NCBI GenBank assembly: GCA_040903985.1
Contig: JBBDUI010000002.1
Coordinates: 454,038-518,037 of the forward strand
DNA from: Candidatus Saccharimonadales bacterium
GTDB taxonomy: Bacteria; Patescibacteriota; Saccharimonadia; QS-5-54-17
Length of the DNA: 64,000 bases
Direction of reading: 5' to 3'
Position 1 is the first letter of the stretch. Each line of letters opens with the position of its first letter. The notes beneath the pieces are model-generated. The model was given only the letters and a program-made list of their open reading frames with translations. It was not told the origin of the DNA and made no database searches. Both the position numbers and the translations under genes were made by a program. Shown here in pieces: positions 1 to 64,000 of this stretch.

Positions 1-669
1 GTGGTTAACTCCTTTTGGGATATGGAGACCTCCGGCCTGACAACCAGCGCCGGCGGGGAAGGCAAGTCTACAGCTGATATGCTAGATGTCGCTACGTATA
101 CCACAGATCTGGCTAGTGCGGCTTGGGATTTCGATATGATTTGGCGTATCGATCCTTTATTTAACGATGGCTATCCTTACCTTTGGTGGCAGGCTGTCGA
201 GCCGGATCCGGAGTTGCACCGCTACGGTTTTACCAATCCGATTACCGGCAACTATGTAGTTCTAGAGGCCGACGTCGGTTGTGAGATTATCTCAGCTACT
301 ATGACACCTGAGACCAGTAATCAGCTAAAGGACGTGGCTTTCGATTACCCTCACGGTTTAATGAATTTTGTAATCGATTGCCGCACGCCGGGCTATACGA
401 CTACAATCACGCAGTATCACTACGATGTAGTTGGGGAGTACAATCTGCGTAAATATGATCCTAATATTCCCGCCTATTTTACGGTGAGTGATTCGACTCT
501 AACGGCCACTACTAACTCTGGACAGCCAGTCCTAGTAGTAGTTCACCAGGTGACGGATGGCGGCGAGCTCGATATCGATAGTATAAGCGATGGTATCATC
601 ACCGACCCGATCGGCCTGGCCGTTAATGTAGTCGGGGTACCTAATACTGGCCTCGGTGGGGGCAGGTAA
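1..669 (+). CDS. hypothetical secreted/surface protein, C-terminal part (5' end outside window); C-terminus contains VPNTG
   Basis: ORF open from the window edge, with no database-recognisable motifs. It ends GVPNTGLGGGR and sits directly upstream of, and overlapping, a sortase gene. Confidence 0.4.
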   Translation: MVNSFWDMETSGLTTSAGGEGKSTADMLDVATYTTDLASAAWDFDMIWRIDPLFNDGYPYLWWQAVEPDPELHRYGFTNPITGNYVVLEADVGCEIISATMTPETSNQLKDVAFDYPHGLMNFVIDCRTPGYTTTITQYHYDVVGEYNLRKYDPNIPAYFTVSDSTLTATTNSGQPVLVVVHQVTDGGELDIDSISDGIITDPIGLAVNVVGVPNTGLGGGR

Positions 670-1324
670 TGATTTGGTAGTCCAGTCTAAGTTATCCCCG
701 CTGCAGTCCGAAACCGTGATAAGTCTGGTGCTAATTTTACTCACTGTAGTTGTGCTAGGTTACTTACCTTCGCCCAACACGACCAGCGAGGCCACGGCCC
801 CTACGCCCCTTACTTATTCGACCGATCGGCCGAGCGAAGAGCGGCCCACTAAGGACCGTTACCAGTGGCGCGGTGGGGCGGCAGACCCTAAATATATCGA
901 GCTACCGACCATTAAGAGCGAAGGCTTCATCCAGCCGGTGGGCGTAGACCAATATGAGCAAGTCGCGGTACCGGACAACATTCACCTGGCCGGCTGGTTC
1001 AGCGAGAGCGTACGGCCAGGTAAGCCAGGGTTGAGCATTATCGACGGACACGTCGATGGTCGCAGCAGTGACGGTATATTCAAACGGCTGGCTCAGTTAG
1101 CGGTGGGGGACAACTACAATATCGAGCTTGGTGATGGACGCAAAGTGTCGTTTAAGGTTACTGCCGTGCAAACAGTCGCTACTCACGCTGCTGCCGATGT
1201 ATTGTTCTCGCAGAGCCCCGGTATCAAACGTCAGCTTAACTTAATCACTTGCGGGGGTAGCTTTGACTCCGGCGCACGGGAGTATGAGCAGAGGGTGATC
1301 GTTAGCTCAGAAGCGCAGCTTTAA
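656..1324 (+). CDS. sortase family transpeptidase (class E/F-like)
   Basis: N-terminal TM anchor (ISLVLILLTVVVLGYL), then a catalytic domain with a conserved His region (IIDGHVDG) and the active-site motif LNLITCGG (TLxTC-type). Confidence 0.7.
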   Translation: MGAGNDLVVQSKLSPLQSETVISLVLILLTVVVLGYLPSPNTTSEATAPTPLTYSTDRPSEERPTKDRYQWRGGAADPKYIELPTIKSEGFIQPVGVDQYEQVAVPDNIHLAGWFSESVRPGKPGLSIIDGHVDGRSSDGIFKRLAQLAVGDNYNIELGDGRKVSFKVTAVQTVATHAAADVLFSQSPGIKRQLNLITCGGSFDSGAREYEQRVIVSSEAQL

Positions 1325-1338
1325 TATTTATAAGTACA

Positions 1339-1367
1339 TTGACAATATGTCAAGCTTATGCTAATAT
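1339..1367 (+). promoter_or_regulatory. sigma70-like promoter TTGACA-17 nt-TAATAT; the -35 lies in the inverted repeat TTGACA-N3-TGTCAA
   Basis: TTGACA at 1339-1344 and TAATAT at 1362-1367 with a 17-nt spacer. An SD (GAAAGGA) and ATG at 1406 follow. Confidence 0.45.
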
Positions 1368-1405
1368 CTAAGAACAATCAACTTAAAACAAACAGAAAGG
1401 AATCG

Positions 1406-1645
1406 ATGGAAACACTAACGCAAACTAACGCAGATAATTTAGAACTAAATGATCCTGATCGTGTAGCGGAAGGAGCCGCCGATCGCGCCGAAGCCGATGG
1501 TCGCTGGGCGGCCTGGGCTGAGAGTCACGGAACGGAATTCCAGTCTCCTACTGACGCACCTGGCTCTGGGGAGCAGGAGCAGTCCGAACTTAGTCTAGCT
1601 AGCTCTGATAGGGATAGCACTGGGGTCGAAGAGCTAACTCAGTAG
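1406..1645 (+). CDS. small acidic hypothetical protein (start moved to the internal ATG that has an SD)
   Basis: The track ORF 1358-1645 begins inside the promoter -10. The internal METLTQ start at 1406 is preceded by GAAAGGA. The protein is acidic and low-complexity. Confidence 0.4.
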   Translation: METLTQTNADNLELNDPDRVAEGAADRAEADGRWAAWAESHGTEFQSPTDAPGSGEQEQSELSLASSDRDSTGVEELTQ

Positions 1646-1664
1646 GACACTTGGAACTTACCCT

Positions 1665-1692
1665 AAAGGGGCCGGACATTCGGTCCCTTTTT
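1665..1692. terminator. rho-independent (bidirectional) terminator hairpin
   Basis: AAAGGGGCCG-GACATT-CGGTCCCTTT gives a 10-bp stem followed by TTTTT. It sits between convergent genes. Confidence 0.5.
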
Positions 1693-1729
1693 AGTTTGGT
1701 TAGATAATTGCGATTACTTAACCGCCAAA

Positions 1730-2425
1730 CTAGTCCTGATAGAAATAGACGAAGTTGTAGTTACCGTAATAGTAGTTGCCATCCAGTGCCGGTACCCAGG
1801 CGCTGTCGACGCGGTGGGGCGTATAGCTGTACAGTGCCGCTGTAGCGCAACTGCCGAGTCGGGTAGCCCGACCATCGATCATGGTAACGTGGCCGCGATA
1901 CCAGCGCGGTGCGACTCTCCAGCCTAGCCAGCTCGTTTTATCTCCACAGGCACGGTCATAACCGACGCGTAGTAGGGTGGCACCGAGCTGGATCTGATTA
2001 GAAAACCCGAAGAAGTCGGCCGCACAGTCTGCCCCATCCGGGCAGCCATAGCCCATGGCCGTCCGGTACTGCCAGGTTTGAGGGTCTTTGGCCGTGACCA
2101 GGGAGTTTTCTTTCTGTAGGGTTATCAGGATAACCTGGGGGTTGAGGCCGATCTCTGCAGCGGTGGTGGCGATAATCTCCGCCGCTGTCCGCCCGGTAGT
2201 TGGATCTTGGTAGCTCTTCAGACATAAGCTACCTTCACAGTCAGCCCCCTTAGCCTCTAGAAAGTTCTGGATGGCGGTGGCATTAAAGCTAAGGTCACTA
2301 GTGAAAAACCGGTCATCGATGATGTGGTGGGTGTGAGCAGGCTCGACTCGAGGCGAAATAGCGTTTATACCGCTAGGGTTAGGTAGAAGGAGCGCTAGGA
2401 TTAGTAGGAGAGTTGGCTTCCACAT
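1730..2425 (-). CDS. secreted hypothetical protein (signal peptide, several Cys)
   Basis: N-terminal MWKPTLLLILALLLPNPSG signal-like segment. No recognisable catalytic motifs. Confidence 0.45.
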   Translation of the reverse strand: MWKPTLLLILALLLPNPSGINAISPRVEPAHTHHIIDDRFFTSDLSFNATAIQNFLEAKGADCEGSLCLKSYQDPTTGRTAAEIIATTAAEIGLNPQVILITLQKENSLVTAKDPQTWQYRTAMGYGCPDGADCAADFFGFSNQIQLGATLLRVGYDRACGDKTSWLGWRVAPRWYRGHVTMIDGRATRLGSCATAALYSYTPHRVDSAWVPALDGNYYYGNYNFVYFYQD

Positions 2426-2620
2426 AATCTAATTATACGTTTCTTGTCTTAATTAAGTTGGATTAAACTTCTTCCTATCTGTCCGCCCTAAAATTAGCCG
2501 ACAGCAAGTACCTCCCTAGTCGCTGGCACCCGCTATGCGGTATTATAGGGGTAGTGAACGCTTACGGTTAAAGTTAATATTCATGCTACAAACGTTAGCT
2601 AAGAAGGTAGTAGTATCATA

Positions 2621-2971
2621 ATGAGTAAGTTCAGATTTAAGCGTACTAAGACCAGCAGGCCGACAGCTCAAGCGGCGCTGAATTGGAGCGGTCTGCAACC
2701 TTTAGCAGATGAAACGCCGGGCTATCTATTCGACACGACTGAACCACTCGAGAGGGTGGAGCCAACGACTCCAAGTGAGACAGTCGGTCGTAGTGGTCTG
2801 CAGCCAATTTTTATTGATTCAATCGGTACTTCAGCTACCTCAAGCACTATCTCCGATCTGCCTCCTTCTAGTCCCCCTCGACCAGTCCATAACCCGGAGC
2901 CGTCGCCACAGACTACCCCGCCACCCACTCGGCCAGCGTGGCGACCGCATCGTCTAGACGGACTGTCTTAG
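2621..2971 (+). CDS. hypothetical Pro/Ser/Thr-rich protein
   Basis: ORF only. Low-complexity proline-rich C-terminus and a weak RBS. Confidence 0.25.
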   Translation: MSKFRFKRTKTSRPTAQAALNWSGLQPLADETPGYLFDTTEPLERVEPTTPSETVGRSGLQPIFIDSIGTSATSSTISDLPPSSPPRPVHNPEPSPQTTPPPTRPAWRPHRLDGLS

Positions 2972-3014
2972 CTTAATATCTGAGTTGGTCCGTTAGCTTT
3001 GTTATACTGGGGCC

Positions 3015-3824
3015 ATGAGAAAGCTACGTCTTATAAGCGGTGTAATCCTAGTCTTTGCAGCTCTAGCATACGGTAGTTGGTGGTATACCGATCAGGCTAA
3101 CACTGCCACGGCTAATTCTCGGCCAACAAGTGACGTTACTATTACGGCTAGCCAAGCCGAGCAGTGGGTGGCCGCTTGGTATGCGGCTGACCTAGCCGCC
3201 GCAGAACTTCTGACCACTCCGCCGGCTATTACCGGTGATAATGCAGCCGATACGCGCATTCAGCAACTAGCTGAGCGCCGTGGTTATCGCCTCCAGCCTG
3301 TAGCGGAGGGCGAGTTGGTCGAGTATGAAGGGGTGGAGCTACAGCCGGTGGTGATCCCGGCATGGAAAGAGCTAAGAGCTATAGCTGAGGCCGAGGGTTT
3401 ACGTCTCGGTCTGGCAGCCGGTTACAGCTCGATCGAGACAGAGCGTCAGCTGTTCTTAGCCGAACTAGAGGCGCGGGCAGAGGCACTTATCGGCCGAAGT
3501 TATACCTCGGCTCAGATTGCTAGTGGTACGGCCGATGTCATAATTAACGATATCCTGCGCTCTCAGCCCGCGCCGGGCTACTCGAAACATCACGCTGGTT
3601 ATGCTATAGATATTAGCGACTTGAGCCTAGAGGGCTCTGAGCTCAATTTTCGTGATGGTCCGGTCTATGCTTGGTTAGCAGCCGATGCTTATGCTAACGC
3701 TCGGCGCTTCGGTTTTCTACCTAGCTATCCGGCTGGTGGGCCAAGTCAGGAACTGGATAGGGGTGAGCCAAATGAGTTTATCTGGGTGGATATAATTTGC
3801 ATCAATGCGGAGTGTAGCGAATAG
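3015..3824 (+). CDS. D-alanyl-D-alanine carboxypeptidase, VanY/peptidase M15B-like, membrane anchored
   Basis: N-terminal TM segment. SKHHAGYAIDI matches the SxHxxGxAxD zinc-binding motif of VanY/LAS-family peptidases. Confidence 0.7.
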   Translation: MRKLRLISGVILVFAALAYGSWWYTDQANTATANSRPTSDVTITASQAEQWVAAWYAADLAAAELLTTPPAITGDNAADTRIQQLAERRGYRLQPVAEGELVEYEGVELQPVVIPAWKELRAIAEAEGLRLGLAAGYSSIETERQLFLAELEARAEALIGRSYTSAQIASGTADVIINDILRSQPAPGYSKHHAGYAIDISDLSLEGSELNFRDGPVYAWLAADAYANARRFGFLPSYPAGGPSQELDRGEPNEFIWVDIICINAECSE

Positions 3825-3916
3825 ATCCCGAGGGATTGCTGTGTGGCTAGGGGATAGTTTACTTGCTGTTATGGATTATATATTGTATAGTAACTTAAGA
3901 TAAGAGGTTACAAGCT

Positions 3917-4201
3917 ATGTCAACGCCTGAAGGATTGAGCAACGAAACATATTCGGATCCTATAATAGTTACAGGAGATTTAGACCCCTCGCAATTGCCC
4001 GGTGCGTTAAAATCGGGTCTATTAGGGAGGACTGCATGCCTACCTTTCTCAGAAGGTCGTAGTCCAGCTTCGGTTGAAAAAGAACTTGAAGTCTACGCTG
4101 CAGTATCTACTTCTTGGACCATTAATGAAACTAAAATTACTGCCGATAGTAAGTGTCCTCGTTGGCGTAAATGTTCAGATTGTCCTAACGCTAATTCGTA
4201 A
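3917..4201 (+). CDS. hypothetical small protein
   Basis: ORF followed by a strong hairpin. No recognisable motifs. Confidence 0.3.
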   Translation: MSTPEGLSNETYSDPIIVTGDLDPSQLPGALKSGLLGRTACLPFSEGRSPASVEKELEVYAAVSTSWTINETKITADSKCPRWRKCSDCPNANS

Positions 4202-4243
4202 GCTCATACAGTTGTTAGGAGTATATTAATTCCATAAATAACA

Positions 4244-4269
4244 AACCTCCGCTAAAAAGCGGAGGTTTG
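4244..4269. terminator. bidirectional terminator hairpin
   Basis: AAACCTCCGC-TAAAAA-GCGGAGGTTT, a perfect 10-bp stem between convergent genes. Confidence 0.5.
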
Positions 4270-4291
4270 TCTTAGCTTTAAGCTTAAAGGC

Positions 4292-4540
4292 TTATTGCTT
4301 AGGTCGAGCGAGGTCAACCCGTAGGTTGCGGCCTTCAAACTCTTTTTCGTTCAACTGAGCAACGGCTGCTTCAGCTTCTTCATCGCTGGACATTTCCACG
4401 AATCCGAATCCCTTTGAGCGTCCGGTCTCACGGTCAGTGATGACCGCTACTGAAACGACAGTTCCAGCTTGAGCGAAGTGCTCTCCGAGGGCTTCCTCAG
4501 TTGTTCGATACGGCAGATTGCCGACATATAGTTTTGCCAT
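4292..4540 (-). CDS. RNA-binding protein with a single RRM (RNP-1/RNP-2) domain
   Basis: LYVGNLPY (RNP-2) and KGFGFVEM (RNP-1) motifs. About 82 aa. Confidence 0.8.
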   Translation of the reverse strand: MAKLYVGNLPYRTTEEALGEHFAQAGTVVSVAVITDRETGRSKGFGFVEMSSDEEAEAAVAQLNEKEFEGRNLRVDLARPKQ

Positions 4541-4724
4541 TATTTGGCTCCTTTTTAATTAGCGCTAACTCGTTCGGTTCGGTGTTAGGCTAATGAGAGC
4601 CAATAACGATACGCGAGACCTTTAAGTCAGTCGAGCTTATTGTAGGTGTTTTATAGCGGTTTGGCAAGCAAGTTATTTCTGGACTAATTGCCGCTAGTCT
4701 CAAAGGCGGTATATATAGCCCAAC

Positions 4725-6203
4725 CTAGGGGTTAGATTGCTGCAGCCAAGTAGTAGCGAATTTGTGCGCCTCCTCGGCATTATCAATCTCGTGGTTAAGG
4801 TAGGCGTCCTCGAGGGCCATTAGCACTTCGCCAAGAAGTGGGCCCGGGGAGAGATCGAACTGCTGCTGCAGCCATTTGCCATCGATACCAAGGTCGTCCT
4901 TCAGCGAAGGGGGGTGGGTTTTACGCTGTCGCTGGAACTCCTGCCAGAGCCGCTCTAAGCGGCTAAAGTCCCCGGGACCATCATCGATCACGCCACTGGC
5001 GGTCTTGCTCCAAGCGGCATGGGCGTCGGCCCGATGTAGCTCCAGGAGATCTGCAAAAGCGGAATGGTGCATAAAGTTCTCCGCTCGTCGCGGCCGCATC
5101 TGAGGCAGCTCATCGATAGCTAGATGGTAATGAATCATCCAAGCCACCTCGGATTGAAAGCTGGTAGAAAAACGCAGCCGCTCAAGTACCGTGCGGGCTA
5201 GCTCGGCTCCTAGACGGTGGTGGTCATCGAATCGAATTCGGTCGCCGGTCTCACTCTGACTGCGATAAGACGGAACCTTACCGATGTCATGTAGTAGAGT
5301 CGCCCAGGCCAGGCGGGGCGAAACGATATCAGGTAGATAGCCGATACTAAGCAAGCTATGGGTAAATACGTCGCCTTCGGCGTGCAGATTGTCCGGTTGA
5401 GGTACGGCTTTAGTGGCGGATAGTTCGGGTAGTAGCTGTTCTAACCCGCCCAACCGATCGAGCTCTTCAATCGCCTGACGACGGCTAGGGTGCATTAGTA
5501 GTCGGCTGAGTTCAAATTTAACCCGATCGACGGCGATATCGGCAAGTTTGCCGTGAGCTATAGCTGTTTGGAGGGCAGTTTCCGTCTGGGGGTCGAAACT
5601 GAAATCGAGCTGAACCTTAAGTCGGATACCGCGGAGAATGCGCAGCGGGTCCTCTTGAATTCGCTGCTCTGGGTCGCCGATGAAGCGGACTACTTTACGG
5701 CCAAGGTCTTCGATACCCCCGGTCTGGTCGACTACTTGGTCGCTAATGGGGTCAAGCGCTAGAGCGTTAATAGTAAAGTCGCGGCGCTGCAGATCGTCAA
5801 TTAGGGAAGCGAAAGCAATCTTGGTTTGAGTGCGTCCTAGGTGCGCTTCGATATCCTGCCGGTAGGTAGCTATCTCGAGCTCGATCTCATGCGTGCTAGA
5901 GCTGTCGGCCTTCGGGACAGAGACGTAGACGCGCGTCACCCCGTAGGCTTGGGCAGTATCTTTGTAGTGAGAGCGCACAAACTCAGGACAAGCTAGGATG
6001 TCTTCCGGTCGGGCATTAGTGGCTAGGTCGAAATCCTTTGGGGTGCGTCCGAGTAGGATATCCCGGACGGCACCGCCGATGATGTAAGCCTCAAACCCGG
6101 CACTATTTAAGATATCGGCCGCTCGCCGGGCGGCCGCATAGTGGGGCCAGTCGGTTTCAGGGTGGTTATGCAGGGCTGTATCCATAGTGTCATTGTACCG
6201 CAC
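4725..6203 (-). CDS. cca: CCA tRNA nucleotidyltransferase / poly(A) polymerase family with C-terminal HD domain
   Basis: GGAVRDILLGRTPKDFDLATNARP head-domain motif. An HD-type C-terminal region is present (HD..H..HD pattern). Confidence 0.75.
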   Translation of the reverse strand: MRYNDTMDTALHNHPETDWPHYAAARRAADILNSAGFEAYIIGGAVRDILLGRTPKDFDLATNARPEDILACPEFVRSHYKDTAQAYGVTRVYVSVPKADSSSTHEIELEIATYRQDIEAHLGRTQTKIAFASLIDDLQRRDFTINALALDPISDQVVDQTGGIEDLGRKVVRFIGDPEQRIQEDPLRILRGIRLKVQLDFSFDPQTETALQTAIAHGKLADIAVDRVKFELSRLLMHPSRRQAIEELDRLGGLEQLLPELSATKAVPQPDNLHAEGDVFTHSLLSIGYLPDIVSPRLAWATLLHDIGKVPSYRSQSETGDRIRFDDHHRLGAELARTVLERLRFSTSFQSEVAWMIHYHLAIDELPQMRPRRAENFMHHSAFADLLELHRADAHAAWSKTASGVIDDGPGDFSRLERLWQEFQRQRKTHPPSLKDDLGIDGKWLQQQFDLSPGPLLGEVLMALEDAYLNHEIDNAEEAHKFATTWLQQSNP

Positions 6204-6536
6204 AACCCTTGTGCTTATATGCCACGTAGCAGCAGAGATAAGAGAGTTGTGTCCCAGACTGTATAATCATATTATGTCGCACAGTCATAAGGTATTCGTA
6301 GCTACTATGATGGCTATAGTAGTGGCCAGTGTAGCGGCCTATCTCCTACTTGATGAGGGGTGGTTTCAGGCTTTACTGCCGTTTTCTATCAATCAGCGGG
6401 TCGAGACATTTAGTGTGTTTGCCGTCTTCTTTATCTTCATTTTTGACGTTTTGGTATTTGCTATCGAGACACCGGTTAGCCAACGCACTAAGTAAGTGCT
6501 TGACGAGTATAATCGGCCAGCGTAACGTAGAGTCTT

Positions 6537-7133
6537 ATGGCTCAGCTTATCATCTCATTCTTAGTCTTAATGAATCCGTTCGCGCTTTTTGTCTATCTGT
6601 TGCCGTTAAAGCGGGAGTTAGGGCTGTCAAGCTTTATCCAGATTCTGTTGCGGGCCAGCTTAATCTCTTTCATCATCTATGTCCTCTTTGCTCTATTTGG
6701 ACAGCAGATCTTCAGTACACTATTGAAGATAGACTTTGATTCATTTCGGATCTTCGGTGGAATAGTGGTGGCTAGTTTTGCCCTTAGCTTTATTCTACAA
6801 GGGAAAAAATCGTTGATTACGACTCGTGGCGAGCTATCCTCGATCGCAGCTGAAGTAGCGCTACCGTTTATGGTTGGTGCCGCTACTATTACTCTTAGCA
6901 TCTTAATCGGTCGCTCACTCTCAGTTATAAATGCAATCGCTACCATCGGTGCCGCCATGAGCATTAACGCAATCATCATCGTGCTATTAGCTCTATTCCG
7001 TCAAACTTTAAAGAACCGCATGCTGGAGGTGTTCGATAAGAATATGGATATCGTTTTACGGGTGAACGGTTTTTTTGTCGGCGCCATTGGGGTCGACTTA
7101 ATTATCACTGGTATCCGTGGCTTGACGGGATAG
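6537..7133 (+). CDS. MarC-family (UPF0056) integral membrane protein
   Basis: About 198 aa and polytopic. It has the N-terminal NP-containing first helix typical of the MarC family. Confidence 0.5.
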   Translation: MAQLIISFLVLMNPFALFVYLLPLKRELGLSSFIQILLRASLISFIIYVLFALFGQQIFSTLLKIDFDSFRIFGGIVVASFALSFILQGKKSLITTRGELSSIAAEVALPFMVGAATITLSILIGRSLSVINAIATIGAAMSINAIIIVLLALFRQTLKNRMLEVFDKNMDIVLRVNGFFVGAIGVDLIITGIRGLTG

Positions 7134-7135
7134 CG

Positions 7136-8332
7136 CTACTCTGCTGCCGGCCAGATAGCAGTATCCTCTAGCTCTTGGGGTAGAAAGCCGGCTTCGGGCT
7201 TAAAATCGGCCTGCCACTTATAGTCTTGGCCGTAACCGAGATCTTTCATTAGTTGGGTCGGGGCGTTACGGACATGTAGAGGAACTGGAGCGTCCGGGTA
7301 GGCTTTGGCCGCCTGTAACGCTGCTCCCATGGCATCGGCTACGGCACGGGACTTGGGCGAACGGGCCAGCACACTAGCACAGTGAAAAAGACTGTACTGG
7401 GCTTCCGGCAGACCGATGCGCTCGACCGCTTCGAAAGTTGCTACGGCTAAGTTCAGCGCGCCGTTTACCGCGATACCGATGTCTTCGCTGGCAAATATGA
7501 CCAGACGGCGGGCGATAAATTTGGGATCCTCTCCGGCCGCTAACATGCGGGCTAGATAGTAGAGCGAAGCGTCGATATCACTACCGCGCAGTGATTTTAT
7601 AAAGGCGGAGATAAGGTTGTAGTGCATCTCGCCAGCCTTATCGAAGCCAGGGATACGAGTCTGTGCCGCCGTCTTTACTATCTTTGGGGTCACCTGCTTA
7701 CCCTGACTAATCTGCAGACTTAGTTCTAGGGTGTTAAGAGCGGTCCGAGCGTCTCCGGCTGAGACCTCTACTAGATATTCCAGTCCCTTGGAGCTGAGAC
7801 GGCTAAGCGACTTTAGCCGTTTAGCCGCACTGCGGACGATCGTTTTAATCTCTTCTGGCTTGAGCGGCTCTAGCACTAGTACACGGCTGCGGGAGAGTAG
7901 TGGACGGATAACTTCGAAACTGGGATTCTCAGTGGTAGCACCAATGAGAGTGATAAGCCCGCTTTCTACGTGGGGCAGGAAGGCGTCTTGCTGAGCCTTG
8001 TTGAAGCGATGGATTTCATCGACAAAGAGGATAGTGTTGAGCTGTAAGCGTTGGTTCTCCTCGGCTCGCTTAATCACTTGGCGTACATCTTCCAGTCGAG
8101 CGGTGACTGCACTGACCTCGACAAAATCGGCCTCGGTGATCTGGGCTAGAATGCGGGCCAGTGTCGTCTTGCCACTGCCCGGTGGTCCCCAGAGGATGAG
8201 CGAGCTGAGCTGCTTCTGCTCGGCCAATTGACGGACTAGTCCGTCTGGGCCCAAAAGATGTTCTTGGCCGATAAAGTCGCTTAGCTCCTGTGGGCGCATC
8301 TGTTCAGCTAGTGGGGTGTACGTCGACTCCAT
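7136..8332 (-). CDS. rarA: replication-associated recombination protein A (AAA+ ATPase RarA/MgsA)
   Basis: Walker A LWGPPGSGKTTLA, an AAA+ core, and the characteristic RarA C-terminal domains. Confidence 0.85.
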   Translation of the reverse strand: MESTYTPLAEQMRPQELSDFIGQEHLLGPDGLVRQLAEQKQLSSLILWGPPGSGKTTLARILAQITEADFVEVSAVTARLEDVRQVIKRAEENQRLQLNTILFVDEIHRFNKAQQDAFLPHVESGLITLIGATTENPSFEVIRPLLSRSRVLVLEPLKPEEIKTIVRSAAKRLKSLSRLSSKGLEYLVEVSAGDARTALNTLELSLQISQGKQVTPKIVKTAAQTRIPGFDKAGEMHYNLISAFIKSLRGSDIDASLYYLARMLAAGEDPKFIARRLVIFASEDIGIAVNGALNLAVATFEAVERIGLPEAQYSLFHCASVLARSPKSRAVADAMGAALQAAKAYPDAPVPLHVRNAPTQLMKDLGYGQDYKWQADFKPEAGFLPQELEDTAIWPAAE

Positions 8333-8407
8333 ATCGTCCAGTATAGCATTCCATTCGCTTTATGTTCGCCTAATTCTATACATGCGACCTCCTGCCCCAC
8401 CACCCAA

Positions 8408-8447
8408 AATCTTCAAAAAGTGTCCGATCGGACACTTTTTGAAGATT
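8408..8447. repeat. 40-bp perfect palindrome, copy 1 (AATCTTCAAAAAGTGTCCGATCGGACACTTTTTGAAGATT)
   Basis: Perfectly self-complementary. It lies in the divergent rarA/helicase intergenic region and is immediately followed by TATAAT. Confidence 0.8.
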
Positions 8448-8547
8448 ATTTATAATCCTAGCACTGGCAATGGGTGATAACGTGCTCGAGAGGGTAGGAA
8501 TTAGTAGGGATAGATACGGGTAGGCCATAGTTTATACTAGGCTTTAC

Positions 8548-11500
8548 ATGATGGATTTTGAGCAAGAGTATAAGAAGCTGAATCAGGCCCAAGCGGCGGC
8601 GGTCGATGCTATCGACGGACCGGTCATGGTGGTGGCTGGTCCTGGTACCGGTAAGACACAGCTTTTGAGTATGCGCGTGGCGAACATCTTGCGTCGAACC
8701 GATGCGCTGGCGCGTAACATTCTCTGCCTGACCTTTACCGAGTCGGCCGCTACAGCTATGCGGGAGCGCTTGCTGAGCTTAATCGGCTCCGAAGCTCATA
8801 AAGTTGCTATTCATACTTTTCACAGTTTCGGGGTAGAAGTGATCAATCAATACCCCGAGTACTTTTATAACGGTGCCCGTTTTACTCCATCAGATGAAGT
8901 GCTGCAGATCGAAGTGATCGAATCTATCCTGCGCTCCTTACCGCACGATAGTCCACTAGCTGCCACTATGAATGAGAAATTTGTCTATTTGCGCAGTATT
9001 AATATGGCGATTGGGCACTTGAAGAAAGCCGGTCTGACACCGACAGACTTGCGGCAGATTCTAGCGGATAATCGGCAGGCTTGTGATATGGCTGAGCCTA
9101 TTTTGCAGGAAGCCTTCGCTCTACCGCGGTTGAGTAAAAGCCATCTACCGCGCATCCGCGAGTATTACGACCAGCTGCCGAGCGGTAACGTAAGCGATCT
9201 ACCGGAGCCATTCCGGCCGTTGTTTGAAATCATGATCCACTCACTATCAGAAGCTCTAGCGGAGGCGGAGGAACTGGGGAAGACGACTCCGATAACGGCT
9301 TGGCGACTTAGTTGGTTAGAGAAGAATACCGCCGGGGATTACGTCTTTCGTGACCGTAAACGCGATCAACGTCTGAGTGCGCTGGTGGAAGTTTATGAAG
9401 GTTATAACGCAGAGCTTCTCGTCCAGGAACGCTACGATTTTTCCGACATGGTACTTCAGGTTTTGCGCGCCCTCGAGCATGAAGATGGTCTCCGCTTTAG
9501 TCTGCAGGAACAGTATCAGTATCTGATGGTCGATGAGTTCCAGGATACAAACGACGGCCAACTTCGCTTACTCTATCTTCTAGCTGATCACCCCGTACAC
9601 GAGGGCAGTCCTGATGTGATGGTGGTGGGTGACGACGACCAGGCAGTGTACAAGTTCCAAGGAGCGGAGGTGAATAACGTCCTGCATTTTCAGCGTAAAT
9701 ATGCCGGGCTGCAGCTAGTGACCTTGACGGAGAACTATCGCTCTCACCAGGCTGTATTAGAGGCAGCTAGGGAGGTGATCACCCAGGGTGAGGTACGGCT
9801 GGAGACGGAACTAGAAATGATAGATAAATCACTCCGCGCAGTAAATAGGAGCGTTCCGATCGGTGAGATCAAGCTCTCTCGACTGGAGACGGCCGAGCAT
9901 GAGTATGGTTTTGTGGCCAGTGAGATTAAACGGCTGATCGCTAGTGGTGTCCCGGCTGGCGAGATCGCCGTGCTCGGTCGTCAACACCGCTATTTAGAGG
10001 AGTTGATGGCTCACCTGCGCGCGGCCGACATCCCGGTAGTGTATGAGCGGCGCAGTGACGCCTTGCGTGAGTTTCATATCGAACAGTTAATCGATATGGC
10101 CACACTAGTGCATCTGCTTAGTCAGGGTGATCAGACTGCGGCAAACGAATATCTTTCTCGAGTCTTAAGCTATCCCTTCTGGGAGCTCGACCCGGTAGTC
10201 CTTTGGCGCTTGAGTCGACAGGCCTATGAAGAGCGGCGACTGTGGCTCGACATCATGTTGGAGGGTGGAGGTAGATTAGAGCGAATTGCACGTTGGCTGC
10301 TCGAGATCGCTCAAGCAGCTCAGGCCGAACCGGTCGAGTATGTACTGGATAGGCTGATCGGCGTCGAAGCGAAAAAAGAGTTTGTCTCGCCTTATCGCAG
10401 CTATTATTTCTCTGCAGATCGGTTCGAGCACGCCCGTGGCGAGTATCTGGTCTTTCTCTCCTCCTTGCGTTTGCTACGTAATCGCCTGCGCGAGTATCGG
10501 CATGGACAAACGATTTATCTGAGTGATTTTATCGATTTCATCGAGGTGCATCGCACTAATCATATGCCCATAGTGGATGAAACACCTTTTGTCAGCACGG
10601 ATGACGCCGTGCACGTGATGACGGCGCATAAATCGAAAGGGCTTGAGTTTCATACTGTCTTTATTATCAGCGCCCAAGAATCGGTTTGGACTAGTAGCGG
10701 TGGGCGGCAGGAGATTACCTTTCCGGTTAACCTGCCGATTACTCCACCGGGCGACGCCTTCGATGATCAGCTACGCCTCTTCTTTGTCGCTATGACTCGG
10801 GCTAAGTCAAACCTCTACATTACCAGCTACCGCCATGGTAGCGGCGGTAGAGAGGTGTTACCAGTGCCGTTTCTACCACCAGAACGGTTTGTCGATATCG
10901 ATGGGATTGCGGCGCCAGAGAGCATTGAAGTGCTGGAGACGGCCTGGCAGTCATATCATCCGCTGCCTAAGAGCGCTGATGCGCAGGCCGTGCTTAATCC
11001 GGTACTTGAGACCTATCAGCTTAACGTCACACACTTCACTAAGTTCCTAGATTTAATCAATGGCGGTCCGCATCGCTTCCTGCTCGAAAGCTTGCTGCAG
11101 TTTCCGCAGGCAAAGAGTCCGGTATCGGCATATGGCACGGCTGTGCATGCTGCACTACAGGAAGCCTACACAGAGCTGAAGCAGGGTAATCGACTCAGTG
11201 TAGCCGAGGTAATCAGCTGCTTTGAGCGACAGCTATTAAACCAGCGCTTAAAAGAGCCGGATTATTTGAAGTATCTCGATCTTGGTCACCGTGAGCTAGG
11301 CATATATCTAGAGCAACGTTACGAGCTATTCGCGTCAGAGCACTTGGTCGAGACTAGCTTCGCTAAACAAGGTGTAGCGGTGGGCGCCGCACGGCTTTCC
11401 GGTCGGCTAGATAAGATCATTTTGGATAAAGATAACCGGCGGGCTGAAGTGTACGACTTTAAGACTGGTAAGGCACTGCAGTCTTGGAGCCGCCGTTCGG

Positions 11501-11808
11501 GGAGCGAGGGGCTAAAGGCTTGGCGCTACCAGAAACAGCTAATTTTTTATAAGTTATTGGTCGAACAGTCGCGTACGTGGGGCGAATACAGGGTTGATCT
11601 TGGCTACCTCGAGTTTATCAAGCCGATCGAGGGTAAGGTCATCCTGCTCGAATACAGCATGGAGGCAGATGAGGTAGAACGGACCACCCAGTTGATTCAG
11701 GCTGTTTGGGGCTGTATCATGGCGCTCGATTTCCCGGATGTGACGCAGTATGAGAAGAGTCTAGCCGGTATCCGTCTGTTTGAGAACGATCTGCTTAAGC
11801 GGAGCTAG
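8548..11808 (+). CDS. UvrD/PcrA-family ATP-dependent DNA helicase with C-terminal PD-(D/E)xK-like nuclease domain
   Basis: N-terminal helicase Walker A VVAGPGTGKTQL and UvrD-like motifs. A C-terminal region with YDFKTGK resembles the AddAB/Cas4-type nuclease motif. Confidence 0.75.
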   Translation: MMDFEQEYKKLNQAQAAAVDAIDGPVMVVAGPGTGKTQLLSMRVANILRRTDALARNILCLTFTESAATAMRERLLSLIGSEAHKVAIHTFHSFGVEVINQYPEYFYNGARFTPSDEVLQIEVIESILRSLPHDSPLAATMNEKFVYLRSINMAIGHLKKAGLTPTDLRQILADNRQACDMAEPILQEAFALPRLSKSHLPRIREYYDQLPSGNVSDLPEPFRPLFEIMIHSLSEALAEAEELGKTTPITAWRLSWLEKNTAGDYVFRDRKRDQRLSALVEVYEGYNAELLVQERYDFSDMVLQVLRALEHEDGLRFSLQEQYQYLMVDEFQDTNDGQLRLLYLLADHPVHEGSPDVMVVGDDDQAVYKFQGAEVNNVLHFQRKYAGLQLVTLTENYRSHQAVLEAAREVITQGEVRLETELEMIDKSLRAVNRSVPIGEIKLSRLETAEHEYGFVASEIKRLIASGVPAGEIAVLGRQHRYLEELMAHLRAADIPVVYERRSDALREFHIEQLIDMATLVHLLSQGDQTAANEYLSRVLSYPFWELDPVVLWRLSRQAYEERRLWLDIMLEGGGRLERIARWLLEIAQAAQAEPVEYVLDRLIGVEAKKEFVSPYRSYYFSADRFEHARGEYLVFLSSLRLLRNRLREYRHGQTIYLSDFIDFIEVHRTNHMPIVDETPFVSTDDAVHVMTAHKSKGLEFHTVFIISAQESVWTSSGGRQEITFPVNLPITPPGDAFDDQLRLFFVAMTRAKSNLYITSYRHGSGGREVLPVPFLPPERFVDIDGIAAPESIEVLETAWQSYHPLPKSADAQAVLNPVLETYQLNVTHFTKFLDLINGGPHRFLLESLLQFPQAKSPVSAYGTAVHAALQEAYTELKQGNRLSVAEVISCFERQLLNQRLKEPDYLKYLDLGHRELGIYLEQRYELFASEHLVETSFAKQGVAVGAARLSGRLDKIILDKDNRRAEVYDFKTGKALQSWSRRSGSEGLKAWRYQKQLIFYKLLVEQSRTWGEYRVDLGYLEFIKPIEGKVILLEYSMEADEVERTTQLIQAVWGCIMALDFPDVTQYEKSLAGIRLFENDLLKRS

Positions 11809-12350
11809 GCAACTTCGCCCGCGGCTTTTCGCTGTTGGTGCTGGGCAAGGAACCGCTCGCGCTCGGCCCTACCGGCCTCATTACGGTAGTAATACTGCTT
11901 GATGCTACCGAGGCTAGGCAGCTCCTCGCGGTGAGTTCCATCCGGGTCCTTGCGCCCCAGCCAGGTCTCGTAGTGCATCTTAGCGATCTCTTTGTGATCG
12001 GCGGCGGTAGTTCTTACGCGACTAGCAGCTGCTGGGGCGCTTAACCCTTTTCTCTCAGCTAGGGCGTGCAGTCCCGCTCGGGCAGGACTGCCGGCGAACT
12101 TAGAGTTTACCGCTAAGGATCCGGCGCTACTAGCCAGGCTGAGTGTGAGTAGGAGCTCACCCAAAGCGTAGTCGGCCGTATCGCAGTAATCTTCAGTCTC
12201 AGTTTGTACCTCAGTAGCGGTCGGTACTGAGGGATTCAAGTCGTAAGTCAAAGTTTCACGTTGGGCGGCAGCCGGGTCCGTGCCGACGTATGATACTTCA
12301 CGTTCGATAGTGAATAGGCTGCCTTGGTCGGATGGTTCTAATCGGCTCAT
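11805..12350 (-). CDS. hypothetical protein
   Basis: ORF only. Confidence 0.35.
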   Translation of the reverse strand: MSRLEPSDQGSLFTIEREVSYVGTDPAAAQRETLTYDLNPSVPTATEVQTETEDYCDTADYALGELLLTLSLASSAGSLAVNSKFAGSPARAGLHALAERKGLSAPAAASRVRTTAADHKEIAKMHYETWLGRKDPDGTHREELPSLGSIKQYYYRNEAGRAERERFLAQHQQRKAAGEVA

Positions 12351-12423
12351 GAATCATACTATAGCATAAGCAGCACATAAAATCAACTGAAGTAGGTGAG
12401 GGGAGAGAGGGTATAATCAAGTC

Positions 12424-12813
12424 ATGAAACATGTACTGATACTAGAGGATAGATTAGAGGTGCTGGCCGCTTTATTACTTGAGTGTGATCGTTTGGAGCA
12501 AGAATCTGGTGTGCTTCTGCGAGTGACGGTTTACTCAACCGCCACAGACGTGATTGATTTCGTTAACCCGCAGGCGGGGGAGGCATTTGACGCTATCGTT
12601 CTCGATCGTAACTGTAAGCGGGGTGATTCGTTTCATATAATCGACCTCGAGCACTTCGGACCAGATAAAATCATCTCCATCTCTTCCCTCCCCCGCTTTA
12701 ACGCTGAAGTCCGCGCGCGTGGCGTGAGCCGCAGTGTAGAGAAGGGTGAGGGCGAGCTCGGCTCTTTCGCCGCTGAAGTAGTGGCTGAGTTAGCCCAAGT
12801 ACTCAAACTCTAG
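12424..12813 (+). CDS. response-regulator receiver (REC)-like single-domain protein
   Basis: Shows the REC alternation (HVLILED, DAIVLDRN, IISISS). It is possibly degenerate. Confidence 0.35.
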   Translation: MKHVLILEDRLEVLAALLLECDRLEQESGVLLRVTVYSTATDVIDFVNPQAGEAFDAIVLDRNCKRGDSFHIIDLEHFGPDKIISISSLPRFNAEVRARGVSRSVEKGEGELGSFAAEVVAELAQVLKL

Positions 12814-12877
12814 TTTTTGGCATAAACGTAAGCTTTTTTGCTACACTTACAGTCAGGAAAGGGCGGGAGCAGTTAAT

Positions 12878-13885
12878 ATGCAAAAGATCGTTTTCTTCGA
12901 TACGCATGGTGGCGATAGCCGTTATTTTAAGCAGGCTTTAAAGAACCTGTTTAAGTATGAGGTAGTCACGACCCCTCAGCCGTTAAATGAAACAACTGTG
13001 ACTGAGTATGCTGACGCTGCCATAGTTTCGGTATTCGTCACCTCTGCCGTTACCGCAAAGGTGGTGGCTGCACTCCCCCAGCTCGAACTAATAGCAGCTC
13101 GCTCGACCGGTTATGATCACATCGATTTAGCGGCGGCGGCCCACCAACACACTCTAGTTAGTGTCGTTCCGAGTTATGGCGATAAGACAGTGGCCGAGTA
13201 TACCTTCATGTTGCTTTTAAGTGTGATGCGCCGCCTGGATGAGAGTCAGCGCCAAATTGAACTAGGCGTAATCAAATATCGAGAGCTGATCGGCTCCGAC
13301 TTAAACGGTAAGACCATCGGGCTGATCGGTTGTGGGCAGATCGGTCGCCAGGTGGCTAAGATAGCCCGGGGCTTTGAGATGGAAGTGATCGGCTTTGATA
13401 TCAATTCGAAAGAGTCGGAGCACATTAACTATCGTGACTTCGATACCGTTATAGCCGAGAGTGATATCATCTCGCTTCATCTGCCGGCTACCAAGCAGAC
13501 CCGGCATATTATCGATAAATCCGTACTGGAAAAGATGAAGAGTGGAGTTGTCATCCTCAATACTGCCCGGGGCGAGCTGATCGATACCAGCGCCTTAATT
13601 GAAGCACTCTACTCCGGCCGGGTCGGTGCGGCCGGGCTTGATGTAGTAGAGGGAGAGAATCTGCTGCGTCGGGAGGAGGAGATAGCTCTACTACATCCGG
13701 AAGCAAGAATGCAGGATCTGGTGCATCAGACCGAGCACAGTGTACTGCTCCGTATGCCTCAGGTAGTTTTAACGCCCCACAACGCCTTTAATTCGCGCGA
13801 GGCACTAGCCCGGATCCGCCAGACTACTAGTGAGAACATCAAGCAATTTCTCCTGCACTCACCGCAGAATATAGTCAAACCCTAG
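12878..13885 (+). CDS. D-isomer-specific 2-hydroxyacid dehydrogenase (D-lactate / phosphoglycerate dehydrogenase family)
   Basis: NAD-binding GLIGCGQIGRQVA motif, plus the catalytic R...E...H region near the C-terminus. Confidence 0.75.
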   Translation: MQKIVFFDTHGGDSRYFKQALKNLFKYEVVTTPQPLNETTVTEYADAAIVSVFVTSAVTAKVVAALPQLELIAARSTGYDHIDLAAAAHQHTLVSVVPSYGDKTVAEYTFMLLLSVMRRLDESQRQIELGVIKYRELIGSDLNGKTIGLIGCGQIGRQVAKIARGFEMEVIGFDINSKESEHINYRDFDTVIAESDIISLHLPATKQTRHIIDKSVLEKMKSGVVILNTARGELIDTSALIEALYSGRVGAAGLDVVEGENLLRREEEIALLHPEARMQDLVHQTEHSVLLRMPQVVLTPHNAFNSREALARIRQTTSENIKQFLLHSPQNIVKP

Positions 13886-14114
13886 TCTTAAGCCTGACAC
13901 TGGCTTTATCCCTGGCTTGAGAATGGTAGAATAGTGATATGAATAAGCGCCTGCTTCAGCTCCTAGCTACGAGAAACATAGCTACTTTCAGCGGTATCGT
14001 GGTACTCGCCAGCGGTGTCGGCTTGATTTTCGACCTCTTAGTAGCCGGCTTTCTCATCGGTCTCGGTGCTGCCCTGATCGTGGCCGGTAATAAATTACAG
14101 GATAGCAAGCGCCA

Positions 14115-14408
14115 GTGATGCTCGGACTACATATTATTGGCGGCACAATAAGCTTCGGGGCCGTGCTGTACGGTTTAGTTGGGCTGGCGCGTCATAGGGT
14201 TCCGGCTCAGCTGATGTGGTTACTGCCCCTCTTAGCCGGCTGGCAGCTCCTTAGTGGTATCGGCCTAGTCTTAAGCGGTGGTAGCTGGGTACGTATTTGC
14301 GGTAGCGGTAGCATCTATCTTGTAGTAATGGGGCTGCTCTACTTACGACTGCGTCAGGCCGCCCCGGGCGACAGAAAAGCTCTGAACTTCAGTAACCAAA
14401 GAGAGTAG
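14115..14408 (+). CDS. small hydrophobic membrane protein
   Basis: Predicted TM helices only. A second 60-codon hydrophobic ORF lies just upstream (about 13938-14117). Confidence 0.35.
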   Translation: MMLGLHIIGGTISFGAVLYGLVGLARHRVPAQLMWLLPLLAGWQLLSGIGLVLSGGSWVRICGSGSIYLVVMGLLYLRLRQAAPGDRKALNFSNQRE

Positions 14409-14414
14409 TCATTT

Positions 14415-15578
14415 ATGGCCGAGTTTATCACCTTCTTTATTATCATCTTCGCTGGACTGTTGTTCTCCGAGTTCTTCAATCGGTTGCATCTGCCTTGGGT
14501 GACGGCCCTGATCCTGTCGGGTATCGTTTTTGGTACCGAAGGCTTTAACCTAATTCAGAGTAACGAAGTCACCGACTTTTTCTCTCAGATCGGCCTGGTA
14601 TTCCTCATGTTTATGGCCGGTTTGGCGATCAACTTCTCTACCTTCCAAAGGGTCAAACGCGAAGTCGGTATCGTGAGCTTAATTAATGGTCTCGCTCCGT
14701 TGGGAATGGCACTGCTGATTGCCTCCTGGTTTAACCTCGGCACTACGGCCGGTCTTCTGCTGGCGGCCGCCCTGGTCTCCTCTTCGATTGCGGTCGTTCT
14801 ACCATCTCTTGAGGGCCGGGCGATTCTGCGGCGGAAGGCAGGGCAGACAATCTTGGCCTCGACCATCGTGCTTGATATCGTCTCCGTCACCTTCTTTTCG
14901 ATCTTAATCCAGCAGGCTACCGATACGCAGTTGCCACTACTCGTTCTCTATGTCTTCTTGGCTCTCGCCTTAGCTCTCCTTCGCATTGCCGTACCGCGGC
15001 TGGAGTCATACCTGGGGCGTAGGGATCGTCAGAAGTTTGAACAGGAGCTGCAGCTGATAGTGGGAATCTTACTCGGCACCGTTGTCCTGTTCGGGCTATT
15101 GGGCTTACATCCAGCCGAAGCTGGATTCTTCGCCGGGTTGGTCTTAAGCGATTCGGTCAACTCTCAGGTGACGCGCGCGAAACTACATGCGATCGGCTAT
15201 GGTATTTTCATTCCCGTTTTCTTCGTAATGGTCGGGGCCGAGATGCAGCTGGAAGTATTTGCTAATAACCCAACCGCTGTTTGGTTAGCCGCTGCTGTAC
15301 TAATCGGTTCAGTTACGACTAAATTCTTCAGTGGTTGGCTAGCGGGTCGATTGGTTAAGTTCACCAATCGGGAGAGCTGGTTACTGGGAGCGGCTACCAT
15401 CCCGCAGCTTAATGTGACCCTAGCGATTGCGGCTACCGGATTTGCCTATGGTTTAATCAACGAAGAACTGCTGGCCGCTATGATCATTCTGACCATTGGT
15501 ACGACCCTAGTCGCTCCGCCATTAATGAACCGTCTGGCGGCGCGCGAAGAGGCCGAGTACGTGGAATCTGCGGCTTAA
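14415..15578 (+). CDS. cation:proton antiporter (CPA1/2 family, Na+/H+-exchanger fold)
   Basis: About 387 aa, polytopic, with the typical Na_H_Exchanger helix pattern. Confidence 0.7.
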   Translation: MAEFITFFIIIFAGLLFSEFFNRLHLPWVTALILSGIVFGTEGFNLIQSNEVTDFFSQIGLVFLMFMAGLAINFSTFQRVKREVGIVSLINGLAPLGMALLIASWFNLGTTAGLLLAAALVSSSIAVVLPSLEGRAILRRKAGQTILASTIVLDIVSVTFFSILIQQATDTQLPLLVLYVFLALALALLRIAVPRLESYLGRRDRQKFEQELQLIVGILLGTVVLFGLLGLHPAEAGFFAGLVLSDSVNSQVTRAKLHAIGYGIFIPVFFVMVGAEMQLEVFANNPTAVWLAAAVLIGSVTTKFFSGWLAGRLVKFTNRESWLLGAATIPQLNVTLAIAATGFAYGLINEELLAAMIILTIGTTLVAPPLMNRLAAREEAEYVESAA

Positions 15579-15760
15579 GTTGTGCTAGCCCGAGCTAAGA
15601 CTTGCAAAGCATAAGCCTTTATGAAATACTGAGATTACAGTTCTCAAGTCGGTCAACCGCTTGATAGCAAAATCAAAAACTTAAAATAGCATGTATGAGA
15701 TTAGAGCTCCGGTTATCACCGGGGTAGCTTGCATATATACGCCCAAAAGAGGAGCCAATA

Positions 15761-15820
15761 ATGGCAATTCGTGTAACCCAGCACACTAGTGCTGAAAAAA
15801 TCCAAGTTCGCTTCCAGTAA
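15761..15820 (+). CDS. 19-codon upstream ORF with consensus SD (candidate leader peptide)
   Basis: AAAGAGGAG sits 6 nt before the ATG. The uORF (MAIRVTQHTSAEKIQVRFQ) lies in the 278-bp leader of the KefB/C-like gene. Confidence 0.25.
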   Translation: MAIRVTQHTSAEKIQVRFQ

Positions 15821-15856
15821 GAAGCGTAACTGAAATGTGCGGCGCATAAACAACCT

Positions 15857-17530
15857 ATGGATGTATTCTTAGAGATTAGCCTTATCTTAGTAGTGGCCAC
15901 GGTAGTGGCCGCTATCATGCAGCTCTTACGTCAGCCGCTGATTATCGGACACATAATCAGCGGACTACTGGTAGGTCCAGCTGTCTTCAATCTAGTGCAG
16001 TCGACCGAAACGGTCGAGCTGTTTTCACATATGGGTATCGCGCTACTACTTTTTATTATCGGTCTCGGTCTCAATCCGCGGGTGATTCGCGAGGTGGGGA
16101 AGGTAGCGATCTTAACCGGAGTTGGTCAGATCTGCTTTACTATAACTCTTGGCTTCTTAGCGGCCCAAGCGCTCGGTTTCGCTACTACCGCTTCTATCTA
16201 TATCGCTCTTGGACTTGCCTTCTCTAGCACGATTATCATTCTGAAGCTGCTCTCAGACCGGAAAGATACGCATCGCCTCTACGGTAAGGTCGCTACCGGC
16301 TTCCTGCTAGTACAGGACATCGCTGCCGTGCTGGTCTTGGTAGCGGTGACGGCCCTAGGCAAGGATATGCCGGTAGCAGAGATCTTAACCTCTACCTTAG
16401 TTAGTGGCGCACTTTTCGTGGGGGCTATCGCACTAGTCTCGCTGTATGTACTGCCGCGTCTGACAAAGTTCCTTGCCCGTTCACAAGAATTCCTCTTCCT
16501 TTTCGCTATCGGTTGGGGCTTCGGTGCCGCCGCTCTAGCCGCCACTGTTGGTTTTTCGATCGAGATCGGCGCCCTAGCTGCCGGCGTGGCCCTAGCCGGT
16601 TCGCCCTATGCCTTTGAGGTCGCCTCGAAGATGCGGCCTTTGCGCGATTTCTTCATCGTGCTTTTCTTCATTATTCTCGGATCTGAGCTCGATCTCGGTA
16701 GTATCGGTGCTGGTTTTGTCCCGGCCATAGCCTTCACAATCCTCATTCTCATCGGCAATCCGATCATAGTTATGAGTATCATGGGCTTCCTTGGCTTTAA
16801 ACGTAAGACTAGTTTCAAGGCCGGTTTGACGGTAGCCCAGATCAGTGAGTTCTCTCTTATCCTGCTCCTGCTCGCCCGTGAGGTCGGTCATATCGACGAT
16901 CAGATTGTAGCCATGATGACCCTAGTAGCCATGGTGACGATCGCCGCTAGCACTTACATGATCTTGTATTCGGATAAACTTTATACCTGGTTTGAGCCGT
17001 ATCTGCGAGTTTTCGAGCGTAAATCACCGCGTGAAGGCAAGGAGAAGAGCGAGGAGTATGACGTGATAATGTTTGGCTTTAAACCGGGCAGTCGCGCTCT
17101 TCTTGATGGCTTTAAGCAGCTGGATACTCGGTGTCTAGTGGTTGATTACGATCCAGAAGTGGTAGATGACTTAGCTAGTGAGGGAGTAGCTGTCCTCTAC
17201 GGTGACGCTAACGATATGGAGTTTCTCAGTGATTTGCCACTCGAGGCAGCTAAGTTAATAGCGGTGACCGCGACCGACTATGCTACTAACGCGCTAGTCG
17301 CTACCCACGTCTTACAGCGTAATCCGAAGGCCATAGTTATTGTCAGGGCCGATGAGCCCCAGGAAGCGCATGAGCTGTATGAGATCGGGGTAAACTACGT
17401 GATGATGCCTCATTACTTGGGCAGTCTCGAGATTAGCCGGCGTATCACCCGGCATGGTTTGAGCGCCCGCTTGCACTTTAAGCAGGCCCGCACGGAGCAT
17501 CTAAACTACTTGCGCCGTGGCTCTAAATAG
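15857..17530 (+). CDS. K+/H+ antiporter of the KefB/KefC type (CPA2 membrane domain plus C-terminal RCK/TrkA-N domain)
   Basis: N-terminal Na_H_Exchanger helices and a C-terminal Rossmann-like KTN domain (IMFGFKPGSRA...VVDYDPE). Confidence 0.75.
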   Translation: MDVFLEISLILVVATVVAAIMQLLRQPLIIGHIISGLLVGPAVFNLVQSTETVELFSHMGIALLLFIIGLGLNPRVIREVGKVAILTGVGQICFTITLGFLAAQALGFATTASIYIALGLAFSSTIIILKLLSDRKDTHRLYGKVATGFLLVQDIAAVLVLVAVTALGKDMPVAEILTSTLVSGALFVGAIALVSLYVLPRLTKFLARSQEFLFLFAIGWGFGAAALAATVGFSIEIGALAAGVALAGSPYAFEVASKMRPLRDFFIVLFFIILGSELDLGSIGAGFVPAIAFTILILIGNPIIVMSIMGFLGFKRKTSFKAGLTVAQISEFSLILLLLAREVGHIDDQIVAMMTLVAMVTIAASTYMILYSDKLYTWFEPYLRVFERKSPREGKEKSEEYDVIMFGFKPGSRALLDGFKQLDTRCLVVDYDPEVVDDLASEGVAVLYGDANDMEFLSDLPLEAAKLIAVTATDYATNALVATHVLQRNPKAIVIVRADEPQEAHELYEIGVNYVMMPHYLGSLEISRRITRHGLSARLHFKQARTEHLNYLRRGSK

Positions 17531-17562
17531 TTGCTAGCTAACTTCGCTAAATTAGTCTTCTA

Positions 17563-18207
17563 CTACTCGCTAGTTTCAGCTAGGGCGCTATCGATGATTT
17601 CGCGCCAGACCTCGATCGAGGTCGGATTTTGCTCTAAGGCTTCGCCATTAAGGTAGAAGGTAGGAGTACTGTTAACGCCTAGCTGTTGGGCGATAGCGGT
17701 ATCGCGATCGACGCGGGAGTTAACGGCGGCGAAATCACTCTCGTACTGCTCGAGATCGAGGCCTAGCTCTTCAGCGTAAGATTCGAATGTGGTTCGAGCC
17801 TGGGCGTCGCCACTCCAGTTTTGCTGTCGTTCAAACAGGAGGTCGTGCATCTCCCAGAAACGATCCTGTCGCCCGGCCGCTTCGCTAGCCCGGGCGGCAT
17901 CGTAAGCCTGGGCATGAATCTGGGTTAAGGGGAAGTGACGGTAAACCAGTCGGACGTCGTCAGGGTACTCGGCTAGCATTTGCTGGATTAGGGGCTCGGC
18001 TCCTCCACAGGCTGGACATTGGAAATCGCTATATTCAATTAGAGTGAGGGCAGCATCTTCGGGGCCGCGAGTGTGGTCTTCAGCCGTGATAGCGTGTGGC
18101 TCATCCACGTTAGCGGCGGGAGCGTTGGCATTATCGCCAAATAGCCAGACCGCACCGATCATGACGATTACTACTGTTGCCAGTGCTACCCAAAAACCTT
18201 TCCCCAT
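17563..18207 (-). CDS. DsbA-family thiol:disulfide oxidoreductase, membrane anchored
   Basis: N-terminal TM segment and a CPAC active-site motif in a thioredoxin-fold context. Confidence 0.7.
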   Translation of the reverse strand: MGKGFWVALATVVIVMIGAVWLFGDNANAPAANVDEPHAITAEDHTRGPEDAALTLIEYSDFQCPACGGAEPLIQQMLAEYPDDVRLVYRHFPLTQIHAQAYDAARASEAAGRQDRFWEMHDLLFERQQNWSGDAQARTTFESYAEELGLDLEQYESDFAAVNSRVDRDTAIAQQLGVNSTPTFYLNGEALEQNPTSIEVWREIIDSALAETSE

Positions 18208-18326
18208 GACTTCCCAGCTCCCTTATTTAGGCCTAATTATAGCTCGAGGGGTGGTCTAAGTACAGGTTTATAGTAGTCGCTTTCTTCAACCCTTAGGCTC
18301 AATACTTTATACTTATTATTAACCTT

Positions 18327-19691
18327 ATGTTCATCAACCGCCAAAAACATAAACTAAAACGCAACATCGGCCTCTTCATGCTTTGTGTTATCGGTATCGA
18401 CGGCACGATCGGGGGAGGAGTCTTTGTGCTTCTAAGCCACGGAGCCGGGGTGGCCGGTCAGTTTTTACCCTTGTCTTTCCTACTGGGGGGCATACTGGCC
18501 TTTCTCGGAGCTTTGCTTTATGCCGAACTAGGCACCACCATACCCCGCTCTGGGGCCGACTTGCAGCTAGTGTTTAACGCTACGCGACATCGCTATTACC
18601 CTTTCATATTCTCTTGGTTGGTACTACTGGGTGATGTCGGTTATCTAGCTATTAATGCATTCGGTCTGGCTTTCTATGCTAACTTCTTCTTCAGTGTTAG
18701 TCCGTTCATAATAGCTCTTGGTGCGCTACTAGTAGCGGTAGCTATTAACCTCTGGGGCAGTTCTAAGGCCGGTGGGAGCGAAGTCGTTACCGGACTTAGT
18801 CTGCTCGGTCTATTACTGCTATATGCCGTGCTGGTGCTTCTCAGCCCAGGCTTTAGTTTTGCTCCGGGCGAATTTATCGCCCTAGTACCGGCTAATACTT
18901 TAGCGATCATCGCTGGCACCTCACTGATCTTTACTACTTTCGTGGGTTATGAATATATTGCCTCGATCGCCGAAGAAGTGAAGGATCCAGGGAAAAATAT
19001 TCCCCGGGCGTTGATGATTACGATTGCCGTAGCTACTACTGTCTTCGTCCTAGTATCTTGGGTTACGGTTAATGCCGTACCGGTTACCGAGTTGGCGGCT
19101 TCCGGTGCTCCATTCCTGCTAATCGCCGAACAGCTCGGTCCAATCGGTCTTTATGTGGTGATTCCGGCCGCCCTAATCGCTACCGCCGGTTCGCTCCTCG
19201 CTGCTACTCTAGTCTCCTCTCGACGAATATACGCCCTTAGCGAACAGGGCTACTTCAATAAGTTCTTCTCCCGTCTGAGTCGTACTCAGGTGCCTTACCG
19301 AGCCGTACTGGCTGTGGCCGTACTGGCTGTCTTCTTGCTTATGAGTAACTCGATCACTTTCGTCGCCTATATCAGCAATACGGTTTATCTTCTAGGACTG
19401 ATCGTCATCGCTATCGCTCTCATGAATCTGCGGCGCCAACGTCCATATCTGGCTCGACCCTTTAGGGTGCCATTCTTTCCCTGGATTCCTATAATCTTAA
19501 TCATCACTTCCATTGGAGTACTATTTTTCATTGGAGTACAATCGTTAGCCGCTACTTTAGTCTGGGCGTTGATCGGCTACTTTATCTACCTTACGACTAG
19601 GATTCAGGCTGCTCGACTGTACTGGGCGATGTGGGGGGCGATGGTGTTCTTGCTGCTGGGCGGTGGTGCGAGTGTTTGGTACCTACTCTAG
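18327..19691 (+). CDS. APC-superfamily amino acid/polyamine permease
   Basis: About 454 aa with 12 predicted TM helices and APC-like N-terminal helices. Confidence 0.65.
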   Translation: MFINRQKHKLKRNIGLFMLCVIGIDGTIGGGVFVLLSHGAGVAGQFLPLSFLLGGILAFLGALLYAELGTTIPRSGADLQLVFNATRHRYYPFIFSWLVLLGDVGYLAINAFGLAFYANFFFSVSPFIIALGALLVAVAINLWGSSKAGGSEVVTGLSLLGLLLLYAVLVLLSPGFSFAPGEFIALVPANTLAIIAGTSLIFTTFVGYEYIASIAEEVKDPGKNIPRALMITIAVATTVFVLVSWVTVNAVPVTELAASGAPFLLIAEQLGPIGLYVVIPAALIATAGSLLAATLVSSRRIYALSEQGYFNKFFSRLSRTQVPYRAVLAVAVLAVFLLMSNSITFVAYISNTVYLLGLIVIAIALMNLRRQRPYLARPFRVPFFPWIPIILIITSIGVLFFIGVQSLAATLVWALIGYFIYLTTRIQAARLYWAMWGAMVFLLLGGGASVWYLL

Positions 19692-20204
19692 AATCAGGAG
19701 TATGCCAGCCAACAAGTTGAGCACACCATACATACCACTAATTATGGCTAGATACAGCTGTAGGTCGGTGGTGATGCCGATATCTATCAGCCCGGTCATA
19801 AGGCTAGTGGCGAAGACTACTAGCAGGAAGCCGCTGAGCAGACTGGCCCCGCCGATAACCGGCTGGAGGCGGCGGGCGTTACTAGCATCGTAGAGCTCGG
19901 AGACAACCGCCTCAGCTTTAGTGGTTTCTTTTTCCACGTCTCGTAAGAGTTTATTGACGTCTTCTTGATCGGTGAGAGTACCAGCGTAGGTGTGTAAGGC
20001 CTGGGTGTGGATGGCGGTGTTAGCTTGCACCTCACGTTTGAGCTGATCCCATTCGGCATCTTCGGCAAATTTTTGCTCGTAGGTGGCGTTAAGCCAGTCG
20101 ATAAAATCTTTCTTAGCGGCGTGGTTGGCGATGAAGTCTAAGGCGCGTTCCCTTTCCTGCTGTTTTTTTAGGGCACGGCGTTTACTGTTCTTAACTAATT
20201 TCAT
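19683..20204 (-). CDS. hypothetical protein with C-terminal TM helices
   Basis: ORF. The N-terminal half is coiled-coil-like and hydrophilic, and the C-terminal third is hydrophobic. Confidence 0.35.
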   Translation of the reverse strand: MKLVKNSKRRALKKQQERERALDFIANHAAKKDFIDWLNATYEQKFAEDAEWDQLKREVQANTAIHTQALHTYAGTLTDQEDVNKLLRDVEKETTKAEAVVSELYDASNARRLQPVIGGASLLSGFLLVVFATSLMTGLIDIGITTDLQLYLAIISGMYGVLNLLAGILLILE

Positions 20205-20373
20205 GAGCGAGAAGGTCCTTCGGTTACTTTTATAGCTTGTCTAGATAATACCATGGTGCGCCCTATTGCGGTGGCGGCATCAGGCTGGTCGACCGGTTAA
20301 CTCTACAGGGGCTATACTTGATATATAGCCAATATTTTGGCATAGTAATAGTTGAATGATGTAAGGAGTAATT

Positions 20374-20706
20374 GTGATGATGCAACGACGCAACGTAGAA
20401 GTAGTAGAGACTGTACCTCGTGAAGATCGAGTCACTCAAGTAGTCTATTTTCTAATCAGTTTAGTGCAAGTCGTCTTACTATTCCGCTTAATTCTTCGTC
20501 TTTTCGGTGCCTCCCCGGCCGCCGGATTCGTTGAGTTTATTTACGATGTAACCGCACCTTTAGTGGCACCGTTTTTCGGTATCTTTCGGAGTGACTTTGA
20601 CTTCGCTCAGGGGGTGCTAGAGATTGAGACATTAGTCGCGATGCTGGTCTATGCTGTGGTTGGCTATCTTCTCCTGGCTTTAATCGATATTATCCGTACC
20701 CGCTAA
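20374..20706 (+). CDS. YggT-family membrane protein
   Basis: About 110 aa with two TM segments and the characteristic L..R.L....L spacing of YggT. Confidence 0.5.
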   Translation: MMMQRRNVEVVETVPREDRVTQVVYFLISLVQVVLLFRLILRLFGASPAAGFVEFIYDVTAPLVAPFFGIFRSDFDFAQGVLEIETLVAMLVYAVVGYLLLALIDIIRTR

Positions 20707-20743
20707 TTTGCACTCCAGCGGATAATCACTGATACTAGAACAG

Positions 20744-22111
20744 ATGAACTACACCCCTATTGCCAGTACCACCGATCTGACTGGAGAATTGACTACGGTC
20801 TGCGGTTGGGTACATAGCGTGCGTGATATGGGTAAGATGGCCTTTATCGATCTGCGCGACCACACTGGGTTGCTGCAGGTGGTGGTGGCTAGTGATGAAC
20901 TACCGCGCTTGGGCGTAGAGTGGGTGGTAGCTGTCACGGGAGAGGTTAAGGCTCGCGGCGAGCGCTTCGTGAATCCTAAACTTACCACCGGCACTGTCGA
21001 GCTTAAGGCCAGCAAGATCGAGGTGATTAATTCGGCGGCCGAGTTGCCGATCGAGATTAAGAAAGATACGAGTGCTATTAACGAGGATACCCGACTGCGT
21101 TACCGCTACCTAGATCTAAGGAGTGAGCGGATGCAGGCTAACTTGCGCTTGCGTCACCGAGTAATGCAGTTTGTACGCAACTTCTTATCCAACGCCGACT
21201 TTATCGAGATCGAGACCCCGATGTTAACCAAGGGTACGCCCGAAGGGGCGCGCGAGTATCTCGTACCGTCTCGCCTACATCCGGGTGAGTTTTTCGTTCT
21301 ACCGCAGTCACCTCAGCAGTTTAAACAACTATTAATGGTCGCCGGTTTCGGTCGCTACTTTCAATTAGCTAAAGCAATGCGGGACGAGGATCAGCGCGGC
21401 GATCGTCAGCCAGAGTTTACTCAGATCGATCTCGAGCTGTCTTTTGTCGATCAAGAAGAGATCTTACGTATCAATGAAGCGATGATGATCGAGCTAGTAG
21501 AGCAACTCATGCCGGAGCATAGGATTACGGGCATACCGTTTCCGCGCTTGACCTATGCCGAGGCGATGGAGAAGTACGGCAGTGATAAGCCCGATTTACG
21601 GGTGGATAAGAGTGATGATAAAGAGCTAGCCTTCACCTGGATTCTCGATTTCCCTATGTTCGAGACAGGAAAGGATGGCATCGCCGCTGTCCACCATCCC
21701 TTTACGTCACCGCATCCGGAGGACGCCGCTAAACTAAGCAGTGAGCCTTTAAGTGTTCGGGCTCAAGCCTACGACCTAGCCTTAAACGGCTTTGAAATGG
21801 GTAGCGGCTCAATTCGAATCGCTGATGCCAAGCTGCAGCGCCAGGTGTTTGAAATTCTGGGCATGGAAGAGGATGAGATCACCACTCGTTTTGGTCATAT
21901 GCTGGAAGCTTTTCGCTTTGGTACTCCACCGCACGGTGGCTTCGCCTATGGTTTCGACCGGCTCGTTATGGTGCTGGCTGGCGAACCCAACATTCGGGAA
22001 GTCATCGCTTTCCCGAAGACGGGAGATGCGCGCGACCCCCTGATGGGAGCGCCCTCACCAGTAGCTGAGGATAAGTTGGCTGACGTCCATATCACCTCAA
22101 TTGAGGAGTAG
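20744..22111 (+). CDS. aspS: aspartyl-tRNA synthetase (bacterial-type core but lacking the GAD insertion domain)
   Basis: N-terminal OB fold. The stretch QSPQQFKQLLMVAGFGRYFQLAKAMRDEDQRGDRQPEFTQIDLE matches AspRS motif 2 almost residue for residue. KPDLR runs directly into the FPMFE region with no GAD domain, giving 455 aa. Confidence 0.85.
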   Translation: MNYTPIASTTDLTGELTTVCGWVHSVRDMGKMAFIDLRDHTGLLQVVVASDELPRLGVEWVVAVTGEVKARGERFVNPKLTTGTVELKASKIEVINSAAELPIEIKKDTSAINEDTRLRYRYLDLRSERMQANLRLRHRVMQFVRNFLSNADFIEIETPMLTKGTPEGAREYLVPSRLHPGEFFVLPQSPQQFKQLLMVAGFGRYFQLAKAMRDEDQRGDRQPEFTQIDLELSFVDQEEILRINEAMMIELVEQLMPEHRITGIPFPRLTYAEAMEKYGSDKPDLRVDKSDDKELAFTWILDFPMFETGKDGIAAVHHPFTSPHPEDAAKLSSEPLSVRAQAYDLALNGFEMGSGSIRIADAKLQRQVFEILGMEEDEITTRFGHMLEAFRFGTPPHGGFAYGFDRLVMVLAGEPNIREVIAFPKTGDARDPLMGAPSPVAEDKLADVHITSIEE

Positions 22112-22185
22112 GCCGCCCAGCTTTTTACTTGGCTAAGAACTAGTTGGTATAATCCTAACTAACGTTTAAAGAATAGGTAGTAGTT

Positions 22186-22914
22186 ATGTCCGGTCATTCG
22201 AAATGGCATTCGATCAAACACAAGAAAGGTGCAGCCGACGCCAAGCGGGGTAAGGAGTTCACCAAGCTAGGTAATATGATTGCTATTGCTGCCCGGGAGG
22301 GTGCCGATCCGGAGACTAACTTTAAACTGCGTCTCGCTATCGATAAGGCTAAAGGTGCTAACGTGCCTAACGCTAATATCGAAAAGGCAGTTCTGCGTGG
22401 TAGCGGCCAGCTAGAAGGTGAGCAGTTGCAGGAGATCGTCTACGAAGGCTACGGTCCTGGCGGTATCGCCGTCATCGTCGAGGCTACGACGGATAATAAA
22501 AATCGAGCTTATTCCGATATCCGCGCAGCTTTCTCGAAGAACGGTGGTAATGTGGCTGAATCCGGCGCCGTTGCTTACCAGTTCGATCGGCGCGGCATCA
22601 TTACTATCGATTCCCCTGATGTGGAAACGTTGACGTTAGCTGCCATCGATGCTGGCGCTCTCGATATCGCTGAGGATGAGGACACTGTGACAATCTATAC
22701 CGACCCCAAGGAGCTAGCCCAGGTAACTGATAAGTTAGCTGCAGTCTATGAAATTGCCTCTTCTGAGTTGGGCTTTGTGCCCCAAAACGTAATCATGATT
22801 GAAGACAGCTCTACGGCCGGCAAGGTGATTCGCCTGATGAACGCACTGGATGAGCTCGATGACGTCTCAAACACCTTCAGCAATTTCGACATTGCCGAAG
22901 GTGTAGAAGTTTAG
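22186..22914 (+). CDS. yebC: YebC/PmpR-family transcriptional regulator
   Basis: MSGHSKWHSIKHKKG N-terminus. Conserved position upstream of ruvC. Confidence 0.85.
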   Translation: MSGHSKWHSIKHKKGAADAKRGKEFTKLGNMIAIAAREGADPETNFKLRLAIDKAKGANVPNANIEKAVLRGSGQLEGEQLQEIVYEGYGPGGIAVIVEATTDNKNRAYSDIRAAFSKNGGNVAESGAVAYQFDRRGIITIDSPDVETLTLAAIDAGALDIAEDEDTVTIYTDPKELAQVTDKLAAVYEIASSELGFVPQNVIMIEDSSTAGKVIRLMNALDELDDVSNTFSNFDIAEGVEV

Positions 22915-22918
22915 TTCG

Positions 22919-23389
22919 GTGCGCATTTTCGGTATCGACCCCGGTACGGCCATCACGGGCTTTGGGGTGATCGATGGTAAAGACAGCCCAACTCTAGTAA
23001 CGGCCGGGGTGATACGAACCCCGGCCAAGCAGGCGCTGGAATTACGACTAGAAGCGATCTATGCTGACTTGCTGGAGTTAATTCGAGAGTATCGACCGGA
23101 CGAGATCGCTATCGAACAGATTTTCTTCGCTACAAATGCAAAAACCGTTATCTCGGTCAGCCACGCGCGTGGGGTAGCTATGCTAGCAGCTATTCATGCC
23201 GGCGTAGCCATCGCCGAGTATACACCGCTGCAGATTAAACAGGCTATTACCGGGTACGGTCGGGCCGATAAGCAACAGATCCAGGAGATGGTGCGAGCCA
23301 TGCTGAAGCTAGAGACTGTACCAAAACCGGATGATGCGGCCGATGCTTTAGCAGTAGCGATTTGTCATTCGCAGGTACTCACCGCATAA
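22919..23389 (+). CDS. ruvC: crossover junction endodeoxyribonuclease RuvC
   Basis: MRIFGIDPGTAITGFGV N-terminus (catalytic Asp). About 156 aa. Confidence 0.85.
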   Translation: MRIFGIDPGTAITGFGVIDGKDSPTLVTAGVIRTPAKQALELRLEAIYADLLELIREYRPDEIAIEQIFFATNAKTVISVSHARGVAMLAAIHAGVAIAEYTPLQIKQAITGYGRADKQQIQEMVRAMLKLETVPKPDDAADALAVAICHSQVLTA

Positions 23390-23397
23390 TATGTACT

Positions 23398-23961
23398 ATG
23401 ATTGCTACCTTATCCGGAGTCGTAACTGAGAAGATTGGCCAGCAGCTGGTAGTGGAAACCGGTGGGGTCGGTTACGGCGTAGCGGTAGCCCGGAGCGATC
23501 TCGAAGCGCTCCCAACCGGTCAGGAAATCAGATTCTATATTTATGAGGTTGTTCGCGAAGATGCTCATGATCTCTACGGTTTTTCAGAGTTTTTAGGCCG
23601 GGAGCTGTTCGAGCAGCTGCTCAGCGTATCCGGAGTAGGACCGAAGGTGGCCCTAGCAATTCTATCTATCGCGAATATCGATCAGGTACAGCGCGCTATT
23701 AGCACCGGAGATGTCGCTTTCTTGCAGTCGGCCAGCGGTGTCGGTAAGCGGGGAGCGGAGCGAATCGCGGTAGAGCTGAGGAACAAGGTAATAGCTAGCG
23801 GTTATCATCCGAGTGGTAGTGAAACGGCCAGTGCCGATGCGGCGCTAGAGGCACTTGAATCTCTCGGTTACTCTCGTCAGGCGGCTATGACGGCTCTGGC
23901 TAAGATACCTACCGATCTTAGTGATGAAGAACGGATAAAGCGAGCCTTAAGTGAGGTGTAG
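23398..23961 (+). CDS. ruvA: Holliday junction branch-migration protein RuvA (start moved to MIATLSG)
   Basis: MIATLSGVV... N-terminal OB domain, a helix-hairpin-helix region (GVGPKVALAIL) and a C-terminal domain. The track start 23362 overlaps the end of ruvC. Confidence 0.85.
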   Translation: MIATLSGVVTEKIGQQLVVETGGVGYGVAVARSDLEALPTGQEIRFYIYEVVREDAHDLYGFSEFLGRELFEQLLSVSGVGPKVALAILSIANIDQVQRAISTGDVAFLQSASGVGKRGAERIAVELRNKVIASGYHPSGSETASADAALEALESLGYSRQAAMTALAKIPTDLSDEERIKRALSEV

Positions 23962-24023
23962 ATGCAGCTACTAAATCCAGCCTCAAGTTTCAGACGCTCT
24001 CTTGCTAAGAATGGAGTGCAATC

Positions 24024-25049
24024 ATGATTGAGCGCATAGTCGACAGCCAAGCCAAGCCGGATGACACCGAAGAGGAGCAGCAGGGTCTTAACTTGCGCCC
24101 GACCGTATTTGACGAGTATATCGGCCAGGAGCAGGCTAAGCGTAATCTTAAACTAGCCATCGCTGCCGCTAAACAGAGAGGCGAGGCCGTCGACCATGTC
24201 TTACTGCACGGACCACCTGGATTGGGTAAGACGACCCTAGCCGGCGTGATTGCTCGAGAGATGGGTGCTAATCTGCGTATAACTTCCGGACCGGCCATCG
24301 AACGCGCCGGAGATCTGGCCTCCCTACTCACTAACCTTAAAGACGGTGACATTCTCTTTATCGATGAGATTCATCGCTTGCCCCGCACCGTGGAAGAGGT
24401 GCTATATCCAGCGATGGAAGATTTTAATCTTGACATCATGATCGGCAAAGGCCCCTCAGCTCGCAGTCTGCGCCTCGATCTGCCCCGGTTTACCATTATC
24501 GGCGCCACTACGCGCATCGGGGCGCTTTCGGCGCCGCTGCGAGATCGTTTCGGTATGATTCATCGGCTTGAGTTCTACACTCACGAGGAGATGGTAGAGA
24601 TCATCGAACGCTCCGGCCGTATCATTGAGATTGAGCTAGAACTGGCCGCCGCCCAAGAGATCGCTAAACGGGCTCGTTTAACGCCACGGGTAGCTAACCG
24701 ACTTTTACGTCGAGTACGCGACATGGCAGAAGTTAATGGCCAGGGTGTGGCCACCCATGCTATCGCCAAGGACGCCTTGGCACTACTTGAAATCGATGAA
24801 CTGGGACTAGACACTGCCGATCGTAGTTTACTGAGTGCTATTATCGAGAACTACGATGGCGGCCCGGTTGGGATCGACACCATCGCAGCGTTGATATCGG
24901 AGGAGCGTTCGACTATTGAGGATGTTTACGAGCCTTATTTGATGCAGATTGGATTTCTGGAGCGCACGCCCAGAGGACGGAAAGTTAGTCAGAAGGCCTA
25001 TAGGCATCTCAGCTTCGACACTAAGAACGAACCCCAGCCGCTACTGTAG
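24024..25049 (+). CDS. ruvB: Holliday junction ATP-dependent helicase RuvB
   Basis: [13 protein letters not shown] Walker A, the AAA+ sensor motifs, and a C-terminal winged helix. Confidence 0.9.
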
Positions 25050-25080
25050 AGGGCCCATAGTTAAGCGCGAAGTAGCTTAA

Positions 25081-25374
25081 CTATGGGCTAAATGGGTCGC
25101 GAGTACCGAGATTGTTGGCTTCGGCGTCGACCTTAGTCTCAAGCAGTCCCTCGATTCGCTGCTGTAGCTCGGTGTCGATGTTGATGGTGGTACTGGGCAG
25201 TTCTGTTTGCTGTCGGCGCAAGTAATCAGGGTCGTGAGTTGGGTCGCTGATACTCTGCGCTTGCCACAGAGTGAAACCGAAAAGACCGAGAATGACCAGC
25301 CAAGAGATGATTAACCGATGACGATTAAGTAGGATAGGCAGTCGTTTAAGTTGTTGTATGTTAGGTATACTCAT
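25081..25374 (-). CDS. small membrane-anchored protein at the end of the T4P pilMNO operon (PilP-like position)
   Basis: About 97 aa with a single TM segment. Overlaps pilO by 4 nt. Confidence 0.35.
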   Translation of the reverse strand: MSIPNIQQLKRLPILLNRHRLIISWLVILGLFGFTLWQAQSISDPTHDPDYLRRQQTELPSTTINIDTELQQRIEGLLETKVDAEANNLGTRDPFSP

Positions 25375-25925
25375 GGTTTTAAGAACACCTCTAAATTGAC
25401 ATTAAACTGCAGCTGATTACTACCGGCTCGGGATATACTCAGGTCATTAATCTGCATATAGCGCTGTTGATTCTCGATCTTCTGTAAGAGCTCTACGAAC
25501 TGCGCGTAAGAACTGGTAATCTGAAACTGCACTGGCATGACCAGTACACCCGGTACCTCAGCGGCTAAGGTCTGACTGATTTCTCCTGGCCGGCCGGAAG
25601 TTGACTGAAAGTTAAGCCCACTCAGCTGCACCCCGATACTATCGACGATCGAGTCTAGCTGCAGAGTTACTTCCGTCTGACGCTTCTCCGTTGGTAACAC
25701 CTCATAAACCTGCTCTTGCAGTGGTCCGATCTCTTCGTACTCTGCTTCGAGTCGATCGAAGCTTTCGAGTTGCTGGTTAACTAGCATGATGTCTGAGAGG
25801 ACGGCTGAGAGGCGGGTGCTTTTTTCGTTTAAGGCTTGATGGGATAGCCAGAAGCTGGTCAGACCGACTAGTGACAGCAGTGCCACTAGTCCGGCTAAGA
25901 GTAGGGTTAATTGGCTCGGCTTCAT
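25371..25925 (-). CDS. pilO: type IV pilus assembly protein PilO-like
   Basis: N-terminal TM, coiled coil, and a periplasmic-type domain. Placed between the PilN-like and PilP-position genes. Confidence 0.55.
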   Translation of the reverse strand: MKPSQLTLLLAGLVALLSLVGLTSFWLSHQALNEKSTRLSAVLSDIMLVNQQLESFDRLEAEYEEIGPLQEQVYEVLPTEKRQTEVTLQLDSIVDSIGVQLSGLNFQSTSGRPGEISQTLAAEVPGVLVMPVQFQITSSYAQFVELLQKIENQQRYMQINDLSISRAGSNQLQFNVNLEVFLKP

Positions 25926-26464
25926 TGGGCGCTTCCTGGAGCAAAGGCCATTACTACGCTGACACTGTAGTCTCCTTCACCGGTCTGATTAATGCTTTGG
26001 ATATCGACCGATTCGATTCTTTCACTAGCAGAGAGGGCATTCTTGATTCGCCCGGCGGCGGCGAAAGTGTCGGCCGTGACCAGTAGTTGGACCGGTTGTT
26101 CGACCTCACCGGTTAGGACGATGCTGTTGATGTAGGCACCTTGAGGCAAGGTGGCAGCTAAATCCTGAAGTAAGGTGCTGAAGAGTGTCTGTTGGGTGTA
26201 GAGACTATCGATGGTGGTAAGCCGGGAGTTTAACTGGCTTAGCTCACCCTTTAGCGCATCGTACTCTCTTAGTTCGTCCTGGCGTTCACTGAGGGCTAAC
26301 TCGTAGTCGGCTATCTGCTGATCAGCATAGCGATGGGTCAGCCATAAAGTAGCCCCGAGCAGCCCACCGGCTAAAATTATTAGCAGGGCATATCGTACTA
26401 GTATTGTGTTATAGCGGGAATACTGGATCTGCGTAGAGATTTCGGGTGGCAATAGGTTGATCAC
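25922..26464 (-). CDS. pilN: type IV pilus assembly protein PilN-like
   Basis: Short cytoplasmic N-terminus, a TM segment and a coiled coil. It lies immediately downstream of pilM with a 4-nt overlap. Confidence 0.55.
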   Translation of the reverse strand: MINLLPPEISTQIQYSRYNTILVRYALLIILAGGLLGATLWLTHRYADQQIADYELALSERQDELREYDALKGELSQLNSRLTTIDSLYTQQTLFSTLLQDLAATLPQGAYINSIVLTGEVEQPVQLLVTADTFAAAGRIKNALSASERIESVDIQSINQTGEGDYSVSVVMAFAPGSAQ

Positions 26465-27522
26465 GACTCCATCTCCTTAAGCGCTAGGCCGACGGCTGTA
26501 GTATAAAGTGTAGTCTCTAGCTGGTGCGGCGGCTGGAGGGGGGCGATATTTAGATTCTGCCACGGGTCACAGGTGCTAACGGCCAGCCCGGTTAGGTGGG
26601 CTAGGAAGTCGCTCAAACCGGGCAGGTTAGCCCCGCCCCCGACGATGACGATCTCTTCGATCGGCTGATCGAAGTTAGTATGGTCGTGGTGATAACGCAG
26701 CATTTTTTGGACTTCATCAGCTAGTCGACTGAGAATGGGTGCGAGGGCAGGAGCTAACTGCTCCTGCCATTTACTTTTCTTAATTCCGACTCGGCTCATG
26801 ATGTCTTCGGCTTGATGGGCCTCGATATTAAGGGTCTCGGCAATCTGGCGACTAATGTGCATTCCTCCGGTAGTGATGGTGCTGGTTAATTGGACGTTAC
26901 CGTCATAGATGGCTAAGTCGCTGGATTCGGAGCCGAAGTCGATGACGACCTTAGGTGAGCTATTAGCGCGCGCATGGTTAACGGCGCGCATGATAGCAAA
27001 TAGACTTGGTTCCATAGCGTAGACCTCGAGATCTAGCTGGTCTAGGAGATCGATGTAGGAAGCAACTATCTTCTTCGGAGCTGCTACCATCAGTACCATC
27101 GTCTCTGGGTGTTCGTCGGTAGATTCGGAGGTGACGGTGTAGTCGAGATGAACTTCTTCGGCCGGTAATGGGACGTACTGGTCGGCTTCCAGCTCTACCG
27201 CAGTCTCTAGGTCGGTATTCTCGATAGTTGGCAGGGTAATGACCCGAGTGAAGATATGGGCTGTAGGGATAGCTACGACGGCTCGGTCGGTAGTTAGCTC
27301 GCCGATGACGACCTGCTTCAGCAATGGTTTAAGCGCCTTAACTAGCAGGTCTGGTTTAGTAATGACTCCTTTTTCGACGGCACTTGGATCAAAGTCGGCA
27401 TAGCCGTAACCGATTACTCTGATGCCCGTTTTATCACGCTGGAGCTGCACTACCTTAACGGTAGAGTGCCCGATATCGATCGCGAACAGTGGTTTGTCTT
27501 TATAGAGGAGTGGAGTATGCAT
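26461..27522 (-). CDS. pilM: type IV pilus assembly protein PilM (actin-like ATPase fold)
   Basis: FAIDIGHSTVKVVQL N-terminal phosphate-1 motif and, later, VVIDFGSESSDL/IVIVGGGANLPGL motifs. Confidence 0.75.
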   Translation of the reverse strand: MHTPLLYKDKPLFAIDIGHSTVKVVQLQRDKTGIRVIGYGYADFDPSAVEKGVITKPDLLVKALKPLLKQVVIGELTTDRAVVAIPTAHIFTRVITLPTIENTDLETAVELEADQYVPLPAEEVHLDYTVTSESTDEHPETMVLMVAAPKKIVASYIDLLDQLDLEVYAMEPSLFAIMRAVNHARANSSPKVVIDFGSESSDLAIYDGNVQLTSTITTGGMHISRQIAETLNIEAHQAEDIMSRVGIKKSKWQEQLAPALAPILSRLADEVQKMLRYHHDHTNFDQPIEEIVIVGGGANLPGLSDFLAHLTGLAVSTCDPWQNLNIAPLQPPHQLETTLYTTAVGLALKEMES

Positions 27523-27635
27523 AAATATCTTTAGTTAACCACTAGCATTATAGCAGCCTCTCGGTCACCTCTCTGTTTTGATTCAGCCTAATCGCTTTGA
27601 GTCTAAGTGGCACGTCTAACTCCCCCGTTATGTTG

Positions 27636-28988
27636 CTATTCAAATATCTGCTGGTAGTTTTTGATCGACCAGATACTGGAGCCGGAAGAGAGTTCGGTAC
27701 CGAAGACGATATTACCGGCTCCACGCAGTTCGACCGTCTGACCGATGGTTCCTCCGGTGGTACCGCTACCTAGGACCGTCACTTTGCTCCAGCGGGCGTA
27801 GAAGAGTGAGCCGGGAGCCTGGGCAGCACCGCGAATAGTTATCGTTTCGTTATCGCGTGAGCTGTGTAGTTCACTACCACTTAAACTAGTACAGTCTGGA
27901 CTACAGCTGCCATCGCTGTGATAGGTGATAATGGTAGCGGCAATGCCGCTACCATTAGGTATGATTCGGGTAGAAGCACCGATGTCGGCTCCACCGGAAC
28001 CGTCAATCATAATAACCGGCGACTCAGTGGCCGCATCGGAGATGTGGATACTGGAAGCACCACCGGTATTGAGGTTGCCGTCGATCCAGATATCACCGGT
28101 GATGGTGAGCGTACAGCTTCCACCGGTGTTAAGGTTCCCGGTGACGTGAAGATTAGCTGGCAGGGTAGCGGTAGTGCTGCCATTGCAACTGGCTTGGGCG
28201 GAAGTATAAGTAGAATTAACAGTATCGATCTGACCTTGTCGATCGTAGGGTGGCATCTCTAACTCTTCAGCTACACATCCCTCAGCGACACCGGAATGGC
28301 TAGTAAAGTTCGGTGTAGTCAGTGTCTGGTGGGTGGCACAGACGTCACCGTAGATTCGGTTCGACCAGACGTTTGCGGTGATTGGGTTGCCCATATTGGC
28401 GGGACAGAGTGATGGGTAGGAGGTGTAGGGGGCGGACACTGGACAACGAATATTAGCCACTCTAACGTCTACCGGATTGGAGCTGTTACCGATACGGGCC
28501 GAGCCAGACATCTGAATGTAGCCGTTGACGTGGACTGGACCGTTGGAGATAGTGGCTGAGCCTGTCAATATAAGCCCCCCTGCGCCGGCGCGTACGGCAT
28601 GATTCTCAGTAGTCGAGGTGCCGACCACAATTACTCGAGCGCTCCGTACTACTGCCGCTTCTTCATCATCGGGATCTATATAGCTCCGGCCGGTTGCGGT
28701 GATGATCTTCTCATTATCGAGACTACCGTTTGTCACGGTAGTCTGATAGGTTGTCCGACCTTGGTTAGTGTTATTGATGAACTCGGTCTCGGTATTGAAG
28801 CCGGGAAAATCAGGGTCTTCGTTAAGCATAAACAAACTCTGCTCGATACCAGCCTCAGCAGTGAGCATGGCGTTAGCAGCTACTACCCCGCGACTAGTAC
28901 GGTCGAGCTGGGCGAGAACGAGGGCAGAGAGTGAGAGGCCGAGAGTAAGGACGATCAGCATGACGATTAACATCGTCGGTAGTATCAT
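27636..28988 (-). CDS. PilX-like minor pilin / pilus-tip protein with large Gly/Ser/Thr-rich beta-repeat C-terminal region (start moved to the TM-containing Met)
   Basis: MILPTMLIVMLIVLTLGLSLSALVLAQ...AEAGIE resembles the PilX N-terminal domain. The C-terminus is rich in G/T/S/N repeats. The track start 29222 overlaps the previous pilin gene. Confidence 0.5.
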   Translation of the reverse strand: MILPTMLIVMLIVLTLGLSLSALVLAQLDRTSRGVVAANAMLTAEAGIEQSLFMLNEDPDFPGFNTETEFINNTNQGRTTYQTTVTNGSLDNEKIITATGRSYIDPDDEEAAVVRSARVIVVGTSTTENHAVRAGAGGLILTGSATISNGPVHVNGYIQMSGSARIGNSSNPVDVRVANIRCPVSAPYTSYPSLCPANMGNPITANVWSNRIYGDVCATHQTLTTPNFTSHSGVAEGCVAEELEMPPYDRQGQIDTVNSTYTSAQASCNGSTTATLPANLHVTGNLNTGGSCTLTITGDIWIDGNLNTGGASSIHISDAATESPVIMIDGSGGADIGASTRIIPNGSGIAATIITYHSDGSCSPDCTSLSGSELHSSRDNETITIRGAAQAPGSLFYARWSKVTVLGSGTTGGTIGQTVELRGAGNIVFGTELSSGSSIWSIKNYQQIFE

Positions 28989-29172
28989 CCCCTCAGCGCT
29001 AGCTAACCGTGCTGGCGCTGTCCACCGATTCTGCCAACGCTCTTTGTGTATCGCTATCTCAGAGGTGTCCAGCGCTCGTGCAGCGTCCCACTTCGTACGT
29101 TTTAGTGCGCGCTTCACACTCGCCTTGCACTGAGCACACGCGCATAAGCTCTGGCCGGTGGTAAGGCCTAGA

Positions 29173-29907
29173 TCAATCATTTCTAAATACCGATCGCATG
29201 GTGTAGTCGGCCGTGACATCACGGCCGTAGATGTTAGTGGTAACGGCTAGGGTAACGGCTACCGAACGGGCGTTTTCCGGATCTACCTCCATATCCTCGG
29301 CATCGTAGTAGACTAGCTCGAAGTTGCTAACGTTCTCCGCTAACATGATGTCGTCACTACATTCACTGATCTGAGCCGGACAGGTCAGCACTGCGGCATT
29401 ACCGGCCTCATCGGCCGGAAGGATACGTTTATATAGCACGTTATCTGTGACGAAATAGATCAGGTTATTCTTATGGGTGATGTAGGCGAACGGGTCTTCG
29501 TAGAGGAACTCATTTTCACTGTTCAGCGCCGGAGAGGCCAGGACAAGTACGTCGTTATCGGACGTCCAGCTGTACGGATCGCTTGGTCCGTCTGGGGCGT
29601 GCTCATCGGCCCAGCGATTGCTCGCATCGACCTTAGCTGCATGTTTGACGTCACGATTAATTACATCGAGTGAGAGCTGGGTATCTAGTAATAATTCGGC
29701 TCGGGCATTCTGAGTAGCATTAGCCCGCAGCTGGTTACCGAGAAAGCTCATCAAGACCGCTAGCAGGATACCTGTGATGGTGGTGGCTACCAGCAGCTCT
29801 ACTAAGGTAAATCCTCCGGCTCTGCTTACAGCTTGAGCTTGTCGGTGTCTGTCCCTCACTGCACTATAGCGGCGGACCACTACTGGTCTTAAGTGGTTTA
29901 GGGTCAC
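29173..29907 (-). CDS. type IV minor pilin (prepilin N-terminal cleavage/methylation domain)
   Basis: SRAGG|FTLVELLVATTITGILLAV has Gly at -1 and Glu at +5. The predicted leader is about 31 aa. Confidence 0.65.
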   Translation of the reverse strand: MTLNHLRPVVVRRYSAVRDRHRQAQAVSRAGGFTLVELLVATTITGILLAVLMSFLGNQLRANATQNARAELLLDTQLSLDVINRDVKHAAKVDASNRWADEHAPDGPSDPYSWTSDNDVLVLASPALNSENEFLYEDPFAYITHKNNLIYFVTDNVLYKRILPADEAGNAAVLTCPAQISECSDDIMLAENVSNFELVYYDAEDMEVDPENARSVAVTLAVTTNIYGRDVTADYTMRSVFRND

Positions 29908-30389
29908 TGGGCGATTCCAATCGAGCCAATCAGTCCGGTCAGAGTTACGGTTTTGGCGCGAGGCAACTGAGCGTAGGTGACGCTCACCTCAATTTGTTTC
30001 AAGCCTGGTGTCGGTTCGGTAATGACGACTTCACCACTGCGTGGTGGTGGTAGCTCTTCCGGTAGCTCGGCGCTGAAATCGACAGTAGTGTCGGGCTCGA
30101 GCGAGTTGTAGTGGCTGTTGCGTAGTGATTCTATCTTAGCTTCAGCTACGCGGGTAGCTATCTCGATCCTCTGTGCTCGTCGCTGTAGGGTGTCGATGCC
30201 GATGAAGAGGTTGACGGTGCCGATGGCCATGATACTGATTAGGGCTGAAGCAATCAAAAGTTCGATTAGGGTGAACCCTCCGGCTCGGCTGACTTTATGT
30301 GCTTCAGCCGCCTCACTAACCGCTAGGCTGTAGCGTTGAGTGGTAGCTGGATGGGATGACCGATTGATAAATGTGAGTAACTGCTTCAT
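29904..30389 (-). CDS. type IV minor pilin (prepilin N-terminal cleavage/methylation domain)
   Basis: SRAGG|FTLIELLIASALISIMAIG. The predicted leader is about 36 aa. Paralogous N-terminus to the previous gene. Confidence 0.65.
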   Translation of the reverse strand: MKQLLTFINRSSHPATTQRYSLAVSEAAEAHKVSRAGGFTLIELLIASALISIMAIGTVNLFIGIDTLQRRAQRIEIATRVAEAKIESLRNSHYNSLEPDTTVDFSAELPEELPPPRSGEVVITEPTPGLKQIEVSVTYAQLPRAKTVTLTGLIGSIGIAQ

Positions 30390-30490
30390 GACTGTTTTAA
30401 CCGTAGTTTTAGATGTGACTTATATGTTAAATAGCCGGCTACCTAGGACGGTAACCGGCTATTTAAAGGTGTAACGCTACGACTCTGTGT

Positions 30491-30916
30491 CTAGCGGTTA
30501 GCACTTTCCTGGATGAAGACGTAGTCGTCACCGGAAGTTTCACCGTCAGGGTCGTTCTCATTTTCGAGTACGGCTACCAGTGTGTAGGTCGCACATGGTT
30601 CAGCGGCACAGTCTACACCGGCTGCATCCAGCGGGTTGTAGTCGTAATCGCTGTCATCCTGTGGATCGACCGGTACTTCGTCCAAGTACTCTTCAGTGGC
30701 TAGTGTAGCTAGATCAACTGGGTAGCTATTGTTGTCGTTGTAGTAAGTCTCTAGCTGCTGCGATACGTTACGTAGGTCATTTTTACGCTCAGTGTCCCGG
30801 GCGCGTTCCTGGTAAGAAAACAGGTTAGGTATGGTCAGGGCTAGCAAGATGCCGATCACCACGATCACTACCAGTAGCTCGATCAGGGTGAATCCCTTTT
30901 GGTTTTTAAGTATCAT
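30491..30916 (-). CDS. pilA: type IV major pilin PilA-like
   Basis: MILKNQKG|FTLIELLVVIVVIGILLAL is a classic type IVa prepilin with a short leader and E+5. About 141 aa. Confidence 0.75.
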   Translation of the reverse strand: MILKNQKGFTLIELLVVIVVIGILLALTIPNLFSYQERARDTERKNDLRNVSQQLETYYNDNNSYPVDLATLATEEYLDEVPVDPQDDSDYDYNPLDAAGVDCAAEPCATYTLVAVLENENDPDGETSGDDYVFIQESANR

Positions 30917-31003
30917 TCTACTTCCTCCTAATTGTTGTTAAATTTACTTACTTTATATCTCTGAGAGTATAACGGCTATGGTTTAAAGTCAATGTCGTGG
31001 CCT

Positions 31004-32215
31004 CTACATAATCTGGGTTAGCTCGGCCAAGGGACCGAAGATACTGGCTACGATTAAGCCGACCACTCCGCCTAAGCCGACGATTAAGACCGGCTCGATT
31101 ATCGAGCTAATTCCTTCGATGGTACGATCGACCTCTTTGCTGTAGAATTCGGCCACTTTTTCTAGCACCGTATCGATCTGACCGGTCTCCTCACCAACCG
31201 CTGTCATCTGAGTCACGATGGCGGGGAAGATGTTGGTTTCGGATAGGGACTTTGAGATCGGCTGACCGTTCGTAATCTTTTCTACACTTTCGCTGATGCC
31301 CCTTTTAATAACTGTGTTAGACAGGGCCCCGCTGGTAACTTCCAGGCTTTTTACTACTGATACGCCGGCACTGGTCAGCGAGCTGAAGGTGTTAGAAAAG
31401 CGGGCGACGTTAATCTTGAGGAGGACCGGCCCGAAGATAGGCGCTTTTAGCAGTAGTGAGTCGAAGATAAAGCGACCGCGTTCGGTCTTGACGAACCGTA
31501 GGGTAGCTATCGCGGTCAAGACGATAGCTCCTAGTAGTAGTAGGCCGTAGTTAATTAAAAAGTCACTTAGCCCTAGCATCATTCGGGTCTGAATCGGCAA
31601 CTCAGCTCCTACCTGGTCGAAGATAGCACCGAACTTAGGGATAATATTTGTGACTAGGAAGGTGACTGCGCCGATAGCCACCACGGTGATTACGCCGGGA
31701 TAGATGAGGGCACTACGCAGCTTGCCCTTGATCTCGGCGTCCTTCTCGACCTGGCCGGCTAGCCGTTCCATGATCTGGTCTAGAATTCCGCCCTCTTCAC
31801 CGGCTCGAATCATATTGGTATAGACCCCAGAGAACACCTTCGGGTGGTTAGCTAGAGCTTCAGAGAGCTGGATGCCACCTTCGACTTTAGCGGTAACGTC
31901 ATCGAGGATACTGCGTAATGCCGGTGAGTCGGTCTGGTCACGCATAGTGGAAAGTGATTTCACCATCGGGACACCGGCATTAATCATAGTGGCGAACTGA
32001 CGGGTGAAGATAACTAGGTCGTTAGCCTTCACCTTCTTCTGTCCCGGCAGAGCGATGGTGATGTCTTTGAGCGACTTCTTGGCCTCAGTCACCGATAACG
32101 GTCGTAGCTCTCGAGCTTGGAGCGCACTTAAGGCTGCCGCTTTAGTATCGGCCTCTACGCTACCTCTTTGGATTTGGCCATCGCTAGCCTGGGCGGTGTA
32201 GGTGTACTGGGGCAT
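31004..32215 (-). CDS. pilC: type IV pilus platform protein PilC (GspF family)
   Basis: Two GspF-like repeats, three TM segments, about 403 aa. Directly downstream of pilB. Confidence 0.8.
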   Translation of the reverse strand: MPQYTYTAQASDGQIQRGSVEADTKAAALSALQARELRPLSVTEAKKSLKDITIALPGQKKVKANDLVIFTRQFATMINAGVPMVKSLSTMRDQTDSPALRSILDDVTAKVEGGIQLSEALANHPKVFSGVYTNMIRAGEEGGILDQIMERLAGQVEKDAEIKGKLRSALIYPGVITVVAIGAVTFLVTNIIPKFGAIFDQVGAELPIQTRMMLGLSDFLINYGLLLLGAIVLTAIATLRFVKTERGRFIFDSLLLKAPIFGPVLLKINVARFSNTFSSLTSAGVSVVKSLEVTSGALSNTVIKRGISESVEKITNGQPISKSLSETNIFPAIVTQMTAVGEETGQIDTVLEKVAEFYSKEVDRTIEGISSIIEPVLIVGLGGVVGLIVASIFGPLAELTQIM

Positions 32216-32217
32216 AT

Positions 32218-34002
32218 CTACTCTCTAGTTACTCTTAGTATCTCTTCGATTGTGGTGGCACCTTCGAGGCATTTAAGGAAACCATCGAGCTGCATAGTAA
32301 TCATGCCGTCTTCGATAGCTTGGAGCTGGATGTCGTCACTGGTGGCGTTGGAAACGATCAACTTAGAGATCGCCTCATTCACTTCTAGTACTTCATAAAT
32401 TCCTAGTCGTCCCCGGTAGCCGATGCCGCCGCATTCGTCGCAGCCCTCGCCCGGCTTGTAGATATTAAGGTGCTCAATATCTAGCTCATCGGGCAGGGAG
32501 GCAGCTTCATGCTTGGCTGGCGCCTTACTACGTTTGAGCTGTTCGTTACGTTTACGTAGGTTTTCGTTGATGTGAGGTAGAGCAAGATCGATCTTAAAGT
32601 CGGTCTTAAGATGGGTCAGCTCGTCTCCGCTGGGGTGGTATTCCTGGCGGCAGTTGCGGCAGAGGCGGCGAACTAGGCGTTGGCCCACTACAACCCGTAC
32701 GGTAGAGGCGATCAGGAAGGGCTCTGCTCCCATGTCGAGTAGACGCGGCAGGGTGGTCGCAGCGTTGTTAGTGTGTAGGGTTGAGAGAACGAGGTGACCG
32801 GTCAGGGCGGCCTGAATGGCAAGGTTAGAGGTCTCACCATCTCGAATCTCCCCGACCATGATGATGTTCGGATCCTGGCGTAGTAAGGCCCGTAGCCCGC
32901 TGGCGAACGTCATACCGGCCTTGGGGTTGACCTGGGTTTGGTTAACTCCCTGCATACGGTATTCGACCGGATCCTCGATAGTGGAGATGTTTACTTTAGG
33001 TGAGTTTAGCGTGCTCAAGGTCGAGTACAAGGTGGTCGATTTACCGGCTCCGGTCGGACCGGTAACTAGAATCATGCCATGGGGTTGGCGCATGGCCCGC
33101 TCCATCCGTTCCAGGGCGGTGGCGTTAAAGCCAAGTTCTTCTAGCGTTAGTGCGCGAGAGGTTTCGTCGAGCAAGCGCATTACTACTTTCTCGCCATCCA
33201 TAATCGGCAGGGTCGACACCCGCAGGGCTACGGTGCCGGCCGGAGAGTGGATCTTAAACCGGCCGTCCTGGGACTTGCGGTGCTCGTCGATTTTGAGATT
33301 GGCCATGATCTTAATTCGGGAGACTAAAGCTAGCATTAAGTTGCGAGGTAGGGTGTTGGCTTCACGTAGGACGCCATCGACCCGATAGCGGATCTGCACT
33401 AGCTGTTCGCGTGGCTCGATGTGGATATCAGAGGCACCTTCCTTGATAGCGTATTCGATGAGCAGGTTAACGGTCTTGGCGATCGGTGAGTCCTCAGCTA
33501 CCTCGTCGGCGCTGACCTCTTCCGTGTTCTCACCGTCGGTCTCGGGTATTACCTTGGTAATCTCGCTGTCTAAATTGCCTTTATACTGATCCAGAATCTT
33601 ATTGACATCGCCGTCGGTCGCGAGATAGATAGTGACGTTCTTTCCTAGCAACTTCTCCAGAGCGTCGACGGCCGGCAGGTCGCCGGGATCTGACATGGCG
33701 ATTTTGCTGTGACCGTCCTTATCCATCTCAAACAGGACGGCTCGGTAACGGCGAGCGATGTGCTCGGGGATGAGGCCGAGGACTTGCGGTTCAATCTTCT
33801 CATTAGACAGCTCGATAAATTCGGCACCGATACTCTTTGCGTACAGTCGGGCCAGCTCTTTTGCGCTGATCAGCTTCCGTTCGAGTACCAATTCTTGGAG
33901 TGGCTTTTTCTGTTTTTTAGCCTCTTCGGTTAGCTCGGTCAGGGTTTTAGCCTCTACCGTATCCTTAAGTAAGCCCTGAAGAGTGCTGTCGTTTAACTGC
34001 AT
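32218..34002 (-). CDS. pilB: type IV pilus assembly ATPase PilB (GspE family)
   Basis: N-terminal GSPII_E_N domain, Walker A GPTGAGKSTTL, the Asp box, Walker B and a tetracysteine-like CxxC...CxxC region. Confidence 0.85.
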   Translation of the reverse strand: MQLNDSTLQGLLKDTVEAKTLTELTEEAKKQKKPLQELVLERKLISAKELARLYAKSIGAEFIELSNEKIEPQVLGLIPEHIARRYRAVLFEMDKDGHSKIAMSDPGDLPAVDALEKLLGKNVTIYLATDGDVNKILDQYKGNLDSEITKVIPETDGENTEEVSADEVAEDSPIAKTVNLLIEYAIKEGASDIHIEPREQLVQIRYRVDGVLREANTLPRNLMLALVSRIKIMANLKIDEHRKSQDGRFKIHSPAGTVALRVSTLPIMDGEKVVMRLLDETSRALTLEELGFNATALERMERAMRQPHGMILVTGPTGAGKSTTLYSTLSTLNSPKVNISTIEDPVEYRMQGVNQTQVNPKAGMTFASGLRALLRQDPNIIMVGEIRDGETSNLAIQAALTGHLVLSTLHTNNAATTLPRLLDMGAEPFLIASTVRVVVGQRLVRRLCRNCRQEYHPSGDELTHLKTDFKIDLALPHINENLRKRNEQLKRSKAPAKHEAASLPDELDIEHLNIYKPGEGCDECGGIGYRGRLGIYEVLEVNEAISKLIVSNATSDDIQLQAIEDGMITMQLDGFLKCLEGATTIEEILRVTRE

Positions 34003-34110
34003 ACGACCAGTATACCGTAAGCGGTATTAGAGCCCCAAAATGTTTAAGTTTTGACGTTCGCTTTTTGTACGCTATAATAATAAAAAGATGCAAATATAAT
34101 AGGAGCAATC

Positions 34111-35136
34111 ATGGCAGATAAACCAACAACCCCGAAGGCTAAACCGGTCGCTAAAGACGGTCGACACCAGGCACTCGATCTCGCCGTATCTCAAATCGAA
34201 CAGCAGTTTGGTAGTGGTTCGATTATGAAACTGGGCGATAAATATAACATCGATGTCGAAACTATTTCAACTGGTAGTTTGAGTCTTGATATCGCTTTAG
34301 GTGGAGGTATTCCTAAAGGCCGTATCGTTGAGATTTACGGTCCGGAAGCAAGTGGAAAGACCACTCTAGCTCTGCATACCATCGCTGAAGTCCAGAAAAA
34401 CGGTGGTACGGTCGCTTTTGTCGATGCCGAGCACGCGCTCGACCCGGAGTATTCGAAGAAGATCGGTGTGCAGCTCGATTCACTCTTAATCTCCCAGCCT
34501 GATACCGGTGAACAAGCCCTAGAGATTACCGAGACACTGGTTCGCTCCAGTGCCGTCGATGTCGTCGTCGTCGACTCAGTCGCTGCGCTCGTCCCACGGG
34601 CGGAAATAGAGGGCGAGATGGGCGACGCTCACGTCGGCTTGCAGGCTAGGTTGATGAGCCAGGCTCTGCGTAAGCTGACCGGTGCAGTCTCGAAATCTAA
34701 AACGACCGTTATCTTCATCAACCAGTTGCGCATGAAGATCGGCGTTATGTTTGGCAATCCGGAAACCACTTCCGGTGGCCAGGCCTTAAAATATTATGCT
34801 TCGGTCCGGATCGAGGTCCGTCGTACTCAAGCTATTAAGCAGGGAGAAGAGACAGTCGGTAACCACGTTAAAGCCAAGATCGTGAAGAATAAAGTCGCCC
34901 CACCTTTCAAGATCGCCGAGTTCGACATCATGTACAACGAGGGTATCTCCACTTCCGGCGACTTGATAGATCTAGCCGTGAAGCACGAACTAGTGCGTAA
35001 GGCAGGGGCATGGTACGAACATGATGGCGAGAAAATCGGCCAGGGCCGGGAGGCGGCTAAACAGTATCTGCGGGAAAATCCACAGGTAGCTAAGAAGCTC
35101 GACGCCGCTATTCGTAAAGAAACTTTTGGCAAATAG
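34111..35136 (+). CDS. recA: recombinase RecA
   Basis: [20 protein letters not shown] Walker A, the L1/L2 loops, and near-canonical RecA sequence throughout. Confidence 0.95.
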
Positions 35137-35180
35137 CCGTTGCTTACTTTTAGCCGGGTCAGGGGCATAGTTTACAGCAC

Positions 35181-35789
35181 ATGAAGATCACCGCCATCAA
35201 ACAACAGCAGAAACGACCCGATCGTTATTCGATCTATGTTGACGGACGGTTTGCTTTTGGGCTGAGCGAGAATGATATATTGCGGCTGGGCTTACGTCGA
35301 GAACAAGAAGTCACTACTGTGGAACTAGCCGAGTTCCAGGTATCTGCGACAGTCGGCAAAGCCTATGAACGAGCGCTAAGCTACCTCGGCATCCGACCGC
35401 GAAGCGAGAAGGAAGTCCGGGACTATCTCTGGCGGAAGGAGTATGAGGCAGCGGTCATTAATCAAGTGATAACCAAATTGCAGACTCTAGAGCTATTGAA
35501 CGATACACAGTTTGCCCGGGAATGGATAAGTTGGCGCCAGAGTGGCCGACCGCGCAGCCGGCGTAAGCTGCAACAGGAGCTAGTTCAAAAGGGAGTAGCT
35601 CGGGAGGTTATCGAGGCGGTACTCGCTGATATTGATGATGAGACAGAGCTCGCTCAACTTAAGGAACTTATTCTTCGTCACGCGCACCGCTACGACACCC
35701 AAGAGAAGCTAATGGCTTATCTTGCTCGACAGGGTTATGGCTATGGTGTAATCAAACAAGCATTGCAGGAACACGAAGAAGGGGTATAA
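35181..35789 (+). CDS. recX: RecA regulator RecX
   Basis: About 200 aa of helical repeats. Lies immediately downstream of recA. Confidence 0.7.
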   Translation: MKITAIKQQQKRPDRYSIYVDGRFAFGLSENDILRLGLRREQEVTTVELAEFQVSATVGKAYERALSYLGIRPRSEKEVRDYLWRKEYEAAVINQVITKLQTLELLNDTQFAREWISWRQSGRPRSRRKLQQELVQKGVAREVIEAVLADIDDETELAQLKELILRHAHRYDTQEKLMAYLARQGYGYGVIKQALQEHEEGV

Positions 35790-35796
35790 TCCTGTT

Positions 35797-36180
35797 ATGA
35801 AGCCAGAATCAGGTATCAGGATTGAAGATACTCCGGTTGGCATAGTAACTACTAGTGTCGGCACTCTCCCCTACGGGCGTGAATATCCCGCTCGTCAAAC
35901 TACCATCGAGTTTAGAGAGCCGATTCCAGTGGCATCGGTTGCTTACGAGATAGCTCTAGCGGAGAAACCATTCATGGACCAGCTAGTCGAACTGAAGGCC
36001 GAACCTGCCCCGGCTTGGTGGCAGCGTGGTGCCGAAGCGCGTAGACAGCGGTGGGATCGTTCGCAAGAGTGTGGCCAGCTTATACTCAATGCCCAAGCAG
36101 CAAGCAGGGATAGGAGTAGAGAATTGGTACGAGAAACCCCCTACCTTGAGCCTATACTGTTCCGAGCCGCCCAAGATTAG
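35797..36180 (+). CDS. hypothetical protein
   Basis: ORF only. A weak-RBS start 8 nt after recX. Confidence 0.3.
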   Translation: MKPESGIRIEDTPVGIVTTSVGTLPYGREYPARQTTIEFREPIPVASVAYEIALAEKPFMDQLVELKAEPAPAWWQRGAEARRQRWDRSQECGQLILNAQAASRDRSRELVRETPYLEPILFRAAQD

Positions 36181-36268
36181 TTTCAAGGCCAGCTCTACAT
36201 AGCTAGTCTAGCCTCGCAAGCATACTGGTATAACTATCTAATACAACCATTGTCATAGTCACAGCGAT

Positions 36269-36308
36269 AATCTTCAAAAAGTGTCCGATCGGACACTTTT
36301 TGAAGATT
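36269..36308. repeat. 40-bp perfect palindrome, copy 2 (identical to copy 1)
   Basis: Identical 40-mer between convergent genes. Followed by ATTT. Confidence 0.8.
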
Positions 36309-36338
36309 ATTTCGAACTAGACAGAATGGAGCAGCAGA

Positions 36339-36848
36339 TTATACGGTTTGCTGCGGGGCGAGCTTACCGGCGCGCAGAGTGGTGTCTTCTACTGTGACGC
36401 TGTGGTCGTTCACCTCGATGACTTGGCGGCGGTCGATGATGAGAGTGGCCTCCGTCAGACTTTTCCAGATCGGCTGTTTGACGTGCAGCTTCTGCACCTT
36501 CCAGGAGACATCATCAATGACGTAATCCTTGACGTGGCCGAGCTTCTGACCGGACTTGCTTCGAACCTGCTTACCGACCAGTTGGTAGTTAAGCTTAAGT
36601 ACATCTTTCAGGCGTAGGAGATCACCCTCCTCGGCGATAACATCGGAAGAGTCGACGATGAACTGGCCAGCGCCAATCTCACGTATGTCGCTAACTAGTA
36701 GTATTTTTCCTGGGTCTTCTGTGAGGTGGAAGCCAGCCACGCTGAGGTCAAATGGGTTAAGCACGATCGCTCCGACCACATCGATGTCTCGGCCGGTGTG
36801 CAAGCTGGCCACAGTGATGTCTTGCAGTTGGTCTGAACGTTTGAGCAT
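36339..36848 (-). CDS. PRC-barrel domain protein (two PRC-like repeats), start moved to internal Met
   Basis: Two beta-rich repeats with the G..V.D signature (DIDVVGAIV..., GKQVRSKSGQKLGHVKDYVID). Confidence 0.45.
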   Translation of the reverse strand: MLKRSDQLQDITVASLHTGRDIDVVGAIVLNPFDLSVAGFHLTEDPGKILLVSDIREIGAGQFIVDSSDVIAEEGDLLRLKDVLKLNYQLVGKQVRSKSGQKLGHVKDYVIDDVSWKVQKLHVKQPIWKSLTEATLIIDRRQVIEVNDHSVTVEDTTLRAGKLAPQQTV

Positions 36849-36921
36849 AGTCGTATTGTAGCGTATTCGTTTCAGCTCTGCAGTTGCGGTAGCTGGGAAT
36901 GGAGCGCTACTATAAGAGAAG

Positions 36922-37392
36922 ATGAAACCACTCAATACTTACGAAACCGAGCTGGAAACGCTTGATGACACCTTGAGCTTAGGGGCTCGGCTTGGGGCTC
37001 AATTTCGAGGTGGTGAAGTAGTTGAGCTAGTCAGCGATCTAGGCGGCGGAAAGACGGCATTGGTTCGTGGTATGGCTCGAGGTTTAGAGTCGGACGATCA
37101 GGTGATGAGTCCGACTTTTACCGTTTCCCGTATCTATCATGGTAATAAGTGCGATTTGCACCACTTCGATTTTTATCGCTTGAATGAGCCGGGAGTGATT
37201 GCCGAGGAGTTACGTGAGAGTATAGACGATCCTAAGGTCGCTGTTGTCATCGAGTGGAGCGATATCGTGAGTGATGTCCTTCCTTCTGATCGATTGCGAA
37301 TCAACATTACGGTTACAAGTGAAACAGCCCGGCATGTCACGGTTTTAGCTTATGGTCCCCATCACGCTCAGCTGCTGGAGCGGCTGTCATGA
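36922..37392 (+). CDS. tsaE: tRNA threonylcarbamoyladenosine biosynthesis protein TsaE (P-loop ATPase YjeE)
   Basis: LVSDLGGGKTALVRG Walker A and the SPTFT motif. Confidence 0.75.
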   Translation: MKPLNTYETELETLDDTLSLGARLGAQFRGGEVVELVSDLGGGKTALVRGMARGLESDDQVMSPTFTVSRIYHGNKCDLHHFDFYRLNEPGVIAEELRESIDDPKVAVVIEWSDIVSDVLPSDRLRINITVTSETARHVTVLAYGPHHAQLLERLS

Positions 37393-37781
37393 TCTTGGGA
37401 CTAAAGACTGATAACCCTGTAACTGAGCTTTACCTGCTCACACCTAAGGGTGAGATAGCGTATCAGGACATCTGGCGGTCGGATCGTGCACTTTCAGTTC
37501 AGCTCCACCGTCATATCGATGATTTACTGCATCAGGCGGAAATAACGCCGGAACAGCTGGATGGCATCGTTGCCTTTGCCGGCCCCGGCTCTTTCACTGG
37601 TCTGCGGATCGGCCTGAGCGTGGCTAACGCCATGGCTTATGCACTGCAGCTACCGATTGTAGCTATGCGTGGGAATGACTGGCTAACTAACGGTGTGACT
37701 GAGCTTAAAGACACTAAGCCAGGCGGTCAGGTACTACCTTTCTACGGTGGCGAAGCTAACATCACCCAGCCTAGAAAATAG
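37389..37781 (+). CDS. tsaB: TsaB/YeaZ-like protein, N-terminal actin-like half only (130 aa)
   Basis: MILGLKTDNPVTELYL...GPGSFTGLRIGLSVANAMAYAL matches the TsaB N-terminal lobe. The protein ends well before full-length TsaB would. Confidence 0.6.
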   Translation: MILGLKTDNPVTELYLLTPKGEIAYQDIWRSDRALSVQLHRHIDDLLHQAEITPEQLDGIVAFAGPGSFTGLRIGLSVANAMAYALQLPIVAMRGNDWLTNGVTELKDTKPGGQVLPFYGGEANITQPRK

Positions 37782-37803
37782 CGTCATCTCCCCTAGTATT
37801 CGG

Positions 37804-37851
37804 ATATTTGTACTAAATCTCTCACGATCGTAAGAAATTTAGTACAAATAT
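37804..37851. repeat. perfect 15-bp inverted repeat ATATTTGTACTAAAT-N18-ATTTAGTACAAATAT
   Basis: Lies 20 nt after the tsaB stop. No T-tract follows. Confidence 0.5.
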
Positions 37852-38004
37852 TAGCAAGGAAAAGGTAGGGCGAGATTAAAGCATAAGCAGTTGCTTTATC
37901 ACCTCTGGAAGTGTATTAAGGAGTATGGCCTTTTTATAGGCTGGACTACCTTAAGAGAGGTAGTGAATATTCTAAATGTGCCAGAGCGGCGCGTGAGGTA
38001 ATGG

Positions 38005-38574
38005 ATGAGTAGAGAGACGCTCGGTTTCGAGCTTACTAATGATACAGAAAATGACAGCCTCGATGGGGGTCATCTTTCGGTGGTTAACGGCCAATTTGAG
38101 CGGGGCACCTATGTTGCCACCCCCGTCTGGGTTGGAAACTACGTAGTATTCCCCTACAAGCTCTCACCTGAGCTGCAACCATTATTTAAGAATTTTCAGC
38201 CGGCACCACTATCTAAATATGCCGATGTGGAGAGCTTTGTGGCTGATGAACGCCCGGCCGATGATCGACCTGGGACACTAAACTTTATGGCTTACTTCCA
38301 GCCGGCCAGGGTGCTGACCGGAGGATCGCATAAGATCCGTAGTCCATTTCGCCGCTTATTGTTACTAAATCCGAAGTTAGTGCACAAGCTAGAACAAGAT
38401 CTAGCCGACACTTATCGTTACGATTCTATAGCTAAGTTAGAACCACAACCACAAACTCGACTGTTTGAAGCTTATAACTTAATGAGTGAGATGGTAGATA
38501 TCAACGATGAGAATCTATTTCGCACCGAACCAGACGGCACATCAGTCTTCGACCGGGATTATCTCAAGCGTTAA
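38005..38574 (+). CDS. hypothetical protein
   Basis: ORF of 189 aa, hydrophilic. Confidence 0.4.
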   Translation: MSRETLGFELTNDTENDSLDGGHLSVVNGQFERGTYVATPVWVGNYVVFPYKLSPELQPLFKNFQPAPLSKYADVESFVADERPADDRPGTLNFMAYFQPARVLTGGSHKIRSPFRRLLLLNPKLVHKLEQDLADTYRYDSIAKLEPQPQTRLFEAYNLMSEMVDINDENLFRTEPDGTSVFDRDYLKR

Positions 38575-38729
38575 ATTGCGTTCTGGCGCGTGAGCTTCTA
38601 TAGTAAGTGGTATAGATGTTGTTAATTTAAATTTCCTATGATACCTCAACCTGGCGCAGTTTATACCTTGTATTAGACAGATATCTACACATTACGCCGG
38701 TTACGGGTCCGTAGGGGGAAGGAAGAGAT

Positions 38730-40241
38730 ATGGAGATTGCAGTAATCTTTGCTGTAGTAGGTGCTGCCCTGGGATTTGGAGCTAAGACGGCGCAGACCAA
38801 GCGTGTACTAGGAGATGCCGAGAGTCGGGTTAAGAAACAGCTAAGTGAGGCCGAGGAAAAAGGTAAAGAGATCGTGCGCCAAGCCAAGGAAGAGGCGACC
38901 AAGATTACCGATGAAGCTAAGGTTGAGGAGAAGACGCACCGCAAAGAGCTGACGGAGATCGAGAAGCGCCTGATTAAGCGAGAAGATACTCTGGATGCCA
39001 AACTGGAAGAGTTAGATAAGCGTTCGGAGAAGATTCGTAAATCCGAAGATGAGATTGAGAGTTTTAAGGCCGAACTGGTCGAGATTCGGTCCAAGAGCCA
39101 GGAGAAGTTAGAGAAGATAGCCAAGCTCAGCCGTGAAGATGCCGCTGATCGACTCATGAAGATGACCGAGAAGGACGTGCGGGAAGACCTAGTTGGGCTA
39201 GTGAATAAGATGAAAGAAGACGCCGCTGAGGAAGCGGAAGATAATGCTAAAGCCATCATCGTGGCTGCCATGGAGCGGCTAGCCAGTGACGTCTCGGTGG
39301 AGAAAACGGTGACCTCGGTAGCCCTGCCAAACGATGAGATGAAGGGACGTATTATCGGTAAGGAAGGCCGCAACATTCAGGCCCTAGAACGAGCGACCGG
39401 AGTCGACATCATGGTGGACGATACTCCCGGTGTAGTTGTACTTTCCAGTTTCGACCCTATTCGCCGGCAGGTAGCGCGGGTAGTGATGGAGACTTTGATG
39501 AAAGATGGCCGCATCCACCCCGGTCGTATCGAAGAGGTGGTCAATAAAGCCCAAGCTCAGATCGATAAAGAAGTCATCGCAGCCGGTAATGAGGCCGCTC
39601 GTGATGTCGGTATAGTCGGTATCCCGAAAGAGATTATTCATCTTATCGGTGAGCTTAAGTTCCGTACTTCCTACGGTCAGAACGTGCTTAAGCACTCCGT
39701 CGAGATGGCCCATATGGCCGGTATGATTGCCGAGGAGATCGGTGCTAATGTGCGGGTGTGTAAATATGCCGCTCTAATCCACGATATGGGTAAGGCTTTG
39801 ACCCACAAGATGGAGGGTAAGCACCACCACCTATCGGGCGAGATGGCTCGTAAGTATGGTATCGAGGAGGCGGTAGCACACGCCGCCGAGGCCCACCATG
39901 ATGATGTGGAAGCCACTACGGTCGAGGCACTGGTTATCCGGGTGGTAGACGCCCTCAGTGCCGCTCGACCAGGCGCTCGCAACCAGTCGATGGAGAACTT
40001 CATCCAGCGTATGCAAGAGCTGGAGAACGTGGCTAACGGCTTCAAGGGCATTGAGAAGTCCTACGCTATATCGGCCGGTCGTGAGATTCGTGTCTTCGTC
40101 CGACCGCAAGAGATGGATGATCTTTCCTCCATCAAGCTGGCCCGCGATATCGCGGATAAGATCGAAAGTACTTTGCAGTACCCCGGTACGGTAAAGGTTA
40201 ACGTCATTCGCGAGACTCGTTCGATTGAGTACGCTAAGTAG
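38730..40241 (+). CDS. rny: ribonuclease Y (N-terminal TM, coiled coil, KH domain, HD domain)
   Basis: MEIAVIFAVVGAALG TM segment. KH GxxG in IIGKEGRNIQALE. HD motifs at HSVEMAHMAGMIA...LIHDMGK. Confidence 0.9.
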   Translation: MEIAVIFAVVGAALGFGAKTAQTKRVLGDAESRVKKQLSEAEEKGKEIVRQAKEEATKITDEAKVEEKTHRKELTEIEKRLIKREDTLDAKLEELDKRSEKIRKSEDEIESFKAELVEIRSKSQEKLEKIAKLSREDAADRLMKMTEKDVREDLVGLVNKMKEDAAEEAEDNAKAIIVAAMERLASDVSVEKTVTSVALPNDEMKGRIIGKEGRNIQALERATGVDIMVDDTPGVVVLSSFDPIRRQVARVVMETLMKDGRIHPGRIEEVVNKAQAQIDKEVIAAGNEAARDVGIVGIPKEIIHLIGELKFRTSYGQNVLKHSVEMAHMAGMIAEEIGANVRVCKYAALIHDMGKALTHKMEGKHHHLSGEMARKYGIEEAVAHAAEAHHDDVEATTVEALVIRVVDALSAARPGARNQSMENFIQRMQELENVANGFKGIEKSYAISAGREIRVFVRPQEMDDLSSIKLARDIADKIESTLQYPGTVKVNVIRETRSIEYAK

Positions 40242-40252
40242 GGTTCGCGTAT

Positions 40253-41047
40253 ATGAAGCTGCTCTACATCGGTGATGTGATGGGTCGCCCTGGCCGAGAG
40301 CTGGTAGCGACTCATCTGCCGCAGTTGAGAGACCGCTTTTCTCCGGACATCGTCTTAGCTCAGGCCGAGAACGTCACCCATGGCAAGGGTATGAGTGTAG
40401 CCCACTATCATGAGCTACGTGGCTGCGGCATCGATGGTTTTATGAGCGGAAACCACATCTTTGAGGCGGCCGATCTGATCCCGCTGTTAAAAGACCCGAA
40501 CAGTCCCGTGACTCGACCAGCTAACTATCCCGAAGGTACCCCGGGCATGCAGTATAAGTATCTCGATACCGCATGCGGAAAGTTGCTACTAGTCAGCCTG
40601 ATGGGCCAGATTGTCGGCAAGGATGCTGATAAGCCGATCGACAATCCCCTCCACGTCATCGACGAGATCTTAGCGGCGCACCACGCAGAAGCTGTAGCTA
40701 CTATCGTTAATTTCCACGGTGATTATTCCAGTGAGAAGGTAGTCATCGGTCAGTATCTCGACGGTCGGGTTGCTGCCGTAATCGGAGATCATTGGCACGT
40801 ACCGACGGCCGATGCTCGGATCTTGCCCCAGGGTACGGCTCACATGAGTGATGTCGGTATGGTCGGCACGCTTAACTCATCTCTGGGAGTAGCTAGCGAT
40901 GTCATTATTAAGCGTTGGCGCGGTGAGCGCCAAGGGCGCAATGAACTGGCTCACGACTCACCTTTTCAGTTTTGCGCCGCACTAATTGAGATTAATCCAG
41001 ATACTGGCTTGTCGGAGTCAATAACCCCGATTGTCGATTACCTCTAG
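40253..41047 (+). CDS. ymdB: YmdB-family metallophosphoesterase (2',3'-cNMP phosphodiesterase-like, TIGR00282)
   Basis: MKLLYIGDVMGRPGR N-terminus and GNH, GDHWH metal-ligand motifs. In the conserved position after rny. Confidence 0.8.
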   Translation: MKLLYIGDVMGRPGRELVATHLPQLRDRFSPDIVLAQAENVTHGKGMSVAHYHELRGCGIDGFMSGNHIFEAADLIPLLKDPNSPVTRPANYPEGTPGMQYKYLDTACGKLLLVSLMGQIVGKDADKPIDNPLHVIDEILAAHHAEAVATIVNFHGDYSSEKVVIGQYLDGRVAAVIGDHWHVPTADARILPQGTAHMSDVGMVGTLNSSLGVASDVIIKRWRGERQGRNELAHDSPFQFCAALIEINPDTGLSESITPIVDYL

Positions 41048-41103
41048 CTTGATGTTAAGCGCATTACGGCTTATAATAGCCATTATAGGAATAGGAGGCA
41101 GCA

Positions 41104-41376
41104 ATGACGAAACGCGAACTTATTAATACTCTGGCCCGCCGACAAAAGGTGAGCAAACGTCAAGCTGAGGAGTGGCTCGACACTTTTACCGGACTAGTAG
41201 TCGAGGAAGTATCTAAGGGCAATAAAGTGTCTATCACCGGTTTTGGTGTGTTTGACCTAGGTAAGCGTGCTGCCCGCCGCGGCGTCGATCCTCGTACCCA
41301 AGCGGAAATTCACATTCCCGAAATGAAGATGCCTCGCTTTCGAGTCGGTAAACGTTTCAAAGAAGCTGTTCGCTAA
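41104..41376 (+). CDS. hup: DNA-binding protein HU
   Basis: About 90 aa. GFGVF...RAARRGVDPRT arm motif. Confidence 0.85.
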   Translation: MTKRELINTLARRQKVSKRQAEEWLDTFTGLVVEEVSKGNKVSITGFGVFDLGKRAARRGVDPRTQAEIHIPEMKMPRFRVGKRFKEAVR

Positions 41377-41903
41377 TGTCTCCGGAAGGTGGCTACCGTG
41401 GTAACGGCGAGATTTCGTCCCCTACAATAGCAGCCCGAGAAATTTACGAGCAAATTGAGACCGAAAGTGTGAGCGATGTGCTCCGAATCGGTTTAGCCCG
41501 AGCACCATATACGGCGTGGGGATACGATGTGTTTGCCGTCGAGATGCACGGTGCCCAGCCACCAATTACCGGCCTTGATCCGCGTACAGCTCGTTTGCTT
41601 CTCTTGGAACACTGCGAGGATGCTAGTTTTGGCGGGTGCACGACTCCGGTTCAATCGCTTGTTCGCCGCACTGTCTCTGCCTTCGATATCGATAGCGGAG
41701 CAGCTTGGCAAGGAGTCGATGAGGTAGAAGGAAATACCTTTTTGACATCAGGGAGATTAAAACAAGCTTACAGTAAGGACAACCAAGGTCAGCATTTCAT
41801 GCTACAGGTTGAGTTTGTTTATGCTGATCAAGGTCAAGGCCGGCTAGTTGATGAGGAGACATTACGAGTATTAGCGCAAATTCATGCGCGTACTACACTC
41901 TAG
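41376..41903 (+). CDS. hypothetical protein
   Basis: ORF of 175 aa. ATGA overlap with the hup stop. Confidence 0.4.
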   Translation: MSPEGGYRGNGEISSPTIAAREIYEQIETESVSDVLRIGLARAPYTAWGYDVFAVEMHGAQPPITGLDPRTARLLLLEHCEDASFGGCTTPVQSLVRRTVSAFDIDSGAAWQGVDEVEGNTFLTSGRLKQAYSKDNQGQHFMLQVEFVYADQGQGRLVDEETLRVLAQIHARTTL

Positions 41904-41983
41904 TGTAGATTTATTACCCCTGAATAGTTATAATCAACAACCGTACGTCAGATTAATCAGTTCCTCCGCTGGAATCACGGGAC

Positions 41984-42023
41984 AATCTTCAAAACCTGTC
42001 CGATCGGACACTTTTTGAAGATT
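41984..42023. repeat. 40-bp palindrome, copy 3 (two substitutions in the left arm)
   Basis: AATCTTCAAAACCTGTCCGATCGGACACTTTTTGAAGATT. Lies 33 nt upstream of the tRNA-like fragment. Confidence 0.75.
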
Positions 42024-42056
42024 AAAGTGGCGGAAGGTGCCGATCAATGTGTACAC

Positions 42057-42103
42057 CGGGGTGTGGCCTAGTGGCTAAGGCGTCCGCCTGAGGCGGAAGA
42101 TCG
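42057..42103 (+). pseudogene. 5' tRNA gene fragment (acceptor 5' strand, D arm, and an anticodon arm with a 5-nt loop)
   Basis: 26 nt identical to the 5' end of the downstream tRNA-Pro (CGGGGTGTGGCCTAGTGGCTAAGGCG). The anticodon arm TCCGC-CTGAG-GCGGA is defective. It shares AGATCG, then diverges. No T arm is present. Confidence 0.5.
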
Positions 42104-42115
42104 GGGGTAAGAAGC

Positions 42116-42355
42116 GTGTTTTGTGTATATGTGCTTCAGAATTCAATAACCCGCAAAAGATACATTGGATATACTTCTAGTCTCGAAGAGCGTATCAGAA
42201 AGCATAATACGAATCACAAAGGCTACACTGGCCAGGCCGGTGTCTGGTCTGTGATTTATAGCGAATATTATGAGAGTAAAAGAGATGCGATCTATCGCGA
42301 GAAGTTTCTTAAATCAGGAAAGGGTAGAGAATTTCTTGATAGTTTGACAGAATAA
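42116..42355 (+). CDS. GIY-YIG nuclease family protein (YhbQ/UPF0213-like, 79 aa)
   Basis: VYVLQN...RYIGYTSSLEERIRKHN matches the GIY-(x10)-YIG core, with a downstream conserved Arg/Glu region. GTG start immediately after the tRNA fragment. Confidence 0.65.
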   Translation: MFCVYVLQNSITRKRYIGYTSSLEERIRKHNTNHKGYTGQAGVWSVIYSEYYESKRDAIYREKFLKSGKGREFLDSLTE

Positions 42356-42367
42356 GTGAGTACCTAT

Positions 42368-42443
42368 CGGGGTGTGGCCTAGTGGCTAAGGCGCCTGCTT
42401 TGGGAGCAGGAGATCGTGAGTTCGAGTCTCACCACCCCGACCA
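42368..42443 (+). tRNA. tRNA-Pro (anticodon UGG), CCA encoded
   Basis: A cloverleaf can be built by hand. Acceptor CGGGGTG/CACCCCG, anticodon stem CCTGC/GCAGG with loop TTTGGGA, T arm GTGAG-TTCGAGT-CTCAC. Confidence 0.8.
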
Positions 42444-42516
42444 CATCAGAATATATTTAGCCTTATGCCCATCGTGATAGCGGCTTACGCCTTGCTTACC
42501 GTGGGCTTTTTTTAGG

Positions 42517-43752
42517 CTACTTTTTAAACAGGCTCGATAGCTTTAGGCGATCGTTGAACTCGAGCGCACCGAGACGGAAGAGTTTGGCTGCGAGCAAGAA
42601 GGCAAGTACAGTGGAAGCGATTAAGACCGTGATAGCAGCAGCGGCTTCAGGAGCATCGATATTGCCGAAAGTATTACGGAACAGCAAGGTGGTGGGCGAA
42701 GTGATCGGGAAGAAGGTGAGGAATTTCACTAAGGCACTTCCTGGCGCAGTAGTTATTACTCCGAAAGAGTAGAAGGGGAGGAAGGGTAAGATAAAGAAGA
42801 CGCTGGAGAAGGAGTTAGCTTCTTTGACACCGGGTACCATTGAGGCCACGCCACTCATGAGGGCGGCAAAGAAGAGAAAACCGAAGACAAGGACGAGAAA
42901 GCCGATAATAATCGCCATCGGGTCGAAGACTAGGGTTGAGAAGTCGATATCGAGCGGGAGACCGATCTGGTCTTCAAACCTGCGGGCAGTAAAGATACCA
43001 GTCACGGTTAAGGTAAGGAAGAAGAGTAGCTGGGTGAGAGCTACTAGGCTGACACCGAATAGCTTACCCGTTATCAAAGTCCGAGGTCGGACATAACTTA
43101 GTACCATCTCCATCGATCGGTTCTCTTTCTCTTCGGCGACACCTAGGAGCATATACCCCATAGAGAAGAGCAGGACGATGAAGAATATAGCTAGGAATAC
43201 TCCCGGTACGATGTAGCCGGCAGCGCCAGGAAGTCGCTCCCCGTCTTCATACGTTGTCAAATCACCAGTAGTACCTTGCTGAATCAGGGCTACAATCTCT
43301 GGATCCCCGATGGGCGCGATCAAGCTACTGTGTAAGAGCTGACTCGCAACTTCCGATATAGCCGAGGAGACCACAAAGTCATCACCACCGCTGATAATCA
43401 CTTCAAACTGGCGGGTCTCCTTGAGCTTCTCCGGGTAGATAATTACGCCACTTAGCTCCTCATCTATGACTGCCTCAACGGTAGCTTCTTTGGCTGCAGT
43501 CGGACGCAGTTCAAGGTTAGAGGCGGCAACTATATCCGGGTCTATGAGGCCACTTTCGTCTATTACCACTACATTCTCGACTCGTTCGGCAGCCTCATCG
43601 ATATTGCTGTCGGCCGTATGCTGAGCAAAGTAGCTGAGGCCGAAGATGGCCGCCATGAAAATGGGTAGGGCTAGCATAGTGAGCAAGAAAGCAGGTTGCT
43701 TGACGATAGTCAGGTACTCATGGCGAATGACTGATTTGAGTTTATGGCTCAT
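42517..43752 (-). CDS. ABC-2 type exporter permease with large extracytoplasmic loop
   Basis: N-terminal TM, a loop of about 150 aa, and a C-terminal bundle of 5 TM helices. It follows the ATPase gene with a 4-nt overlap. Confidence 0.6.
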   Translation of the reverse strand: MSHKLKSVIRHEYLTIVKQPAFLLTMLALPIFMAAIFGLSYFAQHTADSNIDEAAERVENVVVIDESGLIDPDIVAASNLELRPTAAKEATVEAVIDEELSGVIIYPEKLKETRQFEVIISGGDDFVVSSAISEVASQLLHSSLIAPIGDPEIVALIQQGTTGDLTTYEDGERLPGAAGYIVPGVFLAIFFIVLLFSMGYMLLGVAEEKENRSMEMVLSYVRPRTLITGKLFGVSLVALTQLLFFLTLTVTGIFTARRFEDQIGLPLDIDFSTLVFDPMAIIIGFLVLVFGFLFFAALMSGVASMVPGVKEANSFSSVFFILPFLPFYSFGVITTAPGSALVKFLTFFPITSPTTLLFRNTFGNIDAPEAAAAITVLIASTVLAFLLAAKLFRLGALEFNDRLKLSSLFKK

Positions 43753-44477
43753 GATTTATCTCCCCGGTAGAGTGCGACGAAGGCCTCTTCGATCGATTTG
43801 GCTTTAAACTCTTTCTTAACCTCAGGGACACTACCGTAAGCTACTCGTTCGCCGTCACGGATGATAATCAGTCGATCAGCGATACGTTCGACCTCTTCCA
43901 TTAGGTGGGTGATGTAGATAATAGCGGTACCCTTATCACGCAGTTCGTTCACTGTATCCATCAGTAACACTCGGTTGACCGGGTCTAGGCCCTTCGTCGG
44001 TTCGTCTAAGATCAAAAGTTTAGGATCGTTCATAATAGCTACCCCGAGTTGTACTTTTTGCTGTTGACCGCCAGAAAGTTTTTTCACCTTGGTGGTAGCT
44101 AGGTGATCGAGATCGACGCGTTTTAAGTAATCGTGCGAGAACTCTTTAGCAGCAGCCCGAGTCATACCCTTAAGCTCCCCGAAGTAGGTCATAGTATCTA
44201 TTACTTTGCTACGGGTATATAGGCCGCGCTCTTCCGGCAGATAGCCGACGATGTCAGACATATGAGGGCCGTACTGCTCACCGTTGACGTGTAAGTGGCC
44301 GCTGGTGGGACGATAGATACCGAGTAAGCTACGGATAGTCGAGGTCTTACCAGAGCCGTTAGCTCCGAGAAAAGCAAACACCTCACCGGGCTGCACCTCG
44401 AAATTCATATCACGTACGATACTTTTACCGCCGAGGGTGAGGTTGAAATCCGCTACTTTTACTATCGGTTTTGCCAT
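43749..44477 (-). CDS. ABC transporter ATP-binding protein
   Basis: Walker A GANGSGKTS, signature LSGGQQQK, Walker B LLILDEPT. Confidence 0.85.
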   Translation of the reverse strand: MAKPIVKVADFNLTLGGKSIVRDMNFEVQPGEVFAFLGANGSGKTSTIRSLLGIYRPTSGHLHVNGEQYGPHMSDIVGYLPEERGLYTRSKVIDTMTYFGELKGMTRAAAKEFSHDYLKRVDLDHLATTKVKKLSGGQQQKVQLGVAIMNDPKLLILDEPTKGLDPVNRVLLMDTVNELRDKGTAIIYITHLMEEVERIADRLIIIRDGERVAYGSVPEVKKEFKAKSIEEAFVALYRGDKS

Positions 44478-44491
44478 AACTATTTACTAGC

Positions 44492-45145
44492 CTACACCAC
44501 ATAGCGGAGAGCAACAAATCCGCCTACCAGCAGAGCGATAAAGGCCAGGCCGAGGATATCGATATAGCGCTCAATTTTAGCTTTATACTTCGCCCCCAGC
44601 TTCTGGGAGAGCCAGGCCACGATGAAGAATCTCCCCCCACGGCTAAGCAGAGAGGCAAGGATCAGGGTAATGATATTAACGTGAAAAAGGCCACTAGCGA
44701 TGGTAAAGACTTTAAAGGGAATCGGTGTAAAGCCAGCGGTGAAGATAGTGATAAAGGCGTTACGTTCGTAACTCTCACCAACCGAGTCAAAGTCTTCCTG
44801 TAGACCATAGGAGTCGATGATGGGTTGACCTAAAGTCTCAAATAGGGCGAAGCCGATGAAGTAACCCAGCAGTGCGCCTAGGACAGAAGCGACGGTGGTT
44901 ATAAGCGCTAGTCGTACCCACTTTCGGGCGTTGGCCATAACCATAGTAATTAATAAAGGGTCAGGGGGAATGGGAAAGAATGAGCTTTCGGTAAAAGAGA
45001 AGCCGAAGAGAGCTTTCTCAGCCTGAGGGGAATCACCCCATTTCATCATCCAGGCGTACAAGCGCTTAATGATAAGTCGAGGCCAGTTTAATATCGCATA
45101 TAGCCAAGAGAAACGCGGTTCGCGGGCAAAATCGTTTTTACTCAT
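44492..45145 (-). CDS. DedA/TVP38-family membrane protein (YqaA-like)
   Basis: The ESSFFPIPPDPLLI re-entrant loop motif is typical of the DedA family. Confidence 0.6.
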   Translation of the reverse strand: MSKNDFAREPRFSWLYAILNWPRLIIKRLYAWMMKWGDSPQAEKALFGFSFTESSFFPIPPDPLLITMVMANARKWVRLALITTVASVLGALLGYFIGFALFETLGQPIIDSYGLQEDFDSVGESYERNAFITIFTAGFTPIPFKVFTIASGLFHVNIITLILASLLSRGGRFFIVAWLSQKLGAKYKAKIERYIDILGLAFIALLVGGFVALRYVV

Positions 45146-45187
45146 CCCTGCATTATAGCAATTTAAATGCTAGTGATAAGTAAGATT

Positions 45188-46057
45188 CTATTTCTTCAAT
45201 TTTGATATATGGGCCTCTGTCCCTTCAGCCTCGTGGACGACGCTTTGGGGGAATGGGATGACGATACCGGCCTCGTCGAAGGCGAACTTCAGCCGCTTAC
45301 GTAGCTCGCCGGCCACCTCCCACTGAGCTAGCGGTTTGGTTTCACCGATGATTTTTATCACGATGGCGCTGTCGGCAAAATCGTTGATACGCAGGAACTG
45401 CGGTGGCGTAATGATTCGCTTCTGCCAGTCTTCATCCTGGGCCAGCTCAACCCCGACCCGATTGACCACCTCGATAACTTTTTTGATATCTGAGCTGTAG
45501 TCGACACCGATATCGAGGTTAACCCGAGCGTACTCTTTAGAGAGGTTCTTCGATCGCTGCACGGTACCGTGGGGTACGTGGTGGACGGTACCGTCGAGAT
45601 CACGCAAGACAGCCATTCGGAGAGAGATGTCTTCCACCGTACCGACGTCTCCGTCGAGATCGACTACATCACCGATCTGGTACTGGTTCTCGACTATGAC
45701 ATAGAGACCGGCGAAGATATCCTGCATGACTTTCTGCGCGCCGAAAGCAATTACTATACCGACTAGTCCTCCGGCGGCTAGAAGTGGCCGGAGATCGATC
45801 TCGAGCTGGGAGATGATGGCCGCAATCGCGATCATCCAGACCAGTAGACTGAAGACACCGGCGGACACATCGAGCAGGGTCTGTTCACGCTGTTTGTGCT
45901 GGGCTTCGGTCTGGAAGCGACTGGTCTTGACTGCCCGGCGGATAAAGCCTTCGAGCGGCACCATACCAAAACGACGGGTTAGTATGGCCAGGGCGATGAT
46001 AAACAAGATAGCCAGAGCGTGTTCGTTAATCCAGGTAGTTAAGAAATCCAGTTCCAT
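45188..46057 (-). CDS. small-conductance mechanosensitive channel MscS family
   Basis: Three N-terminal TM segments, then the conserved beta-domain IGDVVDLDGDVGTVEDISLRMAVLRDLDGTVHHVPHG. Confidence 0.75.
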   Translation of the reverse strand: MELDFLTTWINEHALAILFIIALAILTRRFGMVPLEGFIRRAVKTSRFQTEAQHKQREQTLLDVSAGVFSLLVWMIAIAAIISQLEIDLRPLLAAGGLVGIVIAFGAQKVMQDIFAGLYVIVENQYQIGDVVDLDGDVGTVEDISLRMAVLRDLDGTVHHVPHGTVQRSKNLSKEYARVNLDIGVDYSSDIKKVIEVVNRVGVELAQDEDWQKRIITPPQFLRINDFADSAIVIKIIGETKPLAQWEVAGELRKRLKFAFDEAGIVIPFPQSVVHEAEGTEAHISKLKK

Positions 46058-46157
46058 TACCCCGATAGTAACAGATAGGGAAGTTGATTGCTACGCATTG
46101 ATTCTGGCATGATAGGGGTGATATTTAGTTTAGGTACAGACAAAAAAGGAGACCCGT

Positions 46158-46469
46158 ATGCGCGAAGAATTACGTGGATTTGCAGATTTTATCCGCAGCA
46201 AGGGAGTGATCGGACTTGCTGTCGGTATCATTATCGGAACTGTCGTCACCGCCACGGTACAGTCGCTAGTGAACGACATCTTTAACCCGTTAGTCGGGCT
46301 ACTACTGGATGTTGATAATCTAGCTGCGGCTACATTTACGATCGGTGAGGCGGAGCTACGCTGGGGCAATTTCGTCAGTACGCTAGTTGATCTCCTCATT
46401 ATCGCCGCTGTCGTTTACTTTGGGGTTAAGTGGTTGCGCCTGGATCAGGTGGATAAATCGGCTAAGTAG
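46158..46469 (+). CDS. mscL: large-conductance mechanosensitive channel MscL
   Basis: FIRSKGVIGLAVGIIIGTVVT...IFNPLVGLLL matches the MscL TM1/periplasmic loop signature. Confidence 0.75.
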   Translation: MREELRGFADFIRSKGVIGLAVGIIIGTVVTATVQSLVNDIFNPLVGLLLDVDNLAAATFTIGEAELRWGNFVSTLVDLLIIAAVVYFGVKWLRLDQVDKSAK

Positions 46470-46504
46470 TCCCGTCCACTGCGTACAAGTGGTAGGATAT
46501 ATAT

Positions 46505-47053
46505 ATGAAAGCTAGATATTTCGTCGCCCTAACCGTTATTTTACTTGGCGTAGCCATCCTAGGGCTGCGACATAACAACATTACAGCTAATAATATGAAG
46601 CTACGCTTAATCGAGCGTGACCGGAGCGGAGAAGATGTTCGTCCCGAGGTGGAAGGTACGTTGCGTGATTTCGTCTTTACTCACATGAATGCCAGTATCA
46701 ATATCGTCTTAGTCGGTGAGCATGCGCGAGCTAGTGCTCAAGCTCAGGCCAGTACGGATGATACTGTCGACGGCAGTCTCTACGATGAGGCAGTACGGGT
46801 CTGTGAAGAGGACCGCGGACATGTAACGGAGAACGCGCAGTGTGTACTAGAGTACGTGGACAGTCGTAGTAGTGAAGTAGCGGAAGTCGAACTACCTGAT
46901 ATTAAAAACTTTAGCTATACCTACCACTCACCTTTGTGGATATGGGATACACCCGGTCTCGCTCTGTTTGGTGCAGTGTTAAGTACCGTTATTGCACTTT
47001 GGCTCTACGCTCGTTATCACACTCGTCGCTTACTACATAAAACAGGCCGGTAG
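46505..47053 (+). CDS. hypothetical membrane-anchored/secreted protein
   Basis: N-terminal and C-terminal hydrophobic segments. No recognisable motifs. Confidence 0.4.
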   Translation: MKARYFVALTVILLGVAILGLRHNNITANNMKLRLIERDRSGEDVRPEVEGTLRDFVFTHMNASINIVLVGEHARASAQAQASTDDTVDGSLYDEAVRVCEEDRGHVTENAQCVLEYVDSRSSEVAEVELPDIKNFSYTYHSPLWIWDTPGLALFGAVLSTVIALWLYARYHTRRLLHKTGR

Positions 47054-47071
47054 TTTCCTACCGGCCTGTTT
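47040..47071. terminator. bidirectional terminator hairpin
   Basis: AAACAGGCCGGTAG-TTTC-CTACCGGCCTGTTT, a 14-bp perfect stem between convergent genes. Confidence 0.55.
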
Positions 47072-47098
47072 AGGCTGCGAAAGAGATAGGGGTCTAAA

Positions 47099-47659
47099 CT
47101 ACTCTTCCTCTTCCTCGGCGGCTGCCGGGTTAGTACCGTTCTCACGGAAGGTTTCGATAGCCTGCGAGACATCGCCTTCTACACGCAAGTTCTCCCAGAA
47201 GATAATCTCTTCCGGTGAGATAAACATCTGATCTTCCGGTCCGTGTAGCTCGTTACCGAGCTTAGCTAGGCTGACTTGAGGTTCTTCGCTGCTAGCCTCT
47301 TCCGGCTGCAGCTGTTGATCGACCTGTAGGTAGTAGATGTCCTCTAGGACTACCGTTTGGCTACTCATCGAGCTGATCTTACCGAAGTAAACTTGGCCAT
47401 TAGTCAGGAAGACGGCCTGGTATTGGTCCTCGTTAATGTGGCTAGCGGCACCATTCTTGCCACTGAAGATAGCCATAGCAAACGCGATTAATACTATTAA
47501 TGCTGCTGCCGATATCAAGATCACGGCGATCTTACTCTCTAGGGTCGGGCGGTACCATTTATTGGTTGAAGACGATTGACCTTGAGCTGCTGACTGCCCT
47601 GCATTGTCATACTGCGCTTGTTGGCCACGCACTTGGTGTGGTTGTCCTAATCCTTCCAT
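47099..47659 (-). CDS. hypothetical single-pass membrane protein with acidic C-terminal tail
   Basis: ORF. Gln-rich N-terminus, one TM segment, poly-Glu C-terminus. Confidence 0.4.
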   Translation of the reverse strand: MEGLGQPHQVRGQQAQYDNAGQSAAQGQSSSTNKWYRPTLESKIAVILISAAALIVLIAFAMAIFSGKNGAASHINEDQYQAVFLTNGQVYFGKISSMSSQTVVLEDIYYLQVDQQLQPEEASSEEPQVSLAKLGNELHGPEDQMFISPEEIIFWENLRVEGDVSQAIETFRENGTNPAAAEEEEE

Positions 47660-47814
47660 TACTCTTCCTTTTCTTATGCTTATTTATACTGGTGTTTATT
47701 GTAGATTAGCCTGCGTATAGGTGCAAGACCCTTATGCTTCAGTGGTGAATAATTTGACATCAGGGGTGTCTCAGGTATATTCTGGGGTCAGTCATAAGTA
47801 ATAAGGAGAGAGAC

Positions 47815-48015
47815 ATGGCATATTCACACGTGAATTCAAAGGGAGTTACTTACTACCTTCATTCAAAGGACGTAACTCTACGCGGTGGACGTCAACAGCG
47901 AATCTACTACTTCGCTAAAGAAGCTAAACCAGGTGAGTCAATCGACGCACTACCAGAAGGTTTCGTCGTTACTGAGAACCCACGCAACGGCTTCCTTACT
48001 CTCAAGCGCGCTTAA
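47815..48015 (+). CDS. small hypothetical protein (66 aa)
   Basis: ORF with an RBS-like GGAGAGAGA upstream. A clean terminator follows. Confidence 0.35.
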   Translation: MAYSHVNSKGVTYYLHSKDVTLRGGRQQRIYYFAKEAKPGESIDALPEGFVVTENPRNGFLTLKRA

Positions 48016-48036
48016 GTTAACCCTTCAAGCGACCAA

Positions 48037-48070
48037 TAGACACTCTCTTCGGAGGGTGTCTATTTATTGA
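48037..48070 (+). terminator. rho-independent terminator with UUCG tetraloop
   Basis: TAGACACTCTC-TTCG-GAGGGTGTCTA is an 11-bp stem with one G-U pair, followed by TTTATT. Confidence 0.6.
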
Positions 48071-48123
48071 GCGGGTCATTTTGCATTGCTCCCAGTGATA
48101 TGACGGTGTTATATTTAATTGTA

Positions 48124-48882
48124 ATGGCAAAAACGATTCTCAAAGTCGACAATCTAGTTAAACACTACAGCGATATCACAGCGGTAGATGGTGTTAGTTT
48201 TACGGTTAAGGCCGGAGAGGTGTTTGGGATCTTAGGGCCGAACGGTGCCGGCAAGACGACTACCTTAGAGATGATCGAGACGATTCGCGAGATCGATGGG
48301 GGCACTGCCGTACTGGACGGTTTGAATGTAGCCGAGCAGCCACAGCAGGTTAAAGAGATTATTGGTGTTCAGCCTCAGACCCCTTCCTTTGAAGAGAAAA
48401 CTAAACTAACTGAACTGCTTGAGTTTTTCGCCTCTACTTATGGGCGGCGAGTCGACCCACTTGCTCTCTTAGAAGAGGTTCAACTGGCGGAGAAGGCTCA
48501 GAGCTACCCAGAGAAGCTCTCCGGCGGGCAACGACAACGCTTTTCGATCGCCACAGCCTTAGTTAATCAGCCTAAGGTACTCTTCTTAGATGAACCGACT
48601 ACCGGACTTGACCCACAGGCGCGACGCAATCTTTGGGGTTTAATTCGCGAGATTAAGGCGCGGGGCGTAACAGTTATCTTAACTACGCACTATATGGAAG
48701 AAGCGGAGAAGTTGTGCGATCGGGTGGCCATCATGGACAATGGCCGCATCATCGCACTCGATACGCCGAAAAAGCTGGTGGCAGATCTACTCAAGCGTGG
48801 TTTTAAGAAAGAGCAACACGTCGAACAGGCCGACCTTGAGGATGTCTTTATCGACCTGACCGGGAAGGATCTACGCGAATGA
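48124..48882 (+). CDS. ABC transporter ATP-binding protein (start moved to MAKTIL, downstream of the terminator)
   Basis: Walker A GPNGAGKTT, signature LSGGQRQR, Walker B LFLDEPTTGLD. The track start 48067 lies inside the upstream terminator. Confidence 0.85.
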   Translation: MAKTILKVDNLVKHYSDITAVDGVSFTVKAGEVFGILGPNGAGKTTTLEMIETIREIDGGTAVLDGLNVAEQPQQVKEIIGVQPQTPSFEEKTKLTELLEFFASTYGRRVDPLALLEEVQLAEKAQSYPEKLSGGQRQRFSIATALVNQPKVLFLDEPTTGLDPQARRNLWGLIREIKARGVTVILTTHYMEEAEKLCDRVAIMDNGRIIALDTPKKLVADLLKRGFKKEQHVEQADLEDVFIDLTGKDLRE

Positions 48883-49991
48883 TTAAGCGCAGTCTACTAC
48901 CTATACTAACTTTTGCTAAGATCGATATTAAGCGGCTGTTTCGGGATAAGGTCGGCATCTTTTTCGTCTTCATCTTCCCGCTTATCTTTCTATTGGTTTT
49001 CGGTGGCCTCTTCGGCCAGGACTCCGGCGTTTCTTTCAATATCGCCCTCATTAATCAGTCCGAGAGCGAATTTGCACAAGACTTCACTGAGCAGCTGGAA
49101 GAGAATGAGATATTTAAGGTTTCCGAGGAGGTGACCGACATAGATACCGCCCAAGAGGAGATGAGTCGTGGCACGATCGACGCCCTAGTAGTGCTAACGA
49201 GTGGCTTCGGTGCAATCCGACCTAGTGATGGCTCTCCGAGTGGTCAGGTTGAGGTAACGTATGATAAGGGCAATGAACAGGCCGGCGTAGCTCTCGGCTC
49301 GATTCTCGAGAGCATTTTCGCCGATATTAATGCCGAGCTAGTGCCGATCGAAACGCCATTTAGTGTAGCAACCGCACCGACTGCGCGTGAAGGCCTGACG
49401 AGTTTAGACTATATTTTCTCTGGTCTCTTAGGGTTTACTATTCTTTCACTCGGTATCTTCGGTCCTACCACTGTCTTTCCCCGCATGAAGGAGAAGGGCA
49501 TCCTGCGGCGTTATCAGACTACGCCGATTAAGGTCTGGCAGTACTTTGCCGGTAATGTGCTCAGTAATGCCGCCGTCGGAGTGATGGCGATCGGGGTGAT
49601 GTTTACTACCGCCCTGCTATTCTTCAACGTCAGTATGCGCGGCGACTACATTAGTCTAGTCTTACTAGCTATTCTCGGTACCATAGTGCTGTTCGGTGTG
49701 GGGCTAGCTGCCGGTGGTTGGGCCAAGAATGAGAATCAGGCCGCTCCGCTGGCAAACCTGATCGCATTCCCGATGATGTTCTTAAGTGGGGTTTTCTTCC
49801 CGCGTTTTCTAATGCCCGAGTGGTTACAAACGGTTTCCGGCTTCTTTCCACTTACACCACTAGTCGATGGTTTACGTCTAATCATCACCGAGGGTCGGAC
49901 GATTCTTGAGCTCGGTCTCGAAGTTGGCTTGCTGGCCGTCTGGGCGGTAGTGATCTACGCTATCGCTTTCCGCGTTTTCCGCTGGGAGTAG
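48879..49991 (+). CDS. ABC-2 type transporter permease
   Basis: N-terminal TM, an extracytoplasmic loop, and a C-terminal 5-TM bundle. 4-nt overlap with the ATPase gene. Confidence 0.7.
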   Translation: MIKRSLLPILTFAKIDIKRLFRDKVGIFFVFIFPLIFLLVFGGLFGQDSGVSFNIALINQSESEFAQDFTEQLEENEIFKVSEEVTDIDTAQEEMSRGTIDALVVLTSGFGAIRPSDGSPSGQVEVTYDKGNEQAGVALGSILESIFADINAELVPIETPFSVATAPTAREGLTSLDYIFSGLLGFTILSLGIFGPTTVFPRMKEKGILRRYQTTPIKVWQYFAGNVLSNAAVGVMAIGVMFTTALLFFNVSMRGDYISLVLLAILGTIVLFGVGLAAGGWAKNENQAAPLANLIAFPMMFLSGVFFPRFLMPEWLQTVSGFFPLTPLVDGLRLIITEGRTILELGLEVGLLAVWAVVIYAIAFRVFRWE

Positions 49992-49995
49992 GTCA

Positions 49996-50952
49996 ATGAG
50001 TATCTGGCAACAACTACCCCGACCATTCTTTATCCTCGCTCCGATGGACGATGTAACCGATACTGTATTTCGCCGTTTAATCGCCGAAACAGCCGCACCA
50101 GACCTATTTTTTACTGAGTTTGCCAATGCTGACGGTCTGCAGAGCCCGGGTCGCAAGGCGGTAGAGAAGAAGCTACAGTTTACTTCCAGTGAACAGCCAT
50201 TGATTGCTCAGATCTGGGGCAAGAAGCCGGAGAGCTACTTCCAAACTGCTCGGGAGCTGGCCGAACGTGGTTTTGCCGGCATCGACCTCAACATGGGCTG
50301 CCCGGTGCGAGCTGTGGTGAAGAACGGTTGCTGCTCGGCCCTGATCGATGACCGAGTACTAGCGGCTGAACTGATTGCCGCTACCAAGGAGGGAGCTGGA
50401 GAGCTGCCGGTAAGTGTGAAGACTCGTCTTGGTTTTAAGCGGGTCCAGACTGAAGATTGGTGTGGCTGGCTGCTGGAGCAGGGTATCGCTGCTTTAACCG
50501 TACACGGTCGCATCGCTGTCGAGCAGTCGAAGTATCCAGCTCAGTGGGATGAGATAGCTAAAGTCGTGAAGCTACGAGATGAAATGGACCGGGAGACACC
50601 GATTATCGGCAACGGCGATGTGACTTCACGCACTTACGGCGAGGAGCTGGTTCGCCAAACTGGAGTCGATGGCATCATGATCGGTCGCGGTATCTTCCGT
50701 GATCCATGGGTGTTTGCACCAACTCCCGTATCGCCGACACCGGTCGAACGCATTGATCTGCTTTTGCGTCACCTCGAGCTGTGGGAAGAAACCTGGGGAG
50801 AGATGAAACCGTTCGAAGTCATGAAGAAGTTCTTCAAAATCTATATCTCTGACTGGGAGGGCGCAGCTAAGATTCGAGCACATCTTATGGAGCTGACCAC
50901 TCTGGATGAAGTAGTGGTGTATCTACAGAGCATGCGGCAACAGCTTATTTAG
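49996..50952 (+). CDS. dus: tRNA-dihydrouridine synthase (Dus family, FMN TIM barrel)
   Basis: FILAPMDDVTDTVFRRL N-terminus, the catalytic Cys region NMGCP, and GVDGIMIGRG near the C-terminus. Confidence 0.8.
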   Translation: MSIWQQLPRPFFILAPMDDVTDTVFRRLIAETAAPDLFFTEFANADGLQSPGRKAVEKKLQFTSSEQPLIAQIWGKKPESYFQTARELAERGFAGIDLNMGCPVRAVVKNGCCSALIDDRVLAAELIAATKEGAGELPVSVKTRLGFKRVQTEDWCGWLLEQGIAALTVHGRIAVEQSKYPAQWDEIAKVVKLRDEMDRETPIIGNGDVTSRTYGEELVRQTGVDGIMIGRGIFRDPWVFAPTPVSPTPVERIDLLLRHLELWEETWGEMKPFEVMKKFFKIYISDWEGAAKIRAHLMELTTLDEVVVYLQSMRQQLI

Positions 50953-50972
50953 CGGTAGTTTCTATTTATGGC

Positions 50973-51617
50973 TTAACTGCTACCGAACAGCTCATTAAAC
51001 ATCTTCGGATCATCAAGGGCATCTAGATCGCTGCTCTCTGCTGCGACCAATCTATCTTCATACAACCTTCTCGCCCCTACTAGTCCAGCTTCAGCTACCA
51101 GCCCGATCCCGGCTCTAAATTGAGGAAAGTAGCGAGCTAGCTCTCGTCCTAGCACTATGCATTCTCTGGATTCGATGATTGGATAGGCCGCGCTGAGACT
51201 AGCTTCGCAGGATGTCTGCCCATCCAGTAATATCGCATCGACCTGACTGATTAATTCGTCACCGTCCATACTGTAGTCGAGTCTAAGGGGCGGGGCTTCA
51301 GTTTTCACAGCCTTAGCTTGTTGGCTAAAGAGTGACTGGTTGGCCGGGAACTGGGCTGATACCATCTCATGACCAGCATAGACACCAAGGAGAAAAGCTT
51401 GCGCCCGTTCAGGGTTGGTGTCGGGCCCGGCGAAGCCCCTTGCTAGCACCCGAGCGATCTCATGACAGAGCGTATATAGTTGAGGATTCGTGTGGCGTAG
51501 ATTGTATTCTGCGGCCGTTAGAAATGCACTTCGGTTGACGGCAGCCTTATCTAGGGTGATCTCGGCAGTTGAAGCCGTGATCTCAATATCATTTGAGCTG
51601 GCAAACTGTTCGTGCAT
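50973..51617 (-). CDS. hypothetical protein
   Basis: ORF of 214 aa. Confidence 0.4.
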   Translation of the reverse strand: MHEQFASSNDIEITASTAEITLDKAAVNRSAFLTAAEYNLRHTNPQLYTLCHEIARVLARGFAGPDTNPERAQAFLLGVYAGHEMVSAQFPANQSLFSQQAKAVKTEAPPLRLDYSMDGDELISQVDAILLDGQTSCEASLSAAYPIIESRECIVLGRELARYFPQFRAGIGLVAEAGLVGARRLYEDRLVAAESSDLDALDDPKMFNELFGSS

Positions 51618-51761
51618 AGTATCTTCCTTGACTATATTTTACAGTATACGTCAACCAGCTGACAAAGCTTAGGGAAGTTCATCTTGTGTGCAAGATAGCG
51701 AAACCAGTAAGTGTAGATAAAAACTATCCCGCTCTTAGGCGGGTGTGGGTGGGATAAGTGT

Positions 51762-51837
51762 GGTGGGGGTGGCTGGAATCGAACCAGCGACCAATTAGTT
51801 ATGAGCCAACTGCTCTAACCGCTGAGCTACACCCCCG
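51762..51837 (-). tRNA. tRNA with CAU anticodon (elongator Met or Ile2/lysidine type), CCA encoded
   Basis: Reverse complement folds as a cloverleaf. Acceptor GGGGGTG/CACCCCC, anticodon stem GTTGG/CTAAT, loop CTCATAA, T arm GCTGG-TTCGATT-CCAGC. Confidence 0.8.
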
Positions 51838-51904
51838 TGTAAACTTTGTCTACCCCAAAAGTATAGCAAACAGCTGCTATACTTTTGATAGATAGGTAGT
51901 AAAT

Positions 51905-52309
51905 ATGAAGAAATGGCTAGCTAAGTTCAAGTTCTCCCCTCGTCAGGCTGTAATGGTCGGTGTGTTGGTGCTACTAGGCTACGTAGCCTTCTCTACCTTG
52001 AATGTCATCGCCCGCAACTACCAGCTGCAGCAGCGCATGGATGAGTTAGCAGCGGAGAATGAGATTCTAGAGCTAGAGAACCGACAACTCGAGTATGAGT
52101 TAGCCTACTACCAGACTGATGCCTTTACCGAACTGGAAGCTCGAGCAAAGTTGGAGTTGCAGGCACCGGGGGAAAAGGTAGTGATATTTCCAGATCGTAT
52201 TCCTGAGCCGGCCGGCCCGCCCCAACCGGAGCCAGAGCCGACCTTCACCCAGACGTTAGCCGATAACGTTCGGGAGTGGCTGTATTTTCTGTTTCGGATA
52301 GAGACTTAA
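51905..52309 (+). CDS. septum formation initiator family protein (FtsB/DivIC-like)
   Basis: Short cytoplasmic N-terminus, a TM segment, a coiled coil (QLQQRMDELAAENEILELENRQLEYEL), and a Pro-rich tail. Confidence 0.55.
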   Translation: MKKWLAKFKFSPRQAVMVGVLVLLGYVAFSTLNVIARNYQLQQRMDELAAENEILELENRQLEYELAYYQTDAFTELEARAKLELQAPGEKVVIFPDRIPEPAGPPQPEPEPTFTQTLADNVREWLYFLFRIET

Positions 52310-52572
52310 GCTAAGCCTAGTGCTGCATCGATCTTCGGCTTGTCGAAGCCGAGTACTTGCTCAGTAGAGCCGTCGTCTTTCTCTATGATGGCAAACGGTA
52401 CGCCAAGCTGACCGCTCTTCTCGTATAGTTCTTTCGCAAGGAGCTGATCCTCATCGGCCCGCTTCTCATCAAACGTGACATCGTGCTCGCTCAAGTAGTT
52501 CTTGAGCATGTGGCAGTAGGCACAGGTAGCGGTGGTATAGATAGTGACTTTAGACATATTGTTCTCCTTCAA
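52306..52572 (-). CDS. glutaredoxin-like protein (NrdH/Grx family)
   Basis: VTIYTTATCAYCHMLKNYL has a CxxC motif at the start of a thioredoxin fold. About 88 aa. Confidence 0.65.
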   Translation of the reverse strand: MKENNMSKVTIYTTATCAYCHMLKNYLSEHDVTFDEKRADEDQLLAKELYEKSGQLGVPFAIIEKDDGSTEQVLGFDKPKIDAALGLA

Positions 52573-52577
52573 CTTAA

Positions 52578-52901
52578 TTATTTGCTTGAGATAAGCTTAG
52601 TAACTTCTTCTACTAGTTCATCTTCACAGCGGAGTAGATAGCATATCTTTTGGCCGGTGCGCTGCTTATCGACCAAACCGAGTCGTTCGAAGTGACGGAA
52701 GTGTTGGGATACGGCCGATATTGAAATATCCAGCTCGGCGGCAATCTCACCGACACAGCGGTCGGAGCCATCAAGTAGTAGTTTAAATATCTTGTACCGG
52801 GTCGCATCACCTAGTAGCTGCATAGTGAATATCAGCCGCTCATCTTGCGGGGTGAGGGTTATTGTAGATTGGTCGCTAACTATTGGGTTCATAATTAGCA
52901 T
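52578..52901 (-). CDS. ArsR/SmtB-family HTH transcriptional regulator
   Basis: LGDATRYKIFKLL...VGEIAAELDISISAVSQHFRHFERLGLV winged-HTH signature. Confidence 0.7.
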   Translation of the reverse strand: MLIMNPIVSDQSTITLTPQDERLIFTMQLLGDATRYKIFKLLLDGSDRCVGEIAAELDISISAVSQHFRHFERLGLVDKQRTGQKICYLLRCEDELVEEVTKLISSK

Positions 52902-52995
52902 TTTAGCAACTACTTAAATATATGACAAGGAGCTGCTCGTAACTTATACGCCGTAGGGCTAGTACTCTACCGGGTGGTGGATAAATTTCTGTGAG

Positions 52996-53598
52996 TCAGT
53001 CAGTTTTATCGGCAAAGACGACTAGCCGGTCCGCGTAGGTTTGGCCCTGTTCATTCCAGGCGCCAGTGCAGGTAATAAGGTTTAGGTGTTGACCAGCTTT
53101 GCTACGAAATACTTCATCAGGTCGGTCATCTTGGGCGTAGGTCTTGATTTTCATGACAGTGAAATGTACGTTCTGGCCCTGTTCGTCTACCACTGAGAAG
53201 TGTTCACCGATCTGCAGCTTATGTAGATTAGCAAATACACCAGGTGTCTTCAGTCCGCCTACGTGACCGGCGATGACAGCGTTGCCCTCATCCCCAGGAT
53301 GCGAGCCGTACTGGTACCAGCCTGCATCTGAGAGCTTCTCGGGTGCCTCCATGTCGCCATCGCTAGTCAGTCCGACGTGTGCTATATCGGCATCTATACT
53401 GAGAGTCGGGATTAGGAGGCGGGTAGGTTTGCTGTGAATGACTCCAGGTGACTCCATTATAGCTTCGGTCTCAGGAGGGATATCGAGACTTACTGCCGAA
53501 GCGGGCGGGTTATCGCTGCTAAGCAGTGTACTCAGTACAGCGATTCCGACTACCAGCCCTACCAGTAAAATACGCTTCAATTTTACCGGCTTCTTCAT
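52996..53598 (-). CDS. sortase family transpeptidase (class E/F-like)
   Basis: N-terminal TM, a conserved His (VIAGHVGG), and the active-site motif LNLITCTG. Confidence 0.75.
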   Translation of the reverse strand: MKKPVKLKRILLVGLVVGIAVLSTLLSSDNPPASAVSLDIPPETEAIMESPGVIHSKPTRLLIPTLSIDADIAHVGLTSDGDMEAPEKLSDAGWYQYGSHPGDEGNAVIAGHVGGLKTPGVFANLHKLQIGEHFSVVDEQGQNVHFTVMKIKTYAQDDRPDEVFRSKAGQHLNLITCTGAWNEQGQTYADRLVVFADKTD

Positions 53599-53609
53599 AG
53601 TTCTAAGGA

Positions 53610-54450
53610 TTAGCGGTTAGTAAGGCGGTCTGACTTGTGAACAGCGTAACCAACTACTGCTAGCACGAAGAATATGGCCAGTAAATTCACGGCTGTTGTC
53701 TCGTCAGTCTCTGCGGTAATGCTAGTGTCCGGTAATCCCGGTGTAGCCGATGCATCAGCAGTAGCTGTACATGTCGGCCCAGTGATGGTGTTGCTGTCTA
53801 AGGTGATTTCGGCGGTACCATCAAGTGCGCGGCCATCGAGTGTGGCACCGGTGGCGAAAGTTATGCTAGTACTAGCCAGAACGTTGCCGACAAACTCAGT
53901 ACCTGCGTCAAATGTAGCGCTGCTGACCACACGCCACCAGACGTTACACGCTTGACCGCCGCCGGTAAAGACGATGTTAGCGGTACTTCCAGTGGTCACC
54001 AAGCTGCTGGCTGATTTGAAGATCCAGACGTCGGTAGCCGCACCGTTGAGGGTAAGGGTTCCAGTAAGCTCAAAAGCATCGGCACAGTAGACACCCGCTA
54101 CCAAGTTCTCTCCGACCAAATCCTTGGTACCGGCATAGGTGGTATCACAGGTCTGTGAGCCGAGGGCAGTAAAGGCTGCACCACGGTCGGCTTGAGCAGA
54201 AAGAGCCGTGCCATTAGCATCGTGAACTGTACCGCCCAAGGTGACGCTGCCGAAACCAGTGGTATGAGGGGCTGATGCCGACATTACCACTGATAGTAGT
54301 GGGTCCGGTATTGGTGACCTCAGAGCCGGCTAGTATGGAGAAGCTAGCGGCTGTTCCGAGTCCTGGTGAAGTGGCAGCTTGGGCGACTGGGACTAGAGTA
54401 ACGAACGTTAATATTATCGAAGCGATACTGAGTTTCAAAAGAGCTTTCAT
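53610..54450 (-). pseudogene. ice-binding-like (DUF3494) surface protein with LPDTS + TM + basic tail sorting signal, split by a frameshift at a G4/C4 run near 54267-54270
   Basis: ORF 54214-54450 carries a signal peptide plus AASFSILAGSEVTNTGPTTISGNVGISP. ORF 53610-54290 continues HTTGFGSVTLGGTVHDANG... in another frame. Deleting one C from CCCC restores GNVGISPHTTGFG. The C-terminus is LPDTS...LLAIFFVLAVVGYAVHKSDR. Confidence 0.5.
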
Positions 54451-54623
54451 GTAGTATATTCATTTCTAGTATCTGCTTATGTATATTGTTAGTTTAATTC
54501 TACCTCTTTTCTGGTATTTTCTCAATTTAATTGATCGATGAATATAACAAAACAAGTAGCCCCACAGAATCAATTTCTACTAGCCAAGAGCGTAGTTAAT
54601 GGAAAGCGGGCTGAGAGGGCACT

Positions 54624-55139
54624 CTACTGCTCTTTAATGAGCTTGACTGCCGCCCTACAAGTACTATCAAGCCTATCTAGAATGGGTACATTAGGACAGT
54701 CCTGGGAGAAGCGCCTACGAATGTACCTTTCGTTACCAAAACCTTTTTCAATTCCTACTACTAGGTTAATCCCGTCTCTCTCATGCTTGAGCTTAGCCTC
54801 AGCTAGTTCAAACCTTGATGTTTGAGCGTAAGCTCTAGAAAATCCTCTCTCATCTGGATCTCCGGCTTCGGCCTGACATGCCAGCCAAAACATTACTGCG
54901 CCAGTTTTAGCTGCGCGTTTAAGGTATTCCGTCTCCCAGTCGACTTGTTTTTCGTATACAAACGTACCTTCTGGGTATTCTCTTCTCGGCGAAGCAATAG
55001 TAATCCCGGATGTAATACCACTAATGATATCAATGGCTTTCTCCTGCCAATCTTCTGCGCCTTGTATCGGTCCGGCTAGGAATAGAACGGGAGTCTCAGT
55101 ATTTACGATCTCAGGCGGTTTGATTACTTCTGTAGCCAT
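54624..55139 (-). CDS. hypothetical protein, possibly nucleoside 2-deoxyribosyltransferase-like fold (start moved to M12)
   Basis: PVLFLAGPIQGAEDW and a later T..FELAEA resemble the NDT/Rcl family G-rich loop and catalytic Glu region. Weak. Confidence 0.3.
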   Translation of the reverse strand: MATEVIKPPEIVNTETPVLFLAGPIQGAEDWQEKAIDIISGITSGITIASPRREYPEGTFVYEKQVDWETEYLKRAAKTGAVMFWLACQAEAGDPDERGFSRAYAQTSRFELAEAKLKHERDGINLVVGIEKGFGNERYIRRRFSQDCPNVPILDRLDSTCRAAVKLIKEQ

Positions 55140-55300
55140 TAAACTGAGTATAGCAAAGAGGTAGCTATACATAGATAAGATTCGGTCTAGGAACCGGGTC
55201 TTCGGTGATAAGTGTCCAACTTGGTAGACGCGATTGTATTCGAACTTTGTTCGCTAGCGGCCTAATATAGGCAATCTGCACTTAAGGGTTAGCGATAGGG

Positions 55301-55957
55301 ATGGGTCTAGAACTGTATAATAGTAGCATGATAAAAGTGTCATATGTAGAAATCAGCCAGAAAGATAAGAGCCGCATAGAGGTGGCTCTGCCAATATGGC
55401 TACAAGAGGTGAGAGAACTCCTGCCACAGGTACCTGAAGTTATAGAAGTCATCTTCGATAATCAATATCTTATCAAGATTACCGGTACGGGTGGATTTGC
55501 CTTAGATAAGGATAAGATCGCACTAGCATTTGACCCTGCTTTCACTAACAAGAATTTACAGTTCAATAATCTGCGCGGAAGCTTCTATCATGAGTGCTTC
55601 CACTTAGTACAAGGCTGGGTGGGTGGAGTAGCCGGAGGCGAGATATCGGCTATCGAGGATGCTTTAATGGAAGGTTCGGCCACTGTTTTCGAGCGGGAAC
55701 GTACAGGTACAAAGCCGCCTTGGAGCGACTATTCCGATATAAAGAATATAGATGAGAAGTTGGCTACGATTAAAGAGTTAGGAGCTAACTATGATTGGCA
55801 GAAGTGGAAGTTCTATGACCCCGAGACTAATACACGTTGGATACTGTATAAAGTAGGTGTTTACCTTACCGAGAAAATCTTGGATAATAACCCAGAATTA
55901 ACTATTGAGGATGTAGCTGGCATGAAGGTTGCGGGTATGCTTGATGCTGCCGATTGA
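55301..55957 (+). CDS. predicted Zn-dependent metallopeptidase (HExxH; DUF2268-like)
   Basis: FYHECFHLVQG contains HExxH with a downstream Glu (MEGSA). Confidence 0.4.
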   Translation: MGLELYNSSMIKVSYVEISQKDKSRIEVALPIWLQEVRELLPQVPEVIEVIFDNQYLIKITGTGGFALDKDKIALAFDPAFTNKNLQFNNLRGSFYHECFHLVQGWVGGVAGGEISAIEDALMEGSATVFERERTGTKPPWSDYSDIKNIDEKLATIKELGANYDWQKWKFYDPETNTRWILYKVGVYLTEKILDNNPELTIEDVAGMKVAGMLDAAD

Positions 55958-55983
55958 TCCATTTCTTTATGTATACTTAACCC

Positions 55984-56444
55984 ATGAATAATCTAGATGA
56001 TTACGCCGTAGATTTATACGAAAACTATGAAGCTGGAGTTCGGAAGCTGGCCGAACTAGTTGCTAACAAGAAAGTGGTCGGTGTGGGCGAATCGACGCAT
56101 GGAACTCATGAATTCTTCCAGCTCAAAGCTGATTTGTTTGTGGAGCTTCACCAAAAACAAACCTGGCTAGCTAACAACATTTATGGGAGAATTGCTTCAT
56201 GGGTCACTATGCTAGCGAAATGGATCCAAATTGGGGAGAACCGACAGCTTCTGAGAGCAAGCTCGCAGAGGTACCGGAAGAAATCAGGGAGTTGGCGCAG
56301 TGCCTTTTTAGGGGGTTTGATAGCATGGCGCATTTGGACTCAATCAATGCAGAGCACGGTATCAGAGTTGCCGCTGCCATCGATGCGCTTGTACAGAAAA
56401 GGATAGTTGAAGCTCTAGCGCAAACTACGAAAGCTCACGATTAG
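55984..56444 (+). pseudogene. short gene remnant in two frames; N-terminal part resembles the start of erythromycin-esterase-like (Ere/ChaN-type) proteins
   Basis: VVGVGESTHGTHEFF resembles the VVALGE.SH motif. The reading frame shifts near 56199, and the combined length is far shorter than family members. Confidence 0.25.
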
Positions 56445-56463
56445 AAACGTTCTCAACTGAGAC

Positions 56464-56499
56464 AAACAGAAACCACCCATCTCTGGGTGGTTTCTGTTT
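56464..56499. terminator. strong hairpin closing the minus-strand candidate defence operon (bidirectional)
   Basis: AAACAGAAACCACCCA-TCTC-TGGGTGGTTTCTGTTT, a 16-bp perfect stem between convergent genes. Confidence 0.55.
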
Positions 56500-56666
56500 A
56501 CTTGGTAGAGCAGACAGGTCTGGAACCCCCAACAGAGGTAAATGAGACAAATGAGACACCTAAAAAAGGCTTGTCTCAAAAAGTTGGCTCTTAGGTTAAA
56601 ATATAGCGTAAGAAGTTTACGTATGAAACTGACTAAAAACGATTTCAACTCACTACAATACCTAAG

Positions 56667-57338
56667 CTAGCTTACCATTGGTTCAGTTCCATTTTCTTCA
56701 ACTATTTCCATAGTGATCTCGTTTGCTACAAGATCTTTATAAAGCCACGGCCAGTCATCCAGCTTATTTTTTGTAGCTTGTTCAATTCGGTCTATTTCCT
56801 CATTGTATTTGTCTTTAAGTCTTTGGTAGTTAGTTTCTGCTCGATTGCGCAGGTCGCCGGTTTCCGCTAACCTTGGTTTTGCGTATTCCAGGTAAGACTT
56901 TTTAAAGTCTTCGTATAGAAAATCTGGGTTTATTATTACCAACTTTTTGTCAGCATATCTCACTAAATGAGTATCATCCCTGTCGCCACGCCTAGTTATG
57001 CCTACCTTACCCTTTGTTACAAAACTGTGAGCAATACCATTTCTAATCAATTCTCTTCCTATGATTCCGAAGGCCTCGTACCTCGAGTCAATATTTTTCA
57101 GATAATTCTTACAGTAGTGTTCGAAAGCAAACGAACCATTAACTTCTTGGCCTTCCTGTGGCTGGCGTAATAAGAAGCCAAGAAATTCGATACCCGAACA
57201 GAGAGCGCTTGTCATTAAATATGAAGCATTACCTGGGTGATTATCCCTAGGGATTTTGTCTTTGATAGTTTTAATGTCGCTAAGTAGATAGCCGTCAATA
57301 TATTTATCAAGAAAGCTATCAAGTATATTTATCTGCAT
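56667..57338 (-). CDS. hypothetical protein with R-x4-H (HEPN-like) motif; candidate effector
   Basis: IGRELIRNGIAHSF contains RNxxxH as in HEPN RNase active sites. Otherwise unrecognised. Confidence 0.35.
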   Translation of the reverse strand: MQINILDSFLDKYIDGYLLSDIKTIKDKIPRDNHPGNASYLMTSALCSGIEFLGFLLRQPQEGQEVNGSFAFEHYCKNYLKNIDSRYEAFGIIGRELIRNGIAHSFVTKGKVGITRRGDRDDTHLVRYADKKLVIINPDFLYEDFKKSYLEYAKPRLAETGDLRNRAETNYQRLKDKYNEEIDRIEQATKNKLDDWPWLYKDLVANEITMEIVEENGTEPMVS

Positions 57339-57354
57339 TAGCTATAAGTATAGC

Positions 57355-58548
57355 TTACAGTATAATATCTCGACCATCTTTGCCTTTGATGGGGTAGGAG
57401 CTCTTTTCTTTGTTTGTCTGGCTACTTGTTTGCTTTGATTTCAAATTCTTGCTCTTCATAACTAATTTCTTGATGTCTTCTTCGTTCTCGTAAGCCCGGA
57501 CTCTTCCGCTTAAATAGCCGAGTCTATAAGTGATGCCGTCACTAGTTAGCCGCCAGTTGGTATCATTAAGTGCTTTATTGACTAGCTTCTTCAAGGTTTT
57601 CCTGCTGTCATAGTCATCTCGGTCGTTCTTGCCGTCTAAACAGCTAAATCCAATAAAGACATCACGTCCCATTTCGGGTTTATCTAGACTAAATTCAATG
57701 TATCCGGCTTTTTCTAAGACTGGGCTTAGTATTTCGGATAGCTCCGGAATCTTTAACTTTTTGATTTGAGCCACAGCATCATAAATGTGCTTATTATCTT
57801 CTTTTTCTTTAAGTTCTTTGTCGAGTTGCACCATACCTTCTAATCTGTGCTTAGCATCGATGTGTTCTTGACGAACCTTTTCGTCCAAGAGACAGAAAGC
57901 TCTGCGGTCGTCTTCAAAATCTGGGTCTGGCTTCTCTTTTTTACGAATCAGATCCAACTTATCTTGATAACTGTGCTGACATTTAGGGCAGCTGTACTTA
58001 GTTTTGATAGCAGTTTTCAGACGAGTAGTCCTTTCTTCCATAATTGCTTTGCATTTAGGGCAGTAGGTGTGCCGGCGCTCCCATTCGGCTCCGTCTTCCC
58101 AAAAGGCACTGTTTTTATCGCAGTGCGGGCACTTGAGCATGAATAGCACTTCTTCGGGATCATCGTACTTATAGTCTTCTCCACGATTCATCAGGGTTTT
58201 ATCAATAATCCGTAGGCCTTGCTTGCCACAGTGCTGGCAATTTGGTTCAACTGATAGCCGGGAAGAACTGATTTGTAAGTCTTTTGCTTCATCTTCCGCT
58301 ATCCACTTGGCGATTGTCTCGTCACGCTTGTAGTAGCGATCAACAAGAGCGTTGCCAACCACCATCATATAGATCCAATTCAAGTGGAACGTGCTACGAA
58401 ATGAGTCTGGTTTTTCATCCGGCATGATTTTGAACCATTCATCGCGGAATTGAAGAAAGTACTTAAAGTCTCGGCGAGCAAAATCAACAGTTATCCGATC
58501 ATAGCGGTCTTCATATTCTTTAAATTTTTTAGGATGCGCATAGTCCAT
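57355..58548 (-). CDS. hypothetical protein with two predicted zinc ribbons (four CxxC pairs)
   Basis: CQHCG...CPHCD and CPKCK...CPKCQ, each pair spaced about 25 residues apart. Lys/Glu-rich, and no enzymatic motif is recognised. Confidence 0.45.
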   Translation of the reverse strand: MDYAHPKKFKEYEDRYDRITVDFARRDFKYFLQFRDEWFKIMPDEKPDSFRSTFHLNWIYMMVVGNALVDRYYKRDETIAKWIAEDEAKDLQISSSRLSVEPNCQHCGKQGLRIIDKTLMNRGEDYKYDDPEEVLFMLKCPHCDKNSAFWEDGAEWERRHTYCPKCKAIMEERTTRLKTAIKTKYSCPKCQHSYQDKLDLIRKKEKPDPDFEDDRRAFCLLDEKVRQEHIDAKHRLEGMVQLDKELKEKEDNKHIYDAVAQIKKLKIPELSEILSPVLEKAGYIEFSLDKPEMGRDVFIGFSCLDGKNDRDDYDSRKTLKKLVNKALNDTNWRLTSDGITYRLGYLSGRVRAYENEEDIKKLVMKSKNLKSKQTSSQTNKEKSSYPIKGKDGRDIIL

Positions 58549-58569
58549 TAACTTATACTAATCCTGTGA

Positions 58570-59589
58570 TTACTCTGCTTCAATGAGGGGCTTATACCAT
58601 TTTGCCAAAGCTTCAAAGCTCGCAAAAGTCTGCGGTACCGGATTGTTGGATATAAACTTGGCTTCCCAATACTGGTTCCAATACGCCTCAATTGATCGCC
58701 GAGGATGTTTGGCAATAAATGAATCATAAAAACTATCCAGTATGTCGTAATGGTGCGTATGAATAAAAGGCTCCCAGGTTTCTCGGAGTTTGTCTTGATC
58801 TGCTCCGGGCCGGTTAATAATTTCGGTTTGTTCCATCGCCCTGTCGTTGTTATCGCCCCAGCCTTTCTTTAGCAAATCAATGGCTTCTTTGTCGGTAGTG
58901 GGAGCGCTATACCCGAAAGCTGTAAATATAAAACAACCCTTAAAATAAAACCGAGCTGCCTCCCACTCACGTTTAATAAAACTATCTGACTGATAGTCTT
59001 TGTTCTCAACCGGATAGAGCAACTTGGAAGGCTTAAATGGCTTGCGACACCGACTACATGGTAGACCGGCAATACCGCTAGTGTTATGTTTCTCGCAGAA
59101 ACCTACAGTCACGTTTCCATGTAAGAAGAATAGTTTCGGGAAGCTTGTGGTAATACCAAGTTTAGCTAGCCGGATTCGGGATTGCATCAAAAATGGGTCC
59201 CAGTTGAAGGTAAAGATCGCATCTTTATCACGCAAAGACAGGTTTATGATGTCGTACAGGTTGGGCTTATCAGGTAGCTCAAGCTCCGAAAAATATTCAC
59301 GTACCAATGAATCAATACTACTTAAACTATCCGATGAGCCCAGGTTGAAGAGTTGTGAGTAAGCAGCCTCAAAATCTTGCGTAGCCAATTCTTTTAGGTT
59401 ATTAGGAAACAAGTCTACAAGTTTCAAATTTTCTGCCACATCGCGAAGTAGCGGTACCGGCCGTCCATTCCTATCGCCATTAGGTAGAGCGGCTTTGCTT
59501 GCTCCGGCACCGAGTAGAAGTATGTGTGGTTTTCCGTGGAACGGATTAGCAATTTCTTGCTGAACACTAACTTCGTTATCTGATGTCAT
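58570..59589 (-). CDS. SIR2-like domain protein (SIR2_2/DUF4020-type, defence-associated NADase-like)
   Basis: HILLLGAGASKA (GAGxS), IFTFNWDPF (compare the TTNYD motif), and FFLHGN (conserved His). 4-nt overlap with the upstream ImmA gene. Confidence 0.7.
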   Translation of the reverse strand: MTSDNEVSVQQEIANPFHGKPHILLLGAGASKAALPNGDRNGRPVPLLRDVAENLKLVDLFPNNLKELATQDFEAAYSQLFNLGSSDSLSSIDSLVREYFSELELPDKPNLYDIINLSLRDKDAIFTFNWDPFLMQSRIRLAKLGITTSFPKLFFLHGNVTVGFCEKHNTSGIAGLPCSRCRKPFKPSKLLYPVENKDYQSDSFIKREWEAARFYFKGCFIFTAFGYSAPTTDKEAIDLLKKGWGDNNDRAMEQTEIINRPGADQDKLRETWEPFIHTHHYDILDSFYDSFIAKHPRRSIEAYWNQYWEAKFISNNPVPQTFASFEALAKWYKPLIEAE

Positions 59590-60098
59590 AGCTTGTTCAA
59601 CAACCCCGTACTAGTAATGCGCCACCAAAAAGCTTCTTCACTTACCGCTAAGTGCTTAATCAAGCCAGCAGTATCGCCACGAAATTTCTTGATGTCTTCC
59701 TTTATCAAATTTAGTGGCATTATTAGTTCAGCAGCAAACGCATTAGCTTCAACTTCAGGCACCCTAGAATCATCGAAGTCAATTGAAGCTCCGGAATGGA
59801 CATGCCCCATATAGAGATGCCCGAATTCGTGTGCAACAGAAAACTTCTGCCGATTGACAGAAGTTTTTTTATTAAAGGCGATATCGATATCTTGACCGTC
59901 TTTATGTGCAATTGCGTAAACAGTACTAGGTAGTTTATCGGTTCCGTAAAATCTTATCCCAGGATGATCTTTTGTGATTACACCAACCAGATCGTTAATT
60001 TTAATTGGTGTCGCAATAATACCAGCACGCTTAATAAGTTGTCGGGCGGAGTTGTGACAACCGCTTATTCGGGCTTTGTTTTTAAATTCCTCCTCCAT
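59586..60098 (-). CDS. ImmA/IrrE-family zinc metallopeptidase (COG2856)
   Basis: HEFGHLYMGH is an HExxH motif in a protein of about 170 aa. It directly follows an XRE HTH gene. Confidence 0.75.
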   Translation of the reverse strand: MEEEFKNKARISGCHNSARQLIKRAGIIATPIKINDLVGVITKDHPGIRFYGTDKLPSTVYAIAHKDGQDIDIAFNKKTSVNRQKFSVAHEFGHLYMGHVHSGASIDFDDSRVPEVEANAFAAELIMPLNLIKEDIKKFRGDTAGLIKHLAVSEEAFWWRITSTGLLNKL

Positions 60099-60434
60099 TC
60101 ACTTTTTCCTCTGGCTTTTCATCCATTCTATATAATTCATAACACCCTTCACGTCTTCTTCGCTAAGGTCTTCATCTGCGCGAAGCGCGATACTGACATC
60201 CTTGTGCTCAGATGCAACCTCGCCATCCAGTAAATAGCCAATTGTCACCGATAACTTTCTACCAATCTCCTCTAATTCGTTGATTTGAACTCGACGTTCA
60301 CCGGATTCTATCAGCGATATAGCAGTACTAGATTTGTAGCCAACAGCTTCTGCAAGCTGTTGTTGTGTGAGTCCGACTCTAATACGAGCATCTCTTATTC
60401 GACCGCCGATTTTTTTATAGCGATTACTATCCAT
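60099..60434 (-). CDS. XRE-family helix-turn-helix transcriptional regulator
   Basis: RIRDARIRVGLTQQQLAEAVGYKSSTAISLIESGERRVQINEL is a canonical HTH_XRE. Confidence 0.8.
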   Translation of the reverse strand: MDSNRYKKIGGRIRDARIRVGLTQQQLAEAVGYKSSTAISLIESGERRVQINELEEIGRKLSVTIGYLLDGEVASEHKDVSIALRADEDLSEEDVKGVMNYIEWMKSQRKK

Positions 60435-60559
60435 GACTACCTCTTTTACGTATCTAAATGATAACTTAGGCGTGACTATTTGACAAACAATTTACGATTT
60501 TGATAAACTAATAATTACTAATAGTAAACCGCCCATTAGGGTAGCAGGAGGGATTTAAA

Positions 60560-60799
60560 ATGGCCAAGAAGAATGTCCATATTACCTACAGTAAAGACTC
60601 CAAAGACTGGGGAGTAAAAAGTCAAGGCGCGCATCGCGCTGCCAGCCGACACCAAACAAAGGCCGAAGCCACACAAGCTGGTCGTGAAATAGCCCGCAAC
60701 AACAAAGGTGAGCTTTTCATACACAATAAGGACAATAAAATATCGGACCGTGACAGTTACGGCAATGACCCGTTTCCACCGCGCGATAGAAAGCATTAG
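60560..60799 (+). CDS. DUF2188-family small protein
   Basis: VHI...DWGVK..GA.RA.S.H.TKAEA..AGREIA.N...EL.IH..D..I...DSYGNDP.PP matches DUF2188 spacing. Confidence 0.55.
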   Translation: MAKKNVHITYSKDSKDWGVKSQGAHRAASRHQTKAEATQAGREIARNNKGELFIHNKDNKISDRDSYGNDPFPPRDRKH

Positions 60800-60811
60800 G
60801 AGGCAGCTATT

Positions 60812-61729
60812 ATGCTCATCATAAAAAAGAGATGGATTCGTTCACTAAACAATAACCTACCCGGCGACCTTAGAGGTGGTGTCGTTAATATCGCTGTTAA
60901 GCTTGAATCTAACGAAAATGTTGCTCAAAAAATTGGCTTCGGGAAGAATCCGAAGATTGGTGACACACTCACACCTAAGCCGGTCGGTCCAGCCACTCGT
61001 TTTAACGCTCATGGTAGAGAAAAAATCTTACGAAACCGAGAAAAAGAGAAACTATATCGCACCCAAGAATGGACACGCGAGGAGTGGGCGGGTCGTGGCC
61101 AGACACGAACGGTAACTTCACTAGTGGATATTCCATATTACCGTTATCCTCGTGAGCACATTGATGGTTTTGATTTAGAGCTAACTATCAGAGAGTTTAA
61201 CGGACAGAAGCACATAGTATTAACTGAAGGTATTCGCTGGGATGACGGCAGCACAGAGAAGCTGATAACTGCCATCAATATCTTTTTAGAGGTGTTTGGA
61301 CAGGCAGAAATTCTAAATGAATCTCTAGAAGAAATCCCAAGTCCGGCTGAAATTCGCCGACTTAACTGGATTGTGCTTCCTAAGGGCGAAAAAATTACGC
61401 AAGAATCGTTGGATGAAATCTTGTCGAAGTCTAGACGCATTCGACCAGTACAAATGCTACGCCAGGAGCGCATTAGTTCATTTAATCCCGACATCCGTGC
61501 CATCGGCATGGGCGGCTTCACTGGCTATGTTGTCTATGTCTTCAAAAAGAAAGGAATCGCGGTCATGGAGAGTGTTAAGTATGGTAACGCCAGCTACATT
61601 ATCGCAGCCGACAATTGGGAGAAACTCTCCAAGATGACAAAACAGCAACTTCTGTCAAAAAGCCTAGTGCAGTCGCGTGAAACTCACACTAAAAAATGGT
61701 TTGCCCGCATCAAAAAGCTACTGGCTTAG
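60812..61729 (+). CDS. hypothetical protein (305 aa)
   Basis: ORF. No recognisable motif. Confidence 0.4.
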   Translation: MLIIKKRWIRSLNNNLPGDLRGGVVNIAVKLESNENVAQKIGFGKNPKIGDTLTPKPVGPATRFNAHGREKILRNREKEKLYRTQEWTREEWAGRGQTRTVTSLVDIPYYRYPREHIDGFDLELTIREFNGQKHIVLTEGIRWDDGSTEKLITAINIFLEVFGQAEILNESLEEIPSPAEIRRLNWIVLPKGEKITQESLDEILSKSRRIRPVQMLRQERISSFNPDIRAIGMGGFTGYVVYVFKKKGIAVMESVKYGNASYIIAADNWEKLSKMTKQQLLSKSLVQSRETHTKKWFARIKKLLA

Positions 61730-61923
61730 CGATTGGCGATGATATACTAAAATTACAATTCAACCTTAGGGAGAGGTACTCCCTGCGGACTCTCTGAGTT
61801 CCAGTGCGCCATATATCGCGAGATAAGCACTTACGCCCGCTGCGTGCAAGAAGCAGTAGACGTAAGTGCATTTTTAATTCTTGCGATGGAGGCACTATGT
61901 CTACAGAGATACAAAACATAATA

Positions 61924-62796
61924 CTAAACTAGGTCTCTGAAAAAGTTAATAATACTCTTCGTGTTCGACCACGCAAGACTGTAGTCAATAGCAAGAAGAC
62001 CAGCGACAGCTATCAAGGCACCAAATAAGCTCTTCACCTTGTGGTTTTCCATGAACCTGTAAATTTTCTTAGTACCAGTGGCAACAAGCCAAAAAGGGTT
62101 TGTGTAATGCCAGACATTCACGTCATTCTTTGTAATGTTTCGAGGTTGATTCTTTTGTAACTCTGCGAGCTTGATAAGCTCGTTAGCTGATTTTAGGTTT
62201 AATTCGATTGCTTTTCCAAATCCTTGACACTCTATATGCGGTGGAACTTGCATGCCTTGATATATAGCTTTTGAATCCCGCGATACGACCTGGCTAGGCG
62301 AACGCGCTTTTATATAGTCACCGATTGAAAAATCCACGTCTATATCATCAATTTTTTTCTTTAAAACATCATTACCAATAACTAACTCTAGTTGGATTTT
62401 CAGGTTACGCATTAACTCCTTCAAGGCTTCTAATTTATCGTTGGCCTCGTCAATGTCGAACCTTTTTGATGCATTACTTATGATATGTTGCCACATTTCA
62501 TCAAGAGTTTTTGTCTGCCAACCAGGATCGTAGCCGTCATTGAACACCCCAGCGCCACCCCATTCCGGATCAAACATCTGGCTTGTATTCGGGACTTCAT
62601 ATTCTTTGAAGTATAAATTCGCATGATAACCAGCCCAGGATCCAGACCAAGATTCATGGAGTCGATTGCATGTCTTTATTGTGTCTTTCGATACCATCGC
62701 TAAATACTCTTTCTCGCTTTGGAGAAAGTCTCTCAAGTTATCTAGTGCCGCATCGAGGCCCTGATTAGTTTTAGCTTTTTGAAATAAACTCTTCAT
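61924..62796 (-). CDS. hypothetical protein with C-terminal TM helix (start moved to MKSLFQ)
   Basis: ORF. Soluble N-terminal domain of about 260 aa, then SLFGALIAVAGLLAIDYSLAW. Confidence 0.4.
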   Translation of the reverse strand: MKSLFQKAKTNQGLDAALDNLRDFLQSEKEYLAMVSKDTIKTCNRLHESWSGSWAGYHANLYFKEYEVPNTSQMFDPEWGGAGVFNDGYDPGWQTKTLDEMWQHIISNASKRFDIDEANDKLEALKELMRNLKIQLELVIGNDVLKKKIDDIDVDFSIGDYIKARSPSQVVSRDSKAIYQGMQVPPHIECQGFGKAIELNLKSANELIKLAELQKNQPRNITKNDVNVWHYTNPFWLVATGTKKIYRFMENHKVKSLFGALIAVAGLLAIDYSLAWSNTKSIINFFRDLV

Positions 62797-62980
62797 ACAA
62801 TAAATATAACAGAGAAACAAACAAGATCTTACAACGATCACGGAACCCGGTCAGAAAATTTATCGTCCAGTCGCTATAGAAGGACAGGTCATACAGGGGT
62901 TAGCGTAAAAATTACAGATGTGCTTATAAAGCAACAAGACCAGGTCATGGAACCCGGTCTTGATCAGATTGTGTACTACT

Positions 62981-63055
62981 TGGTAGCGGGGGCAGGATTC
63001 GAACCTGCGACCTCCGGGTTATGAGCCCGACGAGCTGCCACTGCTCTACCCCGCG
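62981..63055 (-). tRNA. tRNA-Met (CAU) with initiator-like features
   Basis: Reverse complement is CGCGGGGTAGAGC...GGGCTCATAACCCGG...GGTTCGAATCC...CCCCGCTACCA. It has an unpaired 1:72 (C.U) pair and three consecutive G:C pairs at the anticodon-stem/loop junction. Confidence 0.75.
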
Positions 63056-63149
63056 TCACAATATTCAAAATACTACTATTAACTCTATCAGTCAAGGTAG
63101 TAATAAGGGGTAGGTTTCACTTTTCGCTTGCGAGTGGCATACTGGAGCT

Positions 63150-63998
63150 AATGAAACGATTGACGATTCTCCTAGTTCTGTTGAGTCTTTCACTTAGTCT
63201 GTTTGGTGCGAGTCCAGTTCTAGCGGATAACGGTGAGTCTATACTGGAATTCCGGAGCGAAGTAAATATTAATGGTGATGGCCAGGCTGAGATTACCGAG
63301 ACTATTCGGTATGACTTCAACGGTAATGAGAGGCGGGGTATCTATCGTGACATACCGATTCGGTACGAGGCTGAGGATTCGAAGCGTCAATTTTATGAAG
63401 TGAAGCTCGACATACTAGACGTGACTCGCAATGGCAGTGCCGTACCGTACTTGGTGATAAATGAGGACACTTATACCCGACTACGTATCGGTGATAGGGA
63501 TGATACACGCAGTCGTGATATAGAGGAGTACGGCATAACCTACAGGCTCTATCCGGTAGCCTACCAATATGATGATGTAGATGCGGTCCAGCTCGATGTA
63601 GTGGGCAGCCGCTGGGAGATACCGATCAAATCAGTTAGCGTAGAGATTAGTCTGCCGTTTGCTACCACCGAGCGCGAATGTTTTGCGGGTGTATCGGGTA
63701 GTGCACTTAGAGATTGTAGGCTAACGGGGGATGAAGATTCTGTGATCATTACGGCTAATAGTCTCGCTACCGGGGAGGGAGTGACGGCCTACTTTGAGTT
63801 TGCGGAGGGGGTTTTCACTAATTATCTTGAAGCTCAAACCACTCCGTTTCCTTGGGTGTGGGTCGGTGTCGGGCTGGTGCTCTTTATGGTAGTAATCGGT
63901 GGATTAGGCGGAATCATCACTTCTCACATTCGCTACGTGTTACGGAAGCGGCGACAGCTGGTTATATCAGAGTATGAACCTCCAAAAGATTTAACCCC
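63150..63998 (+). CDS. DUF2207-family membrane protein (N-terminal part; continues beyond window)
   Basis: Not in the ORF track because there is no stop in the window. Signal peptide MKRLTILLVLLSLSLSLFG, then NINGDGQAEITETIRYDFNG...RRGIYRDIP typical of DUF2207. A TM helix lies near the window end. Confidence 0.5.
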
Positions 63999-64000
63999 AG

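Follow-up and report, generated by a model that had tools for sequence, protein, structure and literature searches.

A probable XRE/ImmA-regulated cassette for a divergent SIR2-superfamily protein in a low-GC defence island of a Saccharibacteria genome

The DNA analysed here, referred to as the window, is a stretch of 64,000 nt from a metagenome-assembled Candidatus Saccharimonadales genome. A preliminary description, made from the sequence, had reported an operon of five closely packed minus-strand genes ending in a 16-bp perfect hairpin. The five open reading frames were verified at the coordinates originally given, as were their spacing and the hairpin, and a DUF2188 gene absent from that description was found to be divergently transcribed from the first of them. 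The features of the region are as follows.

56464..56499, no strand assigned: 16-bp perfect hairpin (arms 56464-56479 and 56484-56499, 4-nt loop)
56667..57338, minus: R-x4-H protein, 223 aa (invariant R99-N-G-x-x-H104)
57355..58548, minus: zinc-ribbon protein, 397 aa (four invariant CxxC), facultative partner of the SIR2 gene
58570..59589, minus: divergent SIR2-superfamily protein, 339 aa, of an unnamed family, as assigned from an AlphaFold model, Foldseek and invariant motifs
59586..60098, minus: short ImmA-type zinc metallopeptidase, 170 aa (Pfam Peptidase_M78, 1.9e-14; PADLOC capP, 3.1e-19)
60099..60434, minus: XRE/ImmR-type HTH repressor, 111 aa (Pfam HTH_3, 3.6e-10; PADLOC capH, 4.2e-11)
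60458..60486, minus: promoter-like site TTGTCA-17-TATCAT upstream of the XRE gene, matching the consensus at only 10 of 12 positions
60560..60799, plus: divergent DUF2188 gene (Pfam DUF2188, 1.5e-20; PADLOC candidate PDC-S16, 4.4e-30)
60812..61729, plus: hypothetical gene, 305 aa, 12 nt 3' of the DUF2188 gene (open reading frame only)

The stop codon of the XRE gene abuts the start of the ImmA gene, the ImmA and SIR2 genes overlap by 4 nt, and gaps of 21 and 16 nt separate the SIR2 from the zinc-ribbon gene and the latter from the 223-aa gene. This packing points to co-transcription but is weak evidence of functional coupling, since tight spacing is ordinary in the window, where same-strand gaps have a median of 33 nt and 47% are 25 nt or shorter. 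The hairpin lies 168 nt past the last stop codon and separates convergent transcription units; its core is GC-rich and, read on either strand, runs into a T-rich stretch, and it is likely to be a bidirectional terminator for both. The promoter-like site upstream of the XRE gene is one of a back-to-back pair (minus strand 60458-60486, plus strand 60480-60509), with such sites occurring in the region no more often than expected from shuffled sequence. The locus is part of a low-GC defence island, in which GC content drops from about 0.51 to 0.43, beside a tRNA-Met gene at 62981-63055. No integrase, relaxase, conjugation or phage genes, structural genes included, were found in this island, nor was an attachment-site repeat.

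The first two genes had been read as an HTH and metallopeptidase pair of the ImmR/ImmA and CapH/CapP type. This assignment was borne out by matches to Pfam HTH_3 and Peptidase_M78, and by capH and capP being the best PADLOC matches of the two proteins, which form an HTH repressor with an adjacent HExxH M78 peptidase (HEFGH at residue 90, invariant or nearly so among homologues). The capH alignment spans residues 4-107 of the XRE protein, while only positions 7-136 of the 242 in the capP profile were aligned with the peptidase, which also had a weak match to IrrE (0.0046). In CapP, a peptidase domain (residues 1-141) is followed by HTH (142-182) and GAF (182-288) domains, the last of which forms part of a groove that binds ssDNA; the window protein consists of the peptidase domain alone, without GAF. 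Gene order and sizes, that is, a co-directional repressor with a short single-domain peptidase, fit ImmR/ImmA, and at 170 aa the peptidase matches ImmA of ICEBs1 in size.

The third gene had been described as carrying the GAGxS, TxNxD and HG hallmarks of defence-type SIR2 NADases, and all three are present in the 339-aa protein (GAGAS at residue 27, TFNWD at 127 and LHGN at 156). Residues G27, G29, N129, D131, H157 and G158 are invariant among 50 homologues of 57-87% identity, and the G27-A-G-A-S loop is kept. The AlphaFold model is confident (pLDDT 89.2, pTM 0.89) and has a predicted SIR2 Rossmann fold: its comparison with the PDB by Foldseek gave 19 matches at E <=1e-3, all of them SIR2 folds and including Sir2-Af1 (1.3e-6), SIRT6, Sir2Tm, ThsA and Avs5, and the best match after this set had an E-value of 0.11. 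The HMM check that had been suggested for this gene left the curated Pfam models SIR2 and SIR2_2 unmatched; the SIR2 fold was recovered by structure. Searches of Pfam (E up to 0.1), PADLOC, NCBIfam, PHROGs and PDB sequences gave no match to this protein, a PDB-sequence profile search recovered no sirtuin, and none of the 120 homologues listed carries a precomputed Pfam domain. By modelled fold and catalytic motifs the protein is a member of the SIR2 superfamily, and it is likely to be an NAD+-consuming effector. It counts against a reading of the locus as a SIR2 cassette that SIR2 was matched by structure only, at TM scores of 0.31-0.47, and by no HMM.

Three cysteines (C165, C178 and C181) cluster C-terminal to the catalytic histidine, where sirtuins carry a zinc module, and the protein has a short, conserved C-terminal extension with an HPRR motif. 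The position of the cysteine cluster, and the fact that the best Foldseek E-values belong to true sirtuins (Sir2-Af1 and SIRT6), would suit an ordinary regulatory sirtuin, for example a deacylase of host physiology whose place in the island is incidental. We regard this as highly improbable: the family is spread patchily through bacteria and archaea, occurring in 574 of about 185,000 species genomes at 45-89% identity, which suggests horizontal transfer of the gene; its members have defence genes as neighbours, with copies on plasmids and viral contigs; and the Pfam SIR2 model is unmatched.

In a word-indexed search the SIR2 family numbered 4,432 clusters. Its gene is mostly found solo, beside varied known defence genes, and also on plasmids. 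In other phyla the genes directly next to it include those for a type IV restriction enzyme, HmaC, a Mokosh-like helicase, a type IIG R-M system, mad3/mad8-like ATPases, Mrr, TIR and AbiC; plasmid copies lie beside CRISPR-Cas or McrBC, and the gene is present in 16 IMG/VR contigs. The XRE/ImmA pair was found at none of the other SIR2 loci examined. Among the closest relatives, a LexA-like S24 repressor stands directly 5' of the SIR2 gene in five loci (L008, L010, L011, L021 and L169), and an HTH-Panacea antitoxin-type protein does so in L149, where SIR2 and zinc-ribbon genes occur together. In seven CPR loci the type of regulator varies but it stays immediately 5' of SIR2, and the occupation of one position by three unrelated regulator types argues that expression of the SIR2 gene must be restrained.

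In its predicted structure the 397-aa protein has a three-helix bundle, four invariant CxxC motifs (at 104, 140, 163 and 187), a linker that is helical and, at the C-terminus, a ferredoxin-like domain, with no recognisable enzyme fold; its family numbered 579 in the word-indexed search. A search for conserved neighbourhoods, as had been proposed, did find this gene next to SIR2 in other genomes and across phyla. It adjoins SIR2 in 5 of the 77 SIR2 loci, the other 72 being without it; one of the five, from a gammaproteobacterium, has the two genes in reverse order and overlapping by 8 nt, at only 29% identity. Seen from the zinc-ribbon side, SIR2 lies upstream in a single one of 43 metagenome loci, the other 42 being without it; the gene elsewhere follows S24 alone, CBASS, a weakly HEPN-like gene or housekeeping genes (xseAB, ftsK), and in L003 an HTH-Panacea protein is directly 5' of it. 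The zinc-ribbon protein is best read as a facultative partner, with a proposed role as sensor, adaptor or oligomerising scaffold, that also serves other effector cassettes.

HTH-Panacea is an antitoxin domain that pairs with many toxins, and its place directly 5' of the zinc-ribbon gene in L003 and of the SIR2 and zinc-ribbon genes in L149, together with the low-GC island by a tRNA gene and the plasmid copies, raises the question of a toxin-antitoxin or addiction module that would stabilise a mobile element instead of acting against phage. The toxin would then be the SIR2 protein, the zinc-ribbon protein or both, curbed by the upstream regulator or antitoxin. However, regulators of the XRE/ImmA and LexA-like types switch transcription and do not act as stoichiometric antitoxins, and next to most family members there is no small partner. 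We think such a module unlikely, although a toxin-antitoxin role would not exclude one in defence.

The last gene had been likened to HEPN RNases; the motif was confirmed, and profile searches lent the HEPN assignment no support. The 223-aa protein has RNGIAH at residue 99, in keeping with R-x4-6-H; 18 close homologues show no variation at R99, N100, G101 or H104, and among 150 remote homologues conservation at R99, G101 and H104 is 90% or more. None of the 150 members of the family matched a HEPN-clan profile (Pfam, E <=0.01), the protein itself had no Pfam match, and PDB-sequence profile searches gave no relevant match. The family (18 in the word-indexed search, 704 representative clusters) has no member at any of the 80 SIR2 or the 80 zinc-ribbon loci, and its gene stands alone in five other contexts, never next to either. 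It is probably co-transcribed in the window, and elsewhere it is an independent stand-alone gene.

These neighbourhoods bear on whether the five genes form one obligate defence system in which the SIR2, zinc-ribbon and R-x4-H proteins act jointly. The genes are indeed co-oriented, closely spaced and followed by a single terminal hairpin, and all three downstream families occur in defence-island contexts. Such spacing is, however, common in the Saccharimonadales genome; the 223-aa family was found at neither kind of locus; and family sizes of 4,432, 579 and 18 (SIR2, zinc-ribbon and 223-aa) differ by orders of magnitude. We consider an obligate five-component system very unlikely, and the three-protein effector combination put forward in the preliminary description has to be given up, most SIR2 genes lacking the zinc-ribbon gene, nearly all zinc-ribbon genes lacking SIR2, and the 223-aa gene elsewhere occurring with neither. 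The five genes form a mosaic whose modules are separable, not one five-part system.

The regulatory target of the XRE/ImmA pair was considered in the light of the control region of 125 bp that the XRE gene has in common with the divergent DUF2188 gene. The DUF2188 gene points away from the regulator in the window and in L003, L008, L010, L093 and L094, whatever lies 3' of the regulator, and in L007 it is also upstream. Its neighbour, the 305-aa gene, probably belongs to the divergent unit as its second member; its product has no family or PDB match, and it is not conserved among related loci. Published CapH/CapP-like pairs always sit upstream of the operon that they regulate, encoded on the other strand, and opposite-strand DUF2188 operons are among their named targets. 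This layout fits the DUF2188 and 305-aa unit (60560-61729) but not the SIR2 genes, which follow the pair on its own strand; the DUF2188 unit is thus no less likely than the SIR2 genes to be the regulatory target. The switch may even be uncoupled from the genes behind it, having the divergent unit as its target, with SIR2, zinc-ribbon and 223-aa genes as cargo co-expressed with the repressor, like rexAB with lambda cI, and not induced by cleavage. The presence of ParB-methylase and terminase-like genes beside such switches in relatives would agree with this, as would the solo occurrence of SIR2 in most genomes and the many unrelated genes that the zinc-ribbon gene follows. On the other hand, where genes overlap by 4 nt or stand 0 to 21 nt apart there is no space for separate promoters, so control of the XRE promoter would also govern SIR2; the regulator has been swapped with its position 5' of SIR2 kept in the seven CPR loci; and adjacency of SIR2 and zinc-ribbon genes recurs across phyla. 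Complete uncoupling therefore seems to us a rather doubtful account, albeit one with a real chance of being correct.

Our preferred explanation, which we hold to be somewhat more likely than not, is that the core of the locus is a regulated SIR2 cassette, in which an XRE repressor and a short ImmA peptidase are encoded directly upstream of, and probably co-transcribed with, a divergent SIR2 enzyme. We propose that the repressor would bind the control region common to both transcription units and that a stress signal (DNA damage or infection being the likeliest) would lead the peptidase to cleave it, changing transcription on the SIR2 side, the DUF2188 side or both. The SIR2 protein, with its NAD-binding loop and catalytic Asn, Asp and His, may then consume NAD+ or ADP-ribosylate a target, so that growth would be arrested and the invader blocked. 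The 223-aa R-x4-H gene would be a separate defence-island gene that happens to end the same transcript. Since published pairs act on an opposite-strand operon, induction of SIR2 on cleavage would depart from that precedent, and the SIR2 genes could alternatively be expressed along with the repressor. It also counts against our explanation that the other SIR2 loci examined lack the XRE/ImmA pair, that the peptidase lacks GAF, a part of the ssDNA-binding groove of CapP, that the zinc-ribbon gene is far commoner without SIR2, including beside xseAB and ftsK, and that close gene spacing is nothing unusual here. Overall, the preliminary reading is partly supported: the repressor-peptidase switch is of a known kind, and next to it lie a very divergent, uncatalogued SIR2-type enzyme and its zinc-ribbon partner.

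A bolder extension, which we offer as speculative and on the whole unlikely, is that the zinc-ribbon protein is a shared downstream sensor or adaptor module of CPR bacteria, combined with interchangeable effectors (SIR2, a CD-NTase and SLATT CBASS pair, a weakly HEPN-like protein, or none) and interchangeable cleavable regulators (XRE/ImmA, LexA-like S24 or HTH-Panacea), the small SIR2 family being a new stand-alone NAD+-depleting effector across bacteria and archaea. If true, this would be a combinatorial defence chassis not previously described.

With CapH/CapP of CBASS and other immune operons and with ImmR/ImmA alike, the locus has in common an XRE-type HTH repressor adjacent to an M78 (HExxH) zinc peptidase, and with CapH/CapP-like loci also a DUF2188 gene on the opposite strand. 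It departs from CapH/CapP in that the peptidase, at 170 aa, is without the HTH-linker and GAF domains of CapP and the SIR2 genes are 3' on the same strand whereas the published target is on the opposite one, and from ImmR/ImmA of ICEBs1 and prophages in that no integrase or conjugation genes were found in its island. The SIR2 protein resembles defence SIR2 NADases (ThsA, DSR1/DSR2, SIR2-HerA, SPARSA and Avs5) in its modelled SIR2 Rossmann fold, GAGxS loop, catalytic Asn, Asp and His, and defence-island setting. The three-protein combination was originally not recognised as Thoeris, DSR, SIR2-HerA or SPARSA, and for the SIR2 protein we agree, given that there is no PADLOC match and the domain content differs: the protein is a single-domain one of 339 aa without SLOG, sensor, STAND, HerA, pAgo or TIR, and Pfam and PADLOC scans of the ten genes at 54.6-62.8 kb found none of the partners or fused domains that define these systems, namely ThsB TIR plus SLOG for Thoeris, a sensor region of some 1000 aa for DSR1/2, HerA for SIR2-HerA, short pAgo for SPARSA and a STAND NTPase for Avs5. 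Further differences from these NADases are the cysteine cluster at the sirtuin position, the HPRR C-terminal extension and the lack of a PADLOC or Pfam SIR2_2 match. A resemblance to PanAT modules, in which a Panacea antitoxin is paired with a variable toxin, lies in the HTH-Panacea proteins directly 5' of the zinc-ribbon homologue in L003 and of the SIR2 and zinc-ribbon homologues in L149, but the window has no Panacea domain, and the paper on PanAT mentions neither SIR2 nor zinc-ribbon toxins. Finally, in place of the single self-cleaving repressor of LexA/CI-type S24 loci the window has the two-protein XRE and ImmA pair, with no phage structural genes in its island; it is like lambda cI-rexAB and S24 cargo in that a LexA-like self-cleaving repressor immediately precedes the SIR2 gene of its nearest relatives, whether or not the zinc-ribbon gene is present, and in that DUF2188 takes the divergent slot held by cro in lambda.

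The reading that we favour, with some reservation, is that this region holds a regulated SIR2 defence cassette that would depend for its expression on an ImmR/ImmA-type switch, with a zinc-ribbon protein as facultative partner and the gene for a 223-aa protein as an independent passenger. The genes concerned are these.

60560-60799, plus strand: DUF2188 gene (Pfam DUF2188, 1.5e-20; PADLOC candidate PDC-S16, 4.4e-30)
60099-60434, minus strand: XRE protein, 111 aa
59586-60098, minus strand: ImmA-like peptidase, 170 aa
58570-59589, minus strand: SIR2-like protein, 339 aa
57355-58548, minus strand: zinc-ribbon protein, 397 aa
56667-57338, minus strand: R-x4-H protein, 223 aa

The five minus-strand ORFs lie exactly where the preliminary description had placed them, with the spacings that it reported (from XRE to the R-x4-H gene: 0 nt, a 4-nt overlap, 21 nt and 16 nt). 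They are separated from convergent plus-strand ORFs by the perfect 16-bp inverted repeat that it had noted (56464-56499, 4-nt loop), whose GC-rich core is followed by a T-rich stretch on both strands, and the protein motifs that it quoted were all found and are conserved among homologues. The argument from packing is weaker than it looks, because short same-strand gaps are common in this genome, which is about 89% coding and has a median same-strand gap of 33 nt, with 47% of gaps at or below 25 nt. As a separate observation, an exact 17-nt direct repeat, AATTTCTTGATGTCTTC, occurs at 57464-57480 in the zinc-ribbon gene and at 59683-59699 in the peptidase gene, reading EDIKK on the minus strand in both places; such a repeat is not expected by chance in 10 kb and has no obvious meaning.

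Two of the proteins match entries of a Candidatus Saccharimonadales metagenome-assembled genome at 100% identity. Between roughly 55 and 63 kb (54600-63055) GC content declines to about 0.43 from about 0.51, and a tRNA-Met gene (62981-63055, minus strand) marks the end of the low-GC stretch, so that the five genes sit in a horizontally acquired island. A search over 53-63 kb for attachment-site repeats of the tRNA-Met end gave short imperfect matches only, none convincing, so that the island borders are drawn from GC content alone; no integrase was found in the window's low-GC island. Its edge carries a nucleoside 2-deoxyribosyltransferase-like gene (PF15891, 2.2e-7) and a gene for a DUF2268 predicted zinc protease (3.5e-8), both within 54624-55957. 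Two overlapping plus-strand ORFs in different frames (55984-56444; 140 aa and 81 aa) probably remain from a gene that was truncated or frameshifted; the 140-aa ORF weakly matches (E 0.013) the N-terminal portion of erythromycin-esterase-like Bacillus proteins of about 450 aa. At 53610-54450 (minus strand), a 226-aa ORF rich in Thr, Gly and Ala is overlapped at its 5' end, in another frame, by an ORF of 78 aa that begins like a signal peptide; the two may be a single secreted-protein gene with a frameshift or mis-called start.

The 339-aa protein gave nothing significant in Pfam, PADLOC, NCBIfam or PHROGs and had no PDB match by sequence or by family profile. Its SIR2 fold, on which the preliminary description had staked its proposal, is present in a confident AlphaFold model built from 50 homologues (pLDDT 89.2, pTM 0.89): all 19 Foldseek matches in the PDB at E <= 1e-3 were SIR2 proteins, including Sir2-Af1 (1.3e-6), SIRT6, Sir2Tm, SIRT1, ThsA and Avs5, and the next match had an E value of 0.11. 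The TM scores to SIR2 structures were modest (0.31-0.47), which points to a very divergent member of the fold. Invariant among homologues are G27-A-G-A-S, N129 and D131 (TFNWD), H157-G158 and an HPRR motif in the C-terminal extension. Immediately following the catalytic His, at the position of the sirtuin zinc module, the family has a Cys cluster in which C178 and C181 are invariant and C165 nearly so. The protein is putatively an active enzyme.

We regard as new the family to which it belongs, a large one of small, highly conserved proteins with a SIR2 fold, with 4,432 homologues at E <= 1e-3 (clusters at 90% identity) and 574 loci in a scan of one genome per species, ranging from Saccharibacteria and other candidate-phyla-radiation groups through Chloroflexota, Proteobacteria and Bacteroidota to Legionella plasmids and archaea. 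Among the top 120 homologues identity is 57-89% and length about 340 aa, and none carries an annotation. The family escapes every Pfam, NCBIfam and PADLOC 2.0 model, so current defence-system censuses miss it. When ORFs were called and neighbours clustered in the best 80 of the 574 loci, the flanks proved extremely heterogeneous, with adjacent genes for a type IV methyl-directed restriction enzyme, HmaC (6e-224), a Mokosh-like helicase, a type IIG restriction-modification enzyme, mad3/mad8-like ATPases, and Mrr, TIR and AbiC domains. Plasmid copies are annotated as hypothetical: on Legionella pLPL the gene is flanked by umuDC and a type I-F CRISPR-Cas locus, on a Vibrio plasmid it adjoins SLATT, mobile mystery protein and McrBC genes, and on a Stenotrophomonas plasmid it stands alone. 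Relatives were found on 16 IMG/VR contigs and in none of the deposited phage genomes. Such surroundings mark it as a defence-island gene that is mostly self-contained and moves horizontally, and they make it scarcely credible that the protein is a housekeeping sirtuin, for all that Sir2-Af1 and SIRT6 are among its structural matches. Membership of MADS was considered and rejected, the mad3/mad8 matches being to ABC-type ATPase domains at one or two loci.

The XRE/ImmA pair adjoins the SIR2-like gene at none of the relatives' loci (best 80 of 574). In the closest Saccharibacteria relatives (L008, L010, L011 and L021; L-numbers denote loci of relatives with their flanking genes, from genome or metagenome scans) a Peptidase_S24 protein of 213-226 aa is instead encoded directly 5' of it, at gaps of 1-22 nt, and the same holds for L169, the contig of the best metagenomic match (protein P0001), in which this upstream ORF is cut at the contig end. 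This S24 protein matches LexA in the PDB (4e-7), with the alignment offset expected for an N-terminal DNA-binding domain. At L149 an HTH-Panacea protein occupies the position. The same slot before the putative effector is thus filled by three unrelated regulator or antitoxin types, and this swapping, our main argument, suggests that expression of the SIR2-like gene must be restrained, as that of a toxic effector would be. A toxin-antitoxin or addiction role could also accommodate such a slot and the plasmid copies; we consider it improbable.

The zinc-ribbon protein gave nothing significant in Pfam, PADLOC, NCBIfam, PHROGs or PDB sequences, apart from a generic zinc-finger likeness in the ribbon region. 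In its homologues (n=579; 56-84% identical among the matches listed) the four CxxC pairs are all invariant, as is the C-terminal motif TNWRL...YRLGYL, and its model (pLDDT 82.9, pTM 0.55) comprises a three-helix bundle (9-95), a beta-rich zinc-ribbon part (~100-200), long helices (211-260) and an alpha/beta domain (267-366). That it would be found with SIR2-like genes elsewhere, as proposed earlier, was true in part: of the 77 genome-scan loci in which a SIR2 ORF was called, five have it near the SIR2-like gene, as does metagenomic L149, but the other 72 lack it, and just one of the 43 metagenomic zinc-ribbon loci that extend 1.2 kb or more upstream has this SIR2-like gene. The zinc-ribbon gene is directly 3' in L008, L010, L011 and L149. 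L085 has it convergent, at a distance of one gene, and in gammaproteobacterial L017 (29% identity, E 2e-35) it lies directly 5' and overlaps by 8 nt. Because the adjacency persists across phyla, even with the order reversed, there is good evidence that the two genes are functionally linked; the link is facultative.

Elsewhere the zinc-ribbon gene keeps other company. An S24 repressor gene is directly 5' of it in L089, L090, L113 and L129. In L098 (2400-6130) a LexA-like S24 repressor is followed by a type I CBASS pair (a CD-NTase with SMODS and AGS_C, and a SLATT_4 effector) and then the zinc-ribbon homologue, and in L096 (1439-4473) such a pair again precedes the homologue, with an XRE homologue divergent from the pair and no S24 gene, which is the canonical CapH-type layout. 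In L116 the order is S24, a protein of 403 aa whose match to HEPN_Cthe2314 is sub-threshold (E 4.8e-5), then the zinc-ribbon gene; at other loci the gene 5' of it encodes exonuclease VII (L102, L156), FtsK (L121) or a DUF2130 protein (L101, L123). Many of these loci adjoin ParB-methylase genes and some terminase-like genes. We mildly favour a promiscuous partner of different effector cassettes over the alternative of a constant gene at the border of a cargo hotspot. A phage origin was considered and rejected, there being no IMG/VR matches, and none to plasmids for the proteobacterial version. As a side observation, the regulator, SIR2 or zinc-ribbon cassettes repeatedly have a ParB-N6/N4 methylase gene a short way off, at a distance of a few genes (L003, L007, L008, L021, L094, L108, L110, L114, L143, L151, L156, L161). 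The methylase gene often has a ~140-aa partner, and terminase-like genes accompany it in L003 and L007. The pattern points to a mobile element or prophage of Saccharibacteria whose cargo hotspot varies.

For the 223-aa protein a word-indexed search gave 18 homologues and an exhaustive profile search 704 representative clusters (393 at E <= 1e-10; ~220-260 aa), with R99, G101 and H104 nearly invariant even in remote members. Its likeness to HEPN RNases, suggested from the R-x4-H motif, found no support in sequence models: none of 150 members reached a Pfam family at E <= 0.01, HEPN models included, and PDB profile searches, PADLOC, NCBIfam and PHROGs gave nothing significant. In five other contexts the gene stands alone in defence-type surroundings (STAND NTPase; an AAA_21/RloB pair; a KAP NTPase or QatB), in none of them beside a SIR2-like or zinc-ribbon gene, and no member of the family occurs at any of the 160 SIR2 and zinc-ribbon loci. 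The three-protein combination put forward in the preliminary description is therefore not a conserved one, and that the five genes form one system of five components, as their close packing would allow, seems very unlikely. At L172 (2436-5286) three 241-aa genes, one of them family member P0250, lie close together on one strand and may be tandem paralogues, which are typical of fast-evolving defence genes.

The main rival to our reading holds that the switch controls the DUF2188 side and that the SIR2 genes would merely be co-expressed with the repressor, by analogy with rexAB and lambda cI. The DUF2188 gene, overlooked earlier, begins 125 bp from the XRE start; a 305-aa hypothetical plus-strand gene follows it after 12 nt (divergent unit, 60560-61729), and back-to-back promoter-like sites, recognized by consensus match, fill the XRE/DUF2188 intergenic region. 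According to the paper that defined CapH/CapP, such pairs are always upstream of the regulated operon on the opposite strand, and DUF2188 operons are among those associated with them. DUF2188 is also divergent from an S24 or Panacea regulator in L003, L008, L010 and L093 and from an ImmA homologue with an adjacent small gene in L094, and is upstream of the SIR2 gene in L007; thus the regulator and DUF2188 look like a conserved genetic switch, with variable cargo 3' of the regulator. Set against the swapping of regulators before the SIR2-like gene, we think this rival possible but rather unlikely, and retain a SIR2 cassette under an ImmR/ImmA-type switch.

SIR2 effectors that deplete NAD+ are an established theme of bacterial immunity, as are damage-responsive repressor/peptidase switches; control of immune genes by cleavable repressors is likewise known. 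Literature searches turned up nothing relevant on a named system uniting SIR2, ImmA and a zinc ribbon, or on SIR2 in Saccharibacteria. New here are the exchange of regulators before the SIR2-like effector and the recurrence of the zinc-ribbon protein behind different effector cassettes, which offer handles on how toxic immunity genes are organized and restrained in tiny-genome episymbionts. Were it an NADase, the 339-aa enzyme would be among the smallest self-contained SIR2 defence proteins and a good minimal model of how SIR2 enzymes stay off. As for the switch, the pairing of an HTH protein with a metallopeptidase proposed earlier stands in its families (HTH_3, 3.6e-10, and PADLOC capH, 4.2e-11, for XRE; Peptidase_M78, 1.9e-14, and capP, 3.1e-19, for the peptidase, with HEFGH at residue 90), but the 170-aa peptidase is not a bona fide CapP: it aligns only to positions 7-136 of the 242 in the capP profile and is a short ImmA-type protein whose activating signal is not to be read from CapP. 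CapP has three domains, a peptidase (1-141), an HTH linker and a GAF domain (182-288) that forms part of an ssDNA-binding groove, whereas the protein described here corresponds to the peptidase part only.

Follow-up and report, generated by a model that had tools for sequence, protein, structure and literature searches.

The 339-aa protein encoded on the minus strand of a 64,000-nt stretch of DNA from a Candidatus Saccharimonadales bacterium (the whole stretch analysed, hereafter the window) is, by its predicted fold and its motifs, a member of the sirtuin (SIR2) superfamily, and its gene is a horizontally mobile single-gene unit without a constant partner. The protein is most likely an effector, triggered by stress or phage, that would consume NAD, and we tentatively favour the view that it represents a catalytically intact member of a distinct, unannotated clade, whose mobile members would be wired to a DNA-damage-type switch.

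The open reading frame is not a chance one, since it has 4432 homologues at E<=1e-3 (best 3.5e-207) and an identical protein in NCBI, MEX0748871.1, recorded as 'hypothetical protein WD467_02770' from a Candidatus Saccharimonadales MAG. The match to SIR2 or SIR2_2 models that the preliminary description anticipated did not appear: there was no Pfam family at E<=10, these two included (the HMMER filters discard most very weak matches), no PADLOC model at E<=0.1 and no NCBIfam match. The lack of a SIR2_2 or PADLOC match places the protein, as far as such models reach, outside the ThsA/DSR-type SIR2_2 group. Searches of PDB sequences (phmmer and profile) returned a sole match, to a nitrite-reductase at E 0.32, which was discarded as spurious. 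Family members are named 'hypothetical' in every source that gives a name, and no published description of the family was found in the literature searched. Ten of them carry N- or C-terminal extensions of 100-200 aa, in which no Pfam domain was detected.

Table 1. Features of the sirtuin locus, in window coordinates
Feature	Position	Strand	Remarks
p223, 223-aa orphan ORF	56667..57338	-	last of the minus-strand cluster; 16 nt after Zn397
Zn397, 397 aa	57355..58548	-	four CxxC pairs; 21 nt downstream of the sirtuin gene
Sirtuin-fold protein, 339 aa	58570..59589	-	ORF call; ATG start, stop codon 58570-58572
C-terminal extension, ~residues 265-339	58573..58797	-	family-specific; W272, HxHH (277-280), HPRR (295-298)
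Zinc-ribbon-like module, Cys165/His168/Cys178/Cys181	59047..59097	-	aligns with C124xxC127...C148xxC151 of Sir2Tm
His157 (FLHGN)	59119..59121	-	counterpart of Sir2Tm catalytic His116 (ELHGN)
TFNWD, residues 127-131	59197..59211	-	reads ACCTTCAACTGGGAC; counterpart of sirtuin TQNID
GAGAS, residues 27-31	59497..59511	-	Rossmann glycine loop; aligns with GAGIS (TLTGAGIS) of Sir2Tm
ImmA/IrrE-type Zn metallopeptidase (HEFGH), 170 aa	59586..60098	-	Pfam Peptidase_M78 1.9e-14; peptidase domain only
XRE-type HTH repressor candidate (CapH/ImmR-like), 111 aa	60099..60434	-	Pfam HTH_3 3.6e-10
Putative shared divergent control region	60435..60559	.	
DUF2188 protein	60560..60799	+	divergent from HTH/ImmA; Pfam DUF2188 1.5e-20; PADLOC PDC-S16 4.4e-30
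305-aa orphan ORF after DUF2188	60812..61729	+	ORF call

The SIR2-like assignment itself was borne out by two approaches that agree, the predicted fold and profile-profile alignment. The AF2 model of the protein (pLDDT 89.5, pTM 0.89) retrieved only sirtuins among its 22 Foldseek matches to the PDB at E<=1e-3, including CobB (2e-7), Sir2Af, PfSir2A, SIRT6 and ThsA (3e-5 to 3e-4), with the next match at E 0.045, and the best three matches in BFVD were all Sir2 proteins. The E-values favour CobB and Sir2Af, whereas the TM-scores are higher for ThsA (0.44-0.46) than for CobB (0.37-0.39); the ThsA chains were PDB matches 19, 21 and 22 and had the highest query TM-scores. In hhalign, a family profile made from a 137-sequence alignment matched the Thermotoga Sir2 (Sir2Tm, identical to PDB 1yc5) with an E-value of 1.6e-5, a probability of 79% and a score of 42.4, as against 14.6 +/- 2.6 (maximum 21.9) for 150 shuffled controls, and the alignment was colinear from GAGxS through the last Rossmann strands.

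GAGAS, TFNWD and a conserved His, the motifs pointed out in the preliminary description, are present and homologous to the catalytic motifs of sirtuins, and their key residues (Gly27, Gly29, Asn129, Asp131, His157 and Gly158) are invariant in all 137 relatives. In the AF2 model TFNWD comes after a beta strand (124-127), which is also its setting in sirtuins; its register against TQNID is taken from one Sir2Tm alignment together with secondary structure, and an alignment with a deeper profile shifts this segment. The cysteines of the predicted zinc module are kept in most relatives (Cys165 in 126, Cys178 in 127 and Cys181 in 126 of the 137), position 168, equivalent to C127 of Sir2Tm, is Asp in 59, His in 41, Cys in 16 and Glu in 6, and the model places short beta strands here (162-165 and 170-173). 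Sir2Tm ends before the C-terminal extension, which gave no confident alignment and is nevertheless well conserved (W272 in 132, H280 in 121, R297 in 132 and R298 in 129 of 137). The architecture thus comprises a Rossmann core, a helical insert, a putative zinc-ribbon module (Cys3 + Asp/His) and the C-terminal extension; as proposed earlier, no sensor domain is fused to it, the 339 residues being accounted for by the sirtuin core and the extension of about 75 aa.

Canonical sirtuins (PF02146: CobB, Sir2Af1/2, Sir2Tm) share with this protein the motifs GAGxS, PNxx(H/D), TxNxD and HG, the domain order and the place of the zinc ribbon, here a putative one, immediately after the catalytic His. They are its best Foldseek matches, yet identity in the structural alignments is about 12% and PF02146 itself is not matched. 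The cofactor loop reads GAGAS-KAALPNGD instead of GAGIS-xxSGIPDFR, the presumed second zinc ligand is Asp or His in most family members instead of Cys, and the protein is about 90 residues longer, the conserved C-terminal extension included. Unlike the canonical housekeeping deacylases, moreover, the family has a patchy, mobile distribution. With the SIR2_2 defence sirtuins (ThsA, DSR1/DSR2, SIR2-HerA/Nezha, SPARSA, Avs5) it has in common the sirtuin fold, the conserved Asn and His, an occurrence on plasmids and prophage-like contigs and near restriction-modification, CRISPR and SLATT genes, and probably a role as an NAD-consuming effector. It differs from them in matching neither PADLOC models nor PF13289, in lacking a SLOG, STAND, pAgo, HerA, DSR C-terminal solenoid or large sensor domain, and in possessing a putative zinc module, which is missing in SIR2_2 proteins (PMC12700824). 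Its sequence conservation also appears high for a defence gene, a judgement made without a matched comparison of defence sirtuins.

The nearest functional precedent for a small, single-gene, partnerless sirtuin is sole-Sir2, reported to be an NADase under CRISPR-supervised transcriptional control, a close homologue of which protects against T2 and T4; it has about 440 aa, its DSR2-like Sir2 domain being C-terminal and preceded by a distinct N-terminal part (bioRxiv 10.1101/2024.12.27.630466). By this published description it is set apart from the protein studied here, in which 339 aa comprise a core that begins at residue 20, a putative zinc module and the C-terminal extension. FAM118A/B and SirTM are likewise stand-alone sirtuins of about 300-350 aa, NAD-processing or ADP-ribosylating and outside classes I-IV (PMC12700824, PMC9503650). 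However, the FAM118 proteins are of SIR2_2 type without the zinc module predicted here (PMC12700824), and a SirTM gene comes paired with a gene for a macrodomain protein, which this one does not (PMC9503650); a phage 'RNA-repair sirtuin' clade has also been described (PMC9503650).

The sirtuin gene is the third of a minus-strand cluster in the order HTH repressor, ImmA-type protease, sirtuin, Zn397 and p223. The HTH stop abuts the ImmA start, and the sirtuin ATG overlaps the ImmA TGA by 4 nt (plus-strand tcat at 59586-59589, ATGA on the minus strand), as the preliminary description had noted. The HTH protein matched PADLOC capH over positions 2-100 of 103 (4.2e-11), and the peptidase, named ImmA/IrrE family by NCBI, matched capP at 3.1e-19 over profile positions 7-136 of 242 only. 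The putative control region contains back-to-back promoter-like sites (60486..60458 on the minus and 60480..60509 on the plus strand, each 10/12, with overlapping -35 boxes), the number of such sites in 60435..60559 not being above that in shuffles, and a 6-1-6 palindrome, TTACTA-A-TAGTAA, at 60516-60528. The 305-aa ORF that follows DUF2188 has no Pfam, PADLOC or NCBIfam match.

Neighbouring genes for an XRE HTH protein and an M78 HExxH peptidase, as here, are found in CapH/CapP and ImmR/ImmA, and CapH/CapP-like pairs have been reported divergent from a DUF2188-led operon, which is also the arrangement here. The peptidase lacks the GAF domain and the cysteine-switch region (ssDNA sensing) of CapP; its 170 aa match the size of ICEBs1 ImmA. 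ICEBs1 has integrase and excision genes, whereas none were found among the scanned ORFs of the present island. Published CapH/CapP-type regulators control an operon on the opposite strand, some such operons including DUF2188, whereas the sirtuin gene lies downstream on the regulators' own strand. As the DUF2188 operon (DUF2188 and the 305-aa ORF, 60560-61729) is of the divergent target type, the sirtuin would be co-transcribed with the regulators and not be their textbook target. Among the homologous loci (numbered L), an S24 LexA-like gene is co-oriented with and 0-23 bp upstream of the sirtuin gene in L008, L009, L011, L012 and L022; in three of these (L008, L009 and L011) the S24 regulator, like the HTH/ImmA genes here, has a divergent DUF2188 gene. 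A LexA-like S24 gene was near the sirtuin in seven of 80 genome loci, and also in L197. In its closest relatives among Saccharibacteria the sirtuin always has, directly upstream, a repressor of the cleavable kind (LexA-like S24 or, here, HTH plus ImmA).

The family comprises about 4,400 sequence clusters from 574 species of many phyla, archaea included, with a typical length of about 340 aa, and yet it is found in only about 0.3% of species. Identity across phyla is 43-50%, with dozens of invariant residues, and reaches 76% between the Saccharimonadales protein and one encoded on a Ktedonobacterales chromosome. Most copies are chromosomal and nine are plasmid-borne: on Legionella pLPL the gene lies between umuDC and a type I-F CRISPR-Cas system, with an SOS-response peptidase on the same plasmid, and on Vibrio pOCN014 it adjoins SLATT and McrBC genes. 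A phage origin was rejected, as there was no match among 50,697 GenBank phage records; in IMG/VR, 16 of 2.9 million contigs carry the gene, in some cases beside serine recombinases or lambda-like NinG/Q. Neither integrase nor relaxase was found among the scanned neighbours. In the window the gene resides in an island that has 39-45% GC, compared with 51% for the genome, and that ends at a tRNA-Met. A search for an att site within 51-64 kb turned up no direct repeat of this tRNA-Met end that was convincing, and the scanned island ORFs include no integrase-like one; the island possibly extends past the window end. An Rfam scan of the window returned three tRNAs and nothing else.

With respect to partners, all-against-all clustering of the ORFs within 4 kb at 81 loci returned mostly antisense shadow ORFs, the real recurring neighbours being the S24 regulator (8 loci), Zn397 (7) and DUF2188 (4). 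Pfam and PADLOC counts for 79 putative operon partners gave no dominant family and few known defence proteins. A recurrent SLOG/TIR/ThsB, HerA, pAgo or STAND-type partner was found in none of 80 loci, and the Pfam/PADLOC scan of the ORFs neighbouring the gene in the window likewise gave no SLOG, TIR, STAND or Argonaute protein, in agreement with the preliminary description. Its term 'stand-alone' holds in part: there is no constant partner, but a repressor is always upstream in the closest relatives and Zn397 is adjacent in five loci.

The position of the gene in an operon behind a repressor and a protease suggests that the sirtuin is most likely a stress- or phage-triggered effector. In the mechanism that we propose, the repressor would hold the back-to-back promoters low until the protease is switched on by a signal linked to DNA damage or to phage; at the sister loci, a LexA-like S24 repressor would instead cleave itself. 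Transcription across the minus-strand cluster would then rise, and the sirtuin would split NAD+ at the nicotinamide-ribose bond, either by hydrolysis, which would deplete NAD, or by ADP-ribose transfer to a target, so that the infected or damaged cell may be arrested. In support of this idea are the fold and profile evidence, the catalytic invariance, the mobility, the adjacency of regulators, the defence cargo found upstream of Zn397 elsewhere (see below) and the precedent of sole-Sir2. Against it count the conservation, unusually strong for a defence gene, the kept zinc module, which a published view ties to deacylation rather than to NADase activity (PMC12700824), and the several homologues in housekeeping surroundings together with the few defence proteins among the operon partners. 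ImmA also has no counterpart to the second half of the capP model, where, judging by length, the ssDNA-sensing GAF domain would lie, and the operon regulated by CapH/CapP is, as published, the divergent one and not the genes 3' of capP.

A possible but doubtful alternative is that the sirtuin is a macromolecule-modifying enzyme of an SOS-type DNA-damage response and not an NAD-depleting suicide effector, that is, a protein deacylase or an ADP-ribosyltransferase acting on protein or nucleic acid, whose substrate site would be formed by the zinc module and the C-terminal extension. The retention of the zinc module (Cys4 in 16 of 137 relatives, Cys3 + Asp/His in most) and the Foldseek E-values (CobB/Sir2Af 2e-7, ThsA 3e-5) are consistent with such an enzyme, as are the very high overall conservation and the many strongly kept charged residues outside the NAD site (E74, D113, D123, R140, K197, Y199, R297 and R298). 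DNA-damage genes recur nearby (LexA-like S24, the umuDC and SOS-response peptidase of pLPL, and in L087 a UvrA gene with a 4-nt overlap), and in L195, L197 and L006 the homologues lie amid housekeeping genes with no defence gene. Nevertheless, a repair function would not usually be confined to about 0.3% of species and be so clearly transferred horizontally, neither the neighbour clustering nor the counts of operon partners brought up a conserved macrodomain or substrate-like partner, the TM-scores rank ThsA above CobB, and the LexA link is seen only in loci of Patescibacteria.

It is unlikely, in turn, that the sirtuin at this locus is no stand-alone enzyme and works as effector in a two-component system, with Zn397, possibly together with p223, as the sensor or adaptor. 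The invariant pairs of Zn397 are C104/107, C140/143, C163/166 and C187/190, and its AF2 model (pLDDT 77.7) had no significant match among PDB folds, only a weak S24e/S6-like C-terminal domain (E ~0.01). Its gene is directly downstream of the sirtuin in the window, L009, L011 and L012; in L018, a gammaproteobacterial MAG, a homologue of just 29% identity is directly upstream with an 8-nt overlap, and in L086 and L042 homologues lie 0.7-3.7 kb away. As both families are small with respect to the database, repeated adjacency in differing orders would hardly arise by chance. An obligate partnership was rejected, however, as the sirtuin is absent from all 80 metagenomic Zn397 loci; it is also absent from the loci of three further Zn397 context look-ups, and about 74 of the 81 sirtuin loci lack Zn397. 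In other genomes Zn397 comes after variable cargo (57 singleton neighbour clusters), with CBASS, restriction-modification, Macro, RadC, LmuA and MBL genes just upstream, and such high variability fits a generic cassette or hotspot component. As for p223, it forms a single-member cluster with no Pfam, PADLOC or NCBIfam match and no homologue in any fetched locus.

A bolder and rather improbable picture would make the family an evolutionary and functional intermediate between the zinc-bearing canonical sirtuins and the NAD-destroying defence sirtuins, a mobile, SOS-wired enzyme that does more than use up NAD+ and ADP-ribosylates some conserved macromolecule, be it DNA, RNA or a core protein; in Patescibacteria it would be part of a so far undescribed exchangeable cassette of a cleavable repressor, a variable effector and Zn397, the latter serving many effectors as a common nucleic-acid-binding sensor or adaptor. 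We consider it very improbable that the sirtuin does not defend the host but serves its mobile element in counter-defence or competition, be it by using up immune signals derived from NAD or by altering factors of the host. Copies do occur on plasmids that are conjugative or mobilizable, and beside recombinases on viral contigs of prophage-like character, and co-transcription with a repressor-type gene is reminiscent of the 'lysogeny' genes of prophages and ICEs, such as lambda cI-rexAB and ICEBs1 immR-immA; the near absence of the gene from viral records, its mostly chromosomal location, the lack of integrase and relaxase among the scanned neighbours and the lack of any match to an anti-defence family argue against such a role. 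That the motifs arose by coincidence, or that the protein is an inactive, degenerate remnant of a Rossmann fold, might be read from the missing SIR2/SIR2_2 HMM, NCBIfam, PADLOC and PDB sequence matches, but is almost certainly wrong given the Foldseek, hhalign and BFVD evidence, the catalytic residues, which do not vary at all among the 137 relatives, and the strong purifying selection across phyla.

If its biochemistry is confirmed, the protein would define a new, large sirtuin clade missed by every annotation library searched, with cultured hosts that include Legionella pneumophila Lens (WP_011212644.1, on pLPL), Vibrio coralliilyticus (WP_040122577.1), Aeromonas rivuli DSM 22539 and Simiduia litorea KMM 9504. 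This clade would join the zinc module known from protein-deacylating sirtuins to the mobile, conflict-type behaviour that NADase sirtuins show in genomes. Canonical sirtuins are stated to need the module for deacetylation, and SIR2_2 NADases to be without it; the clade, once confirmed, would bear on the published idea that the module came with the change from NADase to deacylase activity (PMC12700824). It would further exemplify an effector that has no partner and is kept safe by a switch of the repressor-protease or LexA-like type. With an HMM made from the family alignment one would re-annotate thousands of 'hypothetical proteins'. For the Saccharibacteria, of whose immune repertoire we know no description, our results indicate a variable slot for defence cargo beside a conserved protein with multiple zinc ribbons.

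The translation of the 339-aa ORF carries LLLGAGASKAALPNGD, with GAGAS at residues 27-31, followed by IFTFNWDPF (TFNWD, residues 127-131) and FFLHGNV, which contains His157; the last two were confirmed in the raw sequence. The motifs on which the preliminary description based its proposal of a stand-alone SIR2-like protein are therefore present. The start codon also overlaps the stop codon of the ImmA gene as it had stated: the plus strand reads tcat, that is ATGA on the minus strand, and therefore the sirtuin ATG shares bases with the TGA that closes the upstream 170-aa ORF. The preliminary description gave no strand for the sirtuin ORF, which lies on the minus strand. Judged by its 4432 homologues at E<=1e-3 (best 3.5e-207), the product is a real protein, and its exact sequence is on record as NCBI MEX0748871.1, "hypothetical protein WD467_02770", from a Candidatus Saccharimonadales MAG (747-kb contig).

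Features of the sirtuin locus and the surrounding low-GC island
Feature	Position	Strand	Remarks
Sortase gene	52996-53598		just downstream of the split Ice_binding gene
Ice_binding (PF11999) gene	53610-54450	-	broken into two overlapping ORFs, different frames
Ice_binding ORF	53610-54290		profile positions 30-208
Ice_binding ORF	54214-54450		signal peptide, profile positions 1-24
Nucleoside 2-deoxyribosyltransferase-like gene	54624-55172	-	
DUF2268 protease-like gene	55301-55957	+	
Overlapping ORF	55984-56406	+	no Pfam match
Overlapping ORF	56199-56444	+	different frame; no Pfam match
Orphan ORF, 223 aa	56667-57338	-	no match in Pfam, PADLOC or NCBIfam
Zn397 (397 aa)	57355-58548	-	four invariant CxxC pairs
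Sirtuin, 339 aa	58570-59589	-	ATG start; ORF listing
His157 codon	59119-59121	-	
TFNWD	59197-59211	-	
ATGA overlap	59586-59589	-	
Peptidase_M78/ImmA-type protein, 170 aa	59586-60098	-	Pfam 1.9e-14
XRE HTH protein, 111 aa	60099-60434	-	upstream of the ImmA-type ORF; stop abuts its start
Palindrome TTACTA-A-TAGTAA	60516-60528		
DUF2188	60560-60799	+	PADLOC PDC-S16, 4.4e-30; then a 305-aa orphan, pair spanning to 61729
Orphan ORF, 305 aa	61924-62841	-	hydrophobic C-terminal segment; no match in Pfam, PADLOC or NCBIfam
tRNA-Met	62981-63055		end of the low-GC island

Sequence models did not recover the proposed membership in the SIR2 family: no Pfam family matched the protein even at E<=10, no NCBIfam or PADLOC family did, phmmer found no PDB chain, and the family profile retrieved a single, spurious PDB match (E 0.32). 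An AlphaFold2 model built on 30 homologues (mean pLDDT 89.5, pTM 0.89) gave 22 Foldseek matches in the PDB at E<=1e-3, all of them sirtuins, including E. coli CobB (2e-7), Archaeoglobus Sir2Af, Plasmodium Sir2A, human SIRT6, Thermotoga Sir2 (Sir2Tm) and three ThsA chains (3e-5 to 3e-4); match 23 fell to E 0.045. The modest TM-scores on the query (0.35-0.46) fit a divergent core with family-specific additions, and the three best matches of the model in the viral library BFVD were Sir2 proteins. With Sir2Tm (sequence identical to PDB 1yc5/2h4f) as reference, hhalign on the 30-sequence alignment paired PNLYD with PNLAH, TFNWD with TQNID, FLHGNV with ELHGNV, Cys165 with Cys124 and C178xxC181 with C148xxC151. 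A 137-sequence family alignment raised the score to 42.4 (E 1.6e-5, probability 79%), against 14.6 +/- 2.6 (maximum 21.9) for 150 shuffles of Sir2Tm, and the relaxed alignment was colinear from LLGAGAS/TLTGAGIS through FGYSAP/VLGSSLVVYP and EIIN/VIVN. The deeper alignment displaces the TFNWD segment, whose register rests on the 30-sequence alignment and the strand-then-motif geometry of the model. Gly27, Gly29, Asn129, Asp131, His157 and Gly158 are invariant in 137/137 family sequences. Together, the sirtuin-only fold matches, the Sir2Tm alignment and these invariant residues bear out the earlier motif assignments, and on fold and catalytic motifs alike we take the protein to be a sirtuin.

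Two features set this sirtuin apart from the defence sirtuins that the preliminary description had in mind. The first is a zinc-ribbon-like module that immediately follows the catalytic His, with Cys at positions 165, 178 and 181 in 126, 127 and 126 of 137 relatives, respectively; position 168, the second Cys of the first CxxC in Sir2Tm, is Asp in 59, His in 41, Cys in 16 and Glu in 6 of them. This module is absent from SIR2_2 proteins such as ThsA and FAM118, and canonical sirtuins require it for deacetylation (FAM118 paper, PMC12700824). The second is a conserved extension of ~75 residues after the last Rossmann strand (W272, HxHH at 277-280, HPRR at 295-298, E301), which Sir2Tm does not share. 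Family members are very much alike (~340 aa, 43-50% identity between phyla); a Pfam scan of the extra termini of ten longer members found no domain, and the family is not described in Pfam, NCBIfam, PADLOC, the PDB or the literature found. The protein, being a sirtuin, is not categorically new; it belongs to a separate clade whose set of features is hybrid.

In the HTH/ImmA module, the HTH protein matched the PADLOC model capH (4.2e-11) and the peptidase matched capP (3.1e-19), though over positions 7-136 of 242 only. The C-terminal half of the capP model has no equivalent in the 170-aa peptidase, which is therefore of the ImmA kind and not a complete CapP; placed by length, the missing half would correspond to the GAF domain and cysteine-switch region that sense ssDNA. 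The capH/capP genes lie upstream of, and opposite in strand to, the operon they control, which in some cases includes DUF2188 (Lau et al.). The DUF2188 side of the window shows exactly this layout, whereas the sirtuin gene shares the strand of the regulators, lies downstream and is thus co-transcribed with them, as int is with immR-immA in ICEBs1. In lambda, rexAB is comparably co-transcribed with cI. Cleavage of a repressor that represses its own synthesis would increase sirtuin expression; without such negative autoregulation, the sirtuin would be made at a basal, repressed-state level. Back-to-back promoter-like sites with overlapping -35 boxes lie between HTH and DUF2188, in numbers not above shuffles, and the perfect 6-1-6 palindrome between the DUF2188 -10 and its ribosome-binding site is a candidate operator. 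Divergent DUF2188 genes also occur in L008, L009 and L011, three homologous loci.

A LexA-like Peptidase_S24 gene precedes the sirtuin gene by 0-23 bp on the same strand in five Saccharibacteria loci (L008, L009, L011, L012 and L022; 76-89% identity) and is close to it in L042, L023 and L197. In the window, HTH and ImmA fill the position held by S24 in these closest relatives, and thus two different kinds of cleavable repressor head the same gene. The sister locus L011 (also L001; 78% identical) carries, divergent from S24, a Bub-type ubiquitination-like operon at 3099-5162, made up of DUF2188 at its head and then Multi_ubiq, ThiF/DUF6791 E1-like and BubE genes, with a type I restriction-modification system alongside.

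The whole sirtuin cluster is contained in a low-GC island (~54.3-63.0 kb, 39-45% GC; background 50-54%, about 51%), where a search for an att-like repeat and an integrase found neither. The split of the Ice_binding gene reflects a frameshift, pseudogenization or an error in MAG assembly, and the overlapping plus-strand ORF pair at the island edge may be another frameshifted or decayed gene. The 223-aa orphan had no homologue beyond itself among 15 billion proteins.

An exhaustive representative search yielded 1291 clusters at 50% identity (409 at E<=1e-30), and the gene was found in 574 of 185,579 species (one genome each), among Saccharibacteria and other Patescibacteria, Chloroflexota, Actinomycetes, many Proteobacteria, Acidobacteriota, Planctomycetota, Methanolinea and one Odinarchaeote. 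A complete Ktedonobacterales chromosome encodes a homologue 76% identical to ours, which indicates recent cross-phylum transfer. Nine plasmids carry the gene, labelled "hypothetical protein" in every case. On the Legionella pneumophila Lens conjugative plasmid pLPL, the homologue WP_011212644.1 (43% identical, 55406-56383) has umuD/umuC with an SOS-response peptidase on one side and a type I-F CRISPR-Cas locus on the other; the Vibrio coralliilyticus plasmid pOCN014 carries its copy between SLATT/ATPase genes, "mobile mystery proteins" and McrBC. Sixteen IMG/VR contigs contain the gene, some next to large serine recombinases, NinG/Q or tail genes; none of 50,697 GenBank phage records does.

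Across 81 distinct loci no constant partner was found. Putative operon partners were of many kinds and included type IIG/Eco57I/MmeI enzymes, Mrr, SF1 helicase-REase fusions, AbiEii-like AAA proteins, UvrA, DUF2779, ABC ATPases and, twice, T5orf172/MUG113. The latter GIY-YIG-like gene lies 5-18 bp downstream in the related loci L015 (9026-9712) and L194 (9050-9727), whose sirtuins are 63-64% identical to the query, and may be a second occasional partner. The defence-island signal seems real but not strong because some loci are plainly housekeeping: one copy is embedded in a suf cluster, another has an MFS transporter and an SDR as its two neighbours, and a third adjoins purine genes.

Zn397 (roughly 395 aa in Patescibacteria) is encoded directly 3' of the sirtuin gene in the window and in L009, L011 and L012. 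Its family comprises ~580 clusters, mostly from Saccharibacteria. The sirtuin was found in none of 80 metagenome Zn397 loci nor in those from three further context look-ups, and its absence makes an obligate pair unlikely. In the 80 loci Zn397 forms the 3' end of same-strand cassettes with hypervariable upstream genes (57 singleton clusters), often headed by the same LexA-like S24 protein, which adjoins Zn397 directly or with cargo between them: CBASS (SMODS, AGS_C and SLATT), type I, II and IIG restriction-modification, Macro, RadC, LmuA-like, DUF2130 and metallo-beta-lactamase-fold genes. In our reading, a slot for variable cargo lies between repressor and Zn397, with the sirtuin as one possible occupant, and these cassettes (L088-L175) look like an undescribed defence-cargo slot. 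The AF2 model of Zn397 (pLDDT 77.7) combines a long hairpin of helices with a zinc-ribbon region rich in beta structure, additional helices and, at the C-terminus, a small alpha/beta domain; it has no significant fold match in the PDB.

As the best reading, we tentatively propose that the sirtuin, a member of a new clade, could well act as a mobile effector that cleaves NAD+, its deployment being controlled by a repressor switch of the DNA-damage type and perhaps also by its own C-terminal extension. Its nearest precedent, although different in architecture, is the single-gene sole-Sir2, which has NADase activity and transcriptional control and a homologue of which protects against T2/T4 (bioRxiv 10.1101/2024.12.27.630466). 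The main rival, rather unlikely in our judgement, is a macromolecule-modifying enzyme of a damage response; the retained zinc module, the extreme conservation of the family, the proximity of LexA, umuDC and UvrA genes and the housekeeping setting of some loci argue for it. Action within a Zn397-dependent two-component system is quite doubtful; a functional link is possible given the reversed order in the gammaproteobacterial MAG locus L018, where Zn397 lies directly 5' of the sirtuin gene with an 8-nt overlap. It is very improbable that the sirtuin is a counter-defence factor serving its carrier element, and an inactive relic is scarcely credible. The pLPL homologue, coming from a cultured pathogen, provides a handy entry point for experiments.
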